Origin: Eledone cirrhosa
Taxonomy: Eukaryota
Direction of reading: 5' to 3'
NCBI GenBank assembly: GCA_964016885.1
Contig: OZ024741.1
Coordinates: forward strand, 279,930,001 to 279,994,000
DNA: 64,000 nt
Shown: positions 1 to 64,000 of the stretch, one piece after another
Numbering within the stretch: position 1 is the first letter of the stretch
How the letters are laid out: every line of letters begins with the position of its first letter
Notes under the pieces: model-generated
Told to the model about the DNA's origin: nothing
Databases searched by the model: none
The model's input: only the letters and a program-made list of their open reading frames with translations
Program-made: the position numbers and the translations under genes

Positions 1-1233
1 TATATATATATGTATTTATATATATATATATATATATATATGTATTTATTTATATATATATATATATATGTATTTATATATATATATATATATATGTATT
101 TATATATATATGTATTTATTTATATATTTATATATTTATATATTTATATATATATAAATACATACATATATATATATATAAATACATACATATATATATA
201 TAAATACATACATATATATATATAAATACATACATATATATATATATAAATACATACATATATATATATATAAATACATACATATATATATATATAAATA
301 CATACATATATATATAAATACATACATATATATATATATAAATACATACATATATATATAAATACATACATACATACATATATAAATAAATAAGTACATA
401 CATATATAAATAAATAAGTACATACATATATATATAAATAAATAAGTACATACATATATAAATAAATACATACATATATATATAAATAAATACATACATA
501 TAAACACATACATACATATATATACAAATACATACATATATATATAAATACATACATATAAATACATACATATATATATAAATACATACATATATATATA
601 AATACATACATATATATATAAATACATACATATATATATAAATACATACATATATATATAAATACATACATATATATATAAATACATACATATATATATA
701 AATACATACATATATATATATAAATACATACATATATATATATAAATACATACATATATATATAAATACATACATATATATATATATAAATACATACATA
801 TATATATAAATACATACATATATATATAAATACATACATATATATATAAATACATACATATATATATAAATACATATATATATATATAAATACATACATA
901 TATATATAAATACATACATATATATATAAATACATATATATATATATAAATACATACATATATATATAAATACATACATATATATATAAATACATACATA
1001 CATATATATATAAATACATACATACATATATATATAAATACATGCATACATATATATATAAATACATGCATACATATATATATATATATAAATACATACA
1101 TATATATATATATATATATAAATACATACATATATAAATAAATACATACATAAATATGTATATATACATACATAAATATATATATATATATACATACATA
1201 TATATATACATACATGCATATATATATACATAC
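1..1233. repeat. Compound (TA)n/(TACA)n microsatellite with a ~20-bp higher-order unit (AATACATACATATATATATA)
   Basis: Directly visible. Confidence 0.97.
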
Positions 1234-1808
1234 ATGGTGGCTGCCAACTCGTTTTCGAGTACGGCCACTACTTTATATCCATGTAGGAAAACCCCTACCG
1301 ATGCGCTGAACGAGTGTGACTTTTTAGTCCAGCCAGCGACTTGAAAACTCTGGTACAAACACTACACCTGTGACAATTATTGACAGTGTTGGGCCCATGG
1401 CACCATGTGACGACAAGTGCAGAGAGATCTCCAGATATAAAGCAATGCCAGTGCCGTGAAGCTTTTATAGTGAGCAAAGGCACTGCACAAAGCCAGTCCC
1501 ACTCTCTTAACCAAGATGATATTTACCAAAAAGAAGAACAAGTCAACATCATTGGATACCATCTGGGTTGCAGGTGTTATATCAGAGTTTTCCTTCTCCT
1601 AGAATTCTGTCTTGACAAAGGCTAAGGGGTCATCTCTCCCGGTGATTTTGAATGGCCATTGACTCTTAAGAGCTCCTTTGCCCTTTGACAGGTTTTGTTT
1701 TTAGTCCTGCAGGATGTCCAAAGTCACCCTCCTCACCAAGAAACCTTGGTGGGGTTGCCAGTTTAGTCGCCAACGACCCGACCATGAGACAGGTTGTACT
1801 GGGATACA
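1234..1808 (-). mobile_element. Non-autonomous bipartite RTE-derived retroelement (RTE-like 5' UTR fused to an RTE 3' end with a C2H2 remnant), copy 1
   Basis: Near-identical copy at 61621-62226. The minus strand has an RTE 5'UTR-type motif TCTAGGAGAAGGAAAACTCTGA, a terminal [22 protein letters not shown] zinc-finger remnant, a 3' hairpin CTCG-AAAA-CGAG and a (TATG)n tail. Confidence 0.75.
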
Positions 1809-1841
1809 TGTTACTAGTAGCACCAACCGGTGACCTGACAT

Positions 1842-1986
1842 AACATACATACACATATATATACATACACATATATATACATACATACATATACATACAT
1901 ACATATATATACATACATACATATACATACATACATATATACACACACACATATACATATACATACATATATATACACACACACAT

Positions 1987-2019
<33 letters not shown>

Positions 2020-2162
2020 CATACATACATATATATATACATACACATACATACAGGTCAAATTTTGTTATAACGAATACCAGTATATCAGAATTTTCTC
2101 ACCCCGGCCACACACTCGAATTTTTTTTAATATCCCGTGAATTTTGTTATAAAGGAATTTCA

Positions 2163-2256
<94 letters not shown>

Positions 2257-2478
2257 TGGCACTATGCAAATTCCCAGAAGAACCCACAACATGGAATGAA
2301 GGTAACCAAAGGGCAGCAGCAACAAACTACCTCCTACATCAATGGCCAGCCAATGAGGCTGGATATAGAAACTGAAGCAAGAGCAGTGCCCAAGCATAGC
2401 CCCAGTCGGATGGCTGGAACAGGTAAAAAAGTATATATATGTATATATATATATATATATATATACATATGTATATAC

Positions 2479-2543
<65 letters not shown>

Positions 2544-2637
2544 TATACACAAATACATATACACATATATATCTACACATATACATATACACAAATACAT
2601 ATACACATATATATCTACACATATACATACACACACA
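1842..2637. repeat. TA/TACA microsatellite blocks (1842-2054, 2166-2256, 2432-2637) separated by short unique inserts
   Basis: Directly visible. Confidence 0.9.
2257..2431 (+). mobile_element. SINE-like 3' fragment embedded in (TA)n
   Basis: Ends in CGGATGGCTGGAACAGGTAAAA, nearly identical to the isolated 36943-36977 piece (CGGATGGCTGAAACAGGTAAAAG). Both are followed directly by TA arrays. Confidence 0.5.
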
Positions 2638-3279
2638 TTTATTTTAAATTAAAATAAAGAACAGGCATAAAATGATGATACTATATATAAAGGAGCTTTT
2701 TCAGTAACTGCTTTGTGGGATAAAACTCTTCAGATAAGAAAACAGAAAGCTAGGTTTAAAATTGACAATATAATATTTAATGTGACATTTTATAAAATCT
2801 ATTTCATTTTTTTTTTATATTACCTAAACCTCAAAGTCAATAAATATTGTTAAAAATATTTATTAAAAAGTACCATTAATGATAAGGAGGAGAAAGAGAA
2901 GATGACGACAATGATAAAAAGAAAAAAAATACTTTGTCATAGATGTGAGTTTGAATTCAAGAATAATTTTATTATATATATTTTTTTTAAAAACCAACCA
3001 AGATTAAAAGAAATTACAGAAATGCAAATCGCATTGTTAACTGAAACATTAAGCAATGAAGTAGTAAACTATAAAGATCAGTTCAGTCACAAGTTATTGG
3101 TGTTCATAAATGCCAGCTTATGTGAATAAATATAGGTTCATACATAAAAGAGAATACTGGATACTTATAGAGCGTGTATTATTCATTTATTTAAAATTCG
3201 AAAGTTCTACAGTTTCTTTTTGCACAGAATTTTTATCAAAAGCTATTGTTTTGAAATGGTTTTAAAAATTACAATAGGC

Positions 3280-3600
3280 TTTAATTGTGCTGCATTGTGT
3301 TATAGGATCTATCTTGTTTCCGATGGTGTGTCCTCCAGTTGTTTGAACATTGGAACTGCCTGCCCCCTAGTGTAAATTGACTGCACATTCCACAAACATG
3401 TGCACCCTTAATGTAGTTCTCAAGGAAATTTGGCATAACAGAATGACAAGGCTGACCCCTTGAATAATAGGTACAACTCATTTTTGTCAGCTGAGTGAAC
3501 TGAATCAATATGATATTCAAGGACATATGTGCCACTCAATCCAGGAATTAAGCTCATGGCCTTATGATAATGAGTCCAGTACCCTAACCACTATGCCATA
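3280..3600 (-). mobile_element. Old tRNA-derived SINE (family 2)
   Basis: Shares the ...AGTGAACTG..CAA..TGA..CAAGGACA...TGAGTCC...CCTAACCACT module with 7160-7440, 10008-10330 and 21690-21782. Confidence 0.55.
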
Positions 3601-3914
3601 TGCCTTTGCACTACATTGTACAATCAATATTCTACTTTCTTGGACATTTTAAGCCTGGCAGAGCCCATCCCTATCCAGGTCTGAACACAGCAGATTTCTT
3701 CCAGAGAGGGATAGAAAGTGAGAGAGAAGAAGTGAGAAAGGAATATAGATCTCAGCAGGATTTGAACTCAGAGAGTAGAGAGCCAGAAATGAATACCGCA
3801 AAGCATTTTCTTCAACATTCTAATGACTGCCAATTACCTCTTATCCATACACAAAGTGGAACACAGTTGAGAAAGCTCATGTAGCTAAAATTTCAATATT
3901 GAGATAATGCTTAA

Positions 3915-4327
3915 CCCTTTAGCATTTTCATTATTCTATATTTGGGCGGTGGATTGGCAGTATCGGTAGAGAGTCGGACACCATGCTTTGAAGCATAGAG
4001 TTACGTCCCTTTATGATCTAAGTTCAAATCCCGCCGAGGTTAACTTTGCCTTTCATCCTTACGGGGTCGATAAAATAAAGTACCAGTAATGTACTGGGTA
4101 ATTGCTGGCCTTGTGCCTAAAATAGAAACAATTATTCTATATTTGATATTGTAATTTTGCAGTAAAGACTTTATCTCATAGTCTCAAATCTACGAGATTT
4201 TGATAATGATGATGTTTATTTTGAGAACAACATCTTAATGTCAGCATGAGCAGCTGATTACGGCTGGTTTAAACAGAAATAATGGAGAAAATTTTGGCCA
4301 TATACAGCAGGTGTAAATGCTAATGGG
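3915..4327. mobile_element. piggyBac-type MITE (interrupted by a SINE)
   Basis: TTAA target duplications at 3911-3914 and 4328-4331, with TIRs CCCTTTAGCATT / AATGCTAATGGG. Confidence 0.75.
3945..4130 (+). mobile_element. tRNA-derived SINE (family 1, Meta-like core GCCTTTCATCC..GGGGTCGATAAAAT..GTACCAG)
   Basis: A-box-like TGGCAGTATCGG and B-box GTTCAAATCC. Perfect 15-bp TSD ATTATTCTATATTTG at 3930-3944 and 4131-4145. Confidence 0.88.
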
Positions 4328-5591
4328 TTAAAAGATTCATACACCAAAATTCTAATTAGTGGATTATTGCAGACAAAAAAATTGTTAAAATTTCAAGTGA
4401 ACATCAAAAAGCTCAATTGGTGTAGTACCTAAGTCAAAATCAAACTCTGTTAAGTGCAGTGAAATACAGTATCTGACATAAGAATGATGCAAGCAACATT
4501 AACAAAGGAAAAAAAGGAATGGTTAGATAATAACATCTTCAGTGACTCAAAACAAGTTGAAAATAGCATTCTCTCTTTAACAGTAAATTATTATTTATAG
4601 GCATAAGAACTTAGGAAAGATGTTAATATCTATAAAGAAGGAAGAGAAATATATAGCAGTAGTAACTTGCTTTCGAGCACATTAGAAATTGGATTTATAG
4701 ACATTTTATAATTTAAAAAAAATTTTTTTTTTGTTCAACCCTGACTAGTCTCCTTTTGTATGTAAATGGAAATATGTTTTCAGGACATTTCAGTGACATT
4801 AGATTTCACTGTAGGATACTTCTAGAAATATTCACCAGTAAATACAATGAAATTCCATTCACTACTAAATGCACAAGCATGCACATATACATACATGCTC
4901 CTGCACGCCCTATGGCTACTTGCAATATTGTTTGGCTTTATATCCAAGTAATGTTGTTATTCAATTCTATTCACACTATCCTCTGCTTTCTTCTCCCAAG
5001 TGTCTAAAATAGCATTAATGGAACCATTATATCCCTTTGACTAAAAAGCTTGAATAATTTTCAAACCCATTTCTGCAATTAGATCATTTCCTCATTGCCA
5101 TAGATATGCACAATGAATCCCAACTGTAATAATCATCTTTCTAGTTTATTTCAATATTAATTCATGCAGAGTACATATGGGAGTATGCACACATGAGCTT
5201 TCATGTATAACGCATTTTAATGCTTACATAAATGTATGCATGTATGCATCAAGCAAATATTATGCCTGTAATATATGCATATTTACATGCCTAGTAATCA
5301 GCTATGACTTTTGTGGTATTAACAAATAATAGATAAAGCTCTAACTAGATAAGACAATAATCAGTCATAAGTAGTTTCCCAGAAAGTTTTGAGAACATCT
5401 CACAAAATAAGGTAAGTGGAATAAGGCTTCTCATCCCATAACAAAATACAAGCAGCTTGCAACATATGAGCCCCAAGTCTGATATTTTATTCTCTTGATC
5501 ATTTCTCAGCTATAATTACAAGATTACCAGTGCAATACTTGTAAGCAACTCTAATTTCAGCACTAAAAAGATAAAAAAAAAAAATAGTTTT

Positions 5592-5860
5592 CATCATCAT
5601 CATCATCATCGTCGTTGTCGTTTAATGCCTGCTTTCCCTGCTAGCAAGGGTTGGATGGCTCTACATAGACCAATTCAATACTGATGTGGAACTACCGACC
5701 TTCTAGACAGGCCAGACGGGGTGGGGTGTCTGCATCTCACTTACATATGGTCTCACGTTAGAACACAAGAGAGGTTGTCATGCCTTCGATACAACTAAAA
5801 GGTCCTCTCAACCCTTTGTTTGGCAAGCTCTCTACAGTTGGATGCCCTTCCTACCACCAA
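5592..5860 (-). mobile_element. Decayed RTE 3'-end-related element with (CAT)n tail
   Basis: (CAT)n followed by TTTAATG..TTTCC.TGCTAGCA.GGGTTGGA..GGATGCCCTTCCT..CACCAAC, as in the RTE 3' UTRs of this window. Similar relics lie at ~8560-8720, ~9893-9960, ~14944-15300, ~22600-22745 (+) and ~23570-23850 (+). Confidence 0.6.
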
Positions 5861-7029
5861 CACTGAGGTTGTCATGTCCTTAAATCAGATATATGCACAT
5901 ACAGGTATGTTCATGAATATGCTTAGAATAGAAACATGTTCTATGTATATTATATCTCAGAAAAGATATAAAATACACAAAAAAAAAAACTCTAGAGAAG
6001 GCATTAAAACACTGAAATCAGATTTGTAATTGGAAATCCTAAAGATTAAATCAAATTATCCACATAAAAATTATTTACTGTTAGCTAACAGGATTGAACA
6101 GCAGTAGCAGGTCTACATATTTAAATATAGCAAAATAAAAAGAGTATTCATATATGAATAAAAATATAAATTATATGGAAATCTTTTGTGATGACAACCT
6201 TTCATCTCCAAGGAGATGAATGTTTGAGTCCAACTGATTTCTTATATGTTGCTTTCCTTTTATATGACAACTCTTTACAAAAGCACATTTTGCTTTATTT
6301 GAACATGTAAAATATTTTAGCATATAAACTGTACTAAAACACTAATGTACTTGCTAATTAGTTTGATTGGATTCTAGACTACTTGATATAGATTTTTTTT
6401 TATGTTACAGAGTGGATAGTTACATGCATTTCCATCTTCATTATAGTTATTATTACTATAGAGAGTAAAGCATCAGACTAAATGCCTTTTGATATTCATT
6501 TATATCATTTCAGGTTCTGAGTTAAACTAAATCACTTATAGCCATCTCCCCTACATGATTTCAATTACCAACTATATCCTGTTCCCTTGGTTACTATTGA
6601 GAAGGCATGAAAATATAAAATAGTGGGAAGGTATAACACGTTACATCTCCCTCCATCCCTCCTTAAAACCCTAGGGTTTTTGCTTATGTAAAACCAATTA
6701 TTATTACTTTTGGAAATACAGAATAGTTGGCACAAACAATACAGCCTCAAACTAGATGTTTTACAGTATCTGGTTTGAGGTGTCAGGTTTCTTGAACTAC
6801 AATCCTAATACAGTCAACTTGGCTTTTCTTTTAAAGAATTAATAAAATATGGTAGATTATATGTCTTCAGACCATACTTAAGATTTCTTTGCATGACCAC
6901 ATCTCAAATAAAGAGGTGACAAAAAGGGCCCTGGCTGAGTAATCTGTGAAATACCATTACTGTAGTATGGCAGAAGATGCTAGGCCAAATGTTACACATG
7001 TCAACGAAGAGACCAGTGAGGGTCCCACT

Positions 7030-7500
7030 CAAATGAAAAAATTGAAGAAAGGCATAGAAAACAAGGCAAACCCATGAAGACCTGGTTGAGGTCTGCGGAG
7101 GAAGATCTGGCAGACATAGGCCTGGCCTGGGAGCAAGCCTATGATAAGGCTTGTTACTTAAAAGTTGAAGTCTGTTCTAAGCTGAAGGCTCATCAGACCG
7201 GTGCTTATCTCCAGTTTCCTTGGCGTTAAGTAACAGAGTACAAGCCTTTCTCTGGATAGGATGCTGGTTTATCTCGGGATTAACACCCCAGCTACTGCTG
7301 GTACTCACTCTCAGTAGAGTGTACTTGAGCAATATGAAATAGTGCTTTGCTCAAGAACACATTACAACACCCTGTCCAGGAATTGAACCAATGACATTAT
7401 GATCATAAGTCCAACATCCTAACAATTGGGCCATGCAGCTTGCAACCATGCCAAATCTTTTATCATCCAATGCTCCACAGGGGACAAAGGGAACTAAAGA
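7030..7500 (+). mobile_element. Old RTE C-terminal fragment (RKQGKPMKTWLRSAEEDL) interrupted by a family-2 SINE at ~7160-7440 (-)
   Basis: GRP-TW-like motif. The SINE module is shared with other copies in the window. Confidence 0.5.
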
Positions 7501-8304
7501 AGATGTGTCTTCCTGATGAAATTCAACTTCTCAAAACAGTTCTTTGTAATTATTATTATACACGAGAGGAGATAGAGAGGGAAGATTGCTGTGAACCATG
7601 AAGGTGAGTTAGCTTTGATCCTCCCTTAATGCCATTTCATTTATGTTGATAACACCCTGGGGAAAGAGACATGAACTGTAAATCTCTCTATTCTTTTCAG
7701 TACTACCAACACAACATCACCAAAACCAGAAAAAGAAATCATATTGTTGAACTATTGCTAGCTCTTTATAAAGTTCAGACAGATTTACACAAGAGTGAAG
7801 TTTACACATCTTGGATGGTCAACTCCCTCCATATATGCATGTAGACAAGATAAGAAAAAGATAAGCCTTGCTTTCCAATTATGTCCTCTATCTACTGCTA
7901 GTTTAATAGTTCTCCTCTCATCCTTTTCCTACCATATTTCAAACAAAACACACCACCCGTGTCTATCAATTAATTTTGTAAATAATCAACAATTTGATGG
8001 GATTTAGTAAAATAACTAACCATATTAATAAACTGGTGTTTAGTACATAGCTTAAAGATATTCTTCCATAACATTAGACTTTTTTAGTTTAAATATGAAT
8101 AGTTTAAAACAAGAGGTTTGTCATTGTAGAATTGCAGCAGGTTCGGGCAGATTGGTAATCAAAAGGACTAACACACACACCCATTTCCTCTGGCACAATT
8201 CAAGCTAAATATAAACTACACATGGCTTCGCCTGTTATCATACAATACAGTAAAAGATAGGTTGAAATGGATGTTTAGCTCTTCTCAAAGAAATGGAAAT
8301 TTAA

Positions 8305-8426
<122 letters not shown>

Positions 8427-9678
8427 GTGACCTAATTTTTTTTTTTTTAAACCTACACTATATGAAAAATATTTATCCTCAATTTATAAATTTATAAAAC
8501 ATTCCATTCTGAGAGATTCAGTCATTTGTTCAATTTTTTAAATGTATTTTCTATGTTCTATCATCATCATCACCCTTTAACATCCAATTTTACATGCTAG
8601 CATGGGTTGGACGAGTTGTCCCTTTAAGATAAGCCAGATCAGATGACCATCTTTTGCTCATATAGAACTGATTTTGGCTTGGTTTCTATGGCTGGATGCC
8701 CTTCCTGATGCCAACCACATTTACAGTGTAGACTGGGTGATGGGTAAGGTGTTAAGATTGTGGGAGGTGTATAGAAGGGGGAGGGAGTGTAAAGCAGTGC
8801 CTATTGTGCACATGGGAAGACAGGTCTTCTTTATTTCTGCATTTATATAATCAAGTACTGTATATTTTATTTGTGTGTGTATAGATAATTTATAAATAAA
8901 ACATTTAAAATGCCATAGTGATCTTTAATACATGATGGTTGTTTCTAATTAAACTGGAATTTCCACAGGGTCAACTAATTTGTTGTAAAGTGTTTATATT
9001 TCAATTTAAACCTTCCATCATAATTTTAGGTAAGAAACTTTTATTATATTTCAAGCACCATATTAACTTAATCACTCCAAATTTTGGATTAATTTTAAAT
9101 CACAGGTAGTGTCTTTCATTGAAAATATAATAATGAAAGTGTTAAAATGATTTCTTACACACAAGTATAAATTCCCTGAAATTCATAGAGGATTGTTGTT
9201 GTTTAGCCCCAAGTCAACACTGAATTAGTAGACCTATAACCAAATAGGTCCCAGTAAGGCTATTTTGTATTTTTAATCTAACACTGTAACATTATCCAAT
9301 GAGTATGCCACCTTTAAGACAATAGTGTGTAGTGAGGGAGATTTGGCTGCTACTTCTAGCAGGTTCAACTTCTACATAAAGGCTTTGTCTGTGGGCATCT
9401 TTACATATGAATGCCCATTTCATGAGCTTTCATGTATAACACATTTTAATGCTTACATGCATGTATGTATAAAGCAAATATCATGTCTGTAATATATGCA
9501 TATGTACATGCCTAGTAATCAGCTCTGACTTTTGAAGTGAAATATATAATTGTGAATCAAAATTGGAATATACAAACTTTGAATCACTGAGAAATCACTG
9601 CAGATGAAAAAAAAACAATAGCAACAACAAAAATGTTATGGTTAAATTTTAAAATATTTGGCAAAGATCTTTGCTTAC

Positions 9679-9755
9679 CACGACAAAATACAATCAGAGA
9701 AAGTCTCGAAACTGGTGAAGAGAGCGAAAACAATCCAATACATCATCCATTTTAC
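9679..9755 (-). CDS. REEP: Internal coding exon of a receptor expression-enhancing protein (REEP1-4 subfamily; TB2/DP1/HVA22 domain)
   Basis: Minus strand reads polypyrimidine-TACAG|GTAAAATGGATGATG...TTGTCGTG|GTAAGC. The 77 bp encode [25 protein letters not shown](W), matching the REEP1-4 signature [13 protein letters not shown]. Phase 0 in and phase 2 out. Not shown in the ORF track. Confidence 0.92.
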
Positions 9756-10007
9756 CTGTAAAAAGAAAAAAAATACAATAATTTAATATTCGTACAGTTT
9801 ACTGTTTTCAAAGGCTATGCACAATATATTGAATGTAAAATAAAAGGAAAACAAAAGTGAAACAAATATAATGATTGCTTATAGAATATCATCATCAACA
9901 TCCTGTTTTATTGATAGCAAATTTCTACAGTCAGATGTCTTTCCTGACACCAACCCATACTGACTAAGCAATGTTTTAAAAGCAAAGATGTACACAAACA
10001 CACATAG

Positions 10008-10326
10008 GTAAAGCCTCCCTTTGGTCATGAATGACCATAGGATTTATACCTAGAAAGTTTCCCTTCTAAGTCACAAGTCCAAGCAAAGTTGCTTGTGGAA
10101 GACCAGCAGTCATCCATGCATACCAGTTTTCCCTCTCCATGCCACCGATGTTATCCAAGGGAAAGGCAATGGCCAATACAGTGTGGCAGCAATGACATCA
10201 CAACTCATTTCTACAGCAGAGTGAACTGGAGCAACATGAAATAAAGCATCGTGTCAAGGACACAACACATCACCCGGTCCGAGAATCAAACTTGGAACCT
10301 CACGATTGTAAGCCCAATGCTCTAAC

Positions 10327-10330
<4 letters not shown>
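10008..10330 (-). mobile_element. tRNA-derived SINE (family 2)
   Basis: GAGTGAACTGGAGCAACATGAAATAAAG...AAGGACACAAC...CTCTAACCAC module. Confidence 0.7.
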
Positions 10331-10358
<28 letters not shown>

Positions 10359-10919
10359 CATGTATGAACAACAAGCTTTCAGAATTCCCAATTAGTAAAT
10401 TCCCTAACAAGGCACTGAACTCATGAACTCAGAACTCCATGCTTTAGAAGTGAACTTCTAAATCATTCACCTATTATATATTTTATTAATGTTATCACAG
10501 AAGAATAGATGGTTAAAATTATAGAATTCTGAATAAAATGCATTATTATTAATTCAGTTCAATTGTTTCTGAGTTATAAATTTTGCTAAGACAACTTCAC
10601 TGGATCATTTATTTCCCAAGTCTAACAATAGTTAATTGGAAAAAGGTATTTTATTATTTCTCTGCAAATTTTAATATTTGCAAACTTATAGTGCATGTCT
10701 TTTTTTATAGTTGAAAGCTTCTCAACAGTGAAGCGAGAATAAAACCTGGAATTACCCAGGTAAAGCAGTGTAGTACAGTTGAGACACAATACATCAGATG
10801 TAATATACTTCCACTTTGCATTTATCAATGTGATTGGTCCATTGGGTTTCATTTTCTAAGGGAAAGAATGACATTTAATCTATTCCATGTTGTTGTAGCA
10901 GCAGTAGTAGTAGTAGTTT

Positions 10920-11110
10920 CTAATTTAAGCATAATGCCAGTAGCTTGATTAACCTCAGTACTTGGCTGGTACTATATTTCAATGACCCTGAAAGGATGAA
11001 AGGCAAAGTTGACCATGACAGAATTCGAAACTAGAACACAGAGAGCCATAACAAAATATTGCTATGTATTTTATCAGATACATTAGAGATTCTGCCAATC
11101 CACAGCCCTT
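10920..11110 (-). mobile_element. SINE family 1 copy
   Basis: Reverse complement of the core: GACCCTGAAAGGATGAAAGGCAAAGTTGACC. Confidence 0.75.
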
Positions 11111-11114
11111 ATCT

Positions 11115-13940
11115 TAATAATAATAAATAATAATAATAATAATGATACTTTCTTTATTAACCACAAGGGTTGACATAAAGTAGACATTAAGGACAGTACA
11201 GGACAATACAGGACGGTACAAATGGGCATTTCTGCGTGTAAAAAAACAAAAACAGAGGATGTAATAAAAATAACAATGAAAAATTCCCCAATAGGGGGGA
11301 GACTTCGGAGGGACATTTGTGGAGAAAGCCCATTAAAAGGCCACAGTGACCCTGACCACCAGGGCAAGTGCCCTCTCCCAGTTTTCCACCTTTAATTTAC
11401 AGACACATACTCAGAGTAGGCCCATTCACTCGGGCCCTTCTTGCTTCTCTCACCCATCTTTCAACAAAATGCTGGGAAGAGAGCACTTCCCTCTCTACCC
11501 TGATTTTCCTTTTCAAATGAAATTTGAAAAAGTCAATCAGGGCATCACCGAAGAGGTAAGTGCTCGTCTTCAGCCCTTTCAAACGTGTCCACCATACTAT
11601 CTCTTTCGCCATGGCCACCCGACAGATAAAAACTGCCTGCCCTTCCCGGCTAAAGGAAGAGGGCGGGGCAATCCTCACGATGGACTCAGCTGATAGCCGG
11701 ATCCGTCCTACACGCGACAGCAGGTGTTCGACATAAACCCACAAGTCAGCAATTCTCGGACACTGGACGAGTGCGTGCAGGACGATTTCGTCGCCCTGTG
11801 CGCATCTCTGACATGCCTGGCTGACGGCACCTCCATGCCTGTAGAGTTTATCCCGAACAGGCAAGGCTCCTCGGTAGCACTGCCGGGCCAGGGATTTCTG
11901 GAAGTTGTCCATAGGCCCTGGCCCGAAAGTTCTTCCGAAGAGATTGGCTAGTTGATTTTCGTCGAGGCCTAGAGTTTCCCCAAGTCCGTCGTCGCTCTTC
12001 CCCTCCACTAATCCTCTATAGAATGCCGATGCCGAGGTGGAGTTTCCACTGATCACATTGCCCGATTGGTCGAGGGCTGTGAGCGCCTGAAGACATTCCA
12101 GTCTCCAAGCGCTCCCTCTCGGTCTTCGCTTGACCCAGGACTGCAGCTCCGTCAAGGAAACGAGCTGGGGAAAGACGCGTCTAGCAAACAGCGACCACAC
12201 CTGATCACCGTCGAGGAAGAGATGTCGTAGCCTGAGCGCAAGTCTGCGCATCATTAGCCACGGCATGCACAGCCCTCCACGTAGCGGGTGTTGACAGCAG
12301 ATGGACCGCCTGACCATCGGAGCGCATCTCTTCCACAAAAAGTGAAAGAGCAAACGCTCCAGCGCAGTCAGGCGAGGCTTAGGACAAGCCACGACGGTCA
12401 GGCGGTAGTAGATGATGGATGCGATGTACGCGTTAGCCACCTCCGCTCGACCTTTCAGGGATAGCTTCCTCTCCGCCCATTTCTGGGTGAGAGAAGCCAC
12501 CCTGCTTGTCACCTCGTCCCAGTTTGGGTCCGTCTGGAGGTCCGGACCAAACCAGACCCTTAACAATTTAACTGGTTCGTCTGTCCAGCGCCCAACGACG
12601 CCGTTGGACGGCATGGACCTGCCTCTCCAGGTGCCGAGCTGCAGGCCCACCGACTTTTCCTGGTTGATCATTGCTCCTGTCACCGCTTCGTATTCTCTTA
12701 GTGTAGTGCCGATCACCTCGATGCGTTTGGCGTTCAACACCACTACGGTGACATCGTCCGCATATGCTGACACGGATCTTCCGCTACCTAGTTCGCGCGG
12801 GACCCCCCCCCCCCCTCAACGTCTCCAGTTTGTGCAGTAATGGCTCGAGAGTAAATATGTACAAGAGGGACATCCTTGGTGGACCGAGCGCATGATGTTG
12901 AACGGTTCCGAAAGGTGACCGTTCACCCTCACCACAGAGCAGATGTCGCTGTGCATGGCAGCGATCCAGCCTCTGAAGACGGGCCCAAAGCCAGTTGCCC
13001 TCAGGACTGCCGCCAGATAACGATGGTCGACCCTATCGAAAGCTTTCGACTGATCTAAATTGATCAAGGACCCACCCGTGCCAGGTTCCCTAGCTAACCG
13101 CTCGACGATGTATCGCATGAGGTGGAGGTTGTCGTGGATGGATCTGTTAGGAATGGCGCATGTCTGCGCCTCTCCTACCAGACCACCAACGACAAGCGCC
13201 AACCTCTTTGCTAGCACCTTGACCAAAATCTTGAACTCTGTGTTTAGAAGAGTTATGGGCCTGAAATTATCTATGCTATCTCCCTTGTTCGGATTCTTTT
13301 TCAGCAGCGCCACCGCTCCGCGGCTCACAGAGCTGGGAATTCTCCCGTTCTGTTGCCAGTTGCAGTAGACGTCCGCCAAGAGGCCTCCGAACAAGTCTGG
13401 CATCTGTACGTAAAGTTCATAGGGCAGACCATCCAAACGAGGCGATTTACCCCTTGTGCAGCCAGTCATTGCCTCCCGTACTTCAGCGGCTGTTATTGGC
13501 TTTTCGCAACACTCCGCCTCAGTGGCCGAGAGCCGCGGCAGTCCGTCAAGGTAGACACTAAAGTCCATCCCTTGATCCGGCCCGCCGCTGCCCCCAAACA
13601 GCTGAGCGAAGTGTCGCTGAAAAGCTTAACACATTTACCCCGGGATCGAGTAGCATGTGCCCGCCGTGGTCCACCAAAGACCGGATCGTGGCTTTGTTGT
13701 CACGACGCACCTCCGCCACTCGGGCCCATTGAACGGCTTTCGTCCCCTCGTGTCTGAGAGCACGCACCCTAGCTCTGACAACGCAGCCTTCGTGCTTTGC
13801 ATTGAAGAATTGGTCAAGGGCCAATTTCGCCGCAAGTACGTCGGTCGCGATGCCTTTGCTAAGCGCCTCGTCTATTTTTCTAACTAGTTCTCCCTCTGCT
13901 CTATTTTTCTCTATTGCTAAAGCCTTACTAAACCTAATGG
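11115..13940 (-). mobile_element. 5'-truncated Tx1/L1-group non-LTR retrotransposon with a frameshifted ORF2 (RT plus C-terminal CCHC finger)
   Basis: Consecutive ORFs 13558-13940, 12816-13568 and 11397-12773 give [43 protein letters not shown] and CQRC..E..H...QCP. AATAAA at 11153-11158 (-). (TAA)n on both sides. Confidence 0.92.
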
Positions 13941-14243
13941 TAATAATAATAATAATAATAATGGGAAGAGCTACTATTGCGTAATACATCTCTAATCTAT
14001 TTCAGATTTATTCAGTAATGATAATAAGATTTCAATGGCATATGCATATTTCAACCTAAATAAATCTCAGATAATATTTCAAACTTTTCAAATCAGAAAG
14101 TTTTTTTTAAATCAAGAAGCTATTGATAGATAGAATGATAAATGTACTTTTTGATTCGAAAAACTCTGAACTGACTTCTATAAAATTTCATATTGCACAG
14201 ATTGAAATACATAAGTAATTGGAGTAATAATACTGCTAATAAG

Positions 14244-14390
14244 ACAGCAAATTGGCAGAGTTGTTAGAGCGTCAGATAGAATGCTTTACGGTATTCATTC
14301 CAGCTCTCTATGTTATCAGTTCAAATCAACTTTGCTTTTCATCTTTTTGAGGTCAATAAAAAGTACTGGTTCAGTACTGGTGTTGATTCT
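14244..14390 (+). mobile_element. SINE family 1, diverged
   Basis: TGGCAGAGTTGTTAGAGCG...GTTCAAATC...GAGGTCAATAAAAAGTACTGG. Confidence 0.65.
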
Positions 14391-16597
14391 TCCTCTATAT
14401 CTCTTTCACTCCTCTGGAAGAAATCGACTATGTTCAGACCTGGAGAGGGAATGGACTCTGCTAAGTTTAAAATGCTCAAGATACGTATATATCACAACAG
14501 TGTCCCTACGACTCCATCGGGAGCTACAGGTCCATGCATACACACATTACTACAACTACTATTCAACAAATATGAAACAGACATGATTCCCTGACAAAAG
14601 CAAATCAAATGAACCAATCACAATGATGCTTGTAAAGAAATCCTAGTTATTAACCCAGTAGAGTTTTCAAAATGTACAATGGTGGCTGATAACATGAACT
14701 TAGAAGATGGTGGTCTGAAGGAGAACAGAAAATTAGTTGTATATCCTCCATCAAAACCAAGAGATGCATGCAGAATGTTTTATAAATATTTCCATTTTGA
14801 ATATATTTCCCATAAATATTAAGTAGAATTGTTTTTGTTCATTAGTGGATTGTTTTCATATGTTTAACTGAAAAACAGGGTTCAGAGTAATGTGTTTTAC
14901 CTAGGAACACAAATTAGAAATAGCATAGCTTCAAATTCATTCTATCATCATTATCATCATCACCTAATGTCTATTTGCCATGCTTGCATGGTTTAGACGG
15001 ATTGTCACGTACTGAGGCTAGATAGGTCAAGTGACCATGTCTTGCTTGTATGCTTGTTTTTAGCTCGGTTTCTTCTATGGCTGGATACCCATCTAAACAC
15101 CAACCACTTCACAATGTGTACGGGGAGACTGAGCGCATTTTATCAAGTCTCCGGCATTACCACTTTACAGAGTGGACTGGGTGCTTCTTTCATGGCACAA
15201 GCTATATCGCCTTACAGTGCAGACTGGGTGCTTTTTTTTTACTGACACAAACACTACCACTTTACAGAGTGGGTTGGGTGTATTTTAGCATGGTACCAGC
15301 ACTGGGGAGGAATTGATGGAAGGGGTAGTCATTTCACCATGGGTGAGAAAGCATGAGGTCATCAAAGAAAACACTCAATATAAGGAATTTGAAATGGAAA
15401 AAAAAAAAACAATCTGAAAGTAAGATGAAGAATGGCATTTCTAGATGATAAAACTGATATGACTAAAGAACAGAAGAAAGTAAATATAAATAACTGTGGT
15501 AACTTAGGATTTTATGGTTATGTAACTTAAACCAAAAGTAGAAGGAAGACTTAGAGTAGGCTTAAAAGCTATTTGGGAACTAAAACAATTGTGTAGAGCT
15601 AGAGAGACATCAGGCATAATAGTAACTCAATACTCTCTTCTAGCATGTTACCTGCAGCATTAGTGACGTTAATTGCAATAATGAAAATAGTAAAGTGGAA
15701 TGGGGTTTATAAACAAAGAACTGGAGCAGGAATTGTTTAGTGGCTTTCATTTGTCAAACAGCTTGACATGAGGATAACTTTATAAGTTTATACTTATCCT
15801 GTTCAACACTTTATTGCAATTACTTTATTGAAAATGGTAAACTACATAAAATATTAATTTATGATCTATGATACATAAATATGCTTTTGTTTCAGGAGAA
15901 TGTTTGACTTTGAAGTATTGAATTTAATAAATTAATGAACAGTGAACATCACTTTCCTGCCTATTTTCTATTATCATTTTTACATCCATTAACGAAGACC
16001 CATTGAAAAACACAAGAAAAAACAACAAAAAGACATTATCTGAAAACTTAGTCCTTCAACATGACTTCACAATATATGTACACAATAGTTTTGAAAAGTG
16101 AAAAATATCAAAAATGAAATTGACAAAATGAAATATACATTTCAATATAAAATGAAAATGTTAGAGTATGCTTGTTCTTTAAAGTCTGACTCATTTTAAC
16201 CACTAATGCAAAAGAGAAAAAAATAGTGATATGGAAATAAAAAAAGCTGACAGAGCACTGAAAATTTGAGATTTACAATTTCAACTGTTGAAAAAAGGCA
16301 AATTCATAGTGGAAGTGAAGATTAGAAAGAAGATAAGGAATAGTAAATAGTTAGTCATAGTGGAATCACACCAGCTGGTTGAGATAAAAACTAACCAAGA
16401 TAAATGAAGTATGAAGTGGTGAAGAAACAAGTGATCCTTTTAGTAACAGCCACAGTAATAAAGAGAGGGAAGAAGAGAGTGAATGTACAGAACAAAAAAA
16501 GGGTTACTCAGCAAGAAATTTACTAGAATGGAGAGAAGCAATGAAACAGAGAATATGGTGATGAATATAAAGAGAATATTTATAGCTAGGATTGCTT

Positions 16598-16614
16598 TAA
16601 AAAAAAAAAAATCA

Positions 16615-16648
<34 letters not shown>
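16598..16648. repeat. Poly(A) tract
   Basis: Directly visible. Confidence 0.9.
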
Positions 16649-16651
<3 letters not shown>

Positions 16652-18884
16652 CTTTTCTTCATTCAAAATAGGAACCCTGATACAATATTCTGATTAAGCA
16701 TTCAAACAGGATAACCCTCTTCCTGCTGGAGGGAGGTAAATCTCTAATCTAGGACACCATGTGCTGTGACATGTTCTCTACCTGATTGCCATCGAGACCT
16801 CTAGTGCCCTCATTTTTGAAAATGTTTACCTCTGCAAAATAGGAAGGAGTGCATCCTGTCTGAGGAAAGAGCCTCTATCAAGTGGAGTGGCTGATGTAGC
16901 AGGTGTTACTGGCTGTTCCCTGTGGTGAGACATTAACCATTTTGTCTGCAAGGTACAGTTGAGATATATCATCTAAACCAAGGTGTTGATCCTGATGTTC
17001 CTGCCACTTTTTCCCTAATTTGCACTATGCAATTTTTTCTTTCTTTTTTTTTTTATGACAAACTATATAATCCAATTGAAATTTGAATAAAAAATCTCAA
17101 GTTTAAAAAAAAAAAAATGTCTATACTCCATTCTATTATAAAATATTTTATGCTCCATAACAGACTTGGAATGTTTTCTTCCCAATTCTCTTTAAACTGT
17201 ACATTTAAAATTGTGGTTGTAACTAGACTCACTGAAATTCTTTATACCAACATAGGCTATATGAGTTACATTAGTAAAAGGCAGTAGTCATTTAATGTTT
17301 GGATATTTAATCTATACTAAAAGGTTTGCAGAAAGTACTAATGCGTATTTTTATAATGACATAACCATTAAAGTTTATGTATCTTTTTTTAAAGACCTCT
17401 CTATATCAACACTTTATTTCAGCAGCAAATTCTTTAAGTGTTTTCATATCAATTTCTAGCCTTTCTCCATACAACACGGTGGCTTTTATCTCCACACAAG
17501 TTTTGTATGAAATACTAAATTTTCATGAATTGAATATTAAATCAGTAACTATTTTGTTGCATTAAGAAACTAATAAAAGATTTCAATTCAGTATAGACAA
17601 ACAATTGAAATACGTAGCAATCCATTGATGTAGACATGAATTGAATTTAGGGTAGGAGAGGAGATGATTCAGCTGGCAATTTTAGGTAAAAGAGAAGTAC
17701 CTTGGCACATACTTGAAATATATCAAGTCATCTTGTGTAAATATTAATGGGAAATTTGACAACTTGCCATTAAATGGTAGCTTATATAAGAATTTGCAAT
17801 GTGATATCTAATCAAATACCTAATTGATATTAAATGCAGTTTTTGTACTGGTTTTAGTACGTAACATAGCTAACTTTGAAATTATCTGTTAAAGAGAAAC
17901 CATAGGTTTTCTGATTAATGATAATCCATTTACAGCTGTTCTCATCACTAATTAATTGAAATTTCTTGATTTACTACATCAAGTATGTTAGTGACCACTT
18001 TACAGAAAAAATATTGGCTTTTCTTTCAGCGACTTATAAAAGTAACAATACAAAGAACTTAACAAATATCACACAAATATATTTAAAATGTTTGGATAGC
18101 ACTGTATTCATCACAAAAGCAGTTCTTTCCATCTTATTTAGAGCTATAATTTAGATAATTCCATAAATTCACAAACGTTTCTTTGTCACATGATATTCCA
18201 GAAAGTTAAGATGCCTATCTTAGCTGAAAGTTAACACCACCACCTCTTCTACTCCTTCCCGTCAAGTCTAAATTGATTAGAAGCTTTGATATTATCCTCT
18301 ACTTGTTGCCATATTTCCAAGATGAAAGATAAGTGCATAGCTATATGCCGTGGGGAGTGGGGTGGAATAGAGAAAAAACAGATATCTAGTTTGTTGACCT
18401 CTATATCAAACTAATGTAGTTTCTAGCCAGGAACAAAAGTACGCATGGATAATTTTCTCCACATAGTATTTAGGCAGATAATAAATAAGAAAGTATAGAA
18501 GAAGAAACGTTTAACTCAGTGAAATAAATGGCACACATATTCAAATCGCTTCCTATACTAGGGACAAGTGATGTAAAATGAAATAGTGCTTAATAGTGAT
18601 AATTATGATACTGATTAGATATCTGATCTCCTCAATGGGTTGCAGTTGGTCTATGAGAATGGAAGATCCTTATAATGTATGTTATTTCAACTTTACTGAT
18701 ACAATATCTTTAAGGGAATTCTATATACCAATAGTACTGTCAGTATTTCTAGTTTGATATGTGAAGTGAATTAAAAAGCCAAGCAAGTCATTATTTTTGA
18801 AAATATTTGAAAACCCTAGGTAGCGTCCTTTATTAGAAATATGGTAATGAATGGGTTGAACCATAAAGTTTGAACTGATTAAGC

Positions 18885-19378
18885 CAGTGTTTCCCAACCT
18901 GGGGACTAAGAAGTAAGTTTGAAATTTCATATTTTATTACTAACAATATGTACACGCTATTGGGTATCCATTCCTGTTTAGATATAAACATTTCTATCTT
19001 TCAATTGTTATTCTCGCTATAGAGTTTGCTTTTCAAACGTGGTTTCAGATTCAGTCCCACTGTGTTATACCTTGGGCAAGTATCTCAAGTTAGCCAATAC
19101 CTTATAAGTGAAATTTTGCTAGACGGAAATTGTGTAGAAGCCAGTCATATATATGTGTGTGTGTGTACGTGCATACATTTACTGTTTGTTTGTCTCATAA
19201 CTTAACAGTTTAATAAATAGTGTTGCTAAAATAAATACCAGACTTGAAAAAATAAGTTGAAAAAAAGAATATAACAATCTGGAAGAGAAGTAATTGTACT
19301 GAAGGAAAGGGAAGTGGCAAGGGAAAATTCATTTAAATAAAAGGGGTCCTTTGTTGTGAAAAGGCTGGGAACAAGTAG
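18885..19378. mobile_element. Possible degenerate hAT-like MITE, with a nested SINE fragment at ~19020-19150
   Basis: Left end CAGTGTTTCCCAACCT, degenerate right end AGGCTGGGAACAAG. Confidence 0.35.
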
Positions 19379-19897
19379 ACTAAGCATATAAAAGATTTTA
19401 AGCAATAGATTTAAAGGACAATTGCTACCGAATCCTCAAAACAATCTTGTGGCAGCTGTGAAGTGTGGAAAACCAGATAATATATCTGTTAATATGATTT
19501 TGAAAAGAAAGAATGTATTTCCAAACTGAGGATGCGTGTATATAAACTTGTCTTGTGCATCGCCTTTCTTTATTTCCTTCTTCCAGTCACTTCTGTGTGC
19601 TAGCACAATTCTCCTTGGCCGCCTCCTCTTTCAGTCTTTTCTATATTTCATCTGCCTGTCACCCACCTTGTAGACTGTCTCTCTGTTGGCTGCTGGTCTC
19701 AGACATTTTTGCCAATCACAGCATTTAGCGGTTTTAACGGCTGTTCTAGTGATGAGTTTTCTCATTTTATATGTATTCACTCTTGTTTTGCCTCGATTAG
19801 AGACAACATTGTTTTATACACACACACACATTCATGCGCACGCTCATGCACACATCACTGTTTAATGTCTGCTATCACTAACAAGGGTTGTATTTTA

Positions 19898-20785
19898 TAT
19901 CATCATCATCATCATCGTTTAACGTCCATTTTCCACGCTAGCATGGGTTTGGACGGGAATTGTCCCACTTGAGGCAAGATTGGTTGTCTTGCTCAGGTCT
20001 GTCTGGCAGATTTTCTACAGCTAGGTGCCCTTCCTAACACCAACCACGTTTACAGTGTGTACTGGGAGGTATTTACCGTGTTACCTACACGGCCACATTA
20101 CAGCGTGGACTGTGTGTTTTTTTGTCGTGACATCTACACGACCTCATTTGTTTCGGACTGGATGTTGTGGTACCAACATAATTTCACATTTTAGGGGGTG
20201 GTGTGGATGGGGTGGGGGTAGTGTGACGGGGTGTATTTTGTTAGAGGTGCCTACTGACTGTAGGTTTTGCTTTGTACTTAGGCAAGGCGGGTCTTCTGTA
20301 TAACTGTGTAGCGCCAAAGATCTCGGTCTAGTGACATTGTCTTGGAGAGGTGTAAGTGTGTGAGGTCGGAATTTATCAAGTCGTCCCAGGTTTTTCTGGG
20401 TCTGCCTACTCCGTGGCTACCATCTATTTTGATTTCCCTGCACTTTTTTATACAGCTGTCGTCTTTCATGCGCATCACGTGACCATACCAACGTAGTCTT
20501 CTCTCGAGTAAACATCTGATCCCTCTTATTCCTAATTTCTCCCTTAGTTCGTTTATGCTTTGCCGTTCACGTATATTACTATTACACATCCAGCGGAGCA
20601 TGCAAGCTTCGTTCCTCTCCAGTCTGCGTATATCCTCTGCACACAATGCCCAGGTCTCACTGCCATGTAACATTGCTGTTCGTATGCAGGCATCATACAG
20701 CCTGCCTTTCATTTTTAGAGAGAAACCTTTAGTGGCCAATAGTGGTATAAGCTCTCTGAACCTTTTCCATCCCGTTCTGACTAGC
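19898..20785 (-). mobile_element. 5'-truncated RTE LINE (family A, more diverged copy)
   Basis: ORF 20278-20739 (MLHGSETW, RRLRWYGHV, GRPRKTW), 3' UTR and (GAT)n tail. Confidence 0.93.
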
Positions 20786-21329
20786 TACTGTGCTTATATA
20801 TATATATATATATATATAAAAACTATCACTTCCTTACAGAAGAGGGATATCGCTTCAACAAATTCCCTGTTATTACGTTATGAACCACAGCTAACTGCAG
20901 GCAGTTTGATGACTGAATAGGCTTTGTTCAGGTCACCCTTTCGAGACCATTCTCATGTGGTATGGGTGAGCAGTACAGTGCATCTCCCAAAAGGGCTGCT
21001 CAGATGCTCAAAACCCCGCTGAAGTATGCTGCTGTTCAGGTTAACAATGCAGTGATGTTAGGATAAGACTCAAGCCACCCACATGTAGATTTGTGACTGT
21101 GCTTCTACCCGGTAGTATCTGCACATGTTGCCATTCCTCCACCGTCGTAGGACTTGTGAAGAAATATCTGCACATAAAGATGTCAATGCTACATACTTGT
21201 GATACACATAACACAGACTCCATCCCAACAGCTGTGTGTCCAGTGACAAACTAAGATAAGATAAACAGGACAGTTATTGTCATGGAGTTTAACCTCCCCA
21301 AGTCAAGTTAGGTCTCTGCCTGCTACTAG

Positions 21330-21470
21330 CCCAGTACAACCTGTTTCATGGTCAGATGGTCATCGACTAAACCAAAACAGCTTCCCCACCAGACCCTGGC
21401 CTGATAAGGAGGGTAAGTGAAAACCCAACAGGCACAAAAACAAGAGCTGTCAAAGAGCAGTTGAACTCCT
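21330..21470 (+). mobile_element. Diverged homologue of the 5' head of the bipartite RTE-derived element
   Basis: CCCAGTACAACCTGTTTCATGGTC...GACTAAAC...CCCCACCA...GGAGGGT...AAAAACAA...CTGTCAAAG aligns to the reverse complement of ~1675-1803. Confidence 0.7.
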
Positions 21471-22030
21471 GTGTATGTGTGTGTGTGTATACACACACAC
21501 ACAATCCCACTCATACATACAAAAGAAACAAGTATTTGTCCCTTGGGTTAACATTGCCTCACCTTGAAATCATATTATTGCATTGAGTGCTGAACACATT
21601 CATTGCAATCAAAGTAATATATATAAGGAATAAAAATGAAATTAAATTTACAGTTCATATCTTTGTTAAGCTGGGTATTTTATCCTGTAAAAGCAATGTG
21701 AAATTAAGTGTCTTTCTGAAGAACACAATGCATTGCCCATGACCTTATGATTCTGAGTCCAACACACAAACCACTAGGCCATACTTTTGTCACACTCATG
21801 TTTTGACCTTGAAAAATACTTAGATCTGCTATTGACACTTATGTAATTACAAAACAATTTCAATGTAGCTCAGTCAAGAACTAAATGTGCTACAAGTAGA
21901 GCAAGAATAAAACAACTAAAGTGTCTTCAATTTACCTGAAAATAGCAAAAAGAAAAAAAAAACTGAATAAAGCCAATAAATTTTTCTCTCGCATAGATGC
22001 CATTAATGTTTATCATTATGTTTGAGCTGT

Positions 22031-22480
22031 AAGGATGGCGGATTGCAAGTATCGGTAGAGTGTCGAACAACATGTTTTGTGACATATAGTTATATCTCTT
22101 TACATTCTGAGTTCAAATGCTGATGAGGTTAGCTTTGGCTTTCATTCTTACAAGGTCGATAAAATAAACACCTAACAGTAGTGCACTTGGGTCGATGTAA
22201 TCAACTTCCCCTCCCCACAAACTGTTGGCATTGTGCTTAAATTATGTTTTAATTGTAAGGGCAGTAGATTGGCAGAATCAATAGTGTGTTGGATGAAATA
22301 CATTGAGGTATTTCATTACGGCTCTTTACATTCTGAGTTCCAATCTCACCAAAGTTAACTTTTGCCTTTGACCATTTCCAAGGTCGATAAATAAAGTACC
22401 AGTCAAGTACTGGGGTTGATATAATTAGCTTTCCCATCCCCCAAAATGCCTGGCATTGTGTCTATGTTAGAAACAATTAT
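22031..22480 (+). mobile_element. Two tandem SINE family 1 copies (~22031-22245 and ~22259-22480)
   Basis: Each has A/B-box-like motifs and the GGTCGATAAA core. Confidence 0.75.
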
Positions 22481-24231
22481 ATTTTAGCAGTAAGACTTTT
22501 CCATAGGCTGTTCTAAAATGGTGTCTATACTTTTATATCAACCAAATGTCATTCACAAATAATTGTTATAGTTGTGCATATCCAGTTTAGAATAGGTACA
22601 CCATATCTCTGCATTGTGCTGTAGAAAGCGACTAAAAGGGTTGGTGTCAGGAAAGGCATCCACCTCAAAAAGTCCCATCCAACTGCTGCCATCTTGGAAA
22701 AGTTGCTGTAAAAACGATGATGATGATGATGACAATGATGCTGACAATGAGTGGAAATTTTGTTGTAGCCTACATACTGTTTATCTAGATATCAAATCCC
22801 CACCTCTGCATAAAGCTTCCATATGTGTTTCTTCAAGTTTATGTCCACTGACAAACAATTGAAGAATATCATATTTCAGCAAGTACCTATGGGCTGGTGC
22901 TTTTGTTTACGTTAAAGTAAAAAAAATAAAAAAATAAAAATAGAAATAATAATAAACAGATAAATTAAGATATAAATAAATTTAGAAACTAAATCTGATA
23001 CATAATGCTGTATAATCTGAAAACACCTACATTAAAAAGATATCTTCATCAAAGTCCCACCAAAAGAGGTGTGTATAAACACACAGAAACATGAGAGCTT
23101 CTATTAATCATATCAGCAATTTTACTTGAAGCAACAGTCAGGAAAGATTGCCCTTTCCACTAGGAATTTGAAGCACTTCTCCAGATGTTGGGAACAAGTG
23201 TGTGTGTGCATGTATGCTTGCACATATGCATTCATGTTTGTTGACCACCACCCTCTTATTAAGTCAGGAATGTCGAAAGAACTAGAACCAGAATTATCAA
23301 TTACTAAAAATAACAAAAGATACACCCAAATTATTATCTTCCTACTGACAAAATGCCAGATAAATTTAATAAATTCTCCAAAAACAACTCTTTTGTTTGC
23401 CCATACTTCTTTCCACAATGATTTCTGTGATATTTTTCAATCAAATATACACATACACAAATACTGTTATAGAAACCATGCCAACAAAGGGTCAAGAAGA
23501 CTCTTCTGTTATGTCAAGGGCATGACAACATCTCTAGTATTAGTGATCTACTTGATAAATGCACCCAATTCATTTTGTAAAATGGTTAGTAATAGGAAGG
23601 GCATCCAGTCATAGAAAACCTGTTAAACAAAAGGTGATGAGAACTCTAACAGTTGTGTCAAAAACATGAACAATGTCCCTAATACTTGTGTCACAACAAA
23701 ATACAATAGGCATGGAAGAGGAATGTATGTAAAGAAGATGTAGGACCATGGCCCTTCTGAGAGGTCAGTAGCTCTGTTTGAGTACAGACTTGATCTGTGA
23801 CAACCTGTTCAACCCTTGCTAACAGGGAAAGTGAAAATTAGATGATGAAATCATAGCAGCTAAAATGAAGTTTCAAAATCGAATATCAAAAATATTCCAG
23901 ATTTAACCTAACAGCTGTAACTTAACGTAAAAGTTAAAGGACAGCAGTAAAACATACAATAAATAAATAAGTAAATTATTTGTGAAATTAACTATGAATT
24001 TTTGTTATTACTAAGAATTTCATGCTATCTTTTAAAATACAAATTGACTTAATTTGTTTTTAACATAGATTAAATTCAACACAAACTTATTTATTTTTAG
24101 TAATTGGCTAATTTTTCTAACTTTACAGCATTTTATTTATATATATATATATATACTAAGGTATATCCTAATGTTTGTTGAGTGAGATGGAAACCAGTCA
24201 GAGTATAGCTTAAAGCTTTCTCTGTTAATGT

Positions 24232-24269
<38 letters not shown>

Positions 24270-24274
<5 letters not shown>

Positions 24275-24856
24275 TAAAATAACAGATTAAAGTTTAAGCA
24301 AAGAATCGCTGCTTTCACCCTTAACGGGATCTTCTGAAACTAACAAAGTCAATCTGTAAAGGCAGAAGTGGATATTTCAAAAAACGTTGCAACCGGAGGA
24401 AGACAGGAAGACGATACTTTGGTTCGTGGAAACGTTCGCTATGCAAATAAGTAATGGTATAAACAAAACATATACTGAGCTCCCACATCAAGACGTAAAA
24501 TATCCACGTATAGATCGTACTATCGATTAGGGTATAACGTGGGGCTGTAATACAGGAAAGTTTTGTGCAATTTATGTTTACAAGCCGAAATTGCCTCAGA
24601 TTTTTTGTTTAAGATGTGGTCTGTGGCGTAGAGTATTTCCAGGGCCTCAGCGGCGCAGAGGTCACATGTTCTTTTATTTCCGGTATACGATCGATCTAGC
24701 CCTAGCTAGGATCTCCCAGTGTAACTTAGTGGACTAGAGTTAGCAGAGCGTAAGCACGTGGGAAACTAAAAAAAATCGGAGAATAGACCGTTAAAACATG
24801 TTTATTTAAAATAAACATGTTTTAACGGTCTATTCTCCGATTTTTACTTTCCCACA
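24270..24856 (-). mobile_element. 5'-truncated Penelope-like element: GIY-YIG endonuclease C-terminus, pseudo-LTR and 5' foldback
   Basis: Minus-strand ~24725-24545 translates LHWEILARARS/YTGNKRTCDLCAAEALEILYATDHILNKKSEAISACKHK, with one 4-bp duplication frameshift. This matches the W-I..C-LC..E..I..LNK.SE....C.H tail of Penelope endonucleases. Inserted in (TA)n, with a terminal palindrome. Confidence 0.8.
24282..24357 (-). ncRNA. Predicted type I hammerhead ribozyme, core variant (CAGAAGA instead of CUGANGA)
   Basis: Stem I AGUUU/AAACU with a distal ACAGAUU/AAUCUGU extension, stem II CCC/GGG, GAAA, stem III GCA/UGC, cleavage triplet CUU. Confidence 0.6.
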
Positions 24857-25430
24857 TATATATATATATAAATAACATATATATAAATAACATATATATA
24901 TATAACATATATATATATATATAACATATATATATATATATATAACATATATATATATATATATATAACATATATATATATATATATATAACATATATAT
25001 ATATATAACATATATATATATATATATATAACACATATATATATATATAACACATATATATATATATAACATATATATATATATAACATATATATATATA
25101 TAACATATATATATATAACATATATAACATATATATATAACATACATATATAACATATATATATAATATATATATATAACATATATATATATAACATATA
25201 TATATATAACATATATATATATAACATATATATATATAACATATATATATATAACATATATATATATAACATATATATATATAACATATATATATATAAC
25301 ATATATATATATATAACATATATATATATATAACATATATATATATAACATATATATATATAACATATATATATATAACATATATATATATATAACATAT
25401 ATATATAATATATAACATATATATATAATA
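24856..25430. repeat. (TA)n array punctuated by AAC
   Basis: Directly visible. Confidence 0.95.
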
Positions 25431-26489
25431 CTAGCAGTAAAGCCCGGCGTTGCTCGGGGTCGCTCAGTAGCTGTGTTAAAGTTACAATGTTAAGTTTCTT
25501 TTTTGGCTTAAAAACTGTAGTGTCTACTGTGCAGACTTGCATGTGGTGTTTTTGATTAATATTCCCTCAACCAACAATATGCCTTATGAAGTTAAGAAAA
25601 CATAACGATAACCTGAATGTTATAACAAAAGAGGATGCTGGGGATAAAAACTGCACTGGTTATTTATTAACAAAGATCGAAAATGTAAACACTGCAACGC
25701 AGAGAAAAACATAAGCGTAACCAAATTATCAGTTATGTCTGTCTGCACGCCTATATCACCTCTCTGCACAACTGTCTGTCTGCACGCCTATATCACCTCT
25801 CTGCACGACTGTCTGTCTGCACGACTGTCTGTCTGCACGCCTATATCACCTCTCTGCACGACTGTCTGTCTGCACGCCTATATCACCTCTCTGCACGACT
25901 GTCTGTCTGCACACCTAACGAAATTTACAGATACATATATTTTAAATAAACATATAATTTTTGCTTTTTTTTACGAAATATTTGCTTGTTTTACGTAGTC
26001 TTTAAATAGACTTGTTTTCAAGTAAAAATATTGTTTTAAAAGGCTTTTAAATGGAAATGAAGCAAAACGGAAGCTAAGTGTTCGAACTGATGAATTTTGC
26101 AGGTCAAAATTTTGCTGGCTCGACAACTGTTCGTGTATTGTGTTAATGTCATTTTAAACGCTGAGAAAGCCAGCGTAATTTTTTTAATTTTTGCCAGCGT
26201 AATTTTTTTAATTTTTGCACGCAGAAAATGTAAAGAGAACGTAAGACGCTACGCTGAATGTAAACAGAACATAGGGAAATAACTGATCACTTACGCTCAA
26301 AAATCGATACATTATATTCGATTTCGTCAGATAGGGCGGGTCAATTTGAAATATTTTTTTTCCGATGTCTTCGCTAGGGCTCAATGTACAAGTATAGCAA
26401 TTTCGGTGCAATTCCGTGAGAGATTCTAAGAGGAGATGTGTGCCAAAAATCGATAGACAGACAGACAACCTCAGTTTTATATATATAGA
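25431..26489 (-). mobile_element. Non-autonomous Helitron
   Basis: Minus strand begins A|TCTATATATATAAAA and ends with hairpin CCCGAGCAACGCCGGG followed by CTAG|T. No TSD. Internal ~37-bp tandem repeat at ~25736-25912. Confidence 0.85.
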
Positions 26490-26617
26490 TATATATATAT
26501 AACATATATATAACATATATATAACATATTATTTAAAATAAACATGTTTTAACGGTCTATTCTCCGATTTTTACTTTCCCACATATATATATATAAATAA
26601 TATATATATAAATAGCA

Positions 26618-26692
26618 TGTGAGAGATTCTAAGAGGAGATGTGTGCCAAAAATCGATAGACAGACAGACAACCTCAGTTTTATATATATAGA
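26618..26692 (-). mobile_element. Duplicated 5' ~75 bp of the Helitron
   Basis: Identical to ~26416-26490. Confidence 0.85.
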
Positions 26693-27119
26693 TATATATA
26701 TAACATATATATAACATATATATAACATATATATAACATATTATTTAAAATAAACATGTTTTAACGGTCTATTCTCCGATTTTTACTTTCCCACATATAT
26801 ATATATAAATAATATATATATAAATAACATATATATATAAATAATATATATATAAATAACATATATACATATATAACATATATACATATATAACATATAT
26901 ACATATATAACATATATACATATATAACATATATACATATATAACATATATACATATATAACATATATATATATATAACATATATATATATATAACATAT
27001 ATATATATATAACATATATATATATATAACATATATATATATATAACATATATATATATATAACATATATATATATATAACATATATATATATATAACAT
27101 ATATATATATATAACATAT

Positions 27120-27151
<32 letters not shown>

Positions 27152-27424
27152 ATATATATATATATATAATATATATATATATAACATATATATATAATAT
27201 ATAATATATATATAATATATAATATATATATAATATATAATATATATATAATATATAATATATATATAATATATAATATATATAATATATAATATATATA
27301 ACATATATATATAACATATATATATAACATATATATATAACATATATATATAACATATATATATAACATATATATATAACAAATATATATAACATATATA
27401 TATAACATATATATATAATATATA

Positions 27425-28483
27425 TAACTAAGAACATAGATTTTACATGTGGCCGGTGTTCTGGTGCAATAAGTAGCAGCAAGTGCCCACACAATACTAG
27501 CTCTTTCAATTGCGCAGAGGGTTCTATAGAAATAGTGGACAGCTTCCGTTACCTGGGCGATAAAATCAGCAGTGGGGGAGGGTGCTCTGAAAGTACTGTA
27601 GCTAGAGTCAGAACTGGTTGGAAAAAGTTCAGAGAGCTTATACCACTATTAGCTGCTAAAGGGTTCTCCCTAAAAATGAAAGGCAGGTTGTACGATGCCT
27701 GCATACGAACAGCAATGTTGCATGGCAGTGAGACCTGGGCATTGTGTGCAGAGGATATACGCAGACTAGAGAGGAACGAAGCTTGCATGCTCCGCTGGAT
27801 GTGTAACAGTAATATACGTGAACGGCAAAGCATAAACGAACTAAGGAAAAAATTAGAGATAAGAGGGATCAGATGTTGTTTACTCGAGAGAAGGCTACGT
27901 TGGTATGGACACGTGATGCGCATGAAAGTCGATAGCTGTATAACAAAGTGCAGGGCAATAAAGATAGACGGTAGCCACGGAATAGGCAGACCTAGAAAAA
28001 CCTGGGACGAGCTGATAAACTCCGACCTCACACACTTACACCTCTCCAAGACAATGTCACTGGACCGAGACCTTTGGCGGTACTCAGTAACAGAGAAGAC
28101 CCGCCTTGCCAGTAGGCATCTCTAACAAAATACACCCCGTCCCACCACCACCACCCCCACCCCATCCACACCACCCCGTCCTATGTAAAGTTATGTTGGT
28201 GCCGCGCCATCCGGGCCGAAACAAATGAGATCGTGTAGGTGTCACGACAAAAAAACACACAGTCCAGGCTGTAATGTGGCCGTGTAGGCAACACGGTAAA
28301 AACCTCCCAGACCCACACTGTAAATGTGGTTGGTGTTAGGAAGGGCATCCAACTGTAGAAAACCTGCCAGACAGTCCTATGCGAGCAAGACAATCACTCT
28401 TGCCTCAAGTGGGACTACCCCCGTCCAAACCCATGCAAGCGTGGAACACGGACGTTAAACGTTGATGATGATGATGATGATGA
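27425..28483 (+). mobile_element. 5'-truncated RTE LINE (family A)
   Basis: ORF 27535-28125, 3' UTR and (GAT)n tail. Near-identical to the 32369 and 37530 copies apart from a ~30-bp deletion at the stop codon. Confidence 0.95.
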
Positions 28484-29312
28484 TAATATATATATATAAT
28501 ATATATATATAATATATATATATAATATATATATATAATATATATATATAATATATATATATAATATATATATATAATATATATATATAATATATATATA
28601 TATAATATATATATAATATATATATATAATATATATAATATATATATAATATATATATATAATATATATATAATATATATATATAATATATATATAGTAT
28701 ATATATATAATATATATATAATATATATATATAATATATATATATAATATATATAATATATAATATATATAATATATATAATATATATATATAATATATA
28801 TATATAATATATATATAGTATATATATATAATATATATATAATATATATATATAATATATATATATAATATATATAATATATAATATATATAATATATAT
28901 AATATATATATATAATATATATATATGTATATAATATATATATATAATATATATATATAATATATATATATAATATATATATAATAATATAATATATATA
29001 TATAATATATATATATAATATATATATATAATATATATATAATATATATATAATAATATATATATAATATATATATAATATATATATAATATATATATAA
29101 TATATATATAATATATATATATAATATATATATATAATATATATATAATATATATATAATATATATATAATATATATATATATAATATATATAAAATATA
29201 TATATATATAATATATATAATATATATAATATATAATATATATAATATATATAATATATATATATAATATATATATATAATATATATATATGTATATAAT
29301 ATATATATATAT

Positions 29313-29343
<31 letters not shown>

Positions 29344-30126
29344 ATATATATATATAATATATATATATAATATATATATATATAATATATATATATAATA
29401 TATATATATAATATATATATATATAATATATATATATAATATATATATATAATATATATATATAATATATATATATAATATATATATATATAATATATAT
29501 ATATAATATATATATATAATATATATATAATATATATATAATATATATAATATATATATATATAATATATATATATAATATATATATATAATATATATAT
29601 ATAATATATATAACATATATATATAACATATATATATAACATATATATATAACATATATATATAACATATATATATAACATATATATATATAATATATAA
29701 TATATATAATATATAATATATAATATATATATATAATATATATATATATAATATATATAATATATATAATATATATATATATAACATATATATATATAAC
29801 ATATATATATAACATATATATATAACATATATATATAACATATATATATAAACAAATAACGAAACGAAATTTAATTTCGTTTCGTTATTTGTTTGTATAT
29901 ATATATATATAATATATATATATAACATATATATATAACATATATATATAACATATATATATAATATATAATATATATATATAATATATAATATATATAT
30001 ATAATATATAATATATATATATATATATAATACATATATAATATATATATATATATAATATATATATATAACATATATATATAACATATATATATAACAT
30101 ATATATATAACATATATATATAATAT

Positions 30127-30158
<32 letters not shown>

Positions 30159-30164
30159 ATATAT

Positions 30165-30202
<38 letters not shown>

Positions 30203-30299
30203 TATATATATAATATATATAATATATAATATATAATATATATATATAATATATATATATAATATATATATATAATATATATATATAATATATATATAT

Positions 30300-30337
<38 letters not shown>

Positions 30338-31601
30338 TAATATAATATATATAATATAATATATATATAGAACATATATATACTATATATATATATATAT
30401 AACATATATATATAATATATATATATATAATATATATAATATAATATATATATACAATATATATAATATAACATATATAACATATATATATAACATATAT
30501 ATATAACATATATATATAACATATATATATAACATATATATATAACATATATATATAACATATATATATAACATATATATATAACATATATATATAATAT
30601 ATATATATAATATATACATATATATATATATACATATATATAATATATACATATATATAATATATACATATATATAATATATACAATATATACATATATA
30701 TAATATATACATATATACAATATATACATATATACATATATACAATATATACATATATATAAATATATAATATATACATATATATAAATATATAATATAT
30801 ACATATATATAATATATACATATATATAATATATACATATATATAATATATACATATATATAATATATACATATATATAATATATACATATATATAATAT
30901 ATACATATATATAATATATACATATATATAATATATACATATATATAATATATATATAATATATACATATATATAATATATACATATATATAATATATAC
31001 ATATATATAATATATACATATATATATACATATATATAATATATACATATATATAATATATACATATATATAATATATACATATATACAATATATACATA
31101 TATACAATATATACATATATATAATATATACATATATACAATATATACATATATATAATATATACATATATATATATATACAATATATACATATATATAT
31201 AATATATACATATATATATATATACAATATATACATATATATATAATATACATATATATATAATATATACATATATATATGATATATACATATATATAAT
31301 ATATACATATATATAATATATACATATATATATATAATATATATAATATATATATAAATATATATACATATATATATATAATATATATAATATATATATA
31401 AATATATATACATATATATATATAATATATATATAAATATATATACATATATATATATAATATATAAATATATATACATATATATATATAAATAAATATA
31501 TATACATATATATATATAAATAAATATATATACATATATATATATAATATATATATAAATATATATACATATATATATATGTATATATAATATATATATA
31601 A

Positions 31602-31634
<33 letters not shown>

Positions 31635-31684
31635 ATATATATATAAATATATATACATATATATAATATATAATATATGTATAA

Positions 31685-31716
<32 letters not shown>

Positions 31717-31925
31717 TATAAATATATATACATATATATATATAATATATAATATATATATAATATATATATATATAATAATATATATATATATATATAA
31801 TATATATATATATATATAATATATATATATAATATATATATATAATATAATATATAATATATATATATATAATAATATATATATATAATATATATATATA
31901 ATATAATATATAATATATATATATA

Positions 31926-31964
<39 letters not shown>

Positions 31965-32010
31965 TATATAATATATAATATATATATATAATATATAATA
32001 TATATATATA

Positions 32011-32049
<39 letters not shown>

Positions 32050-32069
32050 AATATATATATATATATATA

Positions 32070-32103
<34 letters not shown>
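28484..32103. repeat. ~3.6-kb imperfect (TA)n array
   Basis: Directly visible. Contains a 45-bp palindrome at 29850-29894. Confidence 0.97.
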
Positions 32104-32290
32104 ATTGTTTCTACTTTAGGCACAAGGCCAGCAATTACCCAGTGCATTACTGGTACTTTATTTTATCGACCCTGTAAGGATGAAAGGCAAAGTCAACCTC
32201 GGCGGGATTTGAACTCAGATCGTAAAGGGACGTAACTATGCTGGAAAGCATGGCCTCCGACCTTCTACCGATACTGCCAATCCACCGCCC
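32104..32290 (-). mobile_element. SINE family 1 copy inserted in (TA)n
   Basis: Close reverse-complement match to 3945-4130. Confidence 0.88.
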
Positions 32291-32762
32291 TATATATAAT
32301 ATATATATATATATAATATATATAATATATATAATATATATAATATATATAATATATATATATATATAATCATCATCATCATCAATGTTTAACGTCTGTG
32401 TTCCATTCTTGCATGGGTTTGGACGGGGGTAGTCCCACTTGAGGCAAGAGTGATTGTCTTGCTCGCATAGGACTGTCTGGCAGGTTTTCTACAGTTGGAT
32501 GCCCTTCCTAACACCAACCACATTTACAGTGTGGGTCTGGGAGGTTTTTACCGTGTTGCCTACACGGCCACATTACAGCGTAGACTGTGTGTTTTTTTGT
32601 CGTGACACCTACACGATCTCATTTGTTTCGGCCTGGATGGCGCGGCACCAACATAACTTTACATAGAACGGGGTGGTGTGGATGGGGTGGGGGTGGTGGT
32701 GGTGGGACGGGGGTGTATTTTGTTAGAGATGCCTACTGGCTGGAGTAGGTTTTACTATATAT

Positions 32763-35700
32763 TTAGGTAAGGCGGGTCTTCTCTGTTACTGAGTACCGCC
32801 AAAGGTCTCGGTCCAGTGACATTGTCTTGGAGAGGTGTAAGTGTGTGATGTCGGAGTTTATCAGCTCGTCCCAGGTTTTTCTAGGTCTGCCTATTCCGTG
32901 ACTACCGTCTATCTTTATTGCCCTGCACTTTGTTATACAGCTATCGACTTTCATGCGCATCACGTGTCCATACCAACGTAGCCTTCTCTCGAGTAAACAA
33001 CATCTGATCCCTCTTATTTCTAATTTTTTCCTTAGTTCGTTTATGCTTTGCCGTTCACGTATATTACTGTTACACATCCAGCGGAGCATGCAAGCTTCGT
33101 TCCTCTCTAGTCTGCGTATATCCTCTGCACTCAATGCCCAGGTCTCACTGCCATGCAGCATTGCTGTTCGTATGCAGGCATCGTACAACCTGCCTTTCAT
33201 TTTTAGGGAGAACCCTTTAGCAGCTAATAGTGGTATAAGCTCTCTTAACTTTTTCCAACCAGTTCTGACTCTAGCTACAGTACTTTCAGAGCACCCTCCC
33301 CCACTGCTGATTTTATCGCCCAGGTAACGGAAGCTGTCCACTATTTCTATAGAACCCTCTGCGCAATTGAAAGAGCTAGTATTTTGTGGGCACTTGCTGC
33401 TACTTATTGCACCAGAACACCGGCCACATGTAAAATCTATGTTCTTAGTTAGCTTACCTGTGATCCCACTACATCTTTTATGCACCCATACTTTGCATTT
33501 AGGACATAAAATGGAGTTTCTACCTACGCCTTTCCTACACACCGAGCACGACCATTTCCCAGAAGGGACCGCCGCCTTGTTTTCTTTCCTACAAACTAGA
33601 ACTTTGGTCTTAGCCAGGTTAATTTTAAGTGTTTTTGACTCTAGGCCGTGCTTCCATGTTTGGAATTTCTTCTCTAGCTCGGCCATTGATTCCGCTATGA
33701 GTGTCAGGTCGTCTGCGTATAGGAGTTCCCATGGGCAGCCTGTCTTGAACTCCTCTGTTATAGCCTGAAGGGCAATAATAAATAGTAGGGGGCTGAGAAC
33801 AGAGCCCTGATGGACGCCAACTTTTACGCTAAACTCTTCACTATATTCGTTGTTAATTCTAACCTTGCTGACTGTTTCTTTATACATGGCTTGTATAGCC
33901 CTCACAAGCCATTCGTCAACGCCTAGTTTTCTAAGAGCCCACCAGATAATGGAGCGGGGGACTCTGTCGAAGGCTTTCTCCAAGTCGACAAAGGCTAAGT
34001 AGAGGGGTTTACCTTTAGCTAGGTACTTCTCCTGTAGTTGTCGTACTATGAAAAGAGCGTCTGTGGTACTTTTGCCTGACACAAACCCGAACTGCATTTC
34101 ATCTAGGTCAATTCTCTCTCTGATTAGTTGCGCTATTACTTTTTCCGTGACCTTCATGACCTGGTCGATTAATTTAATGCCTCTATAGTTACTCCTATCT
34201 AGGGCGTCTCCTTTACCCTTGTAACAGTTAACGATGATGCTGCTATGCCAGTCCTTCGGAACAACCCTATTCTGTACGACTTGGTTAACTATGCGGGTGA
34301 CCATGGTGTGTCCCACCGTGCCAGATGCCTTCAGCATCTCAGCAACTATTTCCGAAGGCCCAGCCGCCTTACCCGTCTTCATATCCTTGATTGCCTTACT
34401 TATTATACTCCCCTCGACTAACACTGCTGGTCCCTCTATTGGGTCGATATGGGGGAGACTGTCTTTCTCCCATTTATTCTCCTCATTTAGTAGCCTTTCA
34501 TAGTGACACTTCCAAGCTACCTTCTTATCAGCGTCGGTGATGGCAAGTGTGCCATCGTCGTTTAGTACACACTTCTCCCCGACAATATCACGGTTTTCCT
34601 TGACGCATTGCCTAGCAATCCTGAACACCTCACGTTTTTGGTCATCGCGTTGTAGAACATGCTTGAACTTTCTTTCCTCAGCTTCCCTTCTTGCTAAGTA
34701 CACTTGTCTCCTAGCTTCCCTCCTGGCCACTTGATAGTCTTCTCTACTTCCCCCATCCCGCCATACTTTCCAAGCCCCATACTTTCCAAGCCTGCTTTTT
34801 GGCCTTAATTGACCCCTCCACCTTACTGTTCCACCACCATGTTACTCTCCTCCTGCATACAGGCCTGCTCCAGCCACAGACTTCGTCTGTCGCCAACAGC
34901 AGGTTTGCTTTCAGAAATTCCCACTCTCCCTCTATATTGTCCGACTCTAAATGTTCTTCCTTACTGTCGAAAGCATCAAGTAATATGCTTTGAAATTTAT
35001 TCCTGGCTGTGGGGTCCTTTAGCTTCCATATTTTTCTCCTGAGGATAGTCCTCTTCTGCTGTCGAGTACGTCTCGTCCTGACTATGAGGTCGCTAATTAT
35101 CAGTCTATGTTGGGAGGTGCATTCTTCATGGGGGAGGGATTTAGTGTTTACAACAGACACTCTGTCACGTCTTCTGGTAAGGATATAATCTACCTGGCTT
35201 GTGTGTTCCCCGGATCTATAGGTGATCAGGTGATTGTCACGTTTTTTGAAGTTAGTGTTACAAATAGTTAGGTTATTTGCATCACAGAATTCCAGGATTC
35301 TGGAGCCTTCCTCATTTCTAGTACCAAACCCATAGCCTCCATGGATTTCGTCGTAGCCGTCACAATGTTGTCCAACGTGACCATTTAGGTCGCCTGCAAT
35401 AATTATATAGTCACTGTCGGATATTTGGGAGGTAGTTAGCATCAGTGTCTCATAGAATCTGTCTTTTATAGTGCCGGGCAGTCCGGATTGGGGTGCGTAC
35501 GCAGATATTACTGTCACCGTAGTTCTATTGAGGACAAGTCGTATTTTAATTATTCTGTCGTTCACTCTATTTACGTCTATTATCTTATCTGCCCACTTTT
35601 CTGCTACCATGATTCCTACTCCACCCAGCCCATCGTCGTTTCCCACCCAGAAAAGCTTATAACATCGTTTTTTACCCTCAATGAACCTAGCAGACCCACC

Positions 35701-35815
35701 CCTCCACCTGGTCTCTTGAATACAACAAACATCGACCTCCTTACGTTCAAGCATTTCTACAACCTCGTTAGCGCGACCCTTTAGAGTGCCTACATTTATG
35801 GTACCAACTCTGAAG
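32763..35815 (-). pseudogene. RTE APE-RT polyprotein split by a 16-bp tandem duplication
   Basis: ORFs 34744-35754 and 32763-34730. CCATACTTTCCAAGCC is repeated at 34761-34776 and 34777-34792. Confidence 0.9.
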
Positions 35816-36049
35816 TTTTGGATTGCGTTTGGGGGTTGGGGGCGGTGGGGGCGGGGGGCGATGGGGTTATGTTAGCCGTCCGCGGTCGAAACAATGAGGA
35901 GTGCTCACATTCTCGTCCAAGAGGTGAATTTGTCTTTATCTTTGGCATTGTCGCTGAGCGTACAGATTTTTCTCTCTCTCCTTCACTCTCCAGGATTCCG
36001 CAGTCCATCCATCCATCATATATCGAAAGGCAACCAGGCAAGCGATAGT

Positions 36050-36140
36050 ATAGGCCTCTGGCTTCTGATTGGTCCGCGTAATAATAATACTGGTGATGCG
36101 TGGGGGCTCTGGCTTATGATTGGTCCACGTAATAGCAATG
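36050..36140 (-). promoter_or_regulatory. Candidate internal promoter: duplicated CCAAT-box module
   Basis: Two ~30-bp repeats 50 bp apart reading GGACCAATCAGAAG and GGACCAATCATAAG on the element strand, upstream of the ORF. Confidence 0.35.
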
Positions 36141-36974
36141 GGGGCGGGAGGGAGGGGTGTTGGGTAGCTAGATAGAAGGTAATGATTGAATGGGGTCCTT
36201 GCACATTTAACAAGCGATTAACAAAAATACAAAATTTGTTCTGTTCAATACGACCAAAAACTTTCGTATCTAACAATTAATAAATACAAAAAATGTAGAT
36301 TGTTTTAGCGATAGATTGGCTATTTGGACTTGATACGAAATATGGAGTGTGGAGGTAAGAGATGAAGGAAAATATGTACATTACGTTACATGATTATCGT
36401 GGGGTGACAGCAAAGCAATGAAATTTGGCGAAGTGAATTTCTATCATATAGATATATATATATATAGAGAGAGAGAGAGGGGGGGGGGGGGGCGCATGAT
36501 GATTGTGTGTATTGACCGCCATGCCTTCGAAGTAGCGGGTGGGGGTCGAGGAAGCGGGAGTTTCGAGTTTCGAAAGAAGGAAGAAGGAAGAAGGAAAGGA
36601 TTTTGTTTTTTGTTTTGAAAATACGCTAGAATTAGGAATTGAGGTTTGAAAATACGCTAGGAATTAAGGTTTGAAAATACGCTAGATTAAGAATTAAGGA
36701 ATTTATAAGAAGGAGAAGAGATAGAAGGTAATGATTGAATGGGGTCCTTGCACATTTAACAAGCGATTAACAAAAATACAAAATTTGTTCTGTTCAATAC
36801 GACCAAAAACTTTCGTATCTAACAATTAATAAATACAAAAAATGTAGATATATGTATATAATATATATATATATATATATAATATATATAATATATATAT
36901 ATATATATAATATATATATATATATTATATATATATATTATATGGCCTCAGCCGGATGGCTGAAACAGGTAAAA

Positions 36975-37017
<43 letters not shown>

Positions 37018-37022
37018 TATAT

Positions 37023-37262
37023 CAGAGAAGACTGAGGTTGGCTGGACATGCTCACCGACATCCAGAGTTGACATTGCACTCAGTGCTCCTTTGGGAGCCC
37101 CTACATGGACACACTAGAAGAGGAAGACCAAGGTTAACATATGTTGATGCCCTAAGGACAGACACTGGTCTGTTGGAGATGCAGGATATGGCAGCGATAA
37201 TGAGGGACAGAGACCGCTGGAGAGAACTTGTCCATGGATTTCGGGAATTTTACCCGCCTTAG
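37023..37262 (+). mobile_element. 3' fragment of a third RTE-type LINE family (C)
   Basis: QRRLRLAGHAHRH...LLWEP.HG...RGRPRLTYVD...DRDRWR. The stop codon runs straight into (TA)n. Confidence 0.85.
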
Positions 37263-37287
37263 ATATATATTATATATATTATATATA

Positions 37288-37516
37288 TCATCATCATCAC
37301 CGTTTAACGTCCGTGTTCCACGCTTGCATGGGTTTGGACGGGGGTAGTCCCACTTGAGGCAAGAGTGATTGTCTTGCTCGCATAGGACTGTCTTGAAGGT
37401 TTTCTACAGTTGGATGCCCTTCCTAACACCAACCACATTTACAGTGTGGGTCTGGGAGGTTTTTACCGTGTTGCCTACACGGCCACATTACAGCGTGGAC
37501 TGTGTGTTTTTTTGTC
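37288..37516 (-). mobile_element. RTE family A 3'-UTR-only insertion
   Basis: Near-identical to the 3' UTR of adjacent copies, with a (CAT)n tail. Confidence 0.92.
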
Positions 37517-37529
37517 ATATAATATATAT

Positions 37530-39620
37530 ATCATCATCATCATCATCATCAGCGTTTAACGTCCGTGTTCCACGCTTGCATGGGTTTGGACGGGGGTAGT
37601 CCCACTTGAGGCAAGAGTGATTGTCTTGCTCGCATAGGACTGTCTGGCAGGTTTTCTACAGTTGGATGCCCTTCCTAACACCAACCACATTTACAGTGTG
37701 GGTCTGGGAGGTTTTTACCGTGTTGCCTACACGGCCACATTACAGCGTGGACTGTGTGTTTTTTTGTCGTGACACCTACACGATCTCATTTGTTTCGGCC
37801 TCGATGGCGCGGCACCAACATAACTTTACATAGAACGGGGTGGTGTGGATCGGGTGGGGGTGGTGGGACGGGGTGTATTTGTTAGAGATGCCTACTGGCT
37901 GGAGTAGGTTTTACTATATATTTAGGTAAGGCGGGTCTTCTCTGTTACTGAGTACCGCCAAAGGTCTCGGTCCAGTGACATTGTCTTGGAGAGGTGTAAG
38001 TGTGTGATGTCGGAGTTTATCAGCTCGTCCCAGGTTTTTCTAGGTCTGCCTATTCCGTGACTACCGTCTATCTTTATTGCCCTGCACTTTGTTATACAGC
38101 TATCGACTTTCATGCGCATCACGTGTCCATACCAACGTAGCCTTCTCTCGAGTAAACAACATCTGATCCCTCTTATCTCTAATTTATTCCTTAGTTCGTT
38201 TATGCTTTGCCGTTCACGTATATTACTGTTACACATCCAGCGGAGCATGCAAGCTTCGTTCCTCTCTAGTCTGCGTATATCCTCTGCACACAATGCCCAG
38301 GTCTCACTGCCATGCAGCATTGCTGTTCGTATGCAGGCATCGTACAACCTGCCTTTCATTTTTAGTGAGAACCCTTTAGCAGCTAATAGTGGTATAAGCT
38401 CTCTGAACTTTTTCCAACCAGTTCTGACTCTAGCTACAGTACTTTCAGAGCACCCTCCCCCACTGCTGATTTTATCGCCCAGGTAACGGAAGCTGTCCAC
38501 TATTTCTATAGAACCCTCTGCGCAATTGAAAGAGCTAGTAGTTTGTGGGCACTTGCTGCTACTTATTGCACCAGAGCACCGGCCACATGTAAAATCTATG
38601 TTCTTAGTTAGCCTACCTGTGATCCCACTACATCTTTTATGCACCCATACTTTGCATTTAGGACATAAAATGGAGTTTCTACCTACGCCTTTCCTACACA
38701 CCGAGCACGACCATTTCCCAGAAGGGACCGCCGCCTTGTTTTCTTTCCTACAAACTAGTACTTTGGTCTTAGCCAGGTTAATTTTAAGTCCTTTTGACTC
38801 TAGGCCGTGCTTCCATGTTTGGAATTTCTTCTCTAGCTCGGCCATTGATTCCGCTATGAGTGTCAGGTCGTCTGCGTATAGGAGTTCCCATGGGCAGCCT
38901 GTCTTGAACTCTTCTGTTATGGCCTGAAGGGCAATAATAAATAGTAGTGGACTGAGAACAGAGCCCTGATGGACGCCGACTTTTACGCTAAACTCTTCAC
39001 TATATTCGTTGTTAATTCTAACCTTGCTGACTGTTTCTTTATACATGGCTTGTATAGCCCTCACAAGCCATTCGTCAACGCCTAGTTTTCTAAGAGCCCA
39101 CCAGATAATGGAGCGGGGGACTCTGTCGAAGGCTTTCTCCAAGTCGACAAAAGCTAAGTAGAGGGGTTTACCTTTAGCTAGGTACTTCTCTTGTAGTTGT
39201 CGTACTATGAAAAGAGCGTCTGTGGTACTTTTGCCTGACACAAACCCGAACTGCATTTCATCTAGGTCAATTCTCTCTCTGATTAGCTGCGCTATTACTC
39301 TTTCCGTGACCTTCATGACCTGGTCGATTAATTTAATGCCTCTATAGTTACTCCTATCTAGGGCGTCTCCTTTACCCTTATAACAGTTAACGATGATGCT
39401 GCTATGCCAGTCCTTCGGAACAACCCCGTTTTGTACGACTTGGTTAACTATGCGGGTGACCATGGTGTGTCCCACCGTGCCAGATGCCTTCAGCATCTCA
39501 GCAACTATTTCCGAAGGCCCAGCCGCCTTACCAGTCTTCATATCCTTGATTGCCTTACTTATTATACTCCCTCGACTAACACTGCTGGTCCCTCTATTGG
39601 GTCGATATGGGGGAGACTGC
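37530..39620 (-). mobile_element. 5'-truncated RTE LINE (family A) with an open RT region
   Basis: ORF 37922-39541 (539 aa), nearly identical to 32763-34730. Confidence 0.95.
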
Positions 39621-39621
39621 C

Positions 39622-41616
<1,995 letters not shown>

Positions 41617-44339
41617 CATCATCATCATCATCACCGTTTTACGTCCGTTCTTCCACGCTAGCATGGGTTAGACGGGTTGTCCTGTTGTGGGCAGTGTCTG
41701 GTCGGCTGACCATGCCTTGCTCATACAGGAACTGATCTGGCTTGATTTCTACAGCTGGATGCCCTTCCTAACACCAACCTCATTTACAGTGAGTGCTGGG
41801 TGCTTTTTCGTGGCGCCTACACGTCCACTTTACAGTGTGGGCTGGGTGCTTTTTTGCCGTGGCACCTCCACGACCACCTTGCGGTGGGGGGGGGGGGGGG
41901 CATATTGTTTATATGCTTCAGCATGTACCCATGGGAGGTCGGGTACCCTGTATTACTGCGTGACGCCAGAAGTCACGGTCGTGTGTCATTGACTTTGAGA
42001 GGTGTAGTTGGGTAAGGTCGGCTTTTATCACCTCATCCCAAGTCATCTTGGGTCTCCCCACTCCGCGGTTTCCATCAACTTCTAGTGCTCTGCACCTTTT
42101 TATGCAGCTGTCATCCTTCATACGCATCACATGTCCATACCAGCGTAACCGCCTCTCCTGCACGCAGCATTTGATTCCTCTTATGCTCAGTCTCTCTCTC
42201 AATTCATTTATGCTTTGTCGTTCACGTATATTACTGTTACACATCCATCGGAGCATGCAGGCTTCGTTTCTCTCTAATCTACGTAAGTCTTCCACCTTCA
42301 GCGCCCAGGTCTCACTACCATGCAACATCGCTGTTCGGATACACGCATCATACAGTCTGCCTTTCATTCTGAGGGAGAAGCCTTTTGCAGCTAGCAGTGG
42401 TAGTAGTTCCCTAAACTTCTTCCATCCCGTTCTTACCCTAGTTATTGTACTTTCTGAGCACCCACCTCCGTTGCTAATTCGGTCACCTAGGTAGCAGAAG
42501 CTGTCTACTGTTTCTACAGGGCCCTCCCAGAGATTGGTGGTACTTGTTTCCTGTGGCTGTTTGCTTGCTGTTTCAGCACAGCTGCTGCATGTGAATCCTA
42601 CATTCTTAATTAAGCTTCCTGAGATCCCGCTACATCTCTTGTGTACCCATTGTTTGCATTTGGGGCAAAGAATGGAGTTCCTACCTACACCTTTCCTACA
42701 TACTGAGCAAGGCCATTTCCCTGAGGGGATCTGGGTTCTGTTTTCTCGTCTACTTATAAGGACCTTAGTCTTTGTCATGTTGACTTTGAGGCCCTTTCTC
42801 TCTAGTCCCTGCTTCCAGGTTTGGAATTTATTCTCTAGTTCTACCATAGATTCAGCTATGAGTGCGAGGTCATCAGCATACAGGAGTTCCCATGGGCATC
42901 CGGTCTTAAACTCCTCCGTTATTGCCTGCAGGACTATGATGAACAGGAGAGGGCTAAGAACAGAGCCCTGGTGGACCCCAACCTGTACGCTAAATTCCTC
43001 GCTATACTCATTGCCAATCCTAACTTTGCTGACTGCTCCCCTATACATGGCTTGTACCGCTTTCACAAGCCATTCATCTACTCCTAGTTTTCTAAGAGCC
43101 CACCAGATTACTGCACGTGGAACTCTGTCAAAGGCTTTCTCAAGGTCGACAAATGCCAAGTAGAGTGGCTTACTTTTAGCTAGGTACTTTTCCTGTAATT
43201 GCCTCACAAGGAAGAGCGCATCAGTGGTGCCTTTCCTGGAACAAACCCAAATTGCATCTCGTCTATATTCACCCGGTCCCTAATCAGCTGTGCTATAACT
43301 CTTTCTGTTACTTTCATGACCTGGTCCATCAACTTTATACCTCTATAGTTTCCTCTATCTAGTGCATCGCCTTTACCTTTGTAGCAGTTGACAATGATGC
43401 TACTGCACCAATCTTTTGGTATGGCCCCCTCTAGTATTACCTGGTTAACGATACGTGTGGTTATAGTGTGACCTACAGACCCAGATGCCTTCAGCATCTC
43501 GGCAGCTATACCCGATGGACCGGTTGCCTTCCCTATCTTCATATCTCTGATTGCCTTACTTACTACGCTGCCGCTGACTTGTACTGCTGGTCCCTCTATA
43601 GGGTCTACGTGGGGTAGGGTCTCTTCTTCCCATGCATTCTCCTCATTTAGTAATCTATCATAATGACTCTTCCATGCATCTTTCTTCTCAGCACTTGTGA
43701 GGGCAAGCTCACCTTTATCATTCCGGATACACTTCTCTCCAATGACATCACAACTATCTCTGACACACTGCCTCGCAATCTTGAATACCTCCTGTTTCTG
43801 GTCCTCACGTTGTAAAACATGCTTGAATTTTCTATCCTCTGCTTCCCTCCTAGCTAAGTATACTTGTCGCCTAGCTTCCCTCTTGGTCTCTATGTAATGT
43901 ACCCTGCTCCCCCCGTTCTTCCATTCTTTCCATGCCTGTCTCTTGGCCTTGACTGCTTCATCTACCTTATTGTTCCACCACCAAGTCACTCTCCTCCTGC
44001 TTGAGGTCTTACTCCAGCCACAAACCTCATCCGTCGCCTCTAGTAAGTTATTTTTTAGGAACTCCCAGTTCTCTTCTACGTTAAATGTCTCTATCTGTTC
44101 TTCTTTACTGTCGTAGGCGTTGAGTAAAATATCTTTAAATCTGTTACTGGTTGAGGGGACTTTCAGCTTCCAGATCTTTCTTCTCCAGGTTGGCCTCTGT
44201 TTCAGGGCTCGTCTAGTTCTGACCGTGAGGTCGCTGACAACTAAGCTATGTTGGGATGTACATTCCTCACTAGGGAAGGCTTTTGTGTTTACGACCGTCC
44301 ATCTGTCACGTCCTCTGATGAGAATAAAATCTAACTGAC
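41617..44339 (-). mobile_element. RTE LINE family B (related to but distinct from A), frameshifted, running into the gap
   Basis: ORFs 43204-43989 and 41918-43207 carry the same RT and PHD-like motifs with many substitutions. Distinct 3' UTR and (GAT)n tail. Confidence 0.93.
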
Positions 44340-44539
44340 NNNNNNNNNNNNNNNNNNNNNNNNNNNNNNNNNNNNNNNNNNNNNNNNNNNNNNNNNNNNN
44401 NNNNNNNNNNNNNNNNNNNNNNNNNNNNNNNNNNNNNNNNNNNNNNNNNNNNNNNNNNNNNNNNNNNNNNNNNNNNNNNNNNNNNNNNNNNNNNNNNNNN
44501 NNNNNNNNNNNNNNNNNNNNNNNNNNNNNNNNNNNNNNN
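44340..44539. other. Assembly gap (200 N)
   Basis: Directly visible. Confidence 0.99.
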
Positions 44540-44733
44540 CTTCTTTACTGTCGTAGGCGTTGAGTAAAATATCTTTAAATCTGTTACTGGTTGAGGGGAC
44601 TTTCAGCTTCCAGATCTTTCTTCTCCAGGTTGGCCTCTGTTTCAGGGCTCGTCTAGTTCTGACCGTGAGGTCGCTGACAACTAAGCTATGTTGGGATGTA
44701 CATTCCTCACTAGGGAAGGCCTTTTGTGTTTAC
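44540..44733 (-). mobile_element. RTE family B fragment duplicating 44100-44292
   Basis: Identical except for one extra C. Confidence 0.9.
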
Positions 44734-50527
<5,794 letters not shown>

Positions 50528-50663
50528 TTGGAATAAATGCTCTGAAATAGCGATATATATGTGAATATAGACATAGAATATTCGAAAATATTCTGTATGT
50601 TTATAATAAACATTTTGAAGACCTAATCGCTATAGAATAGAATACGTCACGTATTACAATTAG

Positions 50664-50752
50664 ATTCTCGATAAAAGCAAGGGAAGTAATCTACGCGTTT
50701 CATTCTTGTTAGAAATCTTCAGGACTACATATCCAGTGCTTTTATCGAGAAT
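50664..50752 (-). ncRNA. Predicted type I hammerhead ribozyme with an intact catalytic core
   Basis: GUAGUC-CUGAAGA-U-UUCU(AACA)AGAA-U-GAAAC-GC-GUA^GAUUAC (core 50686-50728). Stem I is extended by GGA/UCC and a perfect 16-bp helix. Confidence 0.82.
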
Positions 50753-51021
50753 GACACAGCTAGAGACTTATAGAATACTTAGCTGTGTACAGGAACTGGT
50801 TTGAAAGAGCGGTTGCCGGTCCGGCAGAAATTAGAAATTGGAATAAATGCTCTGAAATAGCGATATATATGTGAATATAGACATAGAATATTCGAAAATA
50901 TTCTGTATGTTTATAATAAACATTTTGAAGACCTAATCGCTATAGAATAGAATACGTCACGTATTACTTTCAAACCAGTTCCTGTACACAGCTAAGTATT
51001 CTATAAGTCTCTAGCTGTGTC

Positions 51022-51109
51022 ATTCTCGATAAAGCACTGGATATGTAGTCCTGAAAATTTCTAACAAGAATGAAACGCGTAGATTACTTCCCTTGCTTTT
51101 ATCGAGAAT
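51022..51109 (+). ncRNA. Inverted copy of the hammerhead with a core mutation (CUGAAAA, G8A), probably impaired
   Basis: gtagtc ctgaaaa tttctaacaagaat gaaacgcgta gattac at 51045-51087. Confidence 0.65.
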
Positions 51110-51154
51110 CTAATTGTAATACGTGACGTATTCTATTCTATAGCGATTAGGTCT

Positions 51155-52804
<1,650 letters not shown>

Positions 52805-52811
<7 letters not shown>

Positions 52812-53316
52812 GATCGAGTATCGAAAAATCGGCGCACGAGTTAACGAAAAACGAAATCCGATATGAGCGCAGAGGGCTCAATAATTCAGATGAATCAGAG
52901 CTATAACTATCGTTAAAATACCGTCACATATAGAACAAGTCTACAATCAACCATACGATTTAAATCGATAAAGGAAGATTCGGGCCAAACAGATAAAAAA
53001 TATCAATAAAACAATACGTCAATAATTTAAATGAATGTAAAATCATACCCGGACCCACTAGAAAGGTGTTAAATCTAGCTTCATGGGTTTCTGTAAATCC
53101 TTAGACAGTACTCTATCAGCTCACATATAAATATAAAAGCCTACTAGAATAAGTGGAATGGAGTTTACGTCGTCAACGAGTTTTATCCTGGCGGCAAGGA
53201 GTCAACTAGCGGTGAAAAAACGCACATGGCATTAGACAAGGGAGATGACCCCTATATCCGCGAAAATAATTCGAGTGAATGTGGAAATACACATATCGAA
53301 TTAGAGTGCTCAATAG
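52805..53316. mobile_element. Unclassified CpG-rich ~510-bp insert in (TA)n
   Basis: Sharp boundaries with TA arrays and a composition like the other young inserts. No family motif confidently recognised. Confidence 0.4.
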
Positions 53317-53334
53317 ATACATACATACATATAC

Positions 53335-53385
<51 letters not shown>

Positions 53386-53671
53386 CAATATATATATATA
53401 TACATATATATAATACATATATATATATACATATATATATACATATATATATACATATATATATATAATATATATATATACATATATATATAACATATAT
53501 ATATATACATATATAATATACATATATATATACATATATATATATACATATTATATATACATATATATATATACATATACATAATATATATACATATATA
53601 TATATACATATATATATATACATATATATATATACATATATATATATACATATATATATATACATATATAC

Positions 53672-53704
<33 letters not shown>

Positions 53705-53740
53705 CATATATATATGACATATATATACATATATATATAC

Positions 53741-53836
<96 letters not shown>

Positions 53837-53841
53837 ATACA

Positions 53842-53873
<32 letters not shown>

Positions 53874-53877
53874 CATG

Positions 53878-53921
<44 letters not shown>

Positions 53922-54113
53922 CATATACATATATATATATATACATACATATATATATATACATATACATATATATATATACATATAATATATATATATA
54001 CATATACATATATATATATACATATACATATATATATATACATGTATACATATATATATATACATTATACATATATAATATACATGTATACATATATATA
54101 TATACATGTATAC

Positions 54114-54148
<35 letters not shown>

Positions 54149-57100
54149 CATGTATATATTATATATACATACATGTATATATATATATATATACATGTAT
54201 ATATATATATATACATACATGTATATATATATATACATACATGTATATATATATATATATCATACATGTATATATATATATACATACATGTATATATATA
54301 TATATACATACATGTATATATATATATACATACATGTATATATATATATATACATACATGTATATATATATATACATACATGTATATATATATATACATA
54401 CATGTATATATATATACATACATGTATATATATATATACATACATGTATATATATATATACATACATGTATATATATATATACATACATGTATATATATA
54501 TATACATACATGTATATATATATATACATACATGTATATATATATATACTACATACATGTATATATATATATACACATACATGTATATATATATACATAC
54601 ATACATGTATATATATATAACATACATACATGTATATATATATATCATACATACATGTATATATATATATACATACATACATGTATATATATATACATAC
54701 ATACATGTATATATATATATACATACATACATGTATATATATATACATACATACATGTATATATATATACATACATACATGTATATATATATACATACAT
54801 ACATGTATATATATATACATACATACATGTATATATATATACATACATACATGTATATATATATACATACATACATGTATATATATATACATACATACAT
54901 GTATATATATATACATACATACATATATATATACATACAATACATACATAATACATACATACATACATGTATATATATATACATACATACATACATATAC
55001 ATACATACATACATGTATATATATATACATACATACATACATATACATACATACATCTATATATATATACATACATACATCATCATCATCATCATCAACG
55101 TTTAACGTCCGTGCTCCACGCTCGCATGGGTTTGGACGGGGGTAGTCCCACTTGAGGCAAGAGTGATTGTCTTGCTCGCATAGGACTGTCTGGCAGGTTT
55201 TTCTACAGTTGGATGCCCTTCCTAACACCAACCACATTTACAGTGTATATATACATACATACATGTATATATATATACATACATACATGTATATATATAT
55301 ATATATACATACATACATGTATATATATATATATATATACATACATACATGTATATATATATATATACATACATACATACATGTATATATATATATATAT
55401 ACATACATACATGTATATATATATATATACATACATACATGTATATATATATATATATACATTACATACATGTATATATATATACATACATACATACATG
55501 TTATATATATATATATACATACATACATACATACATATATATACATACATACATGTATATATATATACATACATACATACATGTATATATATTATATATA
55601 CATACATACATACATACATACATATACATACATACATACATACATGTATATATATATATACATACATGTATATATATATATATACATACATGTATATATA
55701 TATACATACATACATACATACATGTATATATATATACATACATACATGTATATATACATACATACATGTATGTATATATACATACATACATGTATATATA
55801 CATACATACATGTATATATATATACATACATGTATATATATATACATACATGTATATATATATACATACATGTATATATATATACATACATACATGTATA
55901 TATATATACATACATACATGTATATATATATACATACATACATGTATATATATATACATACATACATGTATATATATATACATACATACATGTATATATA
56001 TATACATACATACATACATACATGTATATATATATACATACATACATTACATACATGTATATATATATACATACATACATACATACATGTATATATATAT
56101 ACATACATACATGTATATATATATACATACATACATACATGTATATATATATACATACATACATACATGTATATATATATACATACATACATACATGTAT
56201 ATATATACATACATACATATATATATACATACATACATACATATATATATACATACATACATGTATATATATATACATACATACATGTATATATATATAC
56301 ATACATACATGTATATATATATACATACATATATATATATATACATACATACATGTATATATATAATACATACATATATATATATATATACATACATATA
56401 TATATATATATACATAATATATATATACATACATATATATATATACATACATATATATATATACATACATGTATATATATATATACATACATACATGTAT
56501 ATATATATACATACATACATGTATATATATATATACATACATACATGTATATATATATATACATACATACATGTATATATATATACATACATACATGTAT
56601 ATATATATATACATACATACATGTATATATATATATACATACATACATGTATATATATATATACATACATTATATATATATATACATACATACATGTATA
56701 TATATATATACATACATACATGTATATATATATATACATACATACATGTATATATATATACATACATACATGTATATATATATATACATACATGTATATA
56801 TATATAAATACATACATGTATATATATATACATACATACATGTATATATATATACATACATACATGTATATATATATACATACATACATGTATATATATA
56901 CATACTTACATGTATATATATATACATACATACATGTATATATATATACATACATACATGTATATATATACATACATACATGTATATATATATACATACA
57001 TACATGTATATATATATACATACATACATGTATATATATATACATACATACATGTATATATTATACATACATACCATGTATATATATATACATACATGTA

Positions 57101-57250
57101 TATATATATACATACATACATGTATATATATATACATACATGTATATATATATAAATACATACATGTATATATATATACATACATACATGTATATATATA
57201 TACATACATACATGTATATATATATACATACATACATGTATATATATACT

Positions 57251-57281
<31 letters not shown>

Positions 57282-59524
57282 CATACATACTTGTATATAT
57301 ATATTACATACATACATGTATATATATATACATACATACATGTATATATATATACATACATACATGTATATATATATACATACATACATGTATATATATA
57401 TACATACATACATGTATATATATATACATACATACATGTATATATATATACATACATACATGTATATATATATACATACATACATGTATATATATATATA
57501 CATACATGTATATATATATACATACATGTATATATATATACATACATACATACATGTATATATATATACATACATACATACATGTATATATATATACATA
57601 CATACATACATGTATATATATATACATACATACATGTATATATATATACATACATACATGTATATATATATACATACATACATGTATATATATATACATA
57701 CATACATGTATATATATATACATACATACATGTATATATATATACATACATACATGTATATATATAACATACATGTATATATATATACATACATACATGT
57801 ATATATATATACATACATGTATATATATATACATACATACATGTATATATATATACATACATACATGTATATATATATACATACATACATGTATATATAT
57901 ATACATACATACATGTATATATATATATACATACATGTATATATATACATACATACATGTATATATATATACATACATACATACATGTATATATATATAC
58001 ATACATACATACATGTATATATATATACATACATACATACATGTATATATATATACATACATACATACATGTATATATATATACATACATCATACATGTA
58101 TATATATATACATACATACATACATGTATATATATATATACATACATACATGTATATATATATACATACATACATGTATATATATATACATACATACATG
58201 TATTATATATATATACATACATACATGTATATATATATACATACATACATGTATTATATATATACATACATACATGTATATATATATCATACATACATAT
58301 ATACATACATACATATATATATACATACATACATATCATACATATTATACATACATACATGTATATATATATATACATACATACATGTATATATATATAC
58401 ATACATACATGTATATATACATACATACATGTATATATACATACATACATGTATATATACATACATACATGTAGTATATATACATACATACATGTATATA
58501 TATACATACATACATGTATATATACATACATACATGTATATATATACATACATACATGTATATATTACATACATACATGTATGTATATATACATACATAC
58601 ATGTATATATATACATACATACATGTATATATATATACATACATACATGTATATATATATACATACATACATGTATATATATACATACATACATGTATAT
58701 ATATATACATACATACATGTATATATATATACATACATACATGTATATATATATACATACATACATGTATATATATATACATACATACATGTATATATAT
58801 ATACATACATACATGTATATATATATACATACATACATGTATATATATATACATACATACATGTATATATATATACATACATACATGTATATATATATAC
58901 ATACATACATGTATATATATATACATACATACATGTATATATATATACATACATACATGTATATATATATTACATGTATATATATATACATACATACATA
59001 CATACATGTATATATATATACATGTATATATATATACATACATACATACATACATACATACATGTATATATATATACATGTATATATATATACATACATA
59101 CATACATACATGTATATATATATACATACATACATATATTATATACATACATACATGTATATATATATACATACATACATACATGTATATATATATACAT
59201 ACATACATATATATATACATACATACATGTATATATATATACATACATACATGTATATATATATACATACATGTATATATATATACATACATACATGTAT
59301 ATATATATACATACATACATGTATATATATATACATACATACATGTATATATATATACATACATACATGTATATATATATACATACATACATGTATATAT
59401 ATATACATACATACATGTATATATATATACATACATACATGTATATATATATACATACATACATGTATATATATATACATACATACATGTATATATATAT
59501 ACATACATACATGTATATATATAT
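53317..59524. repeat. Compound array dominated by a ~20-bp unit (TACATACATACATGTATATA)
   Basis: Directly visible. Interrupted by an RTE 3' fragment. Confidence 0.96.
55079..55246 (-). mobile_element. RTE family A extreme 3' fragment
   Basis: (CAT)n tail plus ~150 bp matching the family A 3' UTR. Confidence 0.92.
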
Positions 59525-59525
59525 A

Positions 59526-61492
59526 GATACATAATGTCCCTCATCAACAATCAGAGAAGAGCTGAAGAGGCCTGGGCCATTGAGAAGATCAAACTCAATC
59601 CCAAAGTGTTCTTTTTATTTGCAAAAAAACACAAAATCACTGGCTCTACTGTTGGCCCTCTAATTGATGAAAATGGCACTCTTCAAGACAATGCTAAAAC
59701 CATGGGTGAGATACTGCAGAAACAATACTGCTCTGTTTTCAGCAATCCTGATATGGCCGATCTGGGCTGTATCGGCGATGTTACTCCCCATTACACCTTA
59801 TCGGACATAACGTTTGGCGCCCCTGATGTCTTGGCGGCAATAAAGGAAATCAAGCATAATTCAGCAGTAGGTCCCGATAGGTTCCCTGCTTGTGTCTTGA
59901 AGGCGTGTCAACACCAACTTGCTTCTCCTCTTGCCAATCTGTGGCGGAACTCACTGGATGCTGGATATGTGCCAGAAAACCTTCTATCCCAGTCTGTTGT
60001 CCCAGTTTTCAAAAAGGGAAACAAATCCCTTGCCGTGAATTACCGTCCAATCTCACTCACCTCTCATATCATTAAGGTATTTGAGCGAGTGGTGAGATCG
60101 CGAATGACCCACTTCCTTGAGAGTAACAATATGCTGAACTCCAACCAGCATGGATTCCGTAATGGAAGGGATTGCCTGACGCAACTACTGCATCACTTTG
60201 ATGACATTTTGAGAGCCTTGGGAGAGGGTTCCAACACTGATGTTATCTACCTTGATTTCAGCAAGGCCTTTGACAGGGTTGATCATAACATTCTACTGAG
60301 AAAGCTGTCCAATATTGGTGTCACTGGAAAGCTGCTGCAGTGGATCAAGAGCTTCCTGTCAAACAGAACCCAACATGTTGTAGTTGAGGGAGTCAAATCA
60401 AGCCCAGCCAAAGTCAGTAGTGGAGTCCCACAAGGCACTGTGTTGGGCCCACTTCTCTTCATCATCTATATTAATGACATCACTGACATCATCAAACACA
60501 GCAACATTAAAATTTTCGCTGATGATTCCAAGCTCCAAAAGGTCATCAATGGCGTGGATGACCGGATAAGCCTTCAGTCAGACCTACTGGCTGTTACCCA
60601 ATGGGCAGAAAAGAATAACATGTTACTGAACGAAGACAAATTCGAACTGATCCACTTTGGAAAAGAGGATGCTCTGAAACTCCCGTACTCCCTTCCCTCC
60701 GGGGAAACTCTCGTGGCATCTAACAACATCAGAGACTTGGGAGTAACCGTGGACAGCAACATAAGCTGGACCACGCATATAAGCAGCAAAGTTGACATGG
60801 CCCGCAGAATGTGTTCCTGGATCCTCAGAACCTTCCAGTCGAGAGATTCCCGCACCATTATCCTTCTCTTCTCTACTTTCGCCCGACCACACCTTGAATA
60901 CTGTTGTCCACTGTGGTCTCCCCACACGAAACAAAGTATCATGAAACTTGAAGCTCCTCAAAGGGCAATCACGAAAAAGATAGATGGCATGTCAGACCTT
61001 GACTACTGGGGTCGATTGGAAAACCTGAAACTTTACTCACTCCAACGTCGCCGTGAGCGTTATATTATCTGCATGATGTGGAAAATGTTCCATCATCACT
61101 GCCCAAATGATGTTGGCATCGCCTTCAAGATACACCCAAGGCTTGGGCCCCGTGCTATCCGTCCCATTCAAAAATCTAAATCGCAACTCATAACAACAAT
61201 ACGGCACAATTATTTCACCTCAATCGGCCCTGCTCTCTTCAACATCACACCAGGACACGTCAAAACAGAAACTGACCACACAAAATTCAAGAAGTCTTTG
61301 GACAAATTCCTCCAAGTAATCCCGGACAAACCACCCACACCCGGATATGTCTCCGCAAACAGTAATTCTCTTCTCGAATGGGCCATGGTGCCCAAATCCT
61401 GAATTGAAAGACTTCGCCAGGTGGTGCTATTAAGTTAGACATGGCCTGGGCCAATACTGGCCAAAACATTTCAAAGTTATTCAAAGTTATTC
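59526..61492 (+). mobile_element. 5'-truncated CR1-group LINE with an uninterrupted RT ORF (to 61402)
   Basis: [51 protein letters not shown] and [11 protein letters not shown]. Short 3' UTR ending in a (TTCAAAGTTA)2 tandem tail. Confidence 0.93.
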
Positions 61493-61620
61493 ATACATGT
61501 ATATATACATACATACATACATACATACATGTATATATACATACATACATACATACATACATGTATATATACATACATACATACATACATACATGTATAT
61601 ATACATACATACATACATAC

Positions 61621-62226
61621 ATGGTGGCTGCCAACTCGTTTTCGAGTACGGCCACTACTTTACATCCATGTAGGATAACCCCTACCGAAGCGCTGAACGA
61701 GTGTGACTTTTTAGTCCAGCCAGCGACTTGAAACCTCTGGTACAAACACAACACCTGTGACAATTATTGACACATAGTGCTAGGCCCATGGTAGGACAAT
61801 TATTGACACATAGTGCTGGGCCCATGTGAGGACAAGTGCAGAGAGATCTCCAGATATAAAGCAATGCCTGTGCCGTGAAGCTTTTATAGTGAGCAAAGGC
61901 ACTGCACAAAGCCAGTCCCACTCTCTTAACCAAGATGCTATTTACCAAAAAGAAGAACAAGTCAACATCATTGGATACCATCAGGGTTGCAGGTGTTATA
62001 TCAGAGTTTTCCTTCTCCTAGAATTCTGCCTTGACTAAGGCTAAAGGGGTCATCTCTCCCGGTGATTTTGGATGGCCATTGACTCTTAAGAGCTCCTTTG
62101 CCCTTTGACAGGTTTTGTTTTTAGTCCTGCAGGATGTCCAAAGTCACCCTCCTCACCAAGAAACCTTGGTGGGGTTGCCAGTTTAGTCGCCAACGACCCG
62201 ACCATGAGACAGGTTGTACTGGGATA
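61621..62226 (-). mobile_element. Bipartite RTE-derived element, copy 2
   Basis: Closely matches 1234-1808, with an internal ~36-bp tandem duplication at ~61759-61826. Confidence 0.78.
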
Positions 62227-64000
62227 CATACATACATACATGTATATATACATACATACATACATACATACATGTATATATATACATACATATATATATA
62301 TATATACATACATACATACATACATATATACATACATACATACATATATATATACATACATACATACATATATATATACATACATACATATATACATACA
62401 TACATACATATATATATACATACATACATATATATATACATACATACATATATATATACATACATACATACATATATACATACATACATACATGTATATA
62501 TATACATACATACATACATGTATATATATATATACATACATACATGTATATATATATATACATACATACATGTATATATATACATACATACATACATGTA
62601 TATATATACATACATACATACATGTATATATATACATACATACATACATGTATATATATACATACATACATGTATATATATATATACATACATACATGTA
62701 TATATATACATACATACATACATGTATATATATACATACATACATGTATATATATATATACATACATGTATATATATATATACATACATACATGTATATA
62801 TATATATACATACATACATGTATATATATATATACATACATACATGTATATATATATATATACATACATACATGTATATATATATATATACATACATACA
62901 TGTATATATATATATATACATACATACATGTATATATATATATATACATACATACATGTATATATATATACATACATACATGTATATATATATACATACA
63001 TACATGTATATATATATATACATACATACATGTATATATATATATACATACATACATGTATATATATATATATATACATACATGTATATATATATATATA
63101 CATACATGTATATATATATATATACATACATGTATATATATATATACATACATACATGTATATATATATATACATACATACATGTATATATATATATATA
63201 CATACATGTATATATATATATATACATACATGTATATATATATATACATACATGTATATATATATACATACATACATGTATATATATATATACATACATA
63301 CATGTATATATATATATACATACATACATGTATATATATATATATACATACATGTATATATATATATATACATACATGTATATATATATACATACATACA
63401 TGTATATATATATATACATACATACATGTATATATATATATACATACATACATGTATATATATATATACATACATGTATATATATATATACATACATACA
63501 TACATGTATATATATATATACATACATACATACATGTATATATATATATACATACATACATACATGTATATATATATATACATACATACATACATGTATA
63601 TATATACATACATACATACATGTATATATATATATACATACATACATGTATATATATATATACATACATACATGTATATATATATATACATACATACATG
63701 TATATATATATACATACATACATGTATATATATATACATACATACATGTATATATATATACATACATACATGTATATATATATACATACATACATGTATA
63801 TATATATACATACATACATGTATATATATACATACATACATGTATATATATACATACATACATGTATATATATATACATACATACATGTATATATATATA
63901 CATACATACATGTATATATATATACATACATACATGTATATATATATACATACATACATGTATATATATATACATACATGTATATATATATACATACATA
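62227..64000. repeat. (TACA)n/CATG/(TA)n compound array
   Basis: Directly visible. Confidence 0.97.

Follow-up and report, generated by a model that had tools for sequence, protein, structure and literature searches.

What moves a 310-nt non-coding unit with a hammerhead ribozyme through a cephalopod genome, and what does a copy do once it has landed inside a gene? The unit in question lies at positions 50528..51155 of a 64,000-nt stretch of the Eledone cirrhosa assembly GCA_964016885.1 (contig OZ024741.1, positions 279,930,001 to 279,994,000 of the forward strand; hereafter the window). A sequence-only reading had proposed a retrozyme or a family mobilised by Penelope-like elements (PLEs), whose ribozyme could cut the pre-mRNA of a REEP gene. 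We conclude that the unit belongs to a retrozyme family of recognised type, for which the evidence on mechanism is unusually direct. Judged by its sequence, the family fits the definition of a non-LTR retrozyme, and our main reading, to which we assign a probability of about 0.78, is a non-LTR retrozyme that is likely copied from RNA circles into (AT)n by PLE-type reverse transcription from two starts.

Results

The window carries a head-to-head insertion

The element at 50528..51155 is a single insertion from a high-copy repeat family with a head-to-head layout, rather than a two-unit tandem. A complete 310-nt unit on the minus strand (50528..50837), whose outer (left) end adjoins (TA)n at start site B (unit position 1), is followed by a second minus-strand unit, 5'-truncated in the RNA sense (50838..50967; unit 1-130) and 100% identical to the first. 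An inverted arm on the plus strand (50968..51155; unit positions 280 to 91) meets the other arm via 1 shared base. Of the 310-bp period originally described, the unit itself stands; the direct repeat spans only 130 nt, and the remainder, 50968-51155, is inverted. Reverse-complemented, this arm differs from 50618-50807 at 2 points, the core change G8>A (51056) and a 1-nt deletion. Its outer end is not at site A as usual, and in this the window copy stands alone among the 40 inverted arrays that have two ends and parsed cleanly.

Site A, a AUAUAUAU patch (unit 26-33) adjoining the putative first reverse-transcription start (unit 34-36), is found on the minus strand at 50553..50563. The tail between sites A and B (50528..50561, minus strand) measures 25 nt as seen and ~34 nt allowing for the AT match. 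The whole element is enclosed by its insertion target, an (AT)n-type microsatellite tract with no strand (44734..59533). Elsewhere in the window, ~2 kb of coding-like sequence (59522-61499) resembles a LINE reverse transcriptase by eye, and a 252-nt two-copy tandem with a related dispersed repeat starting with (CAT)n (37265-37768 and 55066-55245) is probably a SINE-like family.

Each unit encodes a hammerhead predicted to act as a dimer

The type I hammerhead occupies 50686..50728 on the minus strand, and the core reported from the letters alone proved complete: stem I (GUAGUC/GAUUAC), CUGAAGA, stem II (UUCU/AGAA), GAAAC and a palindromic ACGCGU stem III. The predicted cut after GUA, between 50692 and 50691, agrees with the sequence. 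An extended stem I (50664..50752, minus strand) adds a 3-bp helix, internal loops and the perfect 16-bp helix (50664-50679/50737-50752) noted before; the hairpins listed for the rest of the unit are all present. We correct the earlier description on a further point: the base of stem II, below its 4 bp, is a U.U mismatch. Because of this mismatch and a stem III loop of 2 nt, the ribozyme is predicted to act as a dimer via ACGCGU, a principle described for such hammerheads (PMC4209133). A second hammerhead in the inverted arm (51045..51087, plus strand) is predicted to be inactive through G8>A at 51056, G8 being required for hammerhead activity (PMC11167929).

Folding of the unit gave a z-score of -5.4, with 0 of 100 shuffles equally stable. 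In the suggested search with hammerhead models, no Rfam hammerhead family matched the element at E<=10 (the rows listed in a wider scan were rejected as microsatellite miRNA noise). The identification as a hammerhead thus stands on the core motif, the variant spectrum described below and covariation with a sister family.

This sister family, of ~313 nt, is older and colinear with the unit, sharing 209 of 300 aligned bases (~70%), and numbers 3,279 candidates at first look. Because MAFFT put the gap at stem III in the wrong place when aligning the two families, helices were registered by hand, and one hairpin without a register was omitted. Among the 45 pairs so registered, 28 are the same, 4 changed on one side, 13 are compensatory and 0 are broken, which supplies the covariation that had been sought; 4 of the 13 fall in the extended stem I. 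Sister copies (L126-L140, L032:2440-2870) resemble the unit in both of their ends and in being inverted, but their hammerhead has an extended stem III and its triplet is GUU or GUC.

The intronic copy is predicted to form double-stranded RNA

The element lies on the REEP strand, as had been noted, and within a REEP intron, between the exon at window 9675-9755 and what we take to be exon 1, located by motif on the minus strand at G000:C2:280015578, 21.6 kb past the window end. The 9675-9755 exon (minus strand, REEP1-4-like) is a weak Pfam match (E 0.46) beside a strong match to the next REEP exon outside the window; exon 2 was not found. The proposal that the ribozyme could cut the REEP pre-mRNA fared poorly. 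A REEP-sense RNA contains the antisense arm ahead of the ribozyme, and the two pair along ~188 bp; the stem I pairing probability is then 0.0, versus 0.78-1.0 in the free unit. With the ribozyme predicted to be trapped in this 188-bp duplex, cutting is unlikely. The locus moreover has one intact ribozyme only, and its 2-nt loop III requires a partner. By these folding predictions, the window copy is likely a dead end whose transcript folds into double-stranded RNA. Since the antisense arm always comes first, inverted intronic copies in general are predicted to make long double-stranded RNA and not to cut the host transcript.

The family is young, abundant and dispersed

The exact 37-nt core of the window type has 858 matches in the genome, and the core with N7, position 10.1 and loop II left free has 16,874; the reversed pattern, used as a control, has 0. 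Unit matches at 99-100% identity stand in tandem arrays on several chromosomes, each unit carrying the type I core and stems. The 310-nt AT-rich unit falls within the retrozyme range (~150-450 nt), and arrays hold from 1 to 20+ units, with up to 20 in one arm. High copy number, dispersed tandem arrays and PLE-type ends (see below) thus support the proposal of a retrozyme or PLE-mobilised family. The first 100 relaxed-core matches resolve into 16 loci across 31 Mb, from which we extrapolate ~1,500-2,700 loci; at 16,874 x 310 nt, the family makes up ~5 Mb of the genome.

We parsed 69 arrays: 20 reached via the first 100 exact-core matches, 17 via unit matches, 16 via relaxed-core matches, the window, and 15 of 20 further fetched loci. 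The five loci left out, on contig C14, form a higher-order satellite; on that contig at ~25.03-25.30 Mb (L239, L240), a retrozyme array and its (AT)n have been amplified together into such a satellite. The sample is non-random, being skewed to the window's haplotype and to contig C1.

Inverted arrays end at two fixed sites, one per arm

A head-to-head layout with an inverted, 5'-truncated arm is found in 51 of the 69 arrays, and in 51/51 the RNA 3' ends point outward into (AT)n. The other 18 are plain, although one (L085) has a tiny inverted piece below the script threshold. When both ends of an inverted array could be seen, one was an A and the other a B end in 39 of 41 cases (37 called by script, and 2 added whose B end had been trimmed by lineage variants), so that the 30-40-nt tail stands at one end only; none of the 41 has two A ends. 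The two remaining cases are L198, which was misparsed, and the window copy, with B plus position 91. Site A ends fall at unit 26-38 and site B ends at unit 1, a few bases either way. Among the plain arrays with both ends seen (n=10), the script assigned 8 to A and 1 to B and left 1 unclear.

Position 34 is G in 389/391 internal units and A, as in the target repeat, in 29/53 site-A units, and the sister family meets its target at the base equivalent to position 34. Together, these data place the true start at ~34-36 and give a tail of ~34 nt. The inner junctions between arms mostly share 0-4 bases and are spread evenly over the unit (1/92 lies 5 nt or less from the cut; KS p=0.37), which excludes a cut linear monomer as template and is compatible with an uncut multimer. 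Direct repeats of 12-34 nt flank L029, L204 and L206; for the most part, an (AT)n context prevents target duplications from being read.

Array-wide variants seldom disrupt the ribozyme

In 32 of the 69 arrays, variants are present in every covering unit of both arms, forming 19 distinct variant sets, and L166 repeats the same 16 differences in three units. Such array-wide sets and repetition are what copying round a circle predicts. The substitution 80T>G on the window-type background occurs in L082 alone, which accounts for 4 of its 8 genome matches; 3 others belong to another lineage and 1 to the C14 satellite. The same array confines 271G>A to the outermost unit of both arms, a pattern that suggests one shared template holding two or more different units instead of a monomer circle. 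In the long arrays L084, L141, L143, L144 and L168, some variants recur at irregular spacing. A strict multimer-circle periodicity in L141, L143 and L144 was ruled out by this irregularity. Recurring variants and the C14 satellite indicate that part of the tandem length arose by local duplication.

Substitutions that disrupt a pair, the core or the palindrome make up 1/27 of array-wide and 30/106 of sporadic changes (Fisher p=0.005; 5 and 13 indels, respectively, set aside, and variants near truncated ends trimmed). The commonest array-wide changes affect N7, loop II, U10.1 (U10.1>A, which closes the mismatch) and stem I, through wobble shifts. That propagating variants spare core and stems argues, from sequence, for a ribozyme under selection. 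Contigs from four sequencing runs were not counted as support: X1, which may be related to the source DNA, varies at N7, 10.1 and loop II only, and X2, X3 and X6 give one self-closing 340-nt contig each, but contigs look alike whether they stem from circular RNA or from tandem DNA.

Several local PLE families have similar ends

PLEs with a reverse transcriptase, a CX4CxxC linker and, at the C terminus, a GIY-YIG domain abound in the genome (10,596 GIY-YIG candidates at first look) and are of the Neptune/Nematis type by motif alone. In several local families the 3' region holds hammerheads whose stem III is palindromic, some with a U3-A8 core, and two share the U.U stem II base of the unit. Their junctions with (AT)n fall at two sites, separated by 40-65 nt. 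Inverted copies in L066, L070 and L072 have one short and one tailed end each, and that in L078 has two short ends.

We searched 70 PLE loci (at least seven families) out of the 10,596 candidates for 3' homology to the unit, with blastn for all 70 and with local alignment against shuffles for 12, and found none. The blastn matches in L032, L070 and L073 came from sister retrozymes that had inserted next to PLEs. Likewise, tblastn with 19 PLE peptides joined no PLE ORF to any of the 69 arrays; the PLE near L212 is separated from the array by an assembly gap (N) and has an unrelated 3' end of its own. This linkage test, proposed at the outset to tell a pseudo-LTR from a retrozyme, indicates that the unit is not simply a pseudo-LTR. 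As these searches turned up no shared sequence or joined ORF, the PLE driver is inferred from insertion anatomy only.

Other short families share the target

A third short non-coding hammerhead family in (AT)n has the same U.U stem II and a 4-bp stem III (L070:6580-6725 and 7500-7705; L073:5130-5330; L066:670-815). Another very young tandem family, non-coding and with a period of 615 nt, is represented near the element by a truncated copy at window positions 52802-53320; its arrays are 99-100% identical on many contigs. One end of this family is fixed and runs into (TA)n, terminating in UUUCUAAU as in a PLE family, and no full hammerhead or Rfam match was found in it. The 615-nt family and an older 616-nt sister have in common a GAAAC-stem-GUC and two GC-rich helices without the CUGANGA box, a conserved structure that is a candidate for an unknown ribozyme or a reverse transcriptase-binding element. 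For the retrozyme unit, a tRNA-derived SINE was also considered and rejected: ARAGORN predicted 0 genes at L083 and L126, although decayed heads could escape it.

Discussion

A model for array formation

By analogy with other retrozymes, a transcribed array would be cut into 310-nt monomers by ribozymes paired through the ACGCGU dimer, and a host ligase would close them. A PLE protein with reverse transcriptase and GIY-YIG domains would then nick both strands of (AT)n. At site A, where the junctions are observed, one 3' end may anneal to the AUAUAUAU patch and prime cDNA from unit 34-36; at site B, likewise seen as junctions, the other would start ~34 nt further 3', at unit 1 of the same template. 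Both cDNAs would circle the template, covering more units in some cases than in others, and be joined, mostly via 0-4 shared bases. The expected product has the structure that we observe, a head-to-head array with one tailed and one untailed end. Use of a single primer would leave a plain 5'-truncated array, usually ending at site A, and some arrays would grow later through local duplication, as seen for several.

A bolder statement of this model, on which we put even odds, is that the arrays record double-primed rolling-circle reverse transcription, with a PLE dimer nicking both strands of (AT)n and copying one ribozyme-made RNA circle from two staggered starts, one per strand, and that retrozymes are PLE parasites within a community of circles selected as RNA. 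If true, double priming would explain the tail and inversion of Penelope itself, and animal retrozymes would be circular-RNA parasites of PLEs. The circle community would comprise the 310-nt family, its 313-nt sister, the third hammerhead family and the 615-nt family without CUGANGA, all evolving under selection as RNA.

Could the same arrays arise without circles? PLEs might instead copy a long, uncut linear transcript of a homogeneous array, with unequal crossing-over or gene conversion homogenising the source and circles as a by-product, an account close to the local-amplification model of a recent preprint (bioRxiv 10.64898/2026.07.22.740005). The two-unit pattern of L082, the irregular recurring variants of long arrays and the C14 satellite suit it, and PLE insertion in vitro works with unprocessed RNA, without ribozyme cleavage (PMC11167929). 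It sits poorly with very young dispersed arrays that are homogeneous across both arms and carry many variant sets, some of them unique, with an L082 variant that has no source array in the assembly, and with propagating variants that spare a ribozyme such a model does not need; we consider it unlikely.

Spread as DNA, through extrachromosomal circles or rolling-circle DNA reinserted at fragile (AT)n with the ribozyme as inherited baggage, would equally yield homogeneous tandem arrays. (AT)n tracts are prone to breakage. Yet this route accounts neither for two fixed ends, one per arm, nor for the outward orientation in 51/51 arrays, nor for selection on RNA pairing and catalytic bases, and appears very improbable. 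Least probable of all is that the unit is the pseudo-LTR of an undiscovered autonomous PLE and the arrays its truncated insertions: end structure and hammerhead style do match those of local PLEs, of which 70 among 10,596 candidates were examined, but the arrays consist of units end to end, up to 20 per arm, and 0/69 are joined to an ORF, where a PLE repeat would interleave units with ORFs.

Relation to known elements

The element shares traits with three known systems. Like the non-LTR retrozymes of coral, mussel and axolotl (PMC7229834), the unit is a ~300-nt AT-rich non-coding sequence with one type I hammerhead; it shares with them tandem arrays, thousands of copies, a weak palindromic stem III and coexistence with PLEs (PMC7229834; vertebrate survey in bioRxiv 10.64898/2026.07.22.740005), and with axolotl HHR_Amex2 the U.U at the stem II base. 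Circles and cleavage have been demonstrated for those retrozymes (PMC7229834), whereas our unit is known from sequence alone. In their accessible parts, these two sources contain no insertion-site evidence for animal retrozymes, nor do they mention a head-to-head layout, two fixed ends, targeting of (AT)n or variants common to a whole array; in the former, the words 'inverted', 'target site' and 'rolling' occur 0 times.

The insertion anatomy matches EN+ PLEs (Neptune/Nematis-type, Naiad, Poseidon), which show partial tandems, inverted 5'-truncated arms, a 30-40-nt tail at one end and microsatellite bias (PMC8557442), two adjacent internal reverse-transcription starts that define the tail (PMC11167929) and dimer-type hammerheads (PMC4209133). 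Unlike them, our arrays have no ORF and many identical units per arm. Site A offers 8 nt complementary to the target, while the anole PLE uses a non-homologous start site, the same on both strands in vitro (PMC11167929), and the strict pairing of one A with one B end is unreported in the available portions of these three papers. Non-autonomous Chlamys PLEs (MRC1; PMC8557442) are likewise non-coding, multicopy head-to-tail and PLE-mobilised; they share 3' sequence with their driver and belong to a clade without canonical hammerheads, in contrast to our unit, with no homologous driver among 70 PLE loci and a ribozyme under selection.

Mobilisation of retrozymes by PLEs has been proposed before (PMC7229834; bioRxiv 10.64898/2026.07.22.740005; reviewed in PMC11722881), in the first case through reverse transcription of circles, to which the 2026 preprint adds local amplification from pseudo-LTRs. 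We found no cephalopod retrozyme family or end-structure analysis in the open-licence literature, although preprint supplements may list invertebrate families or end structures; the giant-squid genome paper gives 235 Hammerhead_1 matches. What this very young family contributes is a record of start sites, strand pairing and template variants across many independent insertions. Its arrays amount to a mutational scan, performed by nature, of a hammerhead of the dimer type, and they yield exact predictions for reconstitution with purified PLE protein. Candidate drivers with long open frames are present in the genome at L061:3809-6622, L063:1775-5062 and L064:3722-5629 (938, 1096 and 636 aa), and these copies are 96-98% identical within two families.
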